A DNA stretch of 64,000 nt from Gammaproteobacteria bacterium (GTDB lineage Bacteria > Pseudomonadota > Gammaproteobacteria > Ga0077536), in contig CAXXLL010000002.1 in the NCBI GenBank assembly GCA_963662545.2, positions 1,696,001-1,760,000 on the forward strand, read 5' to 3'. Positions 1-64,000 of the stretch are shown piece by piece (within the stretch, counting starts at the first letter, position 1; the number at the start of each line of letters is the position of its first letter). The translations under genes were made by a program, and so were the position numbers. The notes beneath the pieces were generated by a model. It had not been told where the DNA came from, made no database searches, and was given only the letters and a program-made list of their open reading frames with translations.

Positions 1-300
1 AGAATCAAAGATCGTTTGTACAATCGAACGAACAAGCCTTGGCTGTCGAACCTTCACCTTGCCGTAGGTCTCGTTCCCGAGGTCGATGGGTCCGGGTTTA
101 CCGTCCAAGTCGGCAACCGAATCGTGCACGCTGAATTCAAGGGGCTGGGCTGCGAGTTGATCTTGACGAAGGGAGACACCGAACCCTATCAGGGCTGGGT
201 CAGTACAGGCTATTTGGAACTCACACCCGCACACACGGTGAGCGCATTGTGTCCCGCCAAACTCATTGAAAGTGAGTGGCTCGTAACGATTAAAACTTAA
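1..300 (+). CDS. C-terminal end of a probable heparinase II/III-family protein (partial)
   Basis: Frame is open from base 1. The ending ...QGWVSTGYLELTPA... resembles heparinase II/III C-termini. Confidence 0.45.
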   Translation, partial: RIKDRLYNRTNKPWLSNLHLAVGLVPEVDGSGFTVQVGNRIVHAEFKGLGCELILTKGDTEPYQGWVSTGYLELTPAHTVSALCPAKLIESEWLVTIKT

Positions 301-362
301 CCCGACGGCCGAAATAGGAGACACGACTAATGGTCACGCCATCCTCCTTAGATGGCCGGGAC

Positions 363-799
363 GGCATTGTCAGACTAACTGGATTGGGCTTGTAGCACCT
401 GCAATCGAAGGCTCTCAGGCTGCAAGTTGACGCTACTCGGCCAGGGCGCCGGCTTGGTTTTGTTTGAAAATATCGCGGCGGTTACGATGGTGTCCGTGGT
501 TGAAATGATTGTAGATCGAGGCATGGACAGAGGCGAATTTCTGTGGGGTCTTGATGTCTCTAAACCGCGCCATCGACCCTTCCCGCCTTCGAAAGGGCTG
601 ATGTGAGTGTTCTGCCCGGTTGTTCAGCCAACGCCTGGTCTCTTGGCAACCTTCGTTGCCAACCACCTTCATCGCCGCCCGGTATGACGGTAGCCTGTCC
701 GTGACGATCGAAGCCGGCCGGCCATAACGCTTCATAGCCCGTTTCAGAAACCTAAGCGCGGCCTTGCGGCCCCGCCGTTTCGTGGCAACAACCTCAAGG
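363..799 (-). mobile_element. IS6-family fragment (3' half of transposase plus IR), cut by IS21
   Basis: IR GGCATTGTCAGACTAA at 363; motifs VTDRLPSY and LNNRAEHSHQPFRRRE. Confidence 0.85.
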
Positions 800-872
800 T
801 GTTGAGTTGCACCTAAAACTGACCCAGGTTTTGCATTTAAAAGTGACCCACCTGGAAGAGCCAGAGTATGGC

Positions 873-1649
873 TCAAGTGTTCTTGGATTTTCTAGTTTTT
901 ATCTCCTTGGTTTTCTTCGTCGAGCTGTGTTTGAAGCGGTAGCTATCGTTGCCGGTTTCAACGATGTGGCAGTGATGAGTCAGCCGGTCGAGTAACGCCG
1001 TCGTCATCTTGGGATCACCGAACACATTGGCCCACTCGGCGAAGCTCAGGTTGGTCGTGATTAGGATGCTGGTGCGCTCATAGAGCTTACTCAATAAGTG
1101 GAACAGCAGCGCACCACCGGCCTGGCTGAACGGTAGAGAGCCGAGTTCGTCGAGCACAACCAGATCGGTGTGGACCAGCCGATGAGCCATTTGTCCCGGC
1201 TTGCCACGGGCTTTCTCCTGCTCCAGTACGTTAACCAGCTCGATAGTCGAGAAGCAGCGAACGCGTCGATGTTGGTGCACAATCGCCTGTCAGCCGATGG
1301 CTGTAGCGAGATGGGTTTTACCCGTTCCCGGTCCGCCGATTAGCACGACGTTGTGCGCATCATCAATGAAGTCGCCGCGATGCAGCGACCTCACCAGGGC
1401 CTCGTTGACCGTGCTCTCGTGGAACTCAAAGCCAACCAGGTCACGATGGACGGGGAAGCGCGCAACCTTGGTTTGGTCGTTAATCGAGCGCACCTCGCGC
1501 TCGGCCACCTCGGCTTTGAGCAGGCTGTCGAGGACCGACTCAGCACCTTGCCAGGCCGGTGAACTTTGTTGGGCAAGATCGTCGATGGCTTGTGCCATGC
1601 CGAACAGCTTGAGCGATTTGAGTGTCGCAATCATCGCCTCAGGATGCAT
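873..1649 (-). pseudogene. istB: IstB ATPase with internal stop at 1290-1292
   Basis: GGPGTGKT Walker A, LDELG and [11 protein letters not shown] in one frame, split by TGA. Confidence 0.9.
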
Positions 1650-3165
1650 GGTCCACCTCCCGTAAACCGTCGTAACGGCTAACGTTGGCGACTGGCTCAG
1701 CTTCTAACGCCAGGTGCCCTGGGGTATCGATTGGCGCAGGTAATGCCGGCTCGAGCAGACGCGCTAATACGTTCAGAACGTGTTGCTTGGAGACGCCCTC
1801 GGCGTCGAGCGCAAGTTCGACCGCGCACAACACCGCTTGCTCGTCATGATGCAATACCAAAGCCAGGACCTCGGCCATCTCGCGATCACCACCGGGCCGC
1901 TTAACCAAAATCGACTGCCGGCGTTTGAAGGCTTCCGGCAACTCGGCAAACGGTGCACCGTTGCGTAGGGCACCGGGCTTGCGCTGTACGATGGCGAGAT
2001 AATGCCGCCAGTCGTACACCGTGCGGCCTGGGCGGTCGTGGCTCTGCGCCATCAACCGCGCATGCTCGGCGATGACCTCGCCTTCAGCCACCACGATCAG
2101 CCGATCAGCGTAAACACGCAGAGTGACCGGCCGATTAGCGAACGGCGACGGCACGCTGTAGCGGTCACGCTCGAACGCAAGCAGGCAGGTCGGTGAAACG
2201 CGCTTGGTGTGTTCGACAAAGCCGTCGAAGGGTGGCGGCAGCAGCATCAAGTGGGGCTGCTCGTCAGCCCACACCTCGGCTCTCGTGCGATCTTTCTGCT
2301 CGGGGTGTTTTATCGCGTGCCACAGCGCCACACAACGTTGTTCTAGCCAGTCATTCAGCGCCGCCAGACTCGCAAACGCCGGCACGTCCTGCCACACCCG
2401 ACGCCGTGCATCCTGTCCGTTCTTCTCGACCTGGCCCTTCTCCCAGCCCGACGCCGGATTGCAGAACGTCGGCTCGAACAGGTAATGACTGGCCATGGCG
2501 ATGAAGCGCGCGTTGACCGTTCGCGCTTTGCCGCGGCCAATCTTATCGACCGCAGTCTTCATGTTGTCGTACAAGCCCCGGGCCGGTACTCCGCCCAAGA
2601 CCGGCAGCGCATGATTGTGCGCATCGAACAACATCTCGTGGGTTTCCTGTCGGTAGGCGCGCAGGACAAACGCCCGACTATGGGCCAACTTGAAGTGCGC
2701 GACCTTGAGCTTCATACGCTCGCCGCCGATCACAGCCCAATCCTCGCTCCAGTCGCATTGGAACGCCTCGCCCGGCGCAAATACCAACGCTACGAACGTA
2801 CCACCGCCAGCAATCCGGGCCACTTCCCGTTGCCGGCGACGCCAGTCTCGCGCAAAAGCAGCTACCCGATCGTAGGAGCCCCGGTAACCCAATGCGACCA
2901 GGTCACCGTACATCTGCCGCAGATTACGGCGCTGCTTGCGGCCTTTACCGGGCTCTGTCTCCAGCCAACGTCCGAGCTTGTTCTCAAACGCATCAAGCTT
3001 GCTGGCTCGTTTCGGCGTTGCCTACTTCGGCTCAACGACTTTGTTCTGCAGATATTTACGGATGGTGTTCCGCGACAATCCGCTTCGTCTGCAGATCTCG
3101 CGGACCGGGAGTCCGTCCCGTCACCGCCACCTTCGGATCACACTCAATAACGCCACGTCGATCAC
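1639..3165 (-). pseudogene. istA: IstA DDE transposase with early nonsense codon (3121-3123)
   Basis: GTG start at 3165; QCDWS, YDNMKTAV and KGQVEK motifs. Confidence 0.85.
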
Positions 3166-3481
3166 TCCTTTGTCTCCTGCCCGGATATCGGGCAGGTCAG
3201 TGTCTAGTCGTGGGTCAAATTTCGATGCAAATATCGGCCTCAGGTGGGTCAGTTTTCAGTGCAAATCAACATCGAGATGCCATAGTTAAGGAATTTGAAC
3301 GTATAGTGCTTAGGACCCACCACTTATCCAGTGGAAAGAATAATGGCTACCATGTGCGTGACGAAGCGAAAGATTGCATGAGCTTTTACGGAACGAACAA
3401 TGTATTCACAGGGCCACTTCAAGAAGCCTACCAACGTTTAAAGAACAAACTGCTTTAAGCTATGGAAGCCGCGAGCTAATC

Positions 3482-4630
3482 TGACTAGTCCTCCCCCCGA
3501 GAAGTGGTCCACCGTAATGTTTAGGGAAACGGAGGGTCATAGCTGGCGAACAAACGACACAAGGCAGAGGAAATTGTTTCGAAGCTTCGGCAAGTTAAGG
3601 TTTTGTTGGGCAGGGAACGGCACGGGTAGATGCGCTCCGCAAGGTGGGTATTACTGAACAAACCGATGACCGGTGGCGGAAGACCTACGGCGGAATGGGA
3701 ACGGATCAATGGCGGGAGCTGAAGCGACTTCAAAGGGAAAATGAGGGCCGCCGCCGAGCGGTGTCGGGTCTGACGCTGGACAAGCTCATTCTGACAGCGG
3801 CGTCACGGGGAAACTTCTGAGCTCTTCCCGTCGGCGTACCTGCATTGGTCAAGTTCTCAGCCGTATGAACGTGTCTGACCGGCGTGTCTGCCGGTTTTTG
3901 GGCCCGCATCGTTCGACGCCAAGGCGTTGGCCGCGAGGCCGTGCCGATGAACAACGCCGGGTCGCGGGCTGGCAGGTGAACGACAAACGCGTCGAAAGGC
4001 TATGGCGGCGGAAGGGGTTGAACGTGCCTGCAAGACAGCCACAGAAAGGGCGGCTCTGGCTCAACGATGGACCGTGCGTTCGGCTTCGGCCCGCGTATCG
4101 CAACCCCATCGGGTCTTACGACTGCGTTCACTGCCGAACCGATGATGGCCGGGCGTCCCACGCCCTGAACATGCGCGATGAACACAGCAAGGCATGCCTG
4201 GCCATCAAGACCGAGCGCAAGCTCAATTCGACCGATGTCATCGACACGCTGACCGATTTATTCGTCCTGCGTGGCGTGCCCACCTACATAAGCTCCGATA
4301 ACGGCCCGGAGTTTGTTGCTCAAGCCGTCCGGGACTGGATCGTGGCAGTCGGCGCGAAAACAGCCTACATCGAGCCTGGCTCACCTTGGGAGAATGGATG
4401 CTGCGAGCGTTTCAACGCACGCTGCCGTGACGAATTGCTCGACCGGGAAATCTTTTACAACCTGCGCGAGGCGCAGATTCTGATTGAACAATGGAGGAGA
4501 TACTACAACACGAAACGACCACACAGTGCTTTGGAATACCGACCACCGGCCCCAGAAACCATCGCCCCGATGGACCAAAGGCCTATCATGCACTAATAAT
4601 CAAACTGGACCACTCAACGGGGGCAGACCA
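3482..4630 (+). mobile_element. IS3-family element, degenerate (orfA broken; orfB core 3865-4596)
   Basis: TG...CA ends with TGGTCCA/TGGACCA IRs; rve motifs SDNGPEF, PGSPWENG and YYNTKRPHSAL. Confidence 0.85.
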
Positions 4631-4676
4631 TTTCAATACCTGAATCGGTACGTCACTTGCGTGCAACCCGTTGTAC

Positions 4677-5375
4677 TCAGGCCGATCCCATAAATTCCCG
4701 AAAAAGCACTTTCGCGTAGTTCCTTCCGTAGAAATTCAAAATTATTTTGCTCAAAGCAAGAAGTAGCAGGTATAGGATTAGTGTAACGACACTCAGGGTG
4801 ACGGCGGGTTCATGAGGCACAACTTTTGAGAAGAACCAAATATTTATTGACGAAAGTATTGTGCCCAACAGTGCCCCACCAATGGCATTTCTCATCGCCC
4901 CATATTCGATATTGTGTTGAAGTAGGAACTCATTGTCTTTGAGTTTCTTCCGAACCAACGCCATTGCCTCCACGATCCTCGCTCTGGCGGCGCGCTCATC
5001 AGCTGCTTCATCATTGAGATTAGGGAGTCCGAGGCCAAATTCTGAATGTACGCTATCTCGGAATTTTTGCTTGTACTCTGAGCTGTATGTATCGTCAGAG
5101 TGCATGAGAAAGTTTGTAGTGGGCATCTCTGATTCGTCCCTGAAATAACGTCTCTCGATAACATTCTTGCCCATAATTCGGCCAAACTCAGACAAGTAAT
5201 ACAAAAATACGGCGGATATCGTTAGATTCGAAATCAGCTTTGCACCCACCAATTCTCCGACAAATTTCGAGAATTCAGCACTAACAAAAAAATGGTTAAA
5301 CACCATTATCGGAATGATGATCGTCAGGAGTGCCGGAGCGTATCGGGCCTTTAGCGCGTACTCATCGATTTTCAC
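4677..5375 (-). CDS. Membrane protein (about 4 TM), partner of the MBL hydrolase
   Basis: 232 aa with two pairs of hydrophobic helices; N-terminal DEYALKARYAPALL; starts 5 bp after the MBL gene. Confidence 0.7.
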   Translation of the reverse strand: MKIDEYALKARYAPALLTIIIPIMVFNHFFVSAEFSKFVGELVGAKLISNLTISAVFLYYLSEFGRIMGKNVIERRYFRDESEMPTTNFLMHSDDTYSSEYKQKFRDSVHSEFGLGLPNLNDEAADERAARARIVEAMALVRKKLKDNEFLLQHNIEYGAMRNAIGGALLGTILSSINIWFFSKVVPHEPAVTLSVVTLILYLLLLALSKIILNFYGRNYAKVLFREFMGSA

Positions 5376-5380
5376 GCGAT

Positions 5381-6214
5381 TTACCCATTCCTTTCGGGAT
5401 AGATTCGCTTGACAGATTGGCTGACCTCGACCGTGATGTTGCCGAAGTGCTTTGTCGAATACACTTGGTCATTTGCGAGGTTGTTGTAGTAGTTGTAGTC
5501 GTGAGAATGACCGTAGTGATCAGAAATCACGACATATTGTGGGTCAATTTCCTTGAAAACGTCTTTCTCGATATTGGCACTACTTCCGTGATGTGGTGCT
5601 AGGAAAATATTTGCCGCCAACGCGCCAGCTTCGTGGTTGTCACGAATCTCCCGCCAGGACTCTGGCGTCGCATCACCACCGAGTAGAATTTTAATCCCCT
5701 CGTGTTTGAGCATTAGCACATAGCTGCAGTGGTTGTATTCTTCTGTTACGTTAGCTTTTTCCACCATCTTTCGAGACGGCCCGAGGATTCTAAGATTGTC
5801 TTCGTTCCAGAACTGGTCAGGATCGTCACCTTGGTAAATGCGTAATACTTTCGGGCTTTCTCTGCTATTTCGCATCTGTTGGTACCGGTCCCAGTCCGCC
5901 CGGCAGTAACCGCCAAGATCCATCTTTGTTCTATCCACCGTCTTGTTGTTATTAGTGTCCCAAAAATTCGTGATCGTTCGTGACCGGTATAGCTCGTCAA
6001 GGCCAGACATGTGATCCATATCTGGATGGGTGAGGACAAATCGGAATATCGGCTCATCTGGATAATTTTTGTTCAAGAACTCGATCGGATCCTGAAGTGG
6101 ATTGTCTACCTCGACCTTGGAGTTATCGATATCAATGACCGCGAGTCTACCGAGGGGAAATTTCGCGACAACGCAGTTTCCTTTTCCGACGTTTAGGAAG
6201 TGGACCTTCAGCAT
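5381..6214 (-). CDS. ComEC/Rec2-like metallo-beta-lactamase-fold hydrolase
   Basis: HFLNVGKG, THPDMDH, LGGDA and PHHGS motifs. Confidence 0.85.
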   Translation of the reverse strand: MLKVHFLNVGKGNCVVAKFPLGRLAVIDIDNSKVEVDNPLQDPIEFLNKNYPDEPIFRFVLTHPDMDHMSGLDELYRSRTITNFWDTNNNKTVDRTKMDLGGYCRADWDRYQQMRNSRESPKVLRIYQGDDPDQFWNEDNLRILGPSRKMVEKANVTEEYNHCSYVLMLKHEGIKILLGGDATPESWREIRDNHEAGALAANIFLAPHHGSSANIEKDVFKEIDPQYVVISDHYGHSHDYNYYNNLANDQVYSTKHFGNITVEVSQSVKRIYPERNG

Positions 6215-6438
6215 ACCGAACCGACCTAGTCAAACAGTAATGACAAGTTAACTGATTTTATCTGTCAACGGCGGAGCAAAACTAGTCCACTTAACGTTAT
6301 GCGGTACGCAGTGTTGGGGGGTTGTCCCGGTAGTCCATAGGAGGGACCCGCGCTGCTTCGTGTAGCGCTTGCGTTACGCGGAGCGAAGCAGCGTGGGAGG
6401 TTCCTGTGGACCCACCGGGTCAACCTTGAGTTCGGTGG

Positions 6439-7209
6439 TCAAGCAGGCGTATTTGGGGATTTCCGCCGTTTTTGGCTTTGGTTGAGACGATAGCTCTCGC
6501 CGTTCATTTCCAGGATATGGACAGGGTGGGTCAGGCGGTCCAGCAAAGCCCCGGTCAGACGTTCCGAGCCGAATATCTCCGTCCACTCATCGAACGGCAA
6601 GTTGGAGGTCACCATGATCGAGCCCCGCTCGTAGCGCTGGCTGAAGACTTCGAACAGCAGCTCGGCGCCGGTCTTCGAGAGCGGCACGAAGCCGAGTTCG
6701 TCGATGATCAGAAGGTGATACTTTGCCAGTTGCTTCTGCAGGCGCAACAGGCGTTTTTCATCCCTGGCCTCCATCAGTTCATGAACCAGGGCGGCGGCCG
6801 TGATGAAGCCGACGGAGAGCCCCTTTTGGCAGGCCGCCAGACCGAGACCGAGGGCGATATGGGTCTTGCCGGTTCCGCTGTTGCCGAGCGCGATGATATT
6901 CTCACGACGCTCTACGTATTCGCATCGCGCCAACTCCAGAACCAGCATCTTGTTGAGCGAGGCGATGGCCTTGAAGTCGAAGCTGTCGAGGCTTTTGACG
7001 GCGGGGAACCTGGCCTGTCTGCTCCGCCGCTCGACCATGCGGCGCTCACGGTCGATCAGTTCCAACTCGGTCAGACGGACAAGATACCGCACAGGGTCGG
7101 CGCCCTCGGTGGCGCATTGGCGGGCCAGCTTGTCGTATTCGCGCAGGAACGTCGGCAGTTTCAGGGTCTTGAGGTGATGGGCCAGCAACACTTGCGGCGT
7201 ATCGGTCAT
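6439..7209 (-). CDS. istB: IstB ATPase
   Basis: [23 protein letters not shown]. Confidence 0.92.
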   Translation of the reverse strand: MTDTPQVLLAHHLKTLKLPTFLREYDKLARQCATEGADPVRYLVRLTELELIDRERRMVERRSRQARFPAVKSLDSFDFKAIASLNKMLVLELARCEYVERRENIIALGNSGTGKTHIALGLGLAACQKGLSVGFITAAALVHELMEARDEKRLLRLQKQLAKYHLLIIDELGFVPLSKTGAELLFEVFSQRYERGSIMVTSNLPFDEWTEIFGSERLTGALLDRLTHPVHILEMNGESYRLNQSQKRRKSPNTPA

Positions 7210-8720
7210 GACGCGCCTCCACCCAACAAGCTCATATAACTGGCGGCGGCCGTGGTCGCCACGTTGGCCCGAGGCAGGTAGGGATAGATATCCAGGTCGA
7301 GTTTGGGCGGGCGTCGCTCGATACGGCACAGCACAAGGTGTTTGACGGCGTCGTAGCCGATCGCGCCCAGGCGCAGGGCGTCCTTCACCGCGCCGTGAAG
7401 CACCTCGAGATCGAAGGTCTCCAGAAGCCGAAGGACCTGGACGTATTGCCGCTTGCCGGCCTTGCCCATGCGCGCCTCCAGGAGACGGCGCAGGGTTGGG
7501 AAGGCATCAGGCAGTTCCCATCCGGCTAGCGGCGCGGCCTGATCCAGGGCACCGATCTTGTGCTCCAGCAAAGGCAGGTAGTGGATCGGATCGAAGACCC
7601 TATCTTCCCGGTCGTAGGAACGGGGGTGTCGGGCAATGATCCCGGCGCCGCAACCGATAACCACCTCGTGGACATAGCCACGGCTCCAGACTTCCTGATG
7701 GCCGTAGGCGACGGGCACGGAATAGTCATTCGTCCGGTAGCGCACCAGGGACAGCGAGTTGACCCGCGTGCCCTGCTTGTCGCACGCGTCGAACGGTGCC
7801 GGCAGTGGCCTCTTCAACGCTTCGCGGTCACGCACAAACCGTTCGCCGATGCTCTCGCGGTGGCCGCGCAGGACGTCGTCTTGCCGTTTGCGGCATTGTT
7901 CCTCCAGGTAAGCGTTGAAGGCGTCCCAGCTCGCGAACCGGGGAAGCGGCGTCATGAAGTTCCGTCGGGCGTAGCCAACCACCCCCTCAACATTGCCTTT
8001 GTCGTTGCCCTTGCCGGGACGGCCGTAACGGTCCTCGAAGAGGTAATGGGACTGCAGTCCGCTGAACGCTCGCGTTCGTTGTCGCGTGCCATCCGGCAAG
8101 ATGCGCGACACCAGGCACTTGTCGTTGTCGTAGAGAATCGATCGGGGAACACCGCCGAAGAAGGCGAAGATTCTGTTGTGCCCGTCCAGCCAGGCCTCCG
8201 TCGTCGCTGACGGGTAGGCCGCAACGAAGCAGGCATCGCTGTGGGGAAGTGTCATGACGAAAAAATGCGCCCGATACTTGACGCCGGCGATGATCGCATC
8301 CGCCTCGCCAAAGTCCGCTTGAGCATGGCCCGGAGGATGTGACAACGGCACAAACATCTCACGCCGACGAAGGCGCCGTTCCCGAACGTAATCCTTCACG
8401 ATGGTCTCTTTGCCCGTGAAGCCATGTTCGTCGCGAAGGCGCTCGAATATACGCTTCGCCGTGTGGTGCTGCTTACGGTGAACCGTTCGGTCCTCCTCCA
8501 GAATACGGTCGATGATATCCGTGAAGGGGGCCAGTTTCGGGCGTTTCGGTGGCTGGCGTCGCCGATATCCCGGCGGTTCCGAATGCCGCAGCATCTTCCT
8601 CACCGTCTCGCGCGCAATGCCAAACCGACTTGCCGCCTCTCGCTGGCTCAGACCATCAACATGGCAGGCCAGCCGAACGCGCAGATATAGGTCCACGGTG
8701 TACATCCTCCCGCCTTCCAT
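7206..8720 (-). CDS. istA: IstA transposase
   Basis: N-terminal HTH; QADFG, YDND, KGNVEG. Confidence 0.92.
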   Translation of the reverse strand: MEGGRMYTVDLYLRVRLACHVDGLSQREAASRFGIARETVRKMLRHSEPPGYRRRQPPKRPKLAPFTDIIDRILEEDRTVHRKQHHTAKRIFERLRDEHGFTGKETIVKDYVRERRLRRREMFVPLSHPPGHAQADFGEADAIIAGVKYRAHFFVMTLPHSDACFVAAYPSATTEAWLDGHNRIFAFFGGVPRSILYDNDKCLVSRILPDGTRQRTRAFSGLQSHYLFEDRYGRPGKGNDKGNVEGVVGYARRNFMTPLPRFASWDAFNAYLEEQCRKRQDDVLRGHRESIGERFVRDREALKRPLPAPFDACDKQGTRVNSLSLVRYRTNDYSVPVAYGHQEVWSRGYVHEVVIGCGAGIIARHPRSYDREDRVFDPIHYLPLLEHKIGALDQAAPLAGWELPDAFPTLRRLLEARMGKAGKRQYVQVLRLLETFDLEVLHGAVKDALRLGAIGYDAVKHLVLCRIERRPPKLDLDIYPYLPRANVATTAAASYMSLLGGGAS

Positions 8721-8819
8721 CTCAAAAAAGATCGAAGGCTACAGGTGGCAGAGTTTTACTCCGCCCGCGGCTGGGAAATCCCGCCGCTTCCGTGGACTAA
8801 TTTGTCACCGCCGTTCTCA

Positions 8820-8976
8820 CACGCTGACGTTTTGGCCCTGGCCCAGCAACACGTCCGCTTCCCGCAGCTTGTGGATGATCTCTTCGGCGTTGTATCGTTT
8901 CGATGGCACGGTTCAGAACGCCTCTTGCTACCTTTTTATCACTTCAGATCTGGACCAGGAATTCCGGGCAGGGTCA
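8820..8976 (-). mobile_element. IS3-family left-end fragment
   Basis: TGACCCTGCCC end followed by orfA start VPSKRYNAEEIIHKLREADV, cut by IS21. Confidence 0.75.
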
Positions 8977-9048
8977 CTACCATAGCATCGTCGAGAAAAC
9001 CTGACTTTCGATTTCACCCACTTGTCATTAAGGGAACTGGGGAAACCG

Positions 9049-9714
9049 ATGCCGCCGAAGAAAAATAATTCTGACCATGCTCTCGCGGTAATAAAAGCGG
9101 GACTGTCAGCAGTTCCCGGAGTCGGGGGGCCGTTAGCAAGTTTGCTTGGTGACTACGTCCCGACCCACACCGAGAGATCGATAGAAAAAGCAATAGAACT
9201 CCTCGGGAAGCGCCTCGAAGAGCTTGAACAACGTATCGATTTAGAAGCACTCAACAAAGACGACCTCGCAGAGCTATTCAAGTCGTGCTATTTGTCCATT
9301 GTACGAACTCATCGCGAAAGCAAATTAAAGGCGGCTACTTCCATTCTAGCGAATCTCCTCTTGCGAGAAGGTGACCCAGAAAAACTTAGCTACACGGAGT
9401 TAGATCATTTTGCCCGGTGTGTAGAGACACTCTCCAGCGGCGCAGTCGAGGTGCTGGGTGAAGTCGTGTGTGCGGCTGATTCGGCAGGATGCGCGGACTT
9501 GGACACTAAGCCATATGGCATGAACTTTTTTGTTCTTAGCGATCGATTCCCCGAGCACTCACCGCATTTATTGATGGGGCTAGTAGCAGAGTTGGATAGT
9601 GCTAATCTTCTCCATCGCGGCGATGTTCCGTCGATTCAAACTCCAGACTATGGAAACTATCCATTGAACCTCACACCACTAGGGATGCAGTTTGCTCAGT
9701 TTCTCCTTAGGTAG
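9049..9714 (+). CDS. Hypothetical protein (possibly DUF4393/Abi-alpha-like)
   Basis: About 221-aa ORF; N-terminal AVPGVGGPLASLL and C-terminal LTPLGMQF winged-helix-like end. Confidence 0.55.
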   Translation: MPPKKNNSDHALAVIKAGLSAVPGVGGPLASLLGDYVPTHTERSIEKAIELLGKRLEELEQRIDLEALNKDDLAELFKSCYLSIVRTHRESKLKAATSILANLLLREGDPEKLSYTELDHFARCVETLSSGAVEVLGEVVCAADSAGCADLDTKPYGMNFFVLSDRFPEHSPHLLMGLVAELDSANLLHRGDVPSIQTPDYGNYPLNLTPLGMQFAQFLLR

Positions 9715-9748
9715 AGCGACACAACACCACACAGGATCTTCGTACGAT

Positions 9749-10317
9749 TTACTCGCCGGTCGCCGCCTCGCCTACCACCAGCCCGGATAACCCCGTCGCC
9801 TTCCCAACATCCATCCCACCGGCAACCAGCTCTTGGAATGCTTGCGCACGCCCGGCAAGATCGTGCATGTACAGCTGATCGAAGTTCAGCGCGATCTCGG
9901 TGTCCAACTTGGCCGACAACTCGGCCGCTAACATCTTCCTCAACGACCTTACCGTGCCATGCAAAAACACCCGTTGCGCTTCGCTCTTCGATGTACCGTC
10001 ACTGTCATCGAACATCGCAACGGAACATCCACACGCGGCCAACACGGTCGCGAATGTTTGCTTTGCGATCATCGTCATCGCTTCGGGCGGTTGCGGCCCG
10101 AGTCGCGACGCTTGCCAATCGCGTTGCGGTGCCGACGCGCCCTCACAATATCAGCCTTGAGCGCGGCGAGCGGATCATCGTCGCCGCCGGTGCCGCCGTC
10201 TTGCGGGATCGCGAGTAGTTGCGCGAGCGGCCCTTGCGCTTCGACTAGTCTTACACCAGCGTCGCTAAAGTCGCCGCCGCTATCGCGCTTCGCAGTTTTC
10301 GCCCACGGCCATCTCAT
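9749..10317 (-). pseudogene. Remnant of a phage/satellite portal-like gene
   Basis: MRWPW start and C-terminal ...DLAGRAQAFQELVAGGMD...; middle missing or frameshifted. Confidence 0.55.
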
Positions 10318-10370
10318 GTAGATTCAAGTGCTGGTTAGCGTGGCCTCAGGCTAATAAGAGGAGCCGTCGT

Positions 10371-11039
10371 ATGACAATTGACGAGGTAATCGTAGCGCGT
10401 ATAAGAGATCTAATTGCGAGAGGCCATGCATTACGATGCGGAAACGAACACGGCCAGGCTCGATCTGAAGGACATGTACAGCATTACCGTGGTTGGCTTG
10501 CCGCTGCTACAAATATAGTTCAGATGCTAATTCATGATCCTCAAGCTGCATATAGGCGAACTTCGGAGCACATAGCAAATCAACACCATGGATTCGTTAT
10601 TCATAATGCAGTCGGAGAAGTAACGATCGTACTAGAAAATCTACTTGAAGACGCTCAATCCGGTCTTGTATCGTCCGTTGCGAATAGCGCTCGCGCAGAA
10701 GTTTTCGATGATTTCCTCGACCATGCGAAATCTTATATGAAGGACGGTAAGAAAAATGAAGCGGGAGTAATCGCCGGAGTCGTGTTCGAAGATTTTGTCC
10801 GTCAAGTTTGCAGAACGGAAGGGATAGCTGACAAAGGCGAGAAATTAGATGACCTAATTACTGCATTGGCAAAATCGAATACCTTGTACGGCACCAAGGC
10901 AAAACGAGCTCGAGTTGCGGCGCATATTCGGACAAAAGCTACGCACGCACAGTGGGACGAGTTCGACGAAAACGACGTAAAAACCGCAATTGAAATTACG
11001 GAAGAACTAATTACTAACCACGTAGACAAACAGGGCTAA
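10371..11039 (+). CDS. DUF4145/HEPN-like protein
   Basis: AGVVFED helix and R-x4-H motif RTKATH; RBS GAGGAG. Confidence 0.65.
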   Translation: MTIDEVIVARIRDLIARGHALRCGNEHGQARSEGHVQHYRGWLAAATNIVQMLIHDPQAAYRRTSEHIANQHHGFVIHNAVGEVTIVLENLLEDAQSGLVSSVANSARAEVFDDFLDHAKSYMKDGKKNEAGVIAGVVFEDFVRQVCRTEGIADKGEKLDDLITALAKSNTLYGTKAKRARVAAHIRTKATHAQWDEFDENDVKTAIEITEELITNHVDKQG

Positions 11040-11237
11040 TAGATCGTTCTAGTGCGCTTCATTGCAAGCGGGTGGTTAAGGCCTATTGCTTTTTTCGACA
11101 GATATGTTTCACCCTATACCAATTTTGTTTCATCAAAGGGATTTGCCTGAAGAAATCTGCTGCTCTTCCCGCCTGTTGCCCGTCATGGCATAAAAACCGG
11201 GTTGTTCAACAGGCCGTCGAAACTTCTACACATTATC

Positions 11238-12281
11238 CTAAGGGATAATAACCCCTCGCCCCACAATGTCCCGGTTTTTAAAGTCTGTAATGGCAGCATT
11301 GATGTTGTCTAAAGCGTATTCCTGGGCGTGAATATTGACCCGCCGCTCTGCGTTAAGCTCCATCAACTCGACCAATTCCATATAGTTCCCCACCAAACAG
11401 CCCGCGACTGCAATCTCGTTGATAATCATATGTGCGGTGGGAATTTTAATTTCACCACCATAGCCGACGATGAAGTGCGTACCTCCCTGGCGCAACATTT
11501 GCCAACACTGTTGTTCAGCTCCCAGCTCACCTACCAAATCAATCACGGCGTGAGCACCGCCTTTGGTCAATTCTTGCACTTCCTCGACAACATTAGGGCC
11601 CCCGTCAAGCACATGCGTTGCCCCAAGGTCTGCCGCCAGTTTGCGTGCCGACTCACTGGTATCAATCGCAATAGTACGGGTTCCACATAACTCGTGCAGC
11701 GACTGCAACGCGATGTGACCCAGGCCCCCAACCCCCAGCACCACACAATATTGACCCGGCGTTAACTGTTTGGCCGCCCGTTTGGCCGCCCGATAGGCGG
11801 TGATGCCAGCATCGGCCATTGGGGCTACGGCCACAGGTAAAACATCTTCGTTAAGCTTGATCAGTGCCCGCTCGTTGGTGAGCACATAATCAGCAAAGCC
11901 ACCGTGGATATTCAGACCGGGAAAGATGCCGTTCTCACAATACATATCCTCACCCCGACGGCACGGATGACAGACACCACAGGTGCGTAAGGGGTGGCAA
12001 ATCACTGCGTCGCCGGGCTTCACCGAGGTGACTCCACTGCCTACCGCCTCGACCCACCCTGCATTTTCGTGACCCATGATGTAGGGCAACAATGCCCCTT
12101 CCGGGTCCATGAGGTCTTTCCAAACGCCTTCGACGATGTGTAAATCGGTCCGACACAATCCGGCTGCACCAACCCGTACAATCACCTCATCAGCGGCTTT
12201 GATGGTTGGATCAGGCACGGTTTCAAGCTTTAACTCAACATTCATCTCTTCGTCGTACTCATACAACATTGCTGCTTTCAT
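11238..12281 (-). CDS. Zinc-dependent alcohol dehydrogenase (MDR family)
   Basis: GLCRTD, GHE, CxxCxxCx7C, GVGGLG. Confidence 0.93.
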   Translation of the reverse strand: MKAAMLYEYDEEMNVELKLETVPDPTIKAADEVIVRVGAAGLCRTDLHIVEGVWKDLMDPEGALLPYIMGHENAGWVEAVGSGVTSVKPGDAVICHPLRTCGVCHPCRRGEDMYCENGIFPGLNIHGGFADYVLTNERALIKLNEDVLPVAVAPMADAGITAYRAAKRAAKQLTPGQYCVVLGVGGLGHIALQSLHELCGTRTIAIDTSESARKLAADLGATHVLDGGPNVVEEVQELTKGGAHAVIDLVGELGAEQQCWQMLRQGGTHFIVGYGGEIKIPTAHMIINEIAVAGCLVGNYMELVELMELNAERRVNIHAQEYALDNINAAITDFKNRDIVGRGVIIP

Positions 12282-12951
12282 ACTAATACGCTCCTTATCT
12301 GCATTATCAATGCATAGTTAGATTGACTACTTCAGCATCAGTGGGGATGCGGATCAACATGCTGGCCTCCCCTACTGATTCCCTACTTCAGCGCCGGAGC
12401 AAAACACCGCGCGGATCGACGTGCTCGCGGATCACGCTGAACTCTTCGGAGCCCGGCACCGAGGTTTGCGGCACCGCATCGGGAACGCAGTCGTGGATGA
12501 AGCCGGGGTGGTCTTCCAGAACCGTTCCGCTCATTCGTTGACGCACCCCTACTTGAGATTACGGGCGACACCGAAGAGAGCTAATAGCTTCGTGTGTACC
12601 AAGACGCTGAAGCGGCCAAACGCAGGAGCGTGATCGTACCCCTAGACTCGAGCCACGTTTGATGTGGGAGATTGAACATATCAGGCGACTTTCCCGACGA
12701 ACACTTGGGGTGACTATGACGAGCGGCGGCCCGCGGCCATTAGCCGACATCGAGCGGACGTGACTGCATAGTCGATCGGTGAGTGTGAAAACGATGTGGC
12801 TCAGTCAAGCATATGGCAATAAGCTTTTTGGATAATGGAGATGTTTCCGAATCTTTATTGTGTGCGAACCCCTCAAACCGCGCGAACGAGCCGACCGAGA
12901 ATACGGCGCTGGACGGCATTTCGAAATAGCGGACGAGCGGATGGAGCAATC

Positions 12952-13521
12952 ATGTCAAAGCTATCGATTCACGCGAGCTTAGTACTTCTCAGCCTTCTTT
13001 CGCTGTCGAGCGCTATCGCCGTCGATATTTTCAATCAACCGACGACATATCCGAACGTATGTGCAGGCTGTTGGACTTCGCACACGTCGACCGGGAAGAA
13101 CGGATTCCAGGCCTTCGAGAGTTTTGCGCTCTCGAGCACCCAGCGAATGTCCGAGGTGCGTTGGCAAGGCTTGTATTGGGATTCCATCAAGGCAGCGAAT
13201 AATCCGGTGGCGCCTATCACCACGACTTGGGAGATCAGTATTTGGTCCGACGCTGCCGGGGCGCCGGGCGTCCAGCTGTACGTGGAAACGAAACCTTTTG
13301 CGGACGTGTCGTCAATCTTGGTCGGGAACACCGTAATGGATAACGGCGACACCGTTCCTGCGTTCGATTTTTGCCTTTCGTCTGGCAACGCCCTTTTGGG
13401 CATCGGCGGAAACCACTTATTGGGTACCTCCCCGGTCGTTTGGACCGGCCTCCAATGCGATTTTTTCTCGGGGCTCAGGCACTGGCGGGGACGGCACGAC
13501 GTTTCAACTGGCGTATCCTAG
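12952..13521 (+). pseudogene. Secreted PEP-CTERM-type protein with degraded C-terminus
   Basis: Signal peptide followed by a beta-rich domain (SDAAGAPG); frame deteriorates after about 13370. Confidence 0.45.
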
Positions 13522-13707
13522 CGGAAAGACCTTTATACAATCGGGTGACCGCGCCTTGATGTTGGTAGAGTCCGAGTAATCTATCGGCCCTTTGTAGCTA
13601 TTGAGATCGTTGATGACGGGTTTCGGTCTGCACCCCGGTCACATTCGAACCTTCTGGTCTTGGCCATGCCCTTCGATTCCGTCGGTTCGTACTAACCGAG
13701 GAGGGGG

Positions 13708-14370
13708 CTAGTCGGCCGCGAAGCAATACAGGAAGCCTTCTCCGCCGGTGTTCACCAGGTTCTGCTGACTGCAGCCGCGCGATGGATGAGTGGAGTTCCA
13801 CGAGGTGTTGCCGCCCCCGTGCCGATCGTGGTGGCCTACCTGCGCGCTACCTTTGCCGTCTTCCGAACTCGTCCAGTTACTGCAGGTATGGTCGCCTTTC
13901 TCCCACGGAAAGTAGGCCGTGCCGTCGTCCTTGGAACCTGTCAGGATGTCGTGTTTGTTTGGCTTGTCACCGCGCCCGTTGACCAAATTGCCGTTTTCAT
14001 CCAGCGCTGTGCGTTTGACGATGTTGGGGCCCAGGTGCAGTTGGTCGAGGTCGCTGGCGATCAATTCGCCGCGTGCGTTATACCAGGGGCCTTTGCCGAT
14101 CCGGTCGCGCGCGGATTTACCGTATGCTTTGCCGTCGGGTGATTGTGTGCTCAGGTAGGCGCGCCACTCCCGTGCTTTGGAACCGGCAGCTTCGGCCAAC
14201 TTGGCGCAGTGTGCGTCGGCCCCTTCGAGCCCGCCGAGGTCACCGCCTTTGCCGATACTAACGCTGGTCACGAAAAAGCCCATAGAGTGATCGGCCGCGC
14301 TCGTAGTACCCGTCACCATCAGTAGTCCGGCGACAATCACTATTGTTGTGGCGGTTTCTGCGATTTTCAT
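13708..14370 (-). CDS. Secreted lectin-like (C-type lectin/endostatin-like) protein
   Basis: Signal peptide; FFVTS, GDLGGLEGADAHC, WRAYLS, LYCFA. Confidence 0.8.
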   Translation of the reverse strand: MKIAETATTIVIVAGLLMVTGTTSAADHSMGFFVTSVSIGKGGDLGGLEGADAHCAKLAEAAGSKAREWRAYLSTQSPDGKAYGKSARDRIGKGPWYNARGELIASDLDQLHLGPNIVKRTALDENGNLVNGRGDKPNKHDILTGSKDDGTAYFPWEKGDHTCSNWTSSEDGKGSAQVGHHDRHGGGNTSWNSTHPSRGCSQQNLVNTGGEGFLYCFAAD

Positions 14371-14939
14371 TTCGGTTTCCTCCTGAAATACGGCGCTCAT
14401 TGGACACTGCAGTTTCAGTCTGCGAACGCACAATTCTAGAGCGTGGGTGACTACCGGTCAACGGACCAATTCTGTAAAGTAACTGTGCAAAAACTCACAG
14501 GTGTGGCTCCCGAAAAAGAGGTCGTTTCGACGAGCGCTACATCTTGACGCGCAGGTTCTGCTTATAGTAGAGCGGCCCCGAGGTCAGACGGGTTGCGGGC
14601 CGAGGCGGATGCCGGAAAGTCGGTCTACTCATTGCCGGTTAGAGTGCAGGCTTCTTAACCCTGTTCCCCGTCCTCGGGAGGCGAAAAATCCTCTGCCCAG
14701 AATTTCTTCCGCGCCCACAACCACACCTACCAGGACGCGGCCATCCAGAACGTGAAGGCGAGTGCTACTGGGATCGGATTTGACTCGGGAGCGCCAAGAG
14801 CGAGCCACAGACCAAACGACACGCCGATTAAGTTCGATTGTGCGTGCCCGCTCGATTCTATCGTCGACAAGCGCGGTCGCGAACGAGCCGGGGAGTGGCT
14901 AAAATCGTCGTCCGTCTATTCAGAGCCAAGGGAGGTCCC

Positions 14940-15326
14940 ATGAACAAGAAACATGTGCCCGACACGATCGCGCCGCCGATCGCCGCCTATAGCCACGGCA
15001 TTGAGATCCCGCCGAACTCGCGAATCCTGCACACCGCGGGGCAGGTAGGCATATTGCCTGACGGCACAACACCTGAGGGAATCGAGGCGCAGACTGATGC
15101 CGCCTGGACCAATCTCATAGCCATTCTGGCGTCAGCCGGTATGGGGATCGATGATGTCGTCAAGGTCGTAACCTACGTGACGAGCGAGGAGGACTTCTGG
15201 CCGATGGCGCAGACCCGCGCCAAATTCTGGGGTGATGCGCGGCCCGCTTCGACAGGCATTATCGTCAAGGCGCTGGCCAAACCGGAATGGGTGGTCGAGG
15301 TCGATCTCGTCGCCGCCAAAGCCTGA
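14940..15326 (+). CDS. RidA/YjgF/UK114-family protein
   Basis: YSHG, AGQVG, RPAST, VEVD; RBS GGAGG. Confidence 0.9.
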   Translation: MNKKHVPDTIAPPIAAYSHGIEIPPNSRILHTAGQVGILPDGTTPEGIEAQTDAAWTNLIAILASAGMGIDDVVKVVTYVTSEEDFWPMAQTRAKFWGDARPASTGIIVKALAKPEWVVEVDLVAAKA

Positions 15327-15590
15327 ACTCGAACCCACGTTACGCGCTGTAGGACGGGCGCCGGCCCGCCTTGAGTCGCGTGCTATCGGCAGGTGGCCTA
15401 ACGACGTTTGCTCAGAACTCGTTCTTCCTGAGCTGATCGGCGACGTATTCGGCTTGGCGGATGGCGAGCCTCACGATCGTCAGCGTTGCACGAGGTGCCG
15501 CTCGCGGAGATCAGCTTCATCGATCCCGACGCGGGCGAGAGCTTTACCGGTCAACGCCACCGAGATTTGATTAGCGCTATTCATAACAAT

Positions 15591-15690
15591 TCATTTCGGC
15601 ATCGCGACGAAGCCGAATAAGCCCATTACAGCCGTGGCGAGCAGAGGGAGTGCGGCGGGGACGGGAACGGCGCTTGCCGTAGTGCTATTC
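15591..15690 (-). pseudogene. Orphan VPxPA-CTERM sorting-signal remnant
   Basis: Translates as SAVPVPAALPLLATAVMGLFGFVAMPK*. Confidence 0.55.
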
Positions 15691-15788
15691 TCGAATCCGA
15701 TTCAAAAATATTCACTTAATTAACTATCCGCTTTTCTGGGACCAGATCAGTCGGACCCCTGAAGCGGATCCATTCGAGGGGGCGATCA

Positions 15789-17213
15789 ATGAGCAACCCG
15801 GCCAGTCCTCAATCCGCTCTTGAGTGCGATCTGCTGCTTACGGGCGGCGCGGTGGTAACGATGGACGACGAACGCAGGGTCTTGGAGCCGGGCACGGTCG
15901 CCGTGAAGGGCGAAGCGATCACCGCCGTCGGAACGCCGGGAGAGTTCGACGGGTACCGGGCGCGGCGGACGATCGACTGCAGCGGGAAAGCGGTGATACC
16001 CGGCTTCGTCGACTGTCACAACCACTTCTTCCAGACGCTCGGCCGCGGGATCGGCGAAGGCATGCCACTCCTGCCGTGGCTCTCACAGTTCATGTGGCCC
16101 TACGCTTCACACGCGACGACTGCCGACGTGCGGGCGGCCGCCTGGCTGGCCGCCGTCGAGGCCGTCAGGACGGGGACGACCTTCGTGCTCGACAACCACT
16201 ACTCGCCGACCGATCTGGACAGCGTTCTCGCCGTAGTCGACGCGATAGCCGACGTCGGCCTCCGTGGGGTCGTGGCGCGCGGCGTCAACGGGCCGATGAA
16301 CGACGTGGCCCGCGGCCAGGGATTACTGGAGACGATGTATCCATACTCCGCGTCCGAAGAGCTCGACATCACGCGGGACTGCCTGCGCGCCCGCCCGCCC
16401 GGCAGCCCCGTGACCGTGTGGCCGGCGCCGCTCATCATGACGTTCGTCGACCAGTCCTTGACGCTCGACTGCATCGCCCTGGCGCGCGAGTTCGGCACGC
16501 ATTGGCACACGCATTGTTCAGAGACGCGCGACGACCCGGAGATCTTTCTCGACGCATACGGGGTTCGTCCCGCCGACTGGCTCTACGAGGAAGGCGTCCT
16601 CGACGCCCGAACGACGCTCGCGCACGGGATCTGGTTCGACGACCGCGAGATAGAGCGGCTCGGCGAAGCGCGGGTGGGCATCGTCTACAACCCGATCTCC
16701 AATCAGTACCTGGCCTCGGGATCGATTCGCCTGCAGGCCCTGCAGCAGGCGGGCGCGGTCGTCGGCCTGGGAACCGACGGCGTCGCTTGCACCGGCCGTC
16801 AGGACATGTTCGAGACCATGAAGCAAGCCATCCTCCTGCAGCGCGTGAGCACGCTGGATCCCGAGTCCTGCAGCAGCGAGAACGCCCTGGAGATGGCGAC
16901 GGTCGAAGGTGCTCGCATGTGCGGCATCAACGCGGGGGCACTTGCGCCGGGAAAGAATGCGGATCTGGCCGTTGTTCGGCTCGATCGGCCCCACGCGACG
17001 CCGCTCAACAGGACGGTGGCGACTCTGACGTACGCCGCGCGCTCGGACGACGTACAGATGACGGTGATTGGAGGCCGCATCGTCTACGAGAACGGCCGCT
17101 GCACGCTCGTCGACGAGGAGGAGATCCGGTCCGAGGCCCAGCGCAGATGCGACGATCTGGTAGGGCGTGCCGGAATCGGGCATCTACGAACGCCTTGGAG
17201 AGGTACGGCGTGA
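15789..17213 (+). CDS. Amidohydrolase (MTA/SAH deaminase / AtzA-like)
   Basis: PGFVDCHNH, HTHCSE, LAHG, LGTDG, GKNADL. Confidence 0.9.
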   Translation: MSNPASPQSALECDLLLTGGAVVTMDDERRVLEPGTVAVKGEAITAVGTPGEFDGYRARRTIDCSGKAVIPGFVDCHNHFFQTLGRGIGEGMPLLPWLSQFMWPYASHATTADVRAAAWLAAVEAVRTGTTFVLDNHYSPTDLDSVLAVVDAIADVGLRGVVARGVNGPMNDVARGQGLLETMYPYSASEELDITRDCLRARPPGSPVTVWPAPLIMTFVDQSLTLDCIALAREFGTHWHTHCSETRDDPEIFLDAYGVRPADWLYEEGVLDARTTLAHGIWFDDREIERLGEARVGIVYNPISNQYLASGSIRLQALQQAGAVVGLGTDGVACTGRQDMFETMKQAILLQRVSTLDPESCSSENALEMATVEGARMCGINAGALAPGKNADLAVVRLDRPHATPLNRTVATLTYAARSDDVQMTVIGGRIVYENGRCTLVDEEEIRSEAQRRCDDLVGRAGIGHLRTPWRGTA

Positions 17214-17458
17214 GTCGGCTGCGCAAGCGGTACGTCCCATTTGTAGGTTGGGGTGGAAGCGCAGCGCAACCCCGACACGTCCTCGACAATCGGGGAAAGG
17301 GAATCGGTGTCACACGTATGCGACCAGTTCTGTTGACGATTACGCTCCTCACTTTGAGTAACGAGAATGTGGCCTGTCGCGTTTGGTTCCGGTGAGTAGC
17401 CCGGGGGATTTCACCCCGAGGCCCTCGTAGAACCGGACGTGAACGTCTCCGTTCATCC

Positions 17459-19080
17459 TATTGTGTTGAAAAACGTCGGTTGAAACCGGAGTTGCACGTG
17501 AGATGCTGGAAGTTCGTCGGGTTAGCGAACCCGTTTTGGGTTTGTTCGTCGGCTCGGTGGCCGATTGTTGTTGGTTATCGGGTCAAATCCGTTAAGCGAG
17601 CACACCCATCCCACAGGGTGGCGAGCGACTTACCAGTTTGGCGAGCTTTCGAAGGTTCTGGGCAGTCGCGGCTAACAGAAACTCATCCTGTGCGCCGCTC
17701 AAGCCGCGTAATCGCAGGCGGTCCAGTTTCAGAATGCGCTTGAGATGCGCGAACAACATCTCGACCTTCTTGCGGTCGTTGCGTGACTGCGCGTAAGCCT
17801 CGGTGGTTGCGAGTGCCCGGACCCGGTCACGAGCGTCCTCGTGAATAGAGCGGTGGATCTTTCGAGCCGGTTCCTTCGGGCAGCACTGGTCTTTCAACAA
17901 GCAGTGGCCACAGTCGGATTGGCTCGCACGATAGATGATGGTGTTGGCTTTCGTGACACCGGTACGCTTGTTTTTGAACTGGCGTCGATTGCGCCTGAGC
18001 GACTTGCCGTCTGGACACAGATAACAGTCCGCTTCAGGCTTCCAGGTAAACTCAGAGCGACCGAACTGACCCTCCTTGCCCGCGGATTTATCCATCACCG
18101 GAACGTGTGGGGTAATTTGTTTCTCTTCAACTAACCAGCCGAGCATCTGTGCATTGCCGTACGCCGTGTCACCGGCGAGGTGCTCAGGTTTAACCCCGAA
18201 ACGTTTCTCAGTGTGGTCAATCATCGTACGGGCTGCTTGTGCCTCCTCGCTCAGCGTGGACGGCGAGGCTTCGACACCAACGATAATCGCCGAGTCGATG
18301 TCGATAAGATAGTTAGTCGAATAGGAGTAGTTCGCTGGCCCGCCGGGCGCCGAGGTCCAACACGATGCCGGGTCGGTCAGTGAAATCGCTTTGCGTGTTG
18401 CTTCATGGGCACGCACCACCTGCTCATCATTATCCAGTGCGTCGAGATACTCGCGTACCGCTCGGGTCTTGCGTCCTGGTCGTTCCCACTTGATGCCTTC
18501 CTTACCCGAGAACCCACGTTTACGATTTGCGTCGGCCTTAATGAGGCTCGCGTCTACCGCGAAACCTTCGCCTCCCACCAACCCTTCAGCCATACAACGC
18601 TCAACCACCGACTCAAACACGAACCGAAACAGCTCACAATCGCGGTACCGGCCATGCCGATTCTTCGAAAACGTCGAGTGCTCGGGCACCTGGTCTTCCA
18701 GACCCAGCCGACAGAACCAACGATAGGCCAAATTAAGATGAACCTCTTCGCACAGCCGGCGCTCCGAGCGGATACCAAAGCAGTAACCCACCAGCAGCAT
18801 GCGAATCATCAACTCCGGATCAATCGAAGGACGACCCATGTCACTATAGTAAGGTGCGAGGTGTTGACGTATCTGGCTGAAGTCGAGGAAGCGGTCAAGC
18901 GCACGCAGTACATGCTTCTCAGGCACGTGCTGCTCAATGCAGAACTCATAAAACAGTTGATTTTGACCCGCCGGCAGTCGTCCCATCATCGACGCGTCTC
19001 TCCGCGAAAAGGGGTACGCGGGATCTGATCAATGAATTGCCCGATAGTTCCCTGTTGTGAGCGACTTTTTCAACACAATA
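17459..19080 (-). mobile_element. IS1182-family element with 4-bp TSD ATCC
   Basis: IR TATTGTGTTGAAAAA at both ends; ATCC at 17455-17458 and 19081-19084. Confidence 0.92.
17592..18989 (-). CDS. IS1182-family transposase
   Basis: GRPSIDPE, AVDASLI, GDTAYG, RKKVEMLFAHLK. Confidence 0.92.
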   Translation of the reverse strand: MMGRLPAGQNQLFYEFCIEQHVPEKHVLRALDRFLDFSQIRQHLAPYYSDMGRPSIDPELMIRMLLVGYCFGIRSERRLCEEVHLNLAYRWFCRLGLEDQVPEHSTFSKNRHGRYRDCELFRFVFESVVERCMAEGLVGGEGFAVDASLIKADANRKRGFSGKEGIKWERPGRKTRAVREYLDALDNDEQVVRAHEATRKAISLTDPASCWTSAPGGPANYSYSTNYLIDIDSAIIVGVEASPSTLSEEAQAARTMIDHTEKRFGVKPEHLAGDTAYGNAQMLGWLVEEKQITPHVPVMDKSAGKEGQFGRSEFTWKPEADCYLCPDGKSLRRNRRQFKNKRTGVTKANTIIYRASQSDCGHCLLKDQCCPKEPARKIHRSIHEDARDRVRALATTEAYAQSRNDRKKVEMLFAHLKRILKLDRLRLRGLSGAQDEFLLAATAQNLRKLAKLVSRSPPCGMGVLA

Positions 19081-19129
19081 ATCCGACTCCCGTCATTCAG
19101 CCAGGATGGTATTTCCGCACTTGGAAATA

Positions 19130-20516
19130 GAGTTATTGTCAAAAGTGGTGTTCAGGCGGTTGAATCAAGCGGCGACCTGATTGACCCTTGTCACCTCGAT
19201 ACCATCTTCAAATTTAACTCCAGTAATCACCTTGGCCAGATAGTCGAATCCACGTAGGCGTCGCCAATTCTTCTGCGCACACCGCCCCAGCTTGAACATC
19301 ATATGGAGCATGCCGTCCCGAGAGAGACAGCCCTTGGAGCGCCGGGTCCGGTGCCGGATCGTAGCGAAGGTGGATTCAATCGGATTGCTCGTGCGAATGC
19401 TTTGCCAATGCGGTGCCGGAAAATCATAGAACACCAGCAACTCCTCACGGTCTTTCTGTAGGCACAGGGTCGCCTTGGGATACTTCGGTTCATAGGTCTT
19501 GAGGAACAGCTCGAACGCCTTCTCGGCGTCGGCCTTTGTCGCGGCCTGCCAGATCGCGTGCAGGGCTTGCCTGGCTTTGGCCTGTGCCGACTTCGGTAGG
19601 CAGTTCAGCACCGTTCATCGTCTTGTGCATCCAGCAGCGTTGCTGGCGGGTCTCACCGTAGACTTCCTCCAGTGCGGCCCAGAAGCCCATGGCACCGTCC
19701 TCGATCGCCAGCTTGGGAATATTCATCCCGCGTGACTTCAATTTCAGCAACACCTCGCGCCAGCTCTGCGTGGACTCCCGCACACCATCCTCCATCGCCA
19801 AAAAACGCTTCTCACCTCGCGCATTTACGCCGATCACCACCAACGCACACAGCTTCGTGTGCTCCGCCCGCAGGCCACTGTAGACACCGTCCGCCCACAC
19901 ATACACCCAGCGGTCTTGGTCCAATCGCCCCTCGCACCAGTCGCGGTATTCTTGCGCCCACACCTGCTTCAAGCGCGACACTGTGCTCGCCGACAGGCCC
20001 TTCGCCTGCGGCCCCAACAAAACTTCCAGCGCAGCGCCCATTTCGCCACTGGAAACGCCCTTCAAATACAGCCACGGCACGGCCGCCTCCAAGGTTCTTG
20101 TCTTGCGCACATACGGCGGCACCAGCGCTGAACGGAAGGTCACCGGCTCGCCGAGCTTCGAACGAACCTTCGGTATCCTCACCGTCACCGGCCCCAAGCC
20201 CGTCTGCAACTGTCGCTCCGGCAAATAGCCGTTCCGAACGACACCCGCTTTGTCGTCCGCCGTGCGATGGCTTGAATACTGCGCCAAATACTCTGCCAGC
20301 TCGCTTTCAACTGCTCGCTCAATCAGCGCCCGTGCACCGTTTCTCAAAACCTCCGTCAACGGATCTGAAATTCCTCCTCGACCTGATATTTCAACAACGT
20401 TACTCTCTCTCATGGTGGCGTATCCTCTTTGGTTGGCTTGCTGCTTGGTAACAACATTTCAACCAGATACGCCGCCTTTCTTCAACTATCTCAAACACCA
20501 GATTCCGTTATAACTC
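19130..20516 (-). mobile_element. IS256-family element; transposase (19165-20413) frameshifted near 19615
   Basis: GAGTTAT...ATAACTC ends; RNGY, WADG, QRCWMHK and RTSNPIES motifs. Confidence 0.88.
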
Positions 20517-20974
20517 TGTCGATCACGAAGGGGAGGTGCTCGAAGTTTTTGCCACGAAACAGCGGGGTCGCAAGGCTGCACTGAGGTTTCTGAAACGCGC
20601 AATGAAGCGCTACGGCCGGCCAAAGGTGAGCGTGACGGACCGGCTCAAATCATACCGGGCTGCGATGAATGTGATCGGCAATGCCGCCGCTCAGACTTGC
20701 GGTCAGTGGCTCAACAATCGAGCAGAAAACTCACACCAGCCGTTCCGGCGACGGGAAGGGGCAATGGCCAGGTTCAGGGGCATCAAGACCCTGCAGAAAT
20801 TTGCTGCTGCCCACGCCTCGATCCACAATCATTTCAATCAGGAACGTCATCTTTATAACCGCGAAACCTTCAAACTCAATCGCTCCGCCGCTTTGGCCGA
20901 GTGGCGTCGACTTGTAGCCTGAGAGACCTCGATTGTTGGCTCTACTGCTCCGAGCAAGTTAGTCTGACAATGCC
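20517..20974 (+). mobile_element. IS6-family 3' half plus right IR
   Basis: VDHEGEVL...WRRLVA; ends in TCTGACAATGCC. Confidence 0.85.
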
Positions 20975-21343
20975 ATTGGGTGTGATGGACGAGGGGATGG
21001 TCGTGCCGGATCGTGACCAGACGACACGGCCACGGCGAAGGTGGAAATGGCTCCGGCAGCCGCGCGTCCGCCAGACGGAAGGGTGCAACGAGACGGAGCC
21101 GCTGAAGTGCCGGGTGGCGCGCCAGCTCGGGGAATCGTCGGGGACGAGGCTGAGCTGGATGGTGGCGCCGCAGCCGCAGGGGCAGAGCATGGCGGCGGAC
21201 CACGGCCGCGGCCCGTCGCCGACCAGATAGAGCCGGCGAGGTTCGAGCAGATCGGGCACGTCCTCGACGGGTTCGGTCGCGAAATTCGGCCGGAGCCCCG
21301 AACGCTCTACCAGCCGCCACCACAGGTTCGCGAGAGCGGTCAA
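20942..21343 (-). CDS. DUF6527-family protein (last codons supplied by IS6)
   Basis: CPCGCG...SLHPSVW...GCRSHF...GRVVW signature; TTG start overlaps the E1 stop. Confidence 0.85.
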   Translation of the reverse strand: MTALANLWWRLVERSGLRPNFATEPVEDVPDLLEPRRLYLVGDGPRPWSAAMLCPCGCGATIQLSLVPDDSPSWRATRHFSGSVSLHPSVWRTRGCRSHFHLRRGRVVWSRSGTTIPSSITPNGIVRLTCSEQ

Positions 21344-22737
21344 GCGGCCTCCCTGGCAACGCTGAGTTCGGCCCAGTCGAGCAGTGGCGAGATGTCGCCC
21401 CGGCCGACGTACCGGGCTAGTACCGGGCAGGGGTCGCCGTCGCCTTCGTGTTCGTAGATGCCGTGGCTGAGGCTGAGTCGATGGACGGCGTACTCGGCGT
21501 TGGGATCCAAGCGGTACGGGTGCAAGCGGGCGAGAAACTCATTGACGGCGAGGCTCGCGAGCAGGACGTTGAGCTGCACCACGGCGGGCCGGTCCTCGTC
21601 GACGCCGCGGATGTAGCCGTCGTCGAGCAGGGCTCGGTAGGCGGCCGGATCGGTGCGGTAGAGCCCCGCTGCGCGCACCTGGTCCATGGTGTAGACGTGC
21701 CTGCTCAGCAGACTCGAGCCGCCGGGCTGGAGGTAGTGCACGGTACCGCACACCTGGTCGACGCCGCCGTGGCCGTCGGCCTCGAGCTTCACGCCGAGAT
21801 CGAAGTAAGGAATCAGGTAGAAGGTCGCCAGCTTGTTGAGGAGGTGGCGGCCGTCGATCGAGTCCATGCAGCCGAAGACGACGTCGCAGGTCGCGACGGC
21901 GCGCACGATGTCGGCGTCGAAAAGGCTTCGGGGATGGGTGTCGACCCGGGTGCCGAGTCCCATGGCCCGGATCGCACGGGCGGCGACGTCGACCTTGAGC
22001 CGTCCTTGCCGCGCATCCTCCATGGTGGCGTTGAGGATGCGGTTGAGGTTCTTCTCCTCGACGCGGTCCGGATCGACGAGCACCAGTTCGCCCACGCAGT
22101 TGCGGGCGAGCTGCTCGATCAACGGGCTCCCGGTTCCGGAACAGCCGACAACGGCGATGCGCAGGCGACGGAGACGGTCGTAGGTGCCGGCACCGAAGGT
22201 CTGGGCGATGCGGCGGCCGAACTCAGGTATGCTGGTCGTCGGCGATGCGGCGGGCCACAATGCCAGGTCGTCGCCGACGACGTTGACCGCGTGGAGCGGG
22301 TGGAAGCGGCCACGCTCGTCGACGAGTCTGCCGATCATGCGGCCGTCTTCGAACATGAGCGCGCTGCCGTGCGGCCCGGCGTCCGTCCAGGCGTGGACGG
22401 AGGGAAAGAGCTCGCGGTCGGCGCGGTCATCGATGCGGGAGAAAGGCGACGGGAGACGGTGGCCGTGCACCTTGACGACGGCGAGGCCGTGCCGGTCGGC
22501 CTGGGCGAGCACCGGTGGCAGCACCTTCGTCGGCCAGGTGACGCGTGTAGGCGTGCGCACGGAGCAGACGTGGTGAGGCACGGGGACGAGTTCGCGGACC
22601 AGCAGACGGTGTCGCTGGGCGGCTCGCCGGTGGCCGCACAATGCGAAGGCGACGGCCTCGCAGCCGTCGCCGGGGAACAGGTGGCGCTGCAGATCGGCGT
22701 GCTGGGGGCCGGTGAGCGTCAGGGTGGCGGTGCTCAC
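21340..22737 (-). CDS. JAB-peptidase/ThiF (E1) fusion protein
   Basis: GTG start at 22737; N-terminal E...HGH-x6-S-xx-D JAMM-like motif; ThiF motifs VGCSGTGS, DPDRVEEKNLNR and GCMD. Confidence 0.88.
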   Translation of the reverse strand: MSTATLTLTGPQHADLQRHLFPGDGCEAVAFALCGHRRAAQRHRLLVRELVPVPHHVCSVRTPTRVTWPTKVLPPVLAQADRHGLAVVKVHGHRLPSPFSRIDDRADRELFPSVHAWTDAGPHGSALMFEDGRMIGRLVDERGRFHPLHAVNVVGDDLALWPAASPTTSIPEFGRRIAQTFGAGTYDRLRRLRIAVVGCSGTGSPLIEQLARNCVGELVLVDPDRVEEKNLNRILNATMEDARQGRLKVDVAARAIRAMGLGTRVDTHPRSLFDADIVRAVATCDVVFGCMDSIDGRHLLNKLATFYLIPYFDLGVKLEADGHGGVDQVCGTVHYLQPGGSSLLSRHVYTMDQVRAAGLYRTDPAAYRALLDDGYIRGVDEDRPAVVQLNVLLASLAVNEFLARLHPYRLDPNAEYAVHRLSLSHGIYEHEGDGDPCPVLARYVGRGDISPLLDWAELSVAREAA

Positions 22738-22742
22738 GGATG

Positions 22743-23426
22743 TCAGGCCCTGCCGACTTCGCGGGCGAACCAGTGCTCGACCAGGCCGAAGTGGGTGGCG
22801 AGATTGTCGACGCCGGGACGCCACGGGTTCTCGCCGGTGCGGTGGCGGCTCCAGCGCTGCCACTGCCAGCCGTCGAAAGCGTCGTTCGAGATGGCGGCGA
22901 TGGGCCTTCCGTCGGCGCGCGCGAGTCCCGGGTGGACGTAGACCATGTCGATCTGTGTGTCCGGGTAGCCGGACTCGATACGGACGTTCACGTCGGCTTG
23001 ATGGCACTGGTAGCCGGGCGGGATGGGAAAGTCGTATAGGACGACCCGCAGGACGCCGCCTTCGGCAACGAGCTCGAACCGGTGCGGCGAGCCCTCGAGC
23101 CACTCGAGGTCCTCCTCGGGTAGGACGAACTCCCGGCGTCCGCCGAAGCCCTCGGTCTGGTCGAGCGGCAGGGTCACGAAGCGCTCGACGCCGGGCTTGC
23201 TGAGGTCGATCTTCTCGTCGAGATCGAGCCGGTCCGGATGCCCGCCCTTCACCTTGAGATAGATGCCGAAGCGCTCGGCCGGCTTCTTGCCGGCGAGTTC
23301 GAGGAGCTCGCGCCCGGTCATGAGCGGGACGGGAGCCTCGAAGAAGTCCTTGTCGATCTGGACTTTGAAGTGCTGGTCGGGAACGGCGATGGTGTCGCCG
23401 GGCTTGTCGTTGCGATCCTTGGTCAT
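22743..23426 (-). CDS. Multiubiquitin (Ubl) plus prokaryotic E2 (family E-like) fusion
   Basis: Ubl motif TGRELLELAG ending in DQTEG; E2 motifs PPGY, GYPDTQIDM, WQRWSRH and W-x-P-x-x-D. Confidence 0.85.
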   Translation of the reverse strand: MTKDRNDKPGDTIAVPDQHFKVQIDKDFFEAPVPLMTGRELLELAGKKPAERFGIYLKVKGGHPDRLDLDEKIDLSKPGVERFVTLPLDQTEGFGGRREFVLPEEDLEWLEGSPHRFELVAEGGVLRVVLYDFPIPPGYQCHQADVNVRIESGYPDTQIDMVYVHPGLARADGRPIAAISNDAFDGWQWQRWSRHRTGENPWRPGVDNLATHFGLVEHWFAREVGRA

Positions 23427-23488
23427 GGGTCGGTTCCTTCGGTTGTTGGCTGCGGTCCTACCCCCTTATGCTGGCGAGAGCGGGCGTC

Positions 23489-23527
23489 GCGGACACGGGG
23501 GCACTTTTTTTTCGTGGCGATGTCCGC
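23489..23527. promoter_or_regulatory. Inverted repeat GCGGACA-N25-TGTCCGC in the divergent intergenic region
   Basis: Seen directly between the two divergent units; function inferred. Confidence 0.4.
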
Positions 23528-23581
23528 AGACAGGCGTTTGGTGCGCATTGGAGGAGTAGGAACGGACCGCAAGCAGTCGCA

Positions 23582-24160
23582 ATGGGGCTAGTGCAACGGA
23601 AAATGGCGACGCCGAAAGAGTGCGCTGCAGCGCTGCGGAAGCTCAGCGATAAGGATTTAGGGCGACTGGACAAGGCGGCGCAGCTACGCGCGACAGGGTT
23701 GGCGAACGTGGAAGGACGCGACCTACGGAACGAGGCGATCGCGCGGATGCTGGAAGGGCGGCGGCAGTGGCCGCAGGGCGTGGCGCTGGACGTTTTCCTG
23801 CTGGAGACGATGCGAAGCATCGCTAGTGATTATCGGCGGCGGCAGAAATCGGCGCGGGTGGTCGCGGAGTCCGAGGTCCGGGCGGATTCGGAGACCGGCG
23901 ACGGCGCGATAGCAACGGCGGGGGACGTGTCGATGGCGCCGGAAGCCCGGACAGCCGCGGCGGAAACGCTAGCGCGGATCGACTCGCTGTTCAGTGAAGA
24001 CGCCGACGCGCAGGCGGTCATCGCCGGCAAGGCAAAAGGCATGTCACCGGCCGAAATTCAGAAGGAGCACGCGATGGACGAGACAAGATACGCGACGACC
24101 CTGCGCCGGATCCGGCGCGGCGTGGCTGGCTTGTCCACAGAAGGAGGGGAGCAAGCATGA
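23582..24160 (+). CDS. Sigma-70/ECF-like factor
   Basis: Region 2-like DLRNEAIARMLEGRRQW; region 4 HTH GMSPAEIQ...LRRIRR. Confidence 0.7.
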   Translation: MGLVQRKMATPKECAAALRKLSDKDLGRLDKAAQLRATGLANVEGRDLRNEAIARMLEGRRQWPQGVALDVFLLETMRSIASDYRRRQKSARVVAESEVRADSETGDGAIATAGDVSMAPEARTAAAETLARIDSLFSEDADAQAVIAGKAKGMSPAEIQKEHAMDETRYATTLRRIRRGVAGLSTEGGEQA

Positions 24161-24543
24161 GCGAAAAGCGGAACGCGCTCGAGCGTCTCGAGGCGCTGTT
24201 GAGGGGTCTCGAAGACGAGGTGATGCGCAGTGAAGGGTGCGTCGGCACGGACGTGGCGGCGATGAGGGCAGAGATCGAGGCGCTGATCGAGAAGCATGTC
24301 GGCGCCACGGGGTCGGCGGAAGCTCCGGTGTCTCGGACGGGAGACGCCAAGGGCAAGGTGAGCGGCGTCGTAGAACTGCTCGGCCGGTGGGCCGGGATGG
24401 GCCAGAGCGGAGTGCGGGGGGCGCTGGCGCCGAGGGTGAGGATGGCGTTCTCCGGAACGAAGCCGAAGCAGGACGATCGGGGGAGGGGGCACCCGAGGGG
24501 CGTCGGCGATGGCGGGGACCGCCAGGGGGAAAAGGAGGACTAG
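24157..24543 (+). CDS. Small hypothetical protein coupled to the sigma gene (anti-sigma-like?)
   Basis: ATGA overlap; helical N-terminus. Confidence 0.55.
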   Translation: MSEKRNALERLEALLRGLEDEVMRSEGCVGTDVAAMRAEIEALIEKHVGATGSAEAPVSRTGDAKGKVSGVVELLGRWAGMGQSGVRGALAPRVRMAFSGTKPKQDDRGRGHPRGVGDGGDRQGEKED

Positions 24544-24616
24544 CGCGAGTCGACGGGCGCGGTGGTGCGAGCGTGGTCGTTAACGGGATGCGGCAGGTGG
24601 ACGCGGTGGAGCAGCA

Positions 24617-25981
24617 ATGACGTCGGAAGTGGTGGTCATGAATCGGCTGGGCGTAGCGCTGGCCGCCGACAGCGCCGTCACGGTCGACATGGGTCAAAGC
24701 TCGAAGGTGCGGGACTCGGCGCTGAAGGTCTTCATGCTCTCGAAGTACCGGCCCGTGGGCGTGATGGTGTACAACAACGCGTCGCTCCTAGGGGTGCCCC
24801 TGGAGACGGCGATCAAGGTGTTCAGGCAGGTGCTGGGACGGAACGGCTACCCGAAGCTCCACGAGTATGGGGACGCGTTCGTCGAGTACCTGAACTCGAA
24901 CCGCTCGTTGTTCCCGCAGGCGGTCCAGGACAGGTACTTCGTCGCCGCGTTGGAGGTCGAATACGAACGCATAGCGGAGTTCGTGGAGAAGGCGCTCGCG
25001 AGCGGGGTCTACGGTCCGGAGGACGAAGAAAGTCAAGAGACGGCGGTCGAAACGGCGGACCGGATCATCGCTGAACGGCTGGCGTTCTGGGAGAGCCAGA
25101 GCGACGCGGATTACTTTGACGCGGATTACTTTGAGGTGAGCGCAGAGGACGTCGTCGGGCGGAACTCCGGCAACGTGCTCGACGTGATCAATCGGAAGTT
25201 CCTCGGCTGGACCGCCGTGAGCGACGAGGCGCGACAGCACCTGTACGAGATTGCGAAGTACCTCGTGTGTAAGGACCACTTCCCGCCGGATGTTTTGACC
25301 GGTCTCGTGATCGCCGGATTCGGCGGGGAGGAGCACTTCCCGGTGGTTCAGCACTTGGAGTTTGGCGGGATATACGACAACCGGCTCAAGGTGCGGCCGG
25401 CGACTTTGCACGAGGTTTCCGACGACGTACCGTCCGAGGTATTGGCGTTCGCGTACCAGGACATGGTGGACGGGTTTCTCGACGGGATTTCTCCGGATGT
25501 GTTCGAACATCTGGGGGACGCTGCCGCCTTCATCCGGGAGATGCCCGTGGTGGCCCTGGACGCGGTGGAAGGGATTGCGCCGGAAGCTAAGGAAAAAGCA
25601 GCGGAGATCATCCGGCAGGAGAGCGTGAGGAAGGCGGGAGACTTCGCACGCGGCGTTCTTCGCGGTGCGGAGGAGAGACGCGGGCAGATCGAGCAGGCAG
25701 TGGAGGCCTTGTCGCTGAAGGAGCTGGCGCAAGTCGCGTCGACCTTGGTGGGTCTGAGTTCGTTCGAGCATCAGATGTCCCTGGATCGGGAGACGGTCGG
25801 TGGACCTGTGGACGTGGCCGTTATCTCGAAAGGAGACGGATTCATCTGGATGGACCGCAAGCACTATTTTCGGCGGGAGCTGAATAGCCATTTTTTTCGG
25901 AGATATTTCGATGGTGCGGCGCCCGAGAGTGACGATGATCCAGTGGGGGACGACGAGGAGGAGATGTCGGATGGCGAATGA
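24617..25981 (+). CDS. Proteasome-beta-like Ntn-hydrolase protein with a large helical insert
   Basis: M-T1...ALAAD17S...K36VF and C-terminal TVGGPVDVAVIS. Confidence 0.75.
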   Translation: MTSEVVVMNRLGVALAADSAVTVDMGQSSKVRDSALKVFMLSKYRPVGVMVYNNASLLGVPLETAIKVFRQVLGRNGYPKLHEYGDAFVEYLNSNRSLFPQAVQDRYFVAALEVEYERIAEFVEKALASGVYGPEDEESQETAVETADRIIAERLAFWESQSDADYFDADYFEVSAEDVVGRNSGNVLDVINRKFLGWTAVSDEARQHLYEIAKYLVCKDHFPPDVLTGLVIAGFGGEEHFPVVQHLEFGGIYDNRLKVRPATLHEVSDDVPSEVLAFAYQDMVDGFLDGISPDVFEHLGDAAAFIREMPVVALDAVEGIAPEAKEKAAEIIRQESVRKAGDFARGVLRGAEERRGQIEQAVEALSLKELAQVASTLVGLSSFEHQMSLDRETVGGPVDVAVISKGDGFIWMDRKHYFRRELNSHFFRRYFDGAAPESDDDPVGDDEEEMSDGE

Positions 25982-26249
25982 GCGGGACAGAAATAGGCCG
26001 GTGCGGGGGAAACCGGATCGGCCAGGTGGCGAGGGACAGGCGATGGCGTTCGAGAAGCTGGTTCGCAGGGCTCCGCAGTTCCGAGGCTTGGCCAAGGTAG
26101 CTCAAGGCGACGAAGAAAAGCTTACCGCATCACAGAAGAAGTTCCTGAACGAGTTCACCGTGGGTCTGGCCAAAGGCGTGGGGGAGAGCGAATCCCAGCA
26201 GGATGCCACGACTGAAGTGGGAACCGGGAAGCGAACCCAGGGACGCTAG
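25971..26249 (+). CDS. Small hypothetical protein overlapping the end of the Ntn gene
   Basis: 92-aa ORF overlapping the upstream stop. Confidence 0.4.
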   Translation: MANERDRNRPVRGKPDRPGGEGQAMAFEKLVRRAPQFRGLAKVAQGDEEKLTASQKKFLNEFTVGLAKGVGESESQQDATTEVGTGKRTQGR

Positions 26250-26599
26250 TAGCTAGGGTGGTTCGTCGCTCGGCGGGACCGGGTACCGAGTGATTCCGCA
26301 CATGGTGCGGCAAACTGGACGTGTTCGTCCTCCTGACCCGGCGCTGGCGGTGAGACCTTGCAGAACCTAGCGGGCCGCGCTTGGTTGCGGAAACGAAGTC
26401 CGGAAATCACCATATGACTTGACGCGTTTTCCGGGCAATCGGGATGACGACTTGCCGATAGGCTACTCCCGCTCGCGCCCGTCGCGGCCGTACGCCCGCG
26501 AATTCCCCTTGCGAAGTGGGTCCACCGAGCGGCCACCATTGGCTAACGGCGTCAACGTGCCACCTCTTCTGCCTCGTGGGACGGTCGGTCAGGATGGCA

Positions 26600-26818
26600 A
26601 TCAGGAGTGTTTGCCCGCCCTGGTGTACCGTGCCGAGCTGTAGGACACACGGTGAGGTCCAGCCGGCATCGAGGTTCGGCGGGCACGCCGCCGACTCCTT
26701 GAGCGACGTCGTGCAGGCGTACATCGACGCGGGCTTCCGCTGGGTTTGCCTCACCGAACGCATGGCGCCGCACCGGCGGGATCTGATTGCCGCCGACGAG
26801 GCTCCGCTCGATGTGGAG
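26600..26818 (+). pseudogene. PHP/HisJ histidinol-phosphatase N-terminal remnant cut by IS6
   Basis: HAADSLSDVVQAYIDAGFRWVCLTE resembles a PHP domain start. Confidence 0.5.
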
Positions 26819-27623
26819 GGCATAGTTAGAGTAAATCGTCTTGAGCCACCCATTGAGGTCTTCTAGCCTGTAGGAATGCAAAATCGCTTCCGCTATTTCA
26901 ACAGTGCGCCCGAGGTCATTCGCCTCGCGGTGATGTTGTACATCCGCTATCCGCTTTCGTTGCGCCAAGTTGAAGACATTCTGTTCGAACGGGGCATCGA
27001 CATCTGCCACGAGGCGGTGCGGTACTGGTGGAACCGCTTTGGTCCCCTGTTTGCAGCTGAGATCCGGAAACGCCGCGTTCATCATGGATCCTATTCGAAC
27101 TGGCGCTGGCATCTTGATGAGGTGTTTGTCCGGGTTAACGGCGAGATACATTATCTATGGCGCGCTGTCGATCATGAAGGAGAGGTACTCGAGGCTTTTG
27201 CCACGAAACAGCGGGATCGCAGAGCGGCACTGAGGTTTCTGAAACGCGCAATGAAGCGCTACGGCCGGCCAAAGGTGATCGTGACGGACCGGCTCAAATC
27301 ATACCGGGCTGCGATGAATGTGATCGGCAATACCGTCGCTCAGACTTGCGGTCGGTGGCTCAACAATAGAGCAGAAAACTCACATCAGCCCTTTCGGCGA
27401 CAAGAAGGGGCAATGGCCAGGTTCAGGGACATCAAGACCCTGCAGAAATTTGTTGCCGCCCACGCCTCGGTCCACAGTCATCCCAATCAGGAACGTCATC
27501 TTTACAGTCGCGAGGACTTCAAACTCGATCGTTCCGCCGCTTTGGCCGAGTGGCGTCGACTTGCAGCCTGAGAGACCTCAATTGTTGGCTCTACTGCTCC
27601 GATCAACTCAGTCTGACAACGCC
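26819..27623 (+). mobile_element. Full-length IS6-family element (transposase 26876-27571)
   Basis: GGCATAGTTAGA / TCTGACAACGCC ends; 231-aa ORF with WHLDE, VTD and NNRAE. Confidence 0.92.
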
Positions 27624-27816
27624 CGTGGCAGATGTCGATGCCACGTTCGAACAGAATGTCTTCAACTTGGCGCAACGAAAGCGGATAGCGGATGTACAAC
27701 ATCACCACGAGGCGAATGACCTCGGGAGAACTGTTGAAATAACGGCAGGGATTTCGCATCGCTTGAGGCTACGGAACTCCCCTTCCCGGCTCAAGCCGAT
27801 TTACTCTGACAAAGCC
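27624..27816 (-). mobile_element. IS6-family left-end fragment
   Basis: MRNPCRYFNSSPEVIRL...; IR ends at 27816. Confidence 0.8.
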
Positions 27817-27877
27817 CATAGACGCACAAGCCGATGGACGACGTTCCCTCTCTTAATGCACATATATAATCCTCTCC

Positions 27878-28271
27878 ATGGCGGAGGACCCTCAGTTCGG
27901 CATCGGAGACGCGACGTTTCAAGCCGCGGGCGGTGAAGCAGGCATTTGTGCCCTGGTCGATACGTTCTACGACATCATGTCATCCGATCTCCAGTATCGA
28001 ACGATCCGTTCTTGGCATCCCGATGATAACCGCGTTTCCCGAGACAAATTAGCGCGTTTCTTGTGTGGTTGGATGGGTGGGCCACGTCGTTACACTGAGA
28101 AGTATGGCCCGATCAGTATCCCTCGCGTTCACGCACATCTGGACGTCACCGAAAAGGAGCGCGATGACTGGCTCGGCTGCATGGCGAAGGCGCTCGCAAA
28201 ACAGGCGTATTCACCGAGCCTCATTGCCTATCTGTTGGAGCAGTTAGCCGTACCGGCGGAAGCCGTAAGGG
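27878..28271 (+). pseudogene. Group II truncated hemoglobin with its C-terminus replaced by IS6-derived DNA (about 28272-28373)
   Basis: GGEAGICALVDTFY, FLCGWMGGP and HAHL motifs. Confidence 0.75.
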
Positions 28272-28444
28272 GGCTTTGGTCCGTTGTTTGGCGCCGAGAT
28301 CCGGACACGCCGCATTCATCATGGATCCTATTCGAACTGGCGCTGGCACCTTGATGAGGTGTTCGTACGGGTCTGTAAATAGGCATCGAAAACTGACCCA
28401 CTATCGGCGTCGAATATTGACCCACCCAGAAATGGTTTTTTGCA

Positions 28445-29176
28445 TTAATCTGTGTGCTTGATTCTCCAACTGTCGTTGCCTGTTTCGATGATGTCGCAGT
28501 GATGTGTTACTCGATCCAGCAGTGCGGTCGTCATTTTCTTGTCGCCAAAGACCGCTGGCCATTCACCGAAGGCCAGGTTGGTGGTGATGATGACCGAGGT
28601 GCGTTGATAAAGATGAGAGAGCAGGTGGAAAACGAGCTGGCCGCCATTCTTTGAAAATGGCAGATAACCGAGTTCATCGAGCACCACCAGTTCGGTGTAT
28701 TTAGCCAGTCGATCGGCAAGACGACCGCCTTTGCCGTTGAGTTTTTCCTGTTCGAGCGGGTTGGCCAGATCAACCCGGTTGAAAAACTTGGCCCGATAGC
28801 CGGATCGCACAGCCTGCGAGGCGATGGCGGTTGCCAAATGCGTTTTACCGGTACCCGTGCCGCCGACAAAAACAATGTTGCGGTGTTCCTCGATAAAGTC
28901 GCCACCGTAGAGGCTCTTGATCTGCGTCTCTTCGACGGAGAGCTTGTCGAACTCGAAGCTGTCCAGATCTTTGGACACTGGGAATCGTGCCTGCGTCATG
29001 CGGTAACGAATCGATCGTGCCTGACGCTCACGGACCTCGATCTCGAAGAGTTGCTCGATGACGGTCTCGGTCGTTTGCTTACGCTTGCGGGCGGTGGCGA
29101 GGACCTCATCATAGGCTTTCGGGATCGCCACAAACTTCAGGGACTTCATCAGCCCCATCACATAATCACGCGACAT
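28445..29176 (-). CDS. istB: IstB ATPase
   Basis: [24 protein letters not shown]. Confidence 0.9.
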
Positions 29177-30608
29177 GGACCCCCTCCTTCCTGAAGCGGT
29201 CATAACGGGCGCAGTCTGCAACCGGCGGTTCGTTGAGTTCCAGGTGGGCCGGGATGGTGACGATTTCGGGACTGGCTTCCTCATGTTGGCGGGCCAGCAG
29301 GTTGATGATGACGTCGCGGCTCACCGAGCCGTTGCTCCGTGCCTCGTTGCAAGCATCGGCAACGGCATCCAGGCCATAGCCTGGTAGGCAGGCGAGGATG
29401 TCGACCAGTTGCCGATCCCAGTCGGGATAATGCTTCAGCCGCTGCCAGGTGCGATGAATGGAGCGGGGCAGATCCCAGTCCTTGAACGGTGCGCCGTTGC
29501 GTAACGCTCCGGGCTTCTTCTGCAGCACCGGCAGGTAATGCCACGGGTCGAAGATCATTTGATCGCGCTGGAAGCAGCGTGAATGCTGGGCCACGCACTC
29601 GCCACCGTGCATCACCACGATCTTGTCGGCATAGCTTCTGAGCTCAGCGGTCCGACCGGGCGCTTTGCAAGCGACGCTGTAGCGATTGCGGTCAAAACTC
29701 ACCAGCGAGGTTGAACTGACGCGCACGGTACGTTCGGCATAACCGTCAAAGGCCCGTGGCAATGTCAGTAACGAAGGTCGTTCAGACACAAAGACGGACC
29801 ATACTGTCTGATCCTTGAGGACTGGGTGACGCTGATTCTTCACCCACTGCAGGCACTCCGCCCGTAGTGCGTGGTTGAGATCATCGAGGCTCGCGGCTTT
29901 GCGCGTGGGCGTGAACAATCGCCGTCGGACCGTGCGCACCTGGTTCTCCACCTGACCTTTCTCCCAGCCCGCGGCCGGCGTACAGGCCACCGGCTCAAAA
30001 AGGTAATGACTGGCCAGTTCCTCGAAGCGGCGGTTGAAGTCGCGTTCCTTGCCTCGCAGGATGCGGCACACGGCCGTCTTCATGTTGTCGTAAATGCCGC
30101 GCCGGGTGACGCCACCGAAAAACTCGAAGGCTCTGCGATGGGCATCGAACACCATCTCCTGTGACTCGCGAAGATAAGCGACGGTCAGGAACAGTCGGCT
30201 GTGACACAAGCGGAGGTGGGCAATCTTCACGTCGGTCATGGCCCCGGCAAAGACGATCTTCTCGTGGCTCCAGTCAAACTGGAAGGCCTCGCCGGGCTCG
30301 AATACGAGTGGGATGTAGGCGTCGGTAGGACTTCCCTGATGTTCTGCCCGCCAGTTCTTCACAAAACGACGCACGCTATCGTAAGCACCGCGGTAACCTT
30401 CGGCCTGCAGTGCCTCGTAGTAACCTTGCGCTGTACGCCGTTGCTTCAACGGCAGAGGCTGATCGTGCTTCAACAACGTCGTCAATGTATCGATAAACGG
30501 ACCGAGCTTGGGTCGGTGCACCGTAACCGGTCAATCCAGGCCGTTATTCACGGTCTCGGGCAGATGGTTTAGTTTGCCAGGTTTCCCAGTCAATCGGGAG
30601 CTTGGTAA

Positions 30609-30899
30609 ATGAATGATCACGGAAAACCTCGGAACAAACGACGTAGTGCGGATGAGTGGCGTGGCCTATTAGCGGAGCAGGCACAAAGCGGTTCATCGAT
30701 CCGCGCATTCTGTGCTGAGCGAGGAATTGGATATTCGACGTTCAGTAAAAGGAAGTCGAGGTCAGCGAGGGACGCTCAGATAGGGAAGGCGGAAACACGT
30801 TTCGTCGAGTTGGCCCCGTTACAACCATTAACCAATGCACAATGGGATATCGAGTTAGCGCTCGGTGATGACATCGTGCTACGTGTGTCACGGCACTGA
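30609..30899 (+). CDS. tnpA: IS66 accessory protein TnpA
   Basis: HTH SGSSIRAFC...; FVEL. Confidence 0.8.
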   Translation: MNDHGKPRNKRRSADEWRGLLAEQAQSGSSIRAFCAERGIGYSTFSKRKSRSARDAQIGKAETRFVELAPLQPLTNAQWDIELALGDDIVLRVSRH

Positions 30900-31267
30900 T
30901 GTGGTCGCCCCCATCGGGTTTGCGTATATGGTTATGTCGGGCACCGACTGATATGCGTCAATCGTTCCATGGTTTATCGGCGTTGGTGCGGCAGGCGTTA
31001 CACGAGGAGCCCCTCGATGGGGCACTGTACGTTTTCGTCAATCGCCGGCGTACGTTATTAAAAGCGCTGTACTTTGAGTCGGACGGATATTGTCTGTGGA
31101 GTAAGAAACTCGAACGCGGTCAGTTCCAGGTTCGGTGGAATAGCGAGGTCAAACAGCGGCTGCAACGCAGCGAATGGCAGTGCATTATTGAAGGGATCGA
31201 TCTACGCTCAGTGCGTCGATTAAAACGGTTTCGATTACCGGAAAACGATCGACGGTCAGCAGTGTAA
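30899..31267 (+). CDS. tnpB: IS66 accessory protein TnpB
   Basis: PTDMRQSFHGL, KKLERGQF. Confidence 0.9.
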   Translation: MWSPPSGLRIWLCRAPTDMRQSFHGLSALVRQALHEEPLDGALYVFVNRRRTLLKALYFESDGYCLWSKKLERGQFQVRWNSEVKQRLQRSEWQCIIEGIDLRSVRRLKRFRLPENDRRSAV

Positions 31268-31285
31268 ACGGTACAATACGTACCC

Positions 31286-32869
31286 ATGAATGGGGGTTAT
31301 GCAACGCCGGAAATATCACTTGATGCGGCGGTGTTACAAGCGGAAAACACAGCCCTCAAAACGCAGGTCGCCACACTCACCCAACAACTCGACTGGTTCA
31401 AACGCCAACTGTTCGGTCGCAAGTCTGAACGGCGGCTGATTGATCCCAATCCCGATCAACGGTTACTCAATGGCTTCGAGGATGAGTCGTCATCGACGGC
31501 GGCGGTTGAGAAAGAAACGATCACTTATCAGCGGCGCAAAGGAAAGCGCCGTGGCGATGATTGTGTGACTGATCAAGGGTTACGTTTCGATGACTCGGTG
31601 CCGATTGAATGCATCCAATTGTCGGTACCTGAAGATGTCGCGGATGCGTTTGAAGCGAGCAGTGAAAAGATCACCTATCGTTTAGCGCAACGGCCGGCGG
31701 CCTATGTGGTCTTGAAGTACATCCAACCGGTAGTGAAGCGCAAAAGCGACGGTCAGATCTTCACGATCCCGGCGCCCGATGGTCTGTGGTCCGGCTCATT
31801 GGCGGATGTGAGTGTGGTTGCGGGGATGCTGGTTGATAAGTTCGCTTATCACCTGCCGCTGTACCGTCAACATCAACGAATGGGGCTGAACGGCATTACC
31901 GTGGCGCGGTCGAGTCTGACGCACTGGGTGCAGAAGGCAAGTGACCTGTTGAAGCCGATTTATCTGGCGCAGTTGCGGCATATCTTGTTATCGAAGACGC
32001 TGGCGATGGATGAAACGCCGATTAAGGCGGGTCGCTCGGGCAAGGGCAAGATGAACGCGGCGTGGTATTGGCCAATTTATGGCGAAGCGGATGAGATTGC
32101 GTTCACGTTTGCGCGAACCAAGGCGCGGTCGCACATCGACAAAACGTTGGTGGACTTTAAAGGCACCTTACTAACCGATGGCGCCGCGGCTTATGCGCGT
32201 TTTGCCGCCGATCGCGGCGATGAAGTCGTGCATGCGCAATGCTGGGCGCACACGCGTCGTCAGTTCGAAAGGGCATTATCCGATAGGCCACAAAGTGCGG
32301 CGCAGGCACTTGATTTGATCGCGGCACTGTATGCCGTTGAGGCCACCATCCGTGACCAGGCAATGGATGAAGCGGCGACCCAGACCTACCGCAGCCGGTA
32401 CGCCTTGCCTGCGGTTGATGCATTTTTTGCCTGGCTTGACGAGCAACGCCAGTGCATGGGTTTATTACCGAGTCAGCCGTTTACGAAGGCGCTGGCCTAT
32501 GCAGCCGAGCGTGAGGGCGCGTTACGTGTTTACTTATCGGATGCGAGCGTCGCGATCGACACGAATCATTTAGAGCGCGCTCTGAGACCCATTCCGATGG
32601 GCCGAAAGAATTGGATGTTCTGTTGGACTGAGGTGGGCGCTGAACACGTTGGGATCATACAAAGTTTGATCTGTACTTGCCGAATACACGGCATTAATCC
32701 GTACACCTACCTGGTTGATGTACTCCAGAGGATCGCGATCCATCCGGATAGCGCAGTGGAACAACTCACGCCTCGGGTGTGGAAGACATTGTTCGCTACC
32801 CAACCGCTGCGTTCTAACTTGGCCGTCGTTACCGCAACACGAGATCAATTACCAGACGCCGCCGTTTGA
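31286..32869 (+). CDS. tnpC: IS66 transposase TnpC
   Basis: HLPLYRQ, MDETP, CWAHTRR, DTNHLER. Confidence 0.93.
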   Translation: MNGGYATPEISLDAAVLQAENTALKTQVATLTQQLDWFKRQLFGRKSERRLIDPNPDQRLLNGFEDESSSTAAVEKETITYQRRKGKRRGDDCVTDQGLRFDDSVPIECIQLSVPEDVADAFEASSEKITYRLAQRPAAYVVLKYIQPVVKRKSDGQIFTIPAPDGLWSGSLADVSVVAGMLVDKFAYHLPLYRQHQRMGLNGITVARSSLTHWVQKASDLLKPIYLAQLRHILLSKTLAMDETPIKAGRSGKGKMNAAWYWPIYGEADEIAFTFARTKARSHIDKTLVDFKGTLLTDGAAAYARFAADRGDEVVHAQCWAHTRRQFERALSDRPQSAAQALDLIAALYAVEATIRDQAMDEAATQTYRSRYALPAVDAFFAWLDEQRQCMGLLPSQPFTKALAYAAEREGALRVYLSDASVAIDTNHLERALRPIPMGRKNWMFCWTEVGAEHVGIIQSLICTCRIHGINPYTYLVDVLQRIAIHPDSAVEQLTPRVWKTLFATQPLRSNLAVVTATRDQLPDAAV

Positions 32870-33151
32870 CCGGTTACGGTGCACCGTATCTCGGTGATAC
32901 TCGAAGTGCGTCTGATCACTCCTTAGAACTTTACGCACCGTATTGCGCGATACGTTGAAATCCTTTGTTATCTGGCGAATAGACTTCTTGCCATCACGTG
33001 CTGCTAATCGAATCTTCCTGATCGTCTCCACCGTCAACATCTCCTTCATATGCTCCCTGACTAAAATAGGTCAGACAGCATGGTTGAAGGTGGGTCAATT
33101 TTGCACGCCGATCACCCCCGTAAGTGGGTCATTTTTGCACGCCGATTTACA

Positions 33152-34960
33152 TGGCCTGTCTGATCCGCCGCTCGACCATGCGGCGCTCACGGTCGATCAG
33201 TTCCAACCCGGTCAGACGGACAAGATACCGCACAGGGTCGGCGCCCCCGGTGGCGCATTGGCGGGCCAGCTTGTCGTATTCGCGCAGGAACGTCGGCAGT
33301 TTCAGGGTCTTGAGGTGATGGGCCAGCAACACTTGCGGCGTATCGGTCATGACGCGCCTCCACCCAACAAGCTCATATAACTGGCGGCGGCCGTGGTCGC
33401 CACGTTGGCCCGAGGCAGGTAGGGATAGATATCCAGGTCGAGTTTGGGCGGGCGTCGCTCGATACGGCACAGCACAAGGTGTTTGACGGCGTCGTAGCCG
33501 ATCGCGCCCAGGCGCAGGGCGTCCTTCACCGCGCCGTGAAGCACCTCGAGATCGAAGGTCTCCAGAAGCCGAAGGACCTGGACGTATTGCCGCTTGCCGG
33601 CCTTGCCCATGCGCGCCTCCAGGAGACGGCGCAGGGTTGGGAAGGCATCAGGCAGTTCCCATCCGGCTAGCGGCGCGGCCTGAGCCAGGGCACCGATCTT
33701 GTGCTCCAGCAAAGGCAGGTAGTGGATCGGATCGAAGACCCTATCTTCCCGGTCGTAGGAACGGGGGTGTCGGGCAATGATCCCGGCGCCGCAACCGATA
33801 ACCACCTCGTGGACATAGCCACGGATCCAGACTTCCTGATGGCCGTAGGCGACGGGCACGGAATAGTCATTCGTCCGGTAGCGCACCAGGGACAGCGAGT
33901 TGACCCGCGTGCCCTGCTTGTCGCACGCGTCGAACGGTGCCGGCAGTGGCCTCTTCAACGCTTCGCGGTCACGCACAAACCGTTCGCCGATGCTCTCGCG
34001 GTGGCCGCGCAGGACGTCGTCTTGCCGTTTGCGGCATTGTTCCTCCAGGTAAGCGTTGAAGGCGTCCCAGCTCGCGAACCGGGGAAGCGGCGTCATGAAG
34101 TTCCGTCGGGCGTAGCCAACCACCCCCTCAACATTGCCTTTGTCGTTGCCCTTGCCGGGACGGCCGTAACGGTCCTCGAAGAGGTAATGGGACTGCAGTC
34201 CGCTGAACGCTCGCGTTCGTTGTCGCGTGCCATCCGGCAAGATGCGCGACACCAGGCACTTGTCGTTGTCGTAGAGAATCGATCGGGGAACACCGCCGAA
34301 GAAGGCGAAGATTCTGTTGTGCCCGTCCAGCCAGGCCTCCGTCGTCGCTGACGGGTAGGCCGCAACGAAGCAGGCATCGCTGTGGGGAAGTGTCATGACG
34401 AAAAAATGCGCCCGATACTTGACGCCGGCGATGATCGCATCCGCCTCGCCAAAGTCCGCTTGAGCATGGCCCGGAGGAGGTGACAACGGCACAAACATCT
34501 CACGCCGGCGAAGGCGCCGTTCCCGAACGTAATCCTTCACGATGGTCTCTTTGCCCGTGAAGCCATGTTCGTCGCGAAGGCGCTCGAATATACGCTTCGC
34601 CGTGTGGTGCTGCTTACGGTGAACCGTTCGGTCCTCCTCCAGAATACGGTCGATGATATCCGTGAAGGGGGCCAGTTTCGGGCGTTTCGGTGGCTGGCGT
34701 CGCCGATATCCCGGCGGTTCCGAATGCCGCAGCATCTTCCTCACCGTCTCGCGCGCAATGCCAAACCGACTTGCCGCCTCTCGCTGGCTCAGACCATCAA
34801 CATGGCAGGCCAGCCGAACGCGCAGATATAGGTCCACGGTGTACATCCTCCCGCCTTCCATCTCAAAAAAGATCGAAGGCTACAGGTGGCAGAGTTTTAC
34901 TCCGCCCGCGGCTGGGAAATCCCGCCGCTTCCGTGGACTAATTTGTCACCGCCGTTCTCA
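33152..34960 (-). mobile_element. istA: Near-identical second copy of the 6263-8819 IS21; istA intact (33347-34861), istB truncated
   Basis: IstA differs from the first copy at only about 3 residues. Confidence 0.92.
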
Positions 34961-35764
34961 CTTTTGCTGCACGTGTGCCTGCGCCGCCTTGACGCCCAAA
35001 TATTGGTGCGCCCGCGGCAACTTCTTCACCCCACCGTCGAAGAGCACAAAGTCATGCATCAACTCGATCAGCCGGTCCTTGCGGCATAGCTTGAGCAGAT
35101 ACTTGTCGAGCTTGAGGCGGCTATTGTCTTCCTCGTCCTCCTTCCAGTTGAGAAAGAACTTTTCCGGTGTGCCGATGGTGCCGTACCGCAGACCCTCGGA
35201 GTCGTTGCCGGCGAAGATCAACTGCACCGTGCTGAAGAACCAGGCGTTGAACGCCGGTTGCTGATTCGAGAGATTCTGGCGGATCCCGTCACCGATGCTC
35301 ACGCGGCTGTTCTTCAACTCCAGAACACCAGCGGCGATGCCATTCACATACAACACGATGTCGGGCCGTCGTTCCTGGTTACCCTTGAGTGTCACCTCCT
35401 CGGCAATGGCGAAATCGTTCTCCTCCGGCTGCGACCAGTTAATGACATGGACGGTCTCCGTAACCTTGCCTGCCTCGGTCTTCACGGGCACGCCGTAGCG
35501 CAGCAGGCTGTAGACAGCTGCATTGTTGCCGTAGAGCGCACGACTGTGGTTGTCCGCTTCGGTGCGGAGTTTGTGGAGCGCCGCGCTGATTTGTGCCGGT
35601 GTGTAACCGCGTTTGTTCAGCCACGCCGAGAGCAGATCTTCCTCTATGTTGCTGTTGCTGCCCCGGTCAGTCCAATCGCCGATATAACGGTAGTCGAGTT
35701 GGTCGCGGAAAAGGGTGATGACCCGGTTCTGCGTCGCGCGTTCAGGCTGGCCGATGGAACTCAT
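34961..35764 (-). pseudogene. hsdR: Type I restriction subunit HsdR, N-terminal part, truncated by IS21
   Basis: RPDIVLYVNGI...ELK; stops just after HQY, before the helicase domain. Confidence 0.88.
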
Positions 35765-37722
35765 GCGGGTGTAACCTCGGACAACACTTCGGTTTGTACG
35801 TACCGCTGAAACTCTTTGACCGTCGTGAAGCACCGGAAACCTGCCTGACTGGCGATGGCAATGGTCTCGTCGCCTTCGTTCAGCAACACGACCACCGGTT
35901 GGCTGAGTTCCGCCTGAATACCCCTGGGCCAAGCCAGGTCGAACACCGCTTTTTGCTCGCCCGTCGCGGCGTCGGCGAAGTCGTAGGCCAGCACGCCACG
36001 GGGCAGATCCTGCGCCGCCATCCAGTGGTTGAGGGCTTCGAGCTGCGCCTCCTCTTCTTCGCTGCTGATCCCCCCGACGACCGCACTCGCCGCCGCCGGG
36101 ACGGCTGTCTTCGGGCCAGTCAGCCACCGGGTGTCACCGTGCAGGAGCTCTTCCATGCGCTGGTTGACTTCGACTGCCAGCAATATCTTGCGGGCTTCAA
36201 GAAAGTCGCGGAAGTTCTCGATCCGCCAAAGCGCGGGATCCATGGGGATCCACTGCGAGGCCAGTGTGCCAGGGTGCGCCTGTTCGACCTCCGGGAAATA
36301 CGCCGACGGCAACCGGTCGCTGATATTGAGATTGGTATCCTTGGTCAGAAAGCAGAAGTTGGCCAACGCGTTCACTTCGGGACGCTTGTACTTGTAGTCC
36401 GACTTGTAGAGTCTCGACTTCGGGAAAATGTGGTGCACCTCCAGCCGGCTCATCTTCCCGAGCAGGCTGGCCTTGAGCGGCAGTCCGGTGCCCCAGTCGC
36501 GTGCCTGTCCCATCCGCGTCAGCAGGTAGAGCACCGGGTAGAAGCGGGCGCCGAGACTCCAGCCCGTAAAATGCCCCGGCTCCACTCGCAACCCGCCGTG
36601 CCAAAGACGCAACTGCTCCAGCAATTTGTCCAGTCCGCCGTCAGGGCCTTCCAATGCCGCCAGATCCTGGTCAATGGAAGACTCCGTTGATCCGGAGAAC
36701 CGCCCCCACATGCCGGCTTGCACGAACCAGAACAGGAGCTTGTCCCGCTCGGCTTCGTTCATCGGGCCGCTGCGCTGGTCGAGGTAGCGCACCATCACCG
36801 GCACGCCGAAGCGCCCGAAGAAGACCTGGTCGTGGTCCAACCCCAGCCGGCCACCGATCAGGTTCAGGCTGGTATCGATGTGCTTGATGGCCCGCTGCAA
36901 GGCGTCCTGAATATCGTCCGCGCTCTTGTCATGCAGGTACTGGAACTTTGCCTCACCGGTCAGGGCCGTGTTCACCGAGCGCAGCAGCCAGTCGAGGTTG
37001 AAGCGATAATCGGCCTTGCTCCACTCCGTGAGCTTGGCCTTCATGGTGTCGCGTGCTTGCGGCCAGTCGGCGCATATTTTAGCGAGCGCCAAGTCGCCCT
37101 TGGAGAGCTTCGTGCCGCCGCTGTTCACGCGGTTGAAAATATCGACCACCACATCCAGCGTTTTGCCCGCACCCGTAACTTCCTCGACATGCAGATCGAT
37201 TTCGGTCACGCCAAGGAGATTGCTGAGCCGCGCCACATAATCACCCATCTTGCCGGTCAACTCTGGGTAGGTACCGAGGCGCGTAATGAATTCGCCTAGC
37301 CCGGCCGTGCCCGTCTTCATCAGCTCGGTCACGTCAATCCACAGCGGATCATCGTGCATCTTCACCCGCTGGTAGAAAGCGAATGTCTCCGTTTCCAGAT
37401 GAAAGCGCAGCCCGGTGAAGGCCTTCTCGTTGCCGTCAAAGAACTTCGGCGGTTCGCCGCGGACCACGCCGTACAGCGAGGTCATGCGCTGCTGCCCATC
37501 AAGCAACAACTTCACCACGCCGGCCGCCAGCGCCCCGTCTCCGCGATGCGCGGCCGTCCTAGATTCCGTGGCCCAGACCAGCAGGCCGCCCACCGGATGC
37601 CGCCGGTAGAGCGAATCGAACAGGCCCCGCACCTGGTCCCGGTTCCAGACGTAGCCACGCTGAAACTCGGGCAGGGCCATGTGGCCGCTATCGATGTGAT
37701 CGAGGACAGTCGAGATTTTCAT
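35761..37722 (-). CDS. GmrSD-like (DUF262 plus HNH/DUF1524-like) protein with an extra C-terminal domain
   Basis: PEFQRGYVW, LDGQQR, FNRVNSGG, EVHHIFP...AN. Confidence 0.85.
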   Translation of the reverse strand: MKISTVLDHIDSGHMALPEFQRGYVWNRDQVRGLFDSLYRRHPVGGLLVWATESRTAAHRGDGALAAGVVKLLLDGQQRMTSLYGVVRGEPPKFFDGNEKAFTGLRFHLETETFAFYQRVKMHDDPLWIDVTELMKTGTAGLGEFITRLGTYPELTGKMGDYVARLSNLLGVTEIDLHVEEVTGAGKTLDVVVDIFNRVNSGGTKLSKGDLALAKICADWPQARDTMKAKLTEWSKADYRFNLDWLLRSVNTALTGEAKFQYLHDKSADDIQDALQRAIKHIDTSLNLIGGRLGLDHDQVFFGRFGVPVMVRYLDQRSGPMNEAERDKLLFWFVQAGMWGRFSGSTESSIDQDLAALEGPDGGLDKLLEQLRLWHGGLRVEPGHFTGWSLGARFYPVLYLLTRMGQARDWGTGLPLKASLLGKMSRLEVHHIFPKSRLYKSDYKYKRPEVNALANFCFLTKDTNLNISDRLPSAYFPEVEQAHPGTLASQWIPMDPALWRIENFRDFLEARKILLAVEVNQRMEELLHGDTRWLTGPKTAVPAAASAVVGGISSEEEEAQLEALNHWMAAQDLPRGVLAYDFADAATGEQKAVFDLAWPRGIQAELSQPVVVLLNEGDETIAIASQAGFRCFTTVKEFQRYVQTEVLSEVTPA

Positions 37723-38058
37723 ATGAGACGAATCTTCCCTGTAAGTAGTTCTTGCATCATGCCCTGCTTGATCAAGCGGGTCTTGGAGAGCCTAGCTTCC
37801 ACTGCGGCGATTTCAGCGTCCATATTGTCCAAAACGCTAACGATTGATCGCTGCTCAACCACCGACGGCAAAAGGAAACTGAACCTTTTCATATCCACCG
37901 CGTAAAGATGAAACACGGTGGTTCCAGTAACGATTTGCAAAATCTGCTCTTGTGCATGGCGGATCGAATAAGCCAAAAAGGGGCCGAATATGAGTTCCGC
38001 GTTAACACGAACCACGAGAATGTCGCCGCCAAGGATGACCCCGCCCATTTTGACGCCA
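37719..38058 (-). pseudogene. hsdS: HsdS C-terminal remnant truncated by IS630
   Basis: PSVVEQRSI...KQGMMQELLTGKIRL. Confidence 0.85.
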
Positions 38059-39209
38059 CTAAATAGGTGATCCAAATCTTGCGACACTCGGGCAGTTTCC
38101 CGGGAATGGACTTGCCGCACGCATGAAGGCACGTACTGCGTCCATCAGACGGTCGATGGTCGAGTAACGATGATTCCGGGTGACATTGTCGTGCAACTGT
38201 TTCCAGAGTTTCTCAATGTCATTGACCCAGGGCTGATAGGCCGGCTGGAACAGCAATCGGAATTTCGGATTGTGCTTTAGCCAGACGTGTGCCAAGCGAC
38301 ATTTGTGGATGATGTAGTTATCCACGATCAAGATAATTCGACGCGCGGCGCGGTAAGTTTGCCGCAGGTGGTCGAGCAGGCAAAGGAATAGGTCGCTGTT
38401 TTTCCGTGTGCCCTCGACATACGCAACGCGACCGGTTCGTGCGTGCAGCGCGCCCGCCAGATAGCGTTTCCGGTTTTGCCCAGGCGTGGGGATGGCACGT
38501 TGACAACCTTGAGTAGACCAAAGGAAACCGATTTTGGGATTGAGGTCGATATCGACCTCATCGGCGTAAAACACTTCATGCCCCGATGGGGCTCGAGACA
38601 ACGCACGATGAATGGCTTTCAGGCGCGTGGCTGCCCGTGGGTCGCGCAGATGTAAGGTCGGACGAGCACGACGCCAGCCGAATCCCAAATTAACTAGCCA
38701 GCGACGTACCGTAGAGGCGTGAATGGGCCGTGACAGCAACGAATTCAGCGTCTCGGCCAGCATCTCGCTCGTCCACGTACTGCGCAGGTAGCCATAATCA
38801 CTGGGCGGCTGCTCAACTAACTCGGCGAGCGTCTCCAACAGGGTGTCATCCACCGTATACGCCCGCCGGCCCGAGCCGCACGCCTCGAGAAAGGCTTCAC
38901 CCGCGGTCTGGAATTGCGTGACCCATCGATAAACCGTTGAACGCGCGACCGACAAACTGCGTGACACGGCCGTCGGTGAGACGCCTGAAGCTAACTGCAA
39001 CAGGACTTGAGCGCGGCGAACCACCCGCCCGTTATCGCTGCGTTGAATCAACCGCTTAAAGCGACGTTTCTGTGAGCGCGTCAATGACACTAAACTATCC
39101 ATACTCAGGTGACCTCTTTCGGGAACGTAGATTGCTCGATACAACCTCTGATCTCTGAATGTCACCTGAGTTCTTTTTATTTGATCGAGTTTTTGGAACA
39201 CCTATTTAG
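38059..39209 (-). mobile_element. IS630-family element (transposase 38059-39102)
   Basis: CTAAATAGGTG / CACCTATTTAG ends; YADE, VDNY, NDIE. Confidence 0.9.
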
Positions 39210-39364
39210 ATTGCGCCTTTCCAGCACATCTAGACCGGACAATCAATTACATTATTTACAATAATGGGAATTATGTAGCAAAGTGCCGAAGTTGGGGGCG
39301 AACACAAGCGGCTCAAATATCGGGAACTGGTCGCCGATAACGGGCTTGATGCGGGAGCAAACCC

Positions 39365-40426
39365 ATGTCTCTGAATGAAAACTTGCGAAAAGCCAAGCGG
39401 CAAAAGAACGACGAGTTCTACACCCAGCTTTCCGACATCGAGAACGAGCTGCGCCACTACAGTAGACACTTCCGCGGCAAGGTTGTGTACTGCAATTGCG
39501 ACGATCCCCGCGTCTCCAACTTCTTCCATTACTTCTCGTACAACTTCGAGCGCTTGGGCCTTAAGAAGCTCATCACCGCGTGCTACAGGAACCAGGACCC
39601 CGACCTGTTTAGCCGTCACGATTCGGAGCGGGCGATATGGCTCGAATACAAGGGGAACGCGAAGGGCGGCAGGGTGCCCGACGTCGGGGATATTGGAATC
39701 CGTGAGTTTGAAGGGGACGGCGATTTCCGCAGCGCGGAATGCATCGAGTTCCTGAAGCAGGCGGACATTGTGGTGACCAATCCACCGTTTTCGCTGTTCC
39801 GCGGTTACGTCGCCCAACTCGTGCAGTACGACAAGAAGTTCCTGATCGTCGGGAGTCAGAACGCCGTCACCTACAAGGAGATTTTCACTCTAATCAAGGA
39901 CAACAGGATGTGGCTCGGTGTCACCCCGAAAGGCCAAGATATGCTGTTCGATGTGCCGGAGGGTTACGCGCAGGAATTGGTGGCGACCGCAAAGGAGGGG
40001 AGCGCCTATAGAGTTGTCGAGGGGGTTATCAAGGGACGGTTGGGTAACGCGGCCTGGTTCACCAATCTCGACCATGCCAAGCGCCACGAGGAATTGATCC
40101 TCTACAAGCGCTACTCGCCGGAAGAATACCCGGCCTACGACAACTACGATGCGATCAACGTGGACAGGATCGCCGAAATCCCGATGGATTGGGACGGGGC
40201 GATAGGGGTGCCGATCACGTTTCTGGACAAGCACAACTCGGATCAGTTTGAAGTCATGGGGATAACAGACAGGGGCAACCTCTACAGCCTGAAAACGAAA
40301 CAATACACGTTGGCAGATGCGTCCAACTATAACGACTTGAATGGGGAAGGAGGGGTTTTAAAAGTGGGAGGAAATTATAAACGTACTTATAGACGCCTTC
40401 TGATTAAGAGAGTGCGCCCGCAATGA
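39365..40426 (+). CDS. EcoRI-family adenine-specific DNA methyltransferase
   Basis: KNDEFYT, YCNCDDP, GDFRS, VVTNPPFS. Confidence 0.9.
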   Translation: MSLNENLRKAKRQKNDEFYTQLSDIENELRHYSRHFRGKVVYCNCDDPRVSNFFHYFSYNFERLGLKKLITACYRNQDPDLFSRHDSERAIWLEYKGNAKGGRVPDVGDIGIREFEGDGDFRSAECIEFLKQADIVVTNPPFSLFRGYVAQLVQYDKKFLIVGSQNAVTYKEIFTLIKDNRMWLGVTPKGQDMLFDVPEGYAQELVATAKEGSAYRVVEGVIKGRLGNAAWFTNLDHAKRHEELILYKRYSPEEYPAYDNYDAINVDRIAEIPMDWDGAIGVPITFLDKHNSDQFEVMGITDRGNLYSLKTKQYTLADASNYNDLNGEGGVLKVGGNYKRTYRRLLIKRVRPQ

Positions 40427-41517
40427 AGATTGCTCTGACGAAAATCACAGTCCGCGACCTTGTGGAGGACTATCATGACGACGGCGAAGGCGGGGTGCGC
40501 GGCTATGGCGGCAAGCTTGACATCCGCCCGCCCTTTCAGCGCGAGTTCGTCTATAAAGACAAGCAGCGCGATGCGGTGATCGAGACGATCAACAAGGGCT
40601 TTCCGCTCAATGTGATGTATTGGGCTGTGCGCCAAGACGGAACGTATGAGGTCATCGACGGCCAGCAGCGTACGATCTCAGCCGCGCAGTACGTGGAAGG
40701 CGACTACTCCCTTGACGGGCGGTATTTCCACAACCTGCAAGACGACGAGCAGGAGCGGATACACAATTACCCGTTGCAGGTCTATGTCTGCGAGGGGAGC
40801 GCCAGCGAGAAGCTGGACTGGTTCAGGATCATCAACATCGCAGGCGAAAAGCTGACCAACCAGGAGTTGCGGAACGCGGTCTATGCCGGTCCGTGGGTGT
40901 CGGACGCGAAGCGGCATTTCAGCCGGAAGGGGGCCGCCTGCCCGGCTTATGCAATCGGCAGCCGGTATGTGAATGGGAGGGCGGACCGCCAAGAGTACCT
41001 CGAAACCGCGATCCAATGGATCAAGGACGAGGGCCAGACGGTCGAGGAGTACATGGCCGCGCATCAGCACGACAAGACCGCAACCGCCTTGTGGAGTCAC
41101 TTCCAGTCGGTAATCAACCGGGTGAAAGCCGTTTTCCCGAAGTACCGCGGGCCAATGAAAGGCGTGGATTGGGGCGGACTCTACGTACACCTTAAAAACG
41201 AGAGCCTGGACCCCAAGGCGCTTGAGGGTAAGGTTGCCCGCCTGACGATAGACGACGATGTGACGAGGAAGGCGGGCATCTACGCCTATCTGCTCACTGG
41301 CGAGGAAAGGCATCTAAGTATCCGCGCCTTCACCGCTGCCATGAAGCAGACGGCGTTCGAGATTCAAAAGTGCATCTGCAAGGTATGCGCGAAGGCGTTT
41401 GAGATCGCGGACATGGAGGCCGACCACATCACCCCTTGGTCGGAGGGCGGCAAGACAATCGAACAGAACTGTCAAATGCTGTGCAAGCATTGCAATCGCA
41501 GGAAATCCAACAAATGA
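40423..41517 (+). CDS. DUF262 plus HNH endonuclease
   Basis: RPPFQREF, IDGQQR; C-terminal CxxC...DHITPWSEGG...CKHCNRRK. Confidence 0.88.
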   Translation: MKIALTKITVRDLVEDYHDDGEGGVRGYGGKLDIRPPFQREFVYKDKQRDAVIETINKGFPLNVMYWAVRQDGTYEVIDGQQRTISAAQYVEGDYSLDGRYFHNLQDDEQERIHNYPLQVYVCEGSASEKLDWFRIINIAGEKLTNQELRNAVYAGPWVSDAKRHFSRKGAACPAYAIGSRYVNGRADRQEYLETAIQWIKDEGQTVEEYMAAHQHDKTATALWSHFQSVINRVKAVFPKYRGPMKGVDWGGLYVHLKNESLDPKALEGKVARLTIDDDVTRKAGIYAYLLTGEERHLSIRAFTAAMKQTAFEIQKCICKVCAKAFEIADMEADHITPWSEGGKTIEQNCQMLCKHCNRRKSNK

Positions 41518-41566
41518 GCGCACAGGGATAAAGAAGGACAGGCCGCAACTTCGTAATGCGCACCAA

Positions 41567-41950
41567 TTACCGTGAGTTATTGTATTCCCGACGAATCAGC
41601 CACTCGCCTTGCTTCACGGCATCATAAAATGCTGTCTTCGTTTGGCCCGTCGCTTCCCGGGTCCGCTCGCTCCCGTGTAAGTAGTAGCACTGGGTAATCA
41701 AAATAATCTCAGATACCTCACTGTCTCGCATCAGAGCATCCATCGCCCCAATTAGCCGACGCAAAATTTTTCGGGTGCGGATCATGGATACCCCGGCGGG
41801 TAGTCTAGAACCGTACTCCTCTCCGAGATTTGCGTGTAGAGCGTGCCATATCGGGCTTGCGTTGGGATATCCCACATCATCTTCCAACCGCATGAACCAG
41901 GCGGCCCACTCCCGCAGAAGGCTGGGTAGCCAATCGTCTTTGGCTTTAAT
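41567..41950 (-). pseudogene. Possible phage antiterminator-Q-like remnant
   Basis: LLREWAAW...GYP start and C-terminal HTH-like segment; weak resemblance only. Confidence 0.3.
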
Positions 41951-42000
41951 AGCGACTATTAATATTCGGAATTTCCTAGTTTAAGGTCTTAATTTCAACC

Positions 42001-42339
42001 TTATTTTCGAACGTCATACATTTCGTCGTCAATGCAGGCTTTGAGGCTGCCGCCGTTTGATAGAATCACTATGTCAGGATGGTAGGCATAGGTGTAGTTG
42101 TATTCGGTACATGTAACCGATTTAGAGTAATCTACAATTAGCACACGGCCATATTCGCATCCCTCAAAACTGTCTTCCTCTTGACCATTTTCATCAAGGT
42201 ATCCCGTGACAGTACCAGAATAAATGATCTGCCAGCCAACGTAGTCGGTAATATCAACCTCACATCTAGCCTCGGCTGCACTCGAAAATAGCACAGTGAC
42301 AATCAGTAGAGAGACAAATCGTGTCATGGTTAGGGCCAT
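42001..42339 (-). CDS. Small secreted hypothetical protein
   Basis: Signal peptide, four Cys. Confidence 0.6.
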   Translation of the reverse strand: MALTMTRFVSLLIVTVLFSSAAEARCEVDITDYVGWQIIYSGTVTGYLDENGQEEDSFEGCEYGRVLIVDYSKSVTCTEYNYTYAYHPDIVILSNGGSLKACIDDEMYDVRK

Positions 42340-42360
42340 CGCAACTTCTATCAATCATCC

Positions 42361-44874
42361 TGTTGAGTTGCATCGAAAAGTGATCCGGGATTTGCATTGA
42401 AAATTGACCCACCCGGAAGAGCCAGTATGGCTCGTTACTTTGATAATTTTCTAGTCTTCTTTTCCTTTTTCTCGCGTATTGAACTGTTTTTGAATCGATA
42501 GCTATCATTGCCAGTCTCAGCGATATGGCAGTGATGCGTGAATCGGTCCAAAAGTGCGGTCGTCATTTTCGGGTCGACGAACACGCTCGACCATTCAGAA
42601 AAACTGAGATTCGTCGTGATGACGACGCTGGTACGTTCGTATAGCTTGCTCAGTAAATGGAAGAGCAATGCGCCGCCCGCTCGCGAGAATGGTAAATAAC
42701 CGAGTTCATCGAGAATGACGAGATCGGCATGGACAAGACGATTAGCCATTTGTCCGGGTTTGCCGTCTGCCTTTTCTTGCTCAAGCAGGTTGACAAGTTC
42801 GATGGTAGAGAAGCAGCGAACGCGCAGATGAAGATGTCTGATCGCATGGACGCCAATCGCCGTTGCTAAATGGGTCTTGCCTGTCCCAGGTCCGCCGATG
42901 AACACGACGTGGTGTGCGTCGTCGATGAAATCACCGGCATGGAGAGACTTCACCAGCGTTTGGTCAACGGCGCTCTCGGCGCAGTTGAAACCAGCCAAGT
43001 CACGGTATGCCGGGAAGCGAGCCACTTTCATTTGATAGTTGATCGAGCGCACTTCACGCTCTGCAACTTCCGCTTTGAGCAGTGACTCTAGCAGCGGCTC
43101 GGCTTGGTGATAAGCGGGCGCTTGTTGTTGAGCGAGTTCACCGATAGCGTCAGCCATGCCGTGAAGTTTTAACGATTTTAAGGTCGTCACCATGGCCTCA
43201 GCTGGCATGCATGCGCTCCCGTAAGTGATCGTAGCGATCGACATTGGCTTGCGGCTCTGCAGTCAAACTTAATCCAGCCGGCGTGTCGATAGGCGCCGGC
43301 GCGGTTGCTGCGAGCAACCGGTTTAGAATATTTATAACGTGCTGCTTCGATGGTGCGCCGGTTTCAAGCGCGAGTTCTACCGCACACAACACGGTCTGTT
43401 CGTCGTGGTGTAACACCAACGCCAGGATGTCGACCATCTCGCGGTCTCCTCCAGGACGTTTGAGCAGCATTGACTGGAGGCGTTTGAAGGCTGCTGGCAG
43501 TTCCGCAAATGGTGCACCGTTGCGCAATGCACCCGGTTTGCGTTGTAGCACCGCCAGATAATGACGCCAGTCGTATAACACTTGCGCCACACGGTCATGG
43601 CCTTGCGCAAACAATCGAGGATGTTCAACGACTGGATGGCCTGCGGCGGCAACGACGAGGCGGTCCGCGTAAACCCGTAAGCTCACAGCATGGTTCGCGA
43701 AAGCCGCGGGCACGCTGTAACGATTACGTTCGAACGCGATCAAACACGTTGGCGAGACGCGTTTGGTGTGTTCGATGAATCCATCAAACGGTGGTGGCAT
43801 CCGCATCAGCGCCGGTCGTTCATCCGCCCAGACCTCAGCGATGGTCTGTGTCGGCTGCTCCGGATGGCGGACTTCGTGCCATAGAGTCTGACAACGCGCA
43901 CTCAACCAGGTGTTGAGTTCGTCCAGGTCGGCAAACTTCGGCGCGTCGTGCCACAGTCGCGACCGTGAGTCTCTCACCCCTTTCTCGACCTGGCCCTTCT
44001 CCCAGCCGGCGGCGGGGTTACAAAATGTGGCCTCGAATAAGAAGTGACTGGCCATTGCTTGGAAACGCGCGTTGACCGCTCGGGCTTTGCCTCGGCCGAC
44101 ACGATCCACCGCCGTCTTCATGTTGTCGTAAATGCCGCGCTGCGGCACACCGCCGAGCACCGCTAACCCGTGGTTGTGGGCGTCGAAGAGCATCTCGTGG
44201 GTCTGCAACGGGTAGGCCCTGAGGATGAACGCACGGCTATAAGACAGCTTGAAATGCGCGACCATCAGCTTACGGCGCTCGCCACCGATCACTGCCCAAT
44301 CTTCGGCAATTGCTCCTGCATTGCTCTACCTCCTGCATCCGTGCAGTCGTCACTCCAGTCGAATTGGAACGCTTCTCCTGGTGCAAACACCAGCGGGACA
44401 AACGCGGCGCGGCTCGCTTTTACTGCTTCTTGCTGCTGCGCCCGCCAAGCTCGTGCGAACGCGGCGACCCGGTCGTAGGAACCACGATACCCCAGGTGAA
44501 CCAAGTCCCTGTAGAGCTGGCGTAAATTGCGCCGTTGTTTGCGACTCCGCCCTGATTCCCGCGTTAACCAAGACGACAGTACGTCCGCGTAGTCATCTAT
44601 TTTGCTAGGCGTTTTGCGCGTCGGATACACCGGCTCAACCTCACCGTTGGCCAGATACTTGCGGATTGTGTTTCTGGATAGCTTCGTCCGTCGTGCTATC
44701 TCTCGGATCGATAGGCCCTCGCGAAAGTGCCATCGCCTAATTACGCTTAATAAATCCACCGTTATCACTCCTTTTGTCTCCTGCTCGATTCCGAGCAGGA
44801 TAGGGTCTATGGGTGGATCAAAATTAGATGCAAATACCTACCTCAAGTGGATCACTTTTAAGTGCAAATCAACA
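42361..44874 (-). mobile_element. IS21-family element related to 800-3271; istB intact (42435-43208), istA (43198-44768) frameshifted by a 47-bp insertion
   Basis: Same TGTTGAGTTGCA / TGCAAATCAACA ends. Confidence 0.9.
44303..44349. repeat. 47-bp micro-insertion (MITE-like) in istA
   Basis: Removing it restores FDWSEDWAVIGG. Confidence 0.8.
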
Positions 44875-45540
44875 GCCACTCGGCCAAGGCGGCGGAGCGA
44901 TTGAGTTTGAAGTTCTCGCGGTTGTAAAGATGACGTTCCTGGTTGAAATGATTGTGGATGGAGGCGTGGGCGGCAGCAAATTTCTGCACGGTCTTGATGT
45001 CCCTGAACCTGGCCATCGCTCTTTCTCGCCGGCAGAACGGTTGGTGTGAGTTTTCAGCTCCATGGTTGAGCCACTGACTGCAAATCTGACGATCCTCCCC
45101 CCCCAATGACTTTCATCGCAGCACCGTAGGAACGTAGGCGGTCGGTCACGATTGCTTTTGACCGGCCGTAGCACTTCATTACACGCTTCAGGAACTTCAG
45201 CGCAGCCCTGCGATCCCGACGCTTTGTGGCAAAGGCTTCAAGCACCTCGCCTTCGTGATCGAAGGCGCGCCAGAGGTAGTGCATCTCTCCGCTGATCCGT
45301 ACGAACACCTCATCAAGATGCCAACGCCACAACGAATAGGATCCGTGACGAACACGGCGTGTCCGGATCTCGGCGGCAAACAACGGACCAAACCGGTTCC
45401 ACCAATACCGTACTGTCTCATGACACACGCCGACGCCCCGTTCGTGGAGTAGATCTTCGACCTGCCTCAGGGAGAGCGAAATCTAACCTACAGCATCACC
45501 GCAAGACGGATGGTCTCGGGCGATGTCTTGAAGTATTTGA
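44875..45540 (-). mobile_element. Degenerate IS6-family remnant
   Basis: WHLDEVF and VTDRL motifs; stops and frameshifts. Confidence 0.8.
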
Positions 45541-45586
45541 ATTTGAGTGTAGAACGTTCGTAGTTCGTTTAAGGTACCAATATATT

Positions 45587-45829
45587 TCACGCCATCATTT
45601 TGAGTGCCACATAGGGAACGAAGTTGAAGATCAAAAACGCAACTTTGTAGACAGCCAAATATTGTAAATATACGTTTTGCGCCTCTTCTCGTTTCAAACC
45701 AAACATGCCGGAGTGAATCTTAGCCATCCAATTCTTGAGGGTCATCAAACAGAGCCCGGTAAATGCAAGCAGGACCAAGTTAATGACAGTGCACCAACCT
45801 ATGAATTCTGCGAGCTGTTCCATAGACAT
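45587..45829 (-). CDS. Small membrane protein (DUF6868-like)
   Basis: FIGWCTVIN...YK...FNFVPY pattern. Confidence 0.65.
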   Translation of the reverse strand: MSMEQLAEFIGWCTVINLVLLAFTGLCLMTLKNWMAKIHSGMFGLKREEAQNVYLQYLAVYKVAFLIFNFVPYVALKMMA

Positions 45830-45862
45830 TGCTAGCTTCTCCTTATCTGTAGTAGTCGCGAC

Positions 45863-46667
45863 GGCATTGTCAGGCTAACTGGATCGGACATACAGAACCT
45901 CCAGTTGAGGACCCTTAGGCTGCAAGCTGACACCACTCGGCCAGGGCGGCGGCTCGGGCTTGTTTGAAAATAGCGCGGCGGTTGAGATGGCGTGGGTGGT
46001 TGAAATGGTTGTGGATCGAGGCATGGACAGCGGCGAATTTCTGTAGGGTCTTGATGTCTCTGAAGCGCGCCATCGCCCCTGCCCGTCTTCGAAAGGGTTG
46101 ATGTGAGTGTTCTGCCCGGTTGCTGAGCCAACGCCCGGTCTCTTGGCAACCTTCGTTGCCGACCACCTTCATCGCAGCACAATATGACTGTAGCCTATCC
46201 GTGACGATCGAAGCCGGCCGGCCATAACGCTTCATCGTGCGCTTCAGGAACTCAAGCGCAGCCTTGCGATCCCGCTGTTTCGTGGCAACAACCTCGAGGA
46301 CTTCGCCTTCGTGATCGACAGCACGCCACAAATAACATGTCTCGCCGTTGATCCGTACGAACACCTCATCAAGATGCCAACGCCAGTTCGAATAGGATCC
46401 ATGATGAATGCGCCGTCTCCGGATCTCGGCCGCAAACAACGGACCAAAGCGGTTCCACCAATACCGCACCGTCTCGTAACAGACGTCGACGCCCCGTTCA
46501 TGGAGTAGATCTTCGACCTGCCTCAGGGAGAGCGGAAATCTAACCTACAGCATCACCGCAAGACGGATGATCTCGGGCGATGTCTTGAAGTATTTGAAAT
46601 GGTTTTTCATTCTGAGACCCTAGACGGCATACTCCCTACACTCAACGCCGTTTCCCCTGACAATGCC
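45863..46667 (-). mobile_element. IS6-family element; transposase has an early TAG
   Basis: GGCATTGTCAG IR at both ends. Confidence 0.88.
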
Positions 46668-46899
46668 ACCAGCCGACCATCTGGACGGAAACGATCGGCG
46701 AGTGTCATGAGGTTATGCTGTCATGTGACAATTGGGAGCGGCGCGGATATCGGGGAAAATTTGTGCCCGGTCGAGTGCAAAAAGATGACACGTGATTTTT
46801 ATTTTGCATCGGTGAGCATTGCGGCTTTGTTTGCCGCCGGTTCGGTCGGCCGGGGTCCTTTAGATGGTCGAGTCTGAGCGTCAGCGTCTGGTCTGTTTA

Positions 46900-47212
46900 G
46901 GTTTTTCCTGTCGGGCGTCAACCATTACGGGACGGGTTGAGTGGATAACTCCGGTTCTTTGAGCCCGGTAAGGTTGGAACGGTTATGAGCCATTTCGGAA
47001 GGTCGATTACCGACACGTTTCGAATGCTCCAACCGGGCCAAGCGTTGTTGAGTGTCTTCGCCGGTATCGCAGAGTCGCTATTGGATCGAACAGTCGCCAA
47101 TACACCGAAGGGCCGCACGCTTGCCCAGCTTCGTCAAACGCGCTTCCCAAAACTCATCGGGGGCGAAATTAGCCTGTCGAACGCCGAAGAAGCCGTGGAG
47201 GCCGCGGCGTGA
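46900..47212 (+). pseudogene. hsdS: HsdS C-terminal remnant
   Basis: RTLAQLRQTRFPKLIGGEI resembles the HsdS tail. Confidence 0.6.
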
Positions 47213-47925
47213 GCGACAAATACCCAACCCTAGACGCCCTGGTCGCGCTCGGCTTTGAGCACCGGGAGCCCAAATTCGGCGACAAAACCGTCGGCTATCG
47301 GTTTCGCTATCTCGACTTGAAGGCCTCCGCCTCAATAAGCATGTATTTTCAGCCCGAGGTGCTTCTCGACGGCGTTCTCAAAACCGGGCGTACTCTGAGC
47401 CAAATAGAGCACCACCTTCCGGGAGATCTCGGGACCCCTCAGGAAGCCGCGGCCTGGGTAAGCTACGTTCTCAAATCGGATCGGTCCGATCTAGAGCCCT
47501 TGCCAGCTTGGTTTCTGGAGGGAGAATGCCACTGGGACCTCGTGCCGGCCGTCCGAGAGAAACAGGCACGTCGGGAAAGGTTACAGGCCTACCTGGCGGC
47601 CTACGAGGCAAGCCCTAAGTGTTTCATCGACAGGGAGTATGCCCGCCTTCTTCGGCGTAAGCTGCACGCTGCTCTGTCCGAGATTGCCGGGGAGACCGAG
47701 ATGACGTTCAACTTCGACGGGCGCGTTCTCAGCATCGCCTTGTGCGGCCTCGTGCACGAAGTCGTTGCATCGGGGGAAAGTTGGCCGTCCTCCTACCAAG
47801 TTACGGTATCCTCAGAAACGCGGCTGCCCCCCCGGTTTACCTCCTCGAAGGTTGAGGTGAACGTGTTCAAAGACAATTTGATTTTGGCGGAGCTTCGCTT
47901 GGGGCCGTGTGAGGTGGCCGCATGA
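47209..47925 (+). CDS. Hypothetical protein
   Basis: 238-aa ORF with GTGA coupling to the hsdS remnant. Confidence 0.6.
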   Translation: MSDKYPTLDALVALGFEHREPKFGDKTVGYRFRYLDLKASASISMYFQPEVLLDGVLKTGRTLSQIEHHLPGDLGTPQEAAAWVSYVLKSDRSDLEPLPAWFLEGECHWDLVPAVREKQARRERLQAYLAAYEASPKCFIDREYARLLRRKLHAALSEIAGETEMTFNFDGRVLSIALCGLVHEVVASGESWPSSYQVTVSSETRLPPRFTSSKVEVNVFKDNLILAELRLGPCEVAA

Positions 47926-48399
47926 AATTGTCTGAAAGCGAGGTCGGGCACGCCGGGCGCGGAGTGCACTGACTACAGCGCGGTCGTGGTGGGGGCGGTC
48001 GCGAGACGCGTTGGAGCGGCTGAACCTGTAGGCTAAGCTCTCGACAACCCACGTGATCGCGGAAAGTCCCGCTTATTCGCCCAGCACCGGGAGCTACCCA
48101 GCGCTGCATTGAACAGCTGTTGTATTCAGCGGGTGGCCCGACAGGGCGGACCACATGAGTTGTCACGGTGGGCGGTGTGCTATAGCGACGTTGAGATCGT
48201 CAATCGTATATAGGTGTTGACGAATAAACGACAACGGCTATGGGTGCTTAGTGGTCACTTTGTCAACGGTGACGCAAAAGGTTGGCAGCCGCGAGTGTGT
48301 CAACCGGCTTTGAAGGTCGCTTCTTCATGCTGAGCAATATTGCCCTCGTTTTCCGCTGGGGGTGGCCCCACCGGAGCAATCGGGCCGCGGGGACGGCCA

Positions 48400-48760
48400 G
48401 CGCCGGACTATGAGCGGTTCTTGAAGCGCCAGCTCTCGTTGCCGGTCTCGATGATGTCGCAGTGATGTGTGAGGCAGTCGAGAGTGCGGTGGTCATCTTG
48501 GGGTCACCGAACACCGTGGGCCATTCGCCGAAGGCGAGGTGCGCTCGTAGAGACGGCTCATCAGATGAAACCGCAACTGCCCGGGGTCTGGGCGAAGGGC
48601 AGGTAACCGAGCTCGTCGAGGACGACGAGGTTGCGGCGGGCGAGCTGCTTGGCGGTGTGTCCTTGTCAACCGGCGCGGGTTTCGGCCTCAAGATAGTTGA
48701 CCAGCTCGGCAACGTCATAGCAGCGGCCGCGGGCACCATTTCGGATGCAGGCGCGCGCAC
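48400..48760 (-). pseudogene. istB: Highly degraded istB remnant
   Basis: [17 protein letters not shown] and LDELGYLPF fragments. Confidence 0.7.
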
Positions 48761-49397
48761 GTGAGAGGGTACTTGTCAGGGGAGGATGCCGATTGGTCAA
48801 CCCTCTATCTATCTGAATAATAATAATCGCAAAAATCCGGCACAGCGCTCTTGTAACCGGCTGTTTCTGAAGGACCTGGCCGGCACAGACCCGGCACACC
48901 ACCTATATATTTTCGTGCCAATCAGTCAAAGATTGACCAGCTTTCTGTGCAGATGACGCCAGCCCAAACCACTGCGCCCCCCGTGGCCAGGCCGGCCGCA
49001 CCCCCTCTACACCCGCGGTCGAGAAGGGAAGTCTCGCGCGCGAGGCGCGGGGAGGGACGTTTGGACCCATAGGTACTTCCCGCGCGCCGCCGCAGCCGCG
49101 GGACACCCCCGGGTCGTCTCATCCAGCGGGTCCCATGCGACGATCGTGGCAGGTGCTCGATAACAGACCTTATCGCGCATCTGAAAGGAATCGCTGCATA
49201 GGACTCGTCGCAGATTGATGAAGAAGGGCCGCGGTCTCCGCGGCGCGTGACGGAAGTCCTATGGCCCCCAGCATCCCTCTTTGCGTCCCACGCGCGCGAG
49301 TTGTTTTCCGATCTGAGCCCCACCTGGGCAAGTTTCGTGCTCGACCGGGTCGAAAATCGGTCAACATTTGACCAGCCTGACACAGAAATCTACCTGT

Positions 49398-49815
49398 GGT
49401 GTGCCAGGCGAATGCCTGAAAATCAGCAGCTTGGAAATGAGTCTGTGCCAGAGTGTGCCACCTTTGTGCCAGGCTTTTAGGCCCTATTATTGTTATTATT
49501 CAATAGGATGAAAGTAAAGAAGTTGACGTTTCTGTCGTTTTCCCGAAAAACATACCCTCATACGCGCGTACGCCTCGCACGCGCACTTTGGGGGTATGTT
49601 TTTCAGAGAATCTGTGCCAAAAGGGTGTTTTATAAATTGAATCAATAGTATAAACGGTACACTTGAATCAAAAACATAAAGGACACGCTTGAATCAACAA
49701 CATACGCGGCACACCCGAATTGAAAACATAAAGGACACTTGAATCAACAATTTAATCAATAATATACGCGGTACACTTGAATCAGAAACGTAAGTGGCAC
49801 ACTGTTGCTGGCACA
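49398..49815. repeat. Iteron-like origin remnant: TGTGCCA repeats plus AT-rich ACACTTGAATCA repeats
   Basis: 5 direct TGTGCCA, 2 inverted TGGCACA, about 5 degenerate TTGAATCA units. Confidence 0.6.
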
Positions 49816-50036
49816 AAATTATTTTAGGCTTGTGTCGGCCCGTACAGGGGTTCACTACTCGCTGGCCATTCGAAAACCGTAAGCGCCGCGACCGCTCGCC
49901 ATCTGCCCTGGCGGCCGACGGCGAGACCGTGAAGCAGGCCAACGTGACGGCCGGCGGCGTTTATCCAGGCGGCCCGCCGGTCGAGCGCCACGATCTCATC
50001 TGACGCCGGCTTTCACTACCTCCGTGCTTATAAAAT

Positions 50037-50080
50037 GGCGTTTATATACTTGACGACACGTCGTCAAGTATATAAACGCC
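50037..50080. promoter_or_regulatory. Perfect inverted repeat, 21-bp arms with 2-bp spacer
   Basis: GGCGTTTATATACTTGACGAC-AC-GTCGTCAAGTATATAAACGCC. Confidence 0.6.
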
Positions 50081-50277
50081 GTATATTGGGCATTGCGGGG
50101 TAATTGGATGTTCAAGAGGCAAGGCCAGTTAGCAGACATCCACGACGTTTCCGCGGAAACGTTTTTTAACGAGAATGCTTCGCATTTATATCTTCTATAC
50201 TCACCCGGACCGGAAACAGTGCCCGGCGTGCAATACCCCAGGCCTGACCCCATGCGGAACTAAAGAGGAAGCTACCG

Positions 50278-51099
50278 ATGAGTGGAAAACTAGAGAATCA
50301 CGTCGCGATCGTCACCGGCGCGGCGCAAGGGGTCGGTGAGGGCGTTGCTCACGTGCTCGCGGAACACGGCGCGAAAGTGGTCGTCGCCGATATCAGACGG
50401 GACGGCGGCGAAGGCACCGCGACGGCGTTGCGTGAAGCCGGCTACGACGCTATCTTCAGTGCGGTCGACCTGCTCGATGAAGACAGCATGTGCAAACTCG
50501 TTGCCGGTACGGCAGATCGTTACGGGCGGATCGACATCCTCGCGAACGTAGCGGGTATCTACCCGGTCGATATGATCGAAGGGATGAGCACGGCGCAATG
50601 GGACAAGGTCCTCAGGGTCAACCTGACTGCCCCGTTCGTGCTGACCCGTGAATGTGCGTCGCACATGAAAAAGCTGGGACGAGGGCGGATCATCGTCACG
50701 TCTTCCATCACGGGCAACTACACGGCTTACCCCGGTATGAGCCATTATGCGGCATCCAAGGCCGGCGTGACCGGCTTTATCCGCGCTGCGGCGACGGAGT
50801 TCGCGCCTTACAAGATCACCGTGAACTCGATCGACCCCGGCGGTATGTTGACGCCGGGTCTCGAGCAGCTATGCACCCCACAGGACATCGACGTCATGGC
50901 CAAGCAGACACCCTTGCAGCGGATCGGCCAGCCGCGCGACGTTGGCAATCTGTACGCCTTTCTGGCCTCCGACGACGCCGATTACATCACCGGCACCAGC
51001 ATCCGTTGCGATGGCGGTATGGCGTTGCCCGAATCGGCCGCGCTGGCGGAGCTCAAGGAGGGCGCCTATAAAATTGACGACGCGTCGTCCCGTATATAG
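50278..51099 (+). CDS. SDR-family oxidoreductase (FabG-like)
   Basis: TGAAQGVG, NVAG, YAASK. Confidence 0.93.
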   Translation: MSGKLENHVAIVTGAAQGVGEGVAHVLAEHGAKVVVADIRRDGGEGTATALREAGYDAIFSAVDLLDEDSMCKLVAGTADRYGRIDILANVAGIYPVDMIEGMSTAQWDKVLRVNLTAPFVLTRECASHMKKLGRGRIIVTSSITGNYTAYPGMSHYAASKAGVTGFIRAAATEFAPYKITVNSIDPGGMLTPGLEQLCTPQDIDVMAKQTPLQRIGQPRDVGNLYAFLASDDADYITGTSIRCDGGMALPESAALAELKEGAYKIDDASSRI

Positions 51100-51299
51100 G
51101 CACCGGAGCTTGACATCCCAGCGCCTACACACGGCCCAAACTTCGGGTTGGTACGCGTGCAGCGTCAAGGCTTGACGTCCCAGCGCCTTCATACTGCCCA
51201 TACTCCTGATGCATGAGCGGGTGCCTATAGGCTCGACGGCACAGCGTCAAGTTCCCGGTGCCCGCAGAATCTGGCAGCACCGGCCCACGCAGTGGCGCT

Positions 51300-51813
51300 G
51301 AGTCACGCCCCGTAGCGGAGCCTGGCGACGGCGCCCCGGCGGGCCCCGCGCATAGCGGCCCGGCATGGACGGCGATTGCCAGCGGCCCGCCTGCTGCATT
51401 TCGACCACGGAGGCCCCGGCGGCGGCCAGCGATTGCGCCGCGCCGATCCGCAGGCTGTGGCCCGAGATCCGGCCGGTGGTCCCGGCGGCCGCGGCGCGGG
51501 CCGTGATGATGCGGCGCACCGAGCGCGCGGAGAGGCGCCCCAGGACCCGGCCCCCGCCTTTGGTAATGCGGCGAAAGAGCGGCCCCTCAGCCGCAAGCCC
51601 GGCGGCGTCTATCCAGGCGGTCAACCGCTCGAGCGTGGGCGGGCCGATGAACAGGGCGGCCCCGACGCCGTCCTGATCGGTCTTGCTGCGCTTGACGGTC
51701 ACGGTGTTCTCGGCGGCGTCCAGATCGGACACATCGAGCGCCGCGATCTCACTGGTGCGCAGCAGCGCATCGCTGGCGATGGCGAGGATCGCTGCATCCC
51801 GCAGCCCGGCCAA
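51300..51813 (-). pseudogene. Cre/TnpS-like tyrosine recombinase, catalytic half only
   Basis: LRTSE, SKTDQ, GHSLRIG, AGRW...RY; N-terminus missing. Confidence 0.8.
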
Positions 51814-53593
51814 CGCACGCCCGTCACGCGCGGCGGGTGGCGGGCGCCATGGACGCCTCGAACAGATCTGCCATGGCGGCGGTGGACACGGCGCGCGCGG
51901 GGCTCAGGGCCGGGGTCTTTTGCATGGGGTTCTCGCCCGCTATTATGTCTGATAAGAGCAATTATCGGATGTAATAATAGAAGCGTCAATCCGGGTCAGC
52001 CGGGGCCCGAACCGGCGGAAAAAATGACCCCCTCGATGAAGCAACGTCGCTCTTGCGGCCATTAAGTAGTCCACTGCTGATGAGCGAGTTGGACGCAGGT
52101 TGACTCAACCAAAAAGGTCTTCGGAAAAGCTGGGGCGATCCACGTCGCGGCGCTTACGATTTTCGAACGGTTGGCGCGCAGCGGACCTCCGTGGCAGGGC
52201 GGGAAGTTCCCATCGCGCAATCTACATGTGCGTCATGTCGACCCAGGGTGGTCGGCACAGCGCTGTGCCAGGTTTGTGCCAGATATCCATATGATCACAT
52301 TGGAAAAAATAGGCTTTTGACACAAAAAACGAGAAAATATGTATATCTATACAGGTGCACGTATGCCCGCGCCGGGGATCCTCCCCCTCCGGCGATCCCT
52401 TTCAGCTGCGCGATGAGACCCATTATCGCGCAACTGGAACGCCGCGACTTAAAGCTGGCGGCCCTTGATGGCGCACGTGAGAGCGTGCCCCCGTGCCATT
52501 GACTGTGTTGCTCCGCACTTACCACCGCCCCCGCAGCCCATGGTACCGTGGCCCGGTCCATTGATTCCGGGCACCGGGCGGCGGCCTCCCGCCCATCGAA
52601 GCGCCACTATTTGCCACAGTGTCCTTTTTAGAAGTAACTCGCGGCTCGATCGGTTTCGAAGCGGTGCTGAGACGAGGTGGCGCGATGGGGTGCTTATGTG
52701 CCCGCAGCGGCTTGAGGCAATCCATCACCGGTGCCTCCAACGTGTCTCTACAGCGTCGCTATCCCCAACTCGGGGCCGCAATGGACGGTCCATCCCAGCA
52801 TGAAGGTCGCTTCGTGTTTCTTGACGTCGGCCAGGACGCTGGCGAGGCGTTGATGGCAGGTCACGGCGATTGATGCCTTCGATCTCGACGGCGACGAGGT
52901 GTGCGGCCAGCGACGTCGAAGCGCCATGGGTGTTTCGGGTCCAAGCGGTTCTCCGGGATGGATTTCAGCAGAGCGGTGCGTTCAAGCCCAAGCTCGAAGA
53001 CTTCCTCACGGCCGCCTTTTTTCATGCGCAGTCGCCCACCTCGGGGGCCGGGTGACCTCGGTCTGTTGTCACCCGCTTTTCGTCAGCGGTCGGCGGCATA
53101 CTTTCGCAAGGGCTCATTGTTGCGACATCCTCGCACCATGCCCACCCCTATCACGTAGTTCAACTTGATAAACACGGAACGTTAAGGTTGTCTGACGTCA
53201 GCGTTTATGGGACAGATTGAGACGCAGCGAGACGTTATGAACGGTCGCTTGTGCGGTCGATGTCCATGCGGCCGGGTGGCGCCCGCTCCAGGACCTGTCG
53301 TCCGCCTACTCCGCCGGCGGAGTCCAGACGCCAGGCCCGCTTCGCGCGCACGATACAGGTGGGTCGACACCGCGGCTGTGCCGATGTTCAGCCCGTCCGT
53401 CACCGCTCGTCTCGATAGGCGCTGCAGGCAACCGAAGCGCAGGATCCTTTCCGTATATCCTTCACCGTTGTTCGCCTCGTCTGCTGCTGTCTCAGCGTGC
53501 TGCCTCACGGCAAAAGCCGAAGGGCCATCCAAACAGCACCAGCGAGATCCAAGCGTCGGAGGGTACCGCGACGCTGTCCGGGACTTGCCGAAA

Positions 53594-53869
53594 TCACTGT
53601 CCGGGACTCTGTGACAACCGCGCAATACGATGTGGATCCGCCACCCGCTTAGACCCGGCTTCTGATCCAGACGACCGTGTCGACGATGTGAGCCGTTTCG
53701 GCGACGCCGGCATCGGGCGTACAGTCGGGGTTGGCGAAGCGGGGCTACAGCCTGGTCGGCCCGTCGCCGCGCGCACCGTCTCAATGCGCTGGACCATCAG
53801 CCCGCTCCCATCCCACAGCACGAACAAATCGCCGGTGGCGGGTAACCGCCGGGGGACATCGACCGCCAA
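53594..53869 (-). pseudogene. S24 peptidase (phage repressor) C-terminal remnant between IS21 and IS3 end fragments
   Basis: GDLFVLWDGSGLMVQRIE. Confidence 0.5.
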
Positions 53870-54056
53870 CCGGATGGCCCTCCAGCGCGATCTTCGCCTT
53901 CACCTCTCCTGAACACCTAGGTCTCCTATTCATCGCGTATGTGTCCGGTCCGGGGAATACTCGTTCATGACCTGCCCGATTTTCCGGGGCCACCTTACTT
54001 CCGGGATTCGGTCAGTGCCTCGGTCAAGCGCAGAATCGTTCCAACCGGACCTATTG

Positions 54057-54152
54057 GCCACCGTTGCCACCGTATGCGTATATATATGGCGTCTGAACTT
54101 CAGAACCGTGCCCATATAAGGATTACGGTGGCCAACGGTGGCCAACGGTGGC
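54057..54152. repeat. Iteron-type origin: 2x GCCACCGT and 3x inverted ACGGTGGC around an AT-rich core
   Basis: Directly downstream of the primase-helicase gene. Confidence 0.65.
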
Positions 54153-54164
54153 AGCGCCGGCCAC

Positions 54165-56012
54165 TCACTGCAGCGCCCAGACCATTAAGCGTTGCCCATC
54201 AACGCGCTCCCGCCGCTTGACGAAACCGGCCGTAGTGAGTGCCGCGCCGAGCCGGTGCTGATCGCGCATCGAAAGCCGTGCTTCGCGACCGGCTTCGGCG
54301 ATCCGACACCCAACGGCGGCTGCGGCCAAGGTGAATGACTTCGGCGCGGTCGGCAGCCAGTTCTCCAAGGCGTCTTCAAGGATGTCGTCACGCCGCCGCA
54401 CCTGCTCGTTCGTCGCTGACTGCGCTTCATGGAGGTTATCCGGCAGCCGCGCCTCGACACCATCGCGGTACGCCGCTAACGCTTCAGCCCAGAGTTGTTC
54501 CCGGCGTTCGTTCAAGTAGGCGCGAAGCACCGTTGGATCGCCGCCTCGCAGGACGACCGATACGAAGCGGCGGTTCCCCGATGGATCGTTGGGTAAGCAA
54601 GTCGGGTCGTTGCTGGTTCCGACTATGATGCAGCGCCGCAGCGCGGTCTCGGGGTTACGGCGGTAGGCCAGCCTCACGACCCCGTCATCCGTTCGGGATA
54701 GAAACGATTTCAGCGATTCGAGTTCTGCCCGTGTCGAGCCGGCCATCTCCGCCACTTCGACGATGACGCGCGATTGCAGCGCTTCGGTGCGGGTCTTGGG
54801 ATCTGCCGCCAAGTGCAGCCCGTCGGCAAACCAGTCGGGACGCTCCAGAGGCAGCGCGCAGCGAAGCGCAGTGGATTTGCCACAGCCCTGCGGGCCTATC
54901 AGGACCGGCATTTCGTCCATCTTCGTTCCGGGCTCGAACGCGCGCCAGACCGGTCCCAGGAAGACGAAGCGCGCCGCCCAGGCGGTTAGCGGGCAGTTCG
55001 GATCCGTCTCGAAGACCTCGTTCAGCCATCCGTCTAGCCGGGACGTGCCGTCCCAAGGGGACTGAGCCTGAACCCAGTCGAGGAAGGGATCGGTCTCCGC
55101 ATCGGCAAGCAGAGCATTCAAGCTCCGCTGCCACGTCTCTCGCCCGAAACGCAGCGGCGCGTGTTTCTCGCCCGTCACGTACCGATTCGCGATTGTTTCC
55201 TGTATGCGCGCCTCGGTCCGGTCGTTCGCCTCGCGCCAGTCGTCAGCGGTCTCGCGGAACTCATGGTGCCTGGAGCGCACGTTGAAGCGCCACGCAATGC
55301 CAAGCCCGGTGAGCGCGGCGGCCAAGCCGTCGGCGTTTCTCGGCTGCTGCCGCTTCGCTGCCGCACTCGCCAAGGTGGTCTCGACTTCGCCTGCCGGTAG
55401 TCCAGCATCAATTGCCGCATCGCGGAAAGTGTCCCAGTCGAGCGTGCCGTCTATCGCGGCCTTGAACGCCTCGCGATTGAGCGTGTCGTTGCGGGTGCCA
55501 ATGGGCGCGGTTCGTACGGCTTCTGGCCCGCGCTTACCCTGGGTCGTCGGCCTCGGCAACCGGCCGGGGTCGGCCGGTTGCGCATCATCGAAGTGTTGCG
55601 CCAGCCCGTCCGCGAGTGTCGCTGCATCCCACAGAACCACGAATCCGCGTGAGCCGCGAATGTCACCGCCCGCATCGCCCAGGCTCCACTTGCGGTTGCC
55701 GATGTCCCCAGCAGCCGCTCGATACCAGGCATGAAAGCTGCCTGGCCGTTGGGTTGCGATCACCGCGACCGGCTTGCCCAAGACGCCACGCACCGCTTCG
55801 AGGCCGTTCTCTCCGCCTTGATCGATGTCAACCACGAAGCACCCCAAGCTGGCCGGGATAACGCCTACCAGGCCGCCGCCCTTCACGTGTCTCTCGACCT
55901 TCGAGAAGTCGGGCCGCGTCTTCTGCCATTTCCTTGAGATGGGCTGCTTGTCGGCCGTGGCGATGACGAAATGTGCGCCGCTGTCACGCAACGCCTGAAG
56001 CGCGGTATGCAT
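54165..56012 (-). CDS. Prim-pol plus VapE (virulence-associated E) helicase
   Basis: VVDID...H...DIRG prim-pol motifs; GPQGCGKST; GTSN...DPSGNRRF. Confidence 0.85.
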   Translation of the reverse strand: MHTALQALRDSGAHFVIATADKQPISRKWQKTRPDFSKVERHVKGGGLVGVIPASLGCFVVDIDQGGENGLEAVRGVLGKPVAVIATQRPGSFHAWYRAAAGDIGNRKWSLGDAGGDIRGSRGFVVLWDAATLADGLAQHFDDAQPADPGRLPRPTTQGKRGPEAVRTAPIGTRNDTLNREAFKAAIDGTLDWDTFRDAAIDAGLPAGEVETTLASAAAKRQQPRNADGLAAALTGLGIAWRFNVRSRHHEFRETADDWREANDRTEARIQETIANRYVTGEKHAPLRFGRETWQRSLNALLADAETDPFLDWVQAQSPWDGTSRLDGWLNEVFETDPNCPLTAWAARFVFLGPVWRAFEPGTKMDEMPVLIGPQGCGKSTALRCALPLERPDWFADGLHLAADPKTRTEALQSRVIVEVAEMAGSTRAELESLKSFLSRTDDGVVRLAYRRNPETALRRCIIVGTSNDPTCLPNDPSGNRRFVSVVLRGGDPTVLRAYLNERREQLWAEALAAYRDGVEARLPDNLHEAQSATNEQVRRRDDILEDALENWLPTAPKSFTLAAAAVGCRIAEAGREARLSMRDQHRLGAALTTAGFVKRRERVDGQRLMVWALQ

Positions 56013-56070
56013 TTCTACATCCTCACGTCGACGTAAATGGTCTTGAGCGGTCATTGGTATCCGGACGCGG

Positions 56071-56619
56071 TCAGTCGGACTCGACCTCAACGAGCTCGTA
56101 GACATCCGGGTGGTTCCGGGCCATGCGCCGTGCCTTGTCTATGTCGGCGAGCGGCTGGATGTCACCGGGGCCGTGCCATATGAGGCCGGTCCTATACAAT
56201 CCATCGGCGTACCAGGACCGCCGACCAAGGTAGCGGATCGCCACCGCAGGCTGGGCCGGCTCGGCTGTCGGCACCGGCTCGGCAGGGACCGTCGCCCGCA
56301 CACCGTTGACTGCACCGCACACCGGACAGTGCCTGGACTTCGAGGCCACCACGCGATACATCCACGGGCCCTGGTAGCCGCGACGCCGTTTCTCGATGTC
56401 TCCGGTTTGCTGTAACCATCGGCGCGCCCGGTTCAGCGCGGCACGGCTCACGCCGGTCTTCGAACGCGCCAACTCAATCGCGCGCGCCGACACCCAGCCG
56501 GCGGCGTCCAAGCAGCTGCCCGCCTCCAAGTGCGACAGCAGCCACGCACTCGCGCGTTCAAGTGCGGTGCGCGTGCCTCCCTGATTCGACAAGGCCCTCA
56601 TTTCGGTGTACTTCATCAA
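56071..56619 (-). CDS. Hypothetical protein (wHTH-like plus CxxC)
   Basis: 182-aa ORF in the operon. Confidence 0.5.
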   Translation of the reverse strand: MMKYTEMRALSNQGGTRTALERASAWLLSHLEAGSCLDAAGWVSARAIELARSKTGVSRAALNRARRWLQQTGDIEKRRRGYQGPWMYRVVASKSRHCPVCGAVNGVRATVPAEPVPTAEPAQPAVAIRYLGRRSWYADGLYRTGLIWHGPGDIQPLADIDKARRMARNHPDVYELVEVESD

Positions 56620-56695
56620 TGGTGCTCCTATGATGTTCGTTCAGGCATGGGTGCACGTGTCTCTCCACCCGCGCGCGCAGAAATGCGGGCGAAAT

Positions 56696-58411
56696 TCAGC
56701 ATCCTGCTTCGGGTGAGCCGGATAGCCAAATCAAACGCTGGCCGCTTTTCTGCCATTCAACCGTTATCCCGATCTGCCGCAGCGCCGGGGTGAGGCGGTC
56801 CAGGCGTTGGCTCAACCATTGCGCATTGCCGGGCCACCCCCGGGTCTTCGCCACACTCTCACCGACGCGTCGGGTTAGTTCACGGTACAGCTGGGTCGCT
56901 GTCCCTTCCCAGACCTGACCCCGCCTCTTTCGCATCAGGTCGCAGATCGCACCGGCGACCGGGCTGGCCTCAATCACCGTCGTAACGGCACCCTCACGAT
57001 TACGTTCATACGCATGCAGGAACGCGCCCTCGGCGAACACGCCGGGCTCGCAAGCCACGACCCACTTGGCGAAGTCCGCCATCCGCGGCAGCGCTTCGAT
57101 CTGCACCGTCGCAAGCCGAGCCAGCCCCACGACCATCGCGTCGAGCAGCGCACCAAGGATCTGTGGTCGCACACGCTCAAAGTCGGCCCACAATTCGGAC
57201 TCGGGCTTACGCTCTGTTTTCTGGATGGCCTTGAGCGTCAGGACCAGTGCCCGGTCTGCCAAATCACCCCGCGTCACGACTGCATCGATACTGTTCAAGA
57301 TCACGGGGCGTGCCGCGCTGATCACGCTCTCCTCGTCGTCGGTGTACAACTTGCGCGCCGCGAACCCGGCCCCCGTCGAGAGCCGGCACAGCGCATCCGA
57401 CAGCCACGCAGGAACCGTGCTCAGGTTGTCGAACGCGAGCACGTGCGCGTTCCAGGCGGCGATGAACAGTTCGTGTTCATTGCGCGGCGGTGCGCGGAGC
57501 GCCGCCTCATGCGGGTCGACGAGGGCACGCAGCATCTGCGCGCACGTGCTCTTGGCCGACCCTTGCTCACCCGTCAGCACCAGCACCGGATACGGGCCGG
57601 TCGGGCGGAGTGCCGCCAAGAGGCAGGCTACGGCGAGGTTGAAGTCATCCTCGCTGGCCAGATTAAGAAACCCTCGGAGGGCTTCGATCTGCCCACCGCG
57701 TTCGGGCTCGGGCAGTGCGCGCATATGTCGCCTGCGGACGAATCGCACCGCCGGACGATCAACGCAGCGCCACCCGGTGGCGTCGATCTCGATGGCCTGC
57801 CAGGCGGCATTGCAGAGGTCGAGATACAGCCGGCCGGCCTCGGAGCCAACACGACGATAGACCTTGCGCGTCGGTCCTCGAAACTGTGCCTGCGCCGCGA
57901 TCGTGCCAATCGCCGTTTGCAACGCCTCGTTGGTCGGCGCGCCGCCGTCAGATGCTTCGAAGTATTGCGCCCGAAGCCACGCGTTGAAGCCGTACGAATC
58001 TACCGGCCACGTTTCATGGTGCCCGTCGTGTTCAAACTCGGCGAACGCCTCCTCCCCGTGGTGAAACAGAGTGCAGTCGCGCTCGGCCAGGTCGACCAGC
58101 CGACTGGCTTGCGTTATGCGCTTCTTATGGCCCAGCTCGGCCGGGCGGGTCTGGCGGTCAAGCTCCGTGACCGGCACACCGAGAGCCTTGAGCAGTTGCC
58201 GCAGTCGCGCCCAAGTGGGGGAGTCCCCGGCGCGTAGTTTCTTGAGACACTCGATGGCCGTAGCCTCGAAAGGCGCGCCTGGGTCCAGCCTCGAACGTTT
58301 GACGAGCGCCACCCAGTCTTCAGGCAACCGGTCGAGCATCGCGAGCATCGCGGCCTCGCGTTGCGCGTCAGCGATGCTCAGCGTGTCGACATCCTTTCTC
58401 GACCCGCTCAT
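56696..58411 (-). CDS. P-loop ATPase / putative replicative helicase
   Basis: GEQGSAKST, AFDNLS, DLADR, PRMADF. Confidence 0.8.
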   Translation of the reverse strand: MSGSRKDVDTLSIADAQREAAMLAMLDRLPEDWVALVKRSRLDPGAPFEATAIECLKKLRAGDSPTWARLRQLLKALGVPVTELDRQTRPAELGHKKRITQASRLVDLAERDCTLFHHGEEAFAEFEHDGHHETWPVDSYGFNAWLRAQYFEASDGGAPTNEALQTAIGTIAAQAQFRGPTRKVYRRVGSEAGRLYLDLCNAAWQAIEIDATGWRCVDRPAVRFVRRRHMRALPEPERGGQIEALRGFLNLASEDDFNLAVACLLAALRPTGPYPVLVLTGEQGSAKSTCAQMLRALVDPHEAALRAPPRNEHELFIAAWNAHVLAFDNLSTVPAWLSDALCRLSTGAGFAARKLYTDDEESVISAARPVILNSIDAVVTRGDLADRALVLTLKAIQKTERKPESELWADFERVRPQILGALLDAMVVGLARLATVQIEALPRMADFAKWVVACEPGVFAEGAFLHAYERNREGAVTTVIEASPVAGAICDLMRKRRGQVWEGTATQLYRELTRRVGESVAKTRGWPGNAQWLSQRLDRLTPALRQIGITVEWQKSGQRLIWLSGSPEAGC

Positions 58412-59349
58412 CGACCATCCCTCCTGTCGGCGAAGTCACCGCCGGCACGGGGCGCCACGATCGTGACGCGCCGCCCCTCGGCCTCCAGCCGTTCTGCGAG
58501 CGCCGCCGCCGCTTCGAGTCCGGGTGCGTCACGGTCAGCAGCAATGACCACTTCGCGGACGGCCTCGGGCACGACCAGCGCGCGTAGTGCAGCGGTCCCG
58601 AGCGCGACCCAGCCGGGCAGATCGAGCCGCTGCATGGCCGCCGCAGTCGACTCGATACCCTCGCCGACGAGCAGCACCCCGTTCGCCGGCTCGGCGAGTC
58701 GGACCGCACCGCCGGTGAGCCGTCCGAGACTCGCACGAACCGGCTGGACCGAAGCCTTGTGCGGCCCCTGCAGGTAGGTACGCTGAATGCCGAGAAACCG
58801 CCCTCCACAGTCCTGCACGCACGCCACCAGAGAGGGAAAAAACACGTAGGGCGGGTGCGGATGGCGAAGCCGCGGGTGAAATCGCAGCGCCCGTGCGCCG
58901 GCCACCTCCACACCGCGACCGCACATATATTCCTCGGCGAGTGAACCCCGCAGCGGGCGGGTTTCCTTCCATATCTGGTACGCGCGTGCCTGCTTGTCCC
59001 GTGTCTCGCGAGCATCAGCGCCACGCGTCGTCACGGCTCGCGGACCATGCTCCTGAGCGGGGACAGACCGTCCGGACAGGAAACCGTGTGCGGAAAGCCA
59101 AGCCAGCGCTTCACACCGGTTGCCGCCGCGTTCACGCTGTACCAGGTCGAGCACACCGCCGCCCTCACTGGCCTCATGGTCGCGAAACCTACCGCCGTAC
59201 GGGCCCGCGATGTGCACCGCGAGGCTGCCCCGGCGTCCGTAGCGTAATTCGCGCTCATTCGACAATGCCGCGTTCGGCTCGCCCAGCAAGGCAATCGCCA
59301 CCGCGCCGATAAGGGCGGACCAGTCGAGCGGCCCTACCGGGCCGGTCAT
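58408..59349 (-). CDS. Toprim-domain primase
   Basis: IQRTYL, GEGIE, AADRD, DFAD. Confidence 0.85.
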   Translation of the reverse strand: MTGPVGPLDWSALIGAVAIALLGEPNAALSNERELRYGRRGSLAVHIAGPYGGRFRDHEASEGGGVLDLVQRERGGNRCEALAWLSAHGFLSGRSVPAQEHGPRAVTTRGADARETRDKQARAYQIWKETRPLRGSLAEEYMCGRGVEVAGARALRFHPRLRHPHPPYVFFPSLVACVQDCGGRFLGIQRTYLQGPHKASVQPVRASLGRLTGGAVRLAEPANGVLLVGEGIESTAAAMQRLDLPGWVALGTAALRALVVPEAVREVVIAADRDAPGLEAAAALAERLEAEGRRVTIVAPRAGGDFADRRDGR

Positions 59350-59364
59350 GCACTCGCCCACGGC

Positions 59365-59610
59365 TCATGCCTCCCTCATCGTCGGCTCCACCACGTGCGC
59401 ATCGAGCCATGCGTTGAGATCGGAACCGAGATACAAAATGCGATTCCCGAATTTCCGATAACGAGGTCCGCGCCCCATCCAGCGCCAGGTGGCAAGCGTG
59501 CCGCGTGTGGCGATGATGGACAGCGCCGGGTCATTCGAGCGATAGTAGTGGTTGTCCTCAAAGTGCGTGCTCGGCGCGCTTTTCGGCCGAGGAGCGTTCT
59601 GTTCATCCAT
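59365..59610 (-). CDS. Excisionase/AlpA-like HTH protein
   Basis: TLATWR..GRGPRY.KFG.RILY...DL.AW. Confidence 0.8.
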   Translation of the reverse strand: MDEQNAPRPKSAPSTHFEDNHYYRSNDPALSIIATRGTLATWRWMGRGPRYRKFGNRILYLGSDLNAWLDAHVVEPTMREA

Positions 59611-59913
59611 CGCGGTGTTCCTCCTTCAAAGGGATACCGTGCGTTATCCAGGATTTTGGATTTGCCGTCATGGGGCACAATTCCCCATGACGGCTGGGCT
59701 AGGTTTCGCGCCGGAAATCTGCCGGGTTCAGCGTGTCTGGATCTCCTGATGGAGTCTCTCGCAGAGAGCAGGACGCGCCTCGCCGGTGAATCCGCCGCAT
59801 ATGGAGCATGTTCCGGCGGCTGAACCGAGGAACGAGGGTCCTTCAAGAATCCTGTGGTCGCGTCGACTGAACAGCTTTTTGCCGGGCGCGGGAAGGCTTA
59901 ACCGTGCGTCCAT

Positions 59914-59976
59914 ATTGCGCCCACCCTCGACACCGTTTGGGGCGCTTAGGGCGCAATGGGCGCAATGGGCGCAATT
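59914..59976. repeat. GGGCGCAAT tandem repeats (3 plus 1 degenerate) with one inverted copy
   Basis: Seen directly; iteron-like. Confidence 0.55.
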
Positions 59977-60302
59977 AAACACCCCGTCTCGGGCCCGGCG
60001 GACAGTGCGAGGCGCCGCCACCGGCCATCCGGTTCCCGACGCCTCCGGCACTTTGAACTTGACTGGTAAGCCCGCTTTCATCGAAGAATTCGGCGGACCT
60101 GCACGTAGACGGCCTGGGGCGATTCGGGTATTGCAAGACGCATCGAAGGGAGGTTCCACCGCAAGAGCGACCGCAAAGAGGGCCCTCAACGGCGGGACGC
60201 GGTCACCCCCTCAACTCGGGTCTCATCCGTCGAAAGGCTTGCTGTGGAGTCGTCCCGGGGCCTCGGGTGGGGCGCGGCGTCGCGCGTGTTCAGCCTTGCG
60301 GT

Positions 60303-61286
60303 TCAGGCAGCGCTTGCCAACTGAGCTCGGGCCGTTTCAAGCGCCTTGCGTTTCAAGTCATAGCCGCGCCCGAACCACACGCGTTCCAAACGTGCATCTC
60401 GGGTCATTTCACGGGTGCGCCGATAGTCTTCATCTCGGACGACCGCGTTATAGAGCGCCCAGAGCGTCTCGCGTGTCGCCGACGGCGTGACGGTTTCATC
60501 ATCAAGTATCTGCTTCACGCGCCCCCACCGCGTAGGTTCCAGACCTTGGGTCTTCTGCCGGCGAGTCCTCGGAAACAGCGTCTCTAGATAACCGTCTACC
60601 GCTGCGGGCGCCATGCCGCGCTCTGCCATGCGAGCGAACAGGGATTCGGCCTCAGCAAATACCGCATCGGAGAGACGCTTCAATGCTTGCGCTTGGGCTT
60701 TTTTCAGATTGTGGCGGATATTTCGGGTATGACGGACGGATACGACCCCTGTCCCGTCCGCCTGTGCGAGGCTCAGGGTATTTTGGCAGACGACTCGGAC
60801 CGGCGTGAAACGCACAGTAACAGCGCTCGACCCGTCATGGGAGTTGGACAGCAGCAGGAAGCGATCGATAGGGTCGTCCCCATGGATGACCATGTGTTCC
60901 GACAGCCGTGCCAGCGCCCAAACCCGCTCGCCGTTGCCCAACGCGCCCGCTGTGTGGAACTCGGCCCAACCATTGTCAATGAAGGGTTCGAAGAATGTGA
61001 ACGCATCCACGTTCTGAAGCGGCTCATACTCCTTGCTGACGATGGCGAGCGCGACCGCCTCGGTCTCGTCACCCACCGGGTCACGCAGCACGATGTACCG
61101 ATCATGGATGCGCCGCGGAGCGAGCAGCCGTGCGCCTGGGGCGGGCTCTTTTTGAACCTGCCAATCCAGATTGGCCGCGCACATCATCTGCTCGGCTCTG
61201 ACGTGTGATTCAACCGCCGTGCCGAGACGGTGCCACGGTGTCTCGCCCACGAACGCCATGCTGCCCTGGAAAAGGTCATGTCCCAT
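60303..61286 (-). CDS. DUF932-family protein
   Basis: TPWHRLG, YEPLQN, NSHDGS, TPVRVVCQNT. Confidence 0.85.
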   Translation of the reverse strand: MGHDLFQGSMAFVGETPWHRLGTAVESHVRAEQMMCAANLDWQVQKEPAPGARLLAPRRIHDRYIVLRDPVGDETEAVALAIVSKEYEPLQNVDAFTFFEPFIDNGWAEFHTAGALGNGERVWALARLSEHMVIHGDDPIDRFLLLSNSHDGSSAVTVRFTPVRVVCQNTLSLAQADGTGVVSVRHTRNIRHNLKKAQAQALKRLSDAVFAEAESLFARMAERGMAPAAVDGYLETLFPRTRRQKTQGLEPTRWGRVKQILDDETVTPSATRETLWALYNAVVRDEDYRRTREMTRDARLERVWFGRGYDLKRKALETARAQLASAA

Positions 61287-61992
61287 CTTGCTGTTTCCTG
61301 GCCCTGTGTCGGTTTGCCTGCGTACCCTTCCGTCGCTTCCAAACCGTCTCGACCGTCGTATATGTCAAGCCGCGCGCTTTCGCGACCGCATCGCACGCGG
61401 AATGCAACGAACTCACTTCATTGCGCGCCGGCTTCATGCCCAGGCTTTGCAAATGCCCGATCACCGTGACAATACTCGTATTGCGAACCTCATCTGTGCG
61501 TGGATCGCACCGACCTATCGGGCGGTTGAGGTGCCCGCTTGCCAGCCGTTGGACGATCTCAACGGTGAGCGGATGATCCTTCTGCGCCTGAGCTGCGATT
61601 GTTTCGAGCGCCTCCTGCGTCCAAAACCGGTCCCACTTACTCTCTTTTTCGTCTTGCCAGACTTCAAGCAACTCTCGGATGCGGTCTTCTATCAGCATTT
61701 CTCGCCCATCCACCTCCACCATGCAGTGTGAAATGAGTGCGGCAACGGCCAAAGCCTCAGGGTGTTCAGGGTTAGGCCACTGGTATCGTTTCACAAGCGC
61801 GACGGCCTCTTCGAAGGATGGACACAGACGCTCTTCTTCCCAGCGCGTCTGGAGTCTTGTTAACTCCAACAGGTACTCGGACAGCCTCCTACCAATTTCG
61901 TGCAGGTTTGTGTCCGGGCCGTAGACGTTTTGCGCAGCCGCCGCTAAGGCCTGCTCATCGATCGCTTCTGGGCAGGTTTCCTTGTCGCTCAT
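61276..61992 (-). CDS. Hypothetical protein
   Basis: About 238-aa ORF between the integrase and DUF932; RBS GGAGG. Confidence 0.6.
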   Translation of the reverse strand: MSDKETCPEAIDEQALAAAAQNVYGPDTNLHEIGRRLSEYLLELTRLQTRWEEERLCPSFEEAVALVKRYQWPNPEHPEALAVAALISHCMVEVDGREMLIEDRIRELLEVWQDEKESKWDRFWTQEALETIAAQAQKDHPLTVEIVQRLASGHLNRPIGRCDPRTDEVRNTSIVTVIGHLQSLGMKPARNEVSSLHSACDAVAKARGLTYTTVETVWKRRKGTQANRHRARKQQDGT

Positions 61993-62023
61993 CGAACCAT
62001 CCTCCGTCGTGTATCGGGCGCCG

Positions 62024-63187
62024 TCACACGCCCCGCAGCTGCGCATCGATGGCCGCACCGATGTGCTCCTGGGCCTCGTGAACCGCCGCACCGGCATGCC
62101 GGATGTAGCGGTCGGCCATCGCCGTGGTCTTGTGCCCGAGCAGGTCGCGCAGCACATGGGTGCCGACCCCGGCGCGCGCCGCGCTCGTCATCACTGTGCG
62201 GCGCAGGTCGTGCAGGCGCACGTCCGACAGGCCGGCCTCGCGCGTCAGGGCTGCAAAGGCCGCGTGGACCGTCTGATACGTAATGGCCGCGTCGCGTCCG
62301 GTGGTGAACACGTAGCCGTTGATGCGTGGCAGGCCATTAAGCAGCTCGAGCGCCGCCGTGGGCAGGCCGTGCACGCGCCGCCCGGTCTTCGTGTGGGGCA
62401 GCACCACGGCTTTGTGCTCAGTGTCTAAGTGCTCCCAGCGCATCGCCAGCACCTCGCCAATACGCAGACCCGTCAGGGCCGCCAACCGGATCGCCGCCAC
62501 GGCCGCGGGCTTGTCCTTCTCCGCGCGTGCCAGCGCCGCACCGAGTGCCGTCATCTCCGACGGCGTGAGCACCCGGTCGCGTGCTTCCTCACGCGCCCGC
62601 TCGATGCCCCGGGTGGGGTTCGTGTGCTGCGGGCGCAACGCCCAATCCTCGAACAGCCGGAACAGCCGGCTCGTGAACGCCAGCACGCGGTTGCGCTGTA
62701 CCGGGGCGGTCGCCGCGAGCGGCGCCACCATGCGCTCGATGTCGTGGCGCGTGACGTCGGCGATCCGCCGCCTGCCAAGGGCAGGCCGCAGGTGACGGGC
62801 GGCTTGTCGGCGATAACCGTCCACTGTGCCCGGCGCCATGCGGCCCGCTGCCAGCCGCGCCGGCACATATTCGGCGAAGAACCGCTCTAACCCCTCGTTC
62901 ACGGTCAGCGCCGCGCGCGCCTCGCGCCGCCGCGTCAGCAGATCGCTCTCGCCAGCGCGGATCCGCACCCGCTCGGCACCCGCGCGCTTGCGGACTTCTT
63001 CCAAGGAGATCTCGGTCGTTCGGGCCAGCACCACACGATGGCGGCGACCGTTCATGCGATAGTCGAGCACATAGGCTTTGGTGCCCTTCGGCGTGATGCG
63101 GACGCCCAAGCCCTTCACCTCCTGGTCCCACAGGATGCGGGTCTTCGGCTCGGCTCCGGCGTTCCGGATGGTGCGTTCGGTCAGCAT
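62024..63187 (-). CDS. Tyrosine integrase (P4-like, arm-binding N-terminus)
   Basis: GLGVRIT..GTK; TGLRIGE, HDLRR, LGH...Y. Confidence 0.93.
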   Translation of the reverse strand: MLTERTIRNAGAEPKTRILWDQEVKGLGVRITPKGTKAYVLDYRMNGRRHRVVLARTTEISLEEVRKRAGAERVRIRAGESDLLTRRREARAALTVNEGLERFFAEYVPARLAAGRMAPGTVDGYRRQAARHLRPALGRRRIADVTRHDIERMVAPLAATAPVQRNRVLAFTSRLFRLFEDWALRPQHTNPTRGIERAREEARDRVLTPSEMTALGAALARAEKDKPAAVAAIRLAALTGLRIGEVLAMRWEHLDTEHKAVVLPHTKTGRRVHGLPTAALELLNGLPRINGYVFTTGRDAAITYQTVHAAFAALTREAGLSDVRLHDLRRTVMTSAARAGVGTHVLRDLLGHKTTAMADRYIRHAGAAVHEAQEHIGAAIDAQLRGV

Positions 63188-63359
63188 GGCGTGCTCCTGG
63201 TTGAGGGGTGAGGCAGTCCATCTGCGTCACCATTATGTCACCCCAACGCCAAGATACCCGTCGAACGCCCTTGATGCAAGTGGAGGAAAATAGAACAATA
63301 CTATCGAATAATTAACCGTTTATTGAACCGGATGGATTGAGATCGATGGCGGAAAATAG

Positions 63360-64000
63360 TTATATAACTGATTTGCCTTCACCGGCGATGTGGACATCCA
63401 CGTCGACGGTCCCGCCGCGGGCGAAATCGCCGTCGGGCCCATTCAGGAACGACGCCAGCGCCATGTTTTTGATCGTCGCCGTTTTCATGAAGCGCGGCCG
63501 GTCCCGAGAAGCGTCGAGGGTGATCCGGGCGGCGAGCGTTCCGCCTTCCAAGGTAGCGTTGAATTTCTTGATCTCGAGCTTGCCGCGTTTGACGGTGATT
63601 TCACTACGCAGCGTCTCGAGCGCGGCCCGCGCGGTCTGCAGGTGCCCTATGGTGATTTCGGCCTCTGCATCGAACTGCCTGAGAAGGTCGAGTTCTAGCG
63701 GATCGGTCGAGAAAATTCTGTCGCTGGATGTGGAGGCCTCTTCAGCGCCCGCTTCGAGCGCAGAAAGATCGATCAGCTTCGATTCCAGATGCAGCTCGAT
63801 TGCGGGGCGGTCGTCATTCAGGTCGAGGCTTGCGCGACCACCGAGATCGGAAGTTCCCAGCAGCGCCGACAGATCCGTCACTTCGTAACGTTTATCTTCA
63901 CCCGTAATCTCGGCTTTGATTTGAACCGGGCCGATAGCAGGCAGTTCGGCGTGCACGAGATTCGCGAGCGCCGTCGTCGATGGCATGGAGAGCCCGAACT
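63360..64000 (-). pseudogene. AsmA-family protein, apparently truncated at the element boundary (5' part off-window)
   Basis: Repeating beta-strand AsmA pattern stops abruptly at GEGKSVI*. Confidence 0.6.

Follow-up and report, generated by a model that had tools for sequence, protein, structure and literature searches.

We report that the block between positions 20942 and 26249 of the window, the whole 64,000-nucleotide stretch of gammaproteobacterial DNA that was analysed, is one mobile, self-contained cassette in which a Type I Bub operon is paired with a divergent four-gene operon that includes an ECF-like sigma factor. Its gene identities, their conserved linkage, a shared intergenic motif and a predicted sigma/partner interface are directly supported. 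We consider it highly probable that the Bub genes are controlled by a sigma/anti-sigma pair, and more tentatively, as close to an even call, we propose that a proteasome-like protease gates this switch. Of the two roles, turning the system on is likelier for this protease than breaking down tagged proteins.

Gene content of the cassette

The cassette comprises seven intact, uninterrupted ORFs, a minus-strand operon for tagging with a ubiquitin-like protein (Ubl) and a divergent plus-strand unit, all of them where a first-pass annotation had placed them. In sequence, the minus-strand genes form a classic Type I Bub system (BubAB, BubCD, BubE) that has kept all published Bub catalytic residues. 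The bubAB gene (22743..23426, minus strand) encodes one beta-grasp Ubl (Multi_ubiq, E 3.7e-13) fused to a serine E2 (Prok-E2_E, E 9.9e-35). The E2 part matches Citrobacter BubB (PDB 9eav_D, E 5e-20) and retains the S-x-H pair (S193, H195) and the upstream Asp, while the Ubl portion lines up with BubA 155-229, giving G93 as its C-terminal glycine (TEG/FGG). The bubCD gene (21340..22737, minus strand) encodes a JAB/JAMM peptidase fused to an E1 adenylation domain (ThiF, E 7e-30). The JAB domain had no Pfam match and was assigned because the protein aligns over its full length to the solved Citrobacter BubCD (PDB 9ea4, E 5e-78, residues 8-458), an alignment in which the JAMM Glu, HxH, Ser and Asp and the crossover-loop Tyr (GYIRGV) are conserved. 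The 587-aa ORF is too long, and bubCD likely starts at GTG 22737, 5 nt beyond the stop of bubAB. Finally, bubE (20942..21343, minus strand) encodes a serine peptidase of the DUF6527 type that carries a C4 zinc site (PF20137, E 8.7e-22), and its CPCGCG ... HPS-x6-C-x2-H sequence repeats the spacing that Ye et al. (10.1101/2024.11.21.623953) report for residues C57/C59/C61, S92, C99 and H102 of Citrobacter BubE.

The plus-strand operon opens with a 192-aa protein (23582..24160), assigned as a diverged ECF-like sigma factor from weak profile matches and its fold. Judged from 19 aligned homologues, the gene starts at ATG 23582, and with this start the 155-bp gap previously claimed between bubAB and the sigma gene is exact. 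All sigma-family scores lie under the curated cut-offs: TIGR02937 (sigma70-ECF) gave E 2e-4 and 20.9 bits against a cut-off of 42.9, and Sigma70_r2 matched 3 of the 19 homologues (best E 4e-5). A PDB profile search placed sigma-H (3mzy) and ECF SigH at the top (E 0.02-0.05), and nearly all of the top 30 Foldseek matches to the AF2 model (pLDDT 82.6) were sigma factors, mostly of the ECF type (best E 6e-3). The second gene (24157..24543, plus strand) encodes an anti-sigma-like partner of 128 aa, and its start overlaps the sigma stop (ATGA).

The third gene (24617..25981, plus strand) encodes a 454-aa Ntn protein with a proteasome-beta fold, Thr2 as presumed nucleophile and large helical insertions. 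Its description as proteasome-beta-like is borne out by fold and not by sequence: it matched nothing in Pfam, NCBIfam or PADLOC, and its AF2 model (pLDDT 76.8) best matched 20S beta subunits (Z 13-14, ~180 residues aligned), with further matches to Anbu (13.3), HslV (10.9) and BPH (10.5). In structural alignment, residue 2 of the model falls on the first residue of the mature beta subunits, HslV and BPH. Every full-length homologue carries M-T-x-E...A-x-A-x-D-S, with Thr directly after Met, and D18, S34 and K37 are invariant. With the Thr/Asp/Lys pattern intact, the active site is plausible. The last gene is a 92-aa tail ORF (25971..26249, plus strand) that overlaps the protease gene by 11 nt and has homologues in the same position at 8 loci by tblastn and 11 by profile. 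No terminator was found inside the plus-strand unit.

A predicted sigma/anti-sigma pair and a shared motif

The 128-aa protein consists of an N-terminal helical hairpin followed by a disordered tail with a conserved PRVRMAFSG, and its gene always lies between those for sigma and protease. Its predicted complex with sigma scored an ipSAE of 0.83 in each of three runs, compared with 0.02 for the best control; in calibration, 58 of 80 solved complexes attained that mark, as did 2 of 110 mismatched pairs. At least 65% of contacts were common to the runs, and the partner had a pLDDT of at least 53. In the model, partner residues 5-49 touch both sigma domains (residues 11-85 and 122-181), so that the protein is predicted to sit between them as an anti-sigma would.

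In addition, the same bipartite, promoter-like motif, TGTCCG-N18-GCAT, faces both operons, which supports the earlier proposal that the cassette has its own sigma factor. One copy lies 41 nt before the bubAB start codon (23468..23495, minus strand) and the other 33 nt before that of sigma (23521..23548, plus strand). Across 25 aligned intergenic regions the strict motif was present on the bubAB side in 19, on the sigma side in 22 and on both in 17; it is kept across alpha-, beta- and gammaproteobacteria, in a gap that otherwise diverges. The segment 20700-26600 showed no sigma-70-type promoter. Across the genome, the short motif lacks specificity (54 matches versus 29 for a reversed control), and therefore a regulon cannot be defined from it.

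We propose that these parts act as a switch. At rest, the 128-aa protein would hold sigma, with its N-terminal hairpin wedged between the sigma-2 and sigma-4 domains. A signal, which by analogy with other Bub regulators may be DNA damage or phage infection, would let the proteasome-like Thr protease remove the anti-sigma, acting via its disordered C-terminal half with the conserved VRMAFSG motif. The freed sigma would then fire both TGTCCG-N18-GCAT promoters, inducing Bub and amplifying its own operon.

Linkage and possible roles of the protease

We surveyed the best 80 loci of 450 protease relatives and the best 80 of 177 BubCD relatives. BubAB, BubCD, BubE and sigma occurred in the same divergent layout at 22 of the 80 protease loci; of the other close protease relatives, L015 and L023 run into contig ends, and L019 lacks Bub. 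From the Bub side, the protease was present at 22 of the 80 loci and sigma at 25, and these include nearly all relatives with at least 60% BubCD identity. The Ntn gene is thus found beside DUF6527 operons, a co-occurrence that the first-pass annotation had raised. In a quick tree of 79 rows, from which 8 truncated rows had been dropped, 23 linked proteases fell in one clade of 25-26 rows (SH-aLRT 94-97). L019 nests in this clade, yet lacks both Bub and sigma.

At three Type I Bub loci (L104, L108 and L153), it is a Peptidase_M78 of the IrrE type that comes after the homologous sigma and its small partner (Pfam E 1e-16, 1e-15 and 3e-4, respectively). The same succession occurs at L169 and L170, where no Bub was found and where the M78 proteins were detected by tblastn at 53-54% identity to that of L104. 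M78 is the protease class reported to cleave CapH at other Bub and CBASS operons (10.1101/2024.11.21.623953). In alignment A3, the anti-sigma motif [VI][RS]MAF[SK][GSA] was present in each of the 13 rows tied to the main protease clade and absent from the three M78-linked and two L098-type rows; this tie between motif and protease type could simply reflect shared descent.

A rather improbable alternative is that the protease and tail form a self-sufficient accessory pair for defence, prophage or stress, captured into the sigma operon as a second effector, simply co-induced with Bub, with no biochemical tie to the anti-sigma or the Ubl. By itself, the pair indeed has a wide distribution among bacteria, archaea and (pro)phages: neither sigma nor Bub accompanied the protease at 55 of the 80 genome loci or at any of 80 viral loci, the protease matches phrog_5990 (E 2e-88), and IMG/VR holds 106 relatives. 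A small same-strand ORF lies 3' of the protease gene at 78 of the best 80 genome loci of 450; lone protease loci usually have their own, and a single tail family accounts for 45 of the 55 that fall outside the Bub clade. Since the family is mostly autonomous, the protease needs no anti-sigma to have a function. Its genomic surroundings vary and often look defence-like (Eco57I-type restriction-modification, Nmad2/MazG_C/UDG). The case of L019, inside the Bub-linked clade but without Bub or sigma, also favours this reading. Toxin-like genes also occur in the same operon at some loci (Zeta/AAA_33-like in L098, L099 and L101; Fic in L092), and positions behind the anti-sigma may therefore be slots for cargo rather than for regulators. 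However, the linkage and the order sigma, partner, protease, tail are strictly kept across three proteobacterial classes, a regulator-type M78 protease fills the same slot elsewhere, and the anti-sigma motif tracks the protease type.

It is unlikely that the protease acts downstream of conjugation, degrading or cutting Ubl-tagged proteins or processing the Ubl, which would make the cassette a minimal ubiquitin-proteasome analogue. A Thr protease of proteasome fold with an intact active-site pattern is tightly co-inherited with a complete Ubl/E1/E2 system, both stand behind the same promoter-like motif and so are presumably made together, and Ye et al. (10.1101/2024.11.21.623953) state that it is not known what Bub conjugation acts on or what it is for. 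Nevertheless, the linked loci have no conserved Ubl receptor and, without exception, no AAA+ unfoldase, and the insertions at the H1/H2 and H3/H4 sites are of a kind that, according to the PMI description, should hinder ring and double-ring assembly (PMC8665760). The protease occurs without any Ubl system at the 55 genome and 80 viral loci above, 58 of the 80 sampled Type I Bub operons do without it, and Ubl processing and deconjugation are, in the published account, already provided by BubCD-JAB and BubE (10.1101/2024.11.21.623953). The tag-and-degrade scheme first put forward is thus not supported as stated. The lack of an unfoldase, the Ubl-free relatives, the protease-free Bub operons and the M78 peptidase in the same slot of sister cassettes point instead to a regulatory protease and favour the protease-gated sigma switch.

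The region is rich in IS elements, but chance joining of two unrelated units by IS activity in this genome is extremely improbable and is refuted by the seven-gene layout in about 29 other genomes and the conserved motif in the shared gap. The same retention of all seven genes, across three proteobacterial classes, agrees with the earlier view of a self-contained module. The cassette is present in genome G000 and clearly absent from the 40 relatives searched, save for two weak partial matches. IS6-like direct repeats bracket it (20516-20815 and 27165-27464, 93% identical): the left one belongs to a fragment at the cassette boundary that encodes a 128-aa transposase C-terminal piece (20516..20922, plus strand), the right one to a 231-aa transposase gene (26876..27571, plus strand). 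IS5-, IS256- and IS21-like ORFs surround the block. Some of these are split, and together with the repeats they bear out in part, and only in part, the claim that the neighbouring DNA is decayed.

Comparison with known systems

The minus-strand operon has the identical gene set and order, BubAB, BubCD, BubE, to Type I Bub (6E.1/DUF6527; Ye et al., 10.1101/2024.11.21.623953), and shares its E2 Ser/His/Asp, E1 crossover Tyr, JAMM motif and BubE C4 site with Ser/His dyad. It differs in having a Ubl with a single beta-grasp domain and in its regulator, as sigma/anti-sigma with a proteasome-like protease is none of those described. In that study, 219 of 544 Bub operons carry CapW or CapH+CapP and 59 carry CapK+CapS. 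CapH+CapP (HTH repressor and IrrE/M78 protease), CapW/BrxR and CapK+CapS, named "controllers of adjacent pathways", likewise lie divergent to or upstream of an immune-type operon, and the logic, in which a signal-activated modifier releases a transcription factor, is likely the same; the trio of sigma, anti-sigma and protease would replace them here. Sister cassettes share an M78 protease with CapH+CapP. Unlike in these systems, control here would be positive, by a sigma rather than a repressor, with the anti-sigma being what is held in check, and the protease has an Ntn/proteasome fold instead of a metalloprotease fold. If true, the protease-gated switch would be a fourth kind of Bub regulator.

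As in the sigmaE-RseA, SigW-RsiW, AlgU-MucA and NepR types, a protein with sigma-2 and sigma-4 domains has a co-transcribed partner, coupled to it at translation and predicted to lie between both, the promoter is likely auto-regulated, and release by proteolysis is a common theme of such ECF pairs. In contrast to them, the sigma here is very diverged and scores under the Pfam and NCBIfam cut-offs, the anti-sigma has neither zinc nor a transmembrane region and is soluble, and the presumed protease is operon-encoded and of the proteasome type.

The 454-aa protein shares the core fold and the Thr at the mature N-terminus with the 20S proteasome, HslV, Anbu and BPH, but has ~250 extra residues in helical insertions and neither a propeptide nor an AAA+ partner gene. 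[quoted passage not shown] PMI-3 and PMI-4 are described as N-terminal Thr proteasome homologues with long insertions (Fuchs, Alva & Lupas 2021, PMC8665760); both families have a proteasome-beta fold, an N-terminal Thr, ~440 aa, long insertions after H1/H2 and between H3/H4, and members in bacteria, archaea and phages. Compared with PMI, the subclade found here has a fixed gene context and the wider family a tail ORF, which provides the first conserved gene context for this PMI-like family of proteasome homologues.

A Type I Bub operon facing a second gene unit

Reading of the open reading frames bore out the first-pass annotation's description of seven intact genes in two divergent units at 20942-26249 of the window. 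The minus-strand unit encodes BubAB (Ubl-E2; 22743-23426), which matched the Multi_ubiq and Prok-E2_E domains, BubCD (JAB-E1; 21340-22737), which matched ThiF, and BubE (20942-21343), a DUF6527 protein (PF20137, E 8.7e-22). The E2 part of BubAB matched Citrobacter BubB (9eav_D, E 5e-20) and, when aligned to it, was found to keep the WSRH motif (S193, H195) and the Asp of YPDTQIDM. The E2 of Type I Bub systems is described as having an invariant Ser with a nearby His and Asp in place of Cys, and the Ser-x-His pair and the Asp are reported to be catalytic (Ye et al., bioRxiv 10.1101/2024.11.21.623953). Transfer of the Ubl to targets by way of oxyester intermediates counts as a further mark of such operons. 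The Ubl of BubAB is a single beta-grasp domain, with G93 as its C-terminal Gly predicted by alignment. BubCD matched the solved Citrobacter BubCD (PDB 9ea4; E 5e-78 over residues 8-458) and was identical to it in the JAMM Glu, HxH, Ser and Asp residues and in the crossover-loop Tyr of GY(I)xGV. In BubE, the CxCxC ... S-x6-C-x2-H pattern has the same spacing as C57/59/61, S92, C99 and H102 of Citrobacter BubE, which are assigned to a C4 zinc site (C57/59/61 and C99) and a Ser-His dyad (S92/H102) in the same preprint. Since these domains and catalytic residues match those of the published Type I Bub system (Ye et al.), this part of the cassette is already known, with the minus-strand genes making up a full Type I Bub operon. 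PADLOC returned no match for BubAB, BubE, the sigma-like protein, its small partner, the protease or the tail ORF, and BubCD was met by generic E1 models only.

The cassette is present as a single copy in the 5.58-Mb genome, and a search of 40 relatives yielded no clear copy, just two weak partial matches. IS6-like repeats bracket the cassette. The DNA on either side (17592-20413 and 26876-30521) is an IS graveyard, containing a transposase of IS5 type (465 aa), an IS256-like gene split into parts of 148 aa and 307 aa, copies of IS6 type and the IstA/IstB pair of an IS21-like element, with the family names assigned by eye from the translations. The G+C content is 0.64-0.68 in the cassette compared to 0.56-0.59 in the adjoining DNA.

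A sigma-like protein, its partner and a shared intergenic motif

The plus-strand unit contains a sigma-like gene, for which an alignment of 19 homologs placed the start at 23582, giving a product of 192 aa and hence a gap of 155 bp to bubAB. The protein matched TIGR02937 with E 2e-4 (20.9 bits, under the cut-off of 42.9), it did not reach the cut-offs of the curated sigma-70 families and it had no Pfam match, while Sigma70_r2 was found in 3 of the 19 homologs. The top PDB profile matches of the family were sigma-H and the ECF factor SigH (E 0.02-0.05), and overall the sequence evidence for a sigma identity is weak but one-sided. An AF2 model (pLDDT 82.6) displayed two helical domains connected by a low-confidence linker at residues 93-119, and the top 30 Foldseek matches were almost all sigma factors, mostly of the ECF type, with a best E of only 6e-3. 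As modelled, the window protein has the two-domain sigma-2/linker/sigma-4 fold. When a further 400 Pseudomonadota genomes were scanned with a sigma profile, two matches came up, neither with Bub or the protease nearby, and one of these (L166 in genome G094) was a truncated homolog amid IS fragments; scanning with the sigma of the distant Bub locus L104 added only two loci.

The following gene overlaps the sigma stop and encodes a 128-aa protein in which a helix at the N-terminus (RLDALLxGLEDEVL) and a PRVRMAFSG motif are conserved, whereas the stretch in the middle varies. Controlled complex prediction of the sigma-like protein with this partner gave an ipSAE of 0.83 in three runs compared to 0.02 for the best control. 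Of 80 solved complexes 58 attained this mark, and of 110 mismatched pairs 2 did so. Since sigma/anti-sigma complexes have already been solved, part of the result for the sigma-like protein and its partner may reflect likeness to known structures. The three runs shared at least 65% of contacts, with a partner pLDDT of at least 53, and partner residues 5-49 were predicted to touch both sigma domains (sigma residues 11-85 and 122-181). Anti-sigma factors are usually seated in contact with both domains. The prediction favours binding and supports the 128-aa protein as a putative anti-sigma factor.

Alignment of the intergenic gap from 25 loci revealed two conserved islands within otherwise diverged DNA. 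One, TGTCCG-N18-GCAT, faces bubAB; the second is this motif again, on the opposite strand and directed at the sigma gene. There are only two matches in the 64-kb window, located 41 nt (bubAB) and 33 nt (sigma) before the start codons. The strict motif was found on both sides in 17 of the 25 loci, and most of the others were one base off. No sigma-70-type promoter was found in 20700-26600, and the plus-strand unit contained no internal terminator. We also attempted to define a sigma regulon from the motif and rejected this approach, as the motif was unspecific genome-wide (54 matches versus 29 in the control). The argument for shared control therefore leans on position and conservation, which make TGTCCG-N18-GCAT a promoter-like element and a candidate for recognition by the sigma factor ahead of both operons. 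We consider it likely that the cassette is a Bub system controlled by its own sigma/anti-sigma pair.

A proteasome-fold protease and its association with Bub

The 454-aa protein encoded next had no Pfam (including PF00227), NCBIfam or PADLOC match but more than 2700 homologs. Superposition of its AF2 model (pLDDT 76.8) with VIA-align gave Z 13-14 against 20S beta subunits (rmsd 3.5-3.8 A, 172-186 residues aligned), 13.3 against Anbu, 10.9 against HslV and 10.5 against BPH, and the best Foldseek match was Anbu (E 6e-5). The model accordingly places a proteasome-beta core fold in this protein. Residue 2 of the model superposes on residue 1 of mature subunits. All full-length homologs, those from archaea among them, start M-T-x-E, with Thr2 right after Met, and D18, S34 and K37 are invariant throughout. 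Thr2 is the presumed nucleophile, and D18 and K37 are putatively matched to Asp17 and Lys33 by position only. Long helical insertions follow the first helix pair and separate later helices in the model; compared by description, they fit the PMI-3/PMI-4 proteasome homologs with multiple insertions of Fuchs et al. (PMC8665760). No proteasome came up when the PDB was searched with the family by sequence and by profile, and the ESM Atlas gave only clusters without names and a single PF00227 cluster (0.89), the latter treated as no more than a lead. We found no fused, longer forms of the protease, which is weak evidence. The protease also matched phrog_5990 (E 2e-88), and 106 relatives were found in viral or prophage contigs of IMG/VR.

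The co-occurrence raised in the first-pass annotation proved real: the protease is found beside other DUF6527/Bub operons, in 22 of 80 loci in either direction of search. Among the best 80 of 450 protease relatives, drawn from one-genome-per-species contigs, BubAB, BubCD and BubE were present in 22 and the sigma gene in 23, in the same divergent layout. Three close protease relatives lacked Bub; two of these loci were cut by contig ends (L015, L023) and one, L019, was truly without it. Conversely, the best 80 of 177 BubCD relatives all belonged to complete Type I Bub operons, with the protease in 22 and the sigma gene in 25, and these protease- or sigma-bearing loci took in nearly all those with at least 60% BubCD identity. 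Pooling both overlapping samples, the cassette occurs in about 29 other genomes, including gammaproteobacterial MAGs, Sphingomonas, Novosphingobium, Mesorhizobium, Bradyrhizobium, Rubrivivax, Hydrogenophaga and Rhodocyclaceae. Decay was seen in several of these copies (L009, L022, L086 and L137).

A quick IQ-TREE phylogeny of 79 protease homologs, with 8 truncated rows left out, grouped 23 linked rows in one clade of 25-26 (SH-aLRT 94-97), and L098, L099 and L101 formed a separate long branch. Among the aligned anti-sigma-like partners, all 13 that go with the main protease clade had the C-terminal motif, which was missing in two partners of the L098 type and in three linked to M78 proteins. 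Within the Bub-linked clade, L019 (7509-9936) has neither Bub nor sigma, and its protease comes after Nmad2, MazG_C and a UDG-family gene in a nucleotide-modification island.

As a family the protease is mostly autonomous. Neither sigma nor Bub was near it in 55 of 80 genome loci (best 80 of 450) and in 80 of 80 viral loci, and the neighbours of the family varied, from Eco57I-type restriction-modification or Nmad2/MazG_C/UDG genes to CODH and ProC. A small ORF of 50-100 aa overlaps or abuts the protease stop in 78 of 80 genome loci; in the window this is the plus-strand ORF at 25971-26249 (92 aa), which overlaps the stop. A single tail family, which extends into archaea, accounts for 45 of the 55 loci that lie outside the Bub clade (L026-L080; for example L029:2004-2183), with the motif Y-x-S-M-x-E-F-E-K-x-F-F-P-K-S ... 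L-G-I-x-L-A-K-E-S-L. Of the 80 viral loci (L171-L250), at least 33 have a small downstream ORF, and these ORFs belong to several unrelated families. Protease and small tail ORF thus look like a conserved, undescribed two-gene module. Homology of the Bub-clade tail ORFs to the main tail family could not be detected and found no support with hhalign (probability of about 1%). The tail ORF at L026:4275-4502 weakly matched the ubiquitin-like domain UN_NPL4, below threshold (E 0.002; 19 bits, cut-off 21.9) and probably by chance.

The role of the protease and comparison with known systems

A regulatory role for the protease is favoured by four observations. At L104, L108 and L153, which are more distant Type I Bub loci, a homologous sigma and small partner are followed by a Peptidase_M78/IrrE protein in the protease slot (E 1e-16, 1e-15 and 3e-4, respectively); other Type I Bub clades hold other modules at that position; the anti-sigma motif tracks the main protease clade and is missing with the M78 and L098 types; and no AAA+ gene is conserved with the protease. 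We tentatively favour, at slightly less than even odds, a gate in which the protease would remove the anti-sigma factor, freeing sigma to switch on both operons. Against a purely regulatory role stand the mostly autonomous life of the protease family among variable neighbours, the small ORF that nearly always lies right behind it, and the Zeta-like or Fic genes in the same operon of some cassettes. Beside these observations we set a second and distinctly less probable reading, that the protease is an independent module co-opted into the cassette. The first-pass annotation had suggested a possible tag-and-degrade or tag-and-process system; as stated, degradation of Ubl-tagged proteins does not hold up well and we regard it as unlikely, since the family mostly lives without Bub and, in contrast to 20S/PAN or HslVU, neighbour clustering of the linked loci found no conserved AAA+ gene beside it. 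More improbable still is a pared-down bacterial equivalent of the ubiquitin-proteasome system, with a Ubl machine and a Thr protease co-inherited and co-switched; the protease would act on tagged proteins without an AAA+ unfoldase, and its helical insertions and the tail protein may form a tag receptor.

Several further modules were seen at related loci. In 10 of the 80 BubCD loci, Type I Bub is immediately preceded on its own strand by an AAA and subtilase pair, which was considered as a degradation module and rejected, being the known IetAS defence system (PADLOC E 3.5e-84 and 3e-46), and is therefore not counted for degradation of tagged proteins; IetA and IetS lie about 2.6-3.8 kb upstream of bubAB (L113, L115, L117, L118, L122, L125-L127, L130, L150). 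Another 14 of the 80 loci have, upstream of the Bub genes, a protein of ~1143 aa in which an M78 peptidase, a UvrD helicase and a PD-(D/E)xK nuclease are fused, a possible sensor/regulator or effector (L102, L105, L106, L116, L119, L124, L131, L133-L136, L138, L140, L145). Toxin-like genes, encoding an AAA_33/Zeta_toxin-like P-loop protein or Fic/DOC, occur inside or just after the sigma operon at L098:5364-5987, L099:5375-5998, L101:2321-3058, L096:3531-4316 and L092:3806-4378. At L169:6944-8765 and L170:1198-2932, the sigma/partner/M78 trio has no Bub gene within reach and could be a controller that moves between different kinds of cargo. An ORF of 254 aa diverges from the L169 sigma gene; its PD-(D/E)xK-like appearance by eye was discarded, as it had no Pfam match.

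What is new is that Type I Bub is joined in a fixed arrangement to a sigma/anti-sigma pair of ECF-like type and to a PMI-like proteasome homolog. Our literature search found no paper on this association, and the supplementary operon tables of Bub papers may list such neighbours. Bub operons are described as proven conjugation machines for which the authors could not show phage protection (bioRxiv 10.1101/2024.11.21.623953), and an own sigma/anti-sigma switch offers a simple handle to turn on a native Bub system and seek its targets. For the roughly 20 proteasome-homolog families described as new in 2021, gene context is reported to have given no functional clue (Fuchs et al., PMC8665760); what is probably one of these families now gains two, a fixed partnership with sigma/anti-sigma and Ubl genes and a near-universal small tail ORF.

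Bub operons in the literature are accompanied by CapW or CapH+CapP at 219 of 544 and by CapK+CapS at 59 of 544, and CapH at Bub and CBASS operons is known to be cut by a partner protease of the M78 class. Within the best 80 of 177 BubCD relatives, six other loci with Type I Bub also had true HTH and M78 pairs. In contrast to CapH+CapP, which joins an HTH repressor to an M78 protease, the window contains neither HTH nor M78, whereas its sister loci carry M78 behind the sigma/anti-sigma pair. If the protease does gate the anti-sigma factor, the proteasome fold would be serving in a new way, in a protease dedicated to regulation, and the system would add a fourth class of "controller of adjacent pathways".
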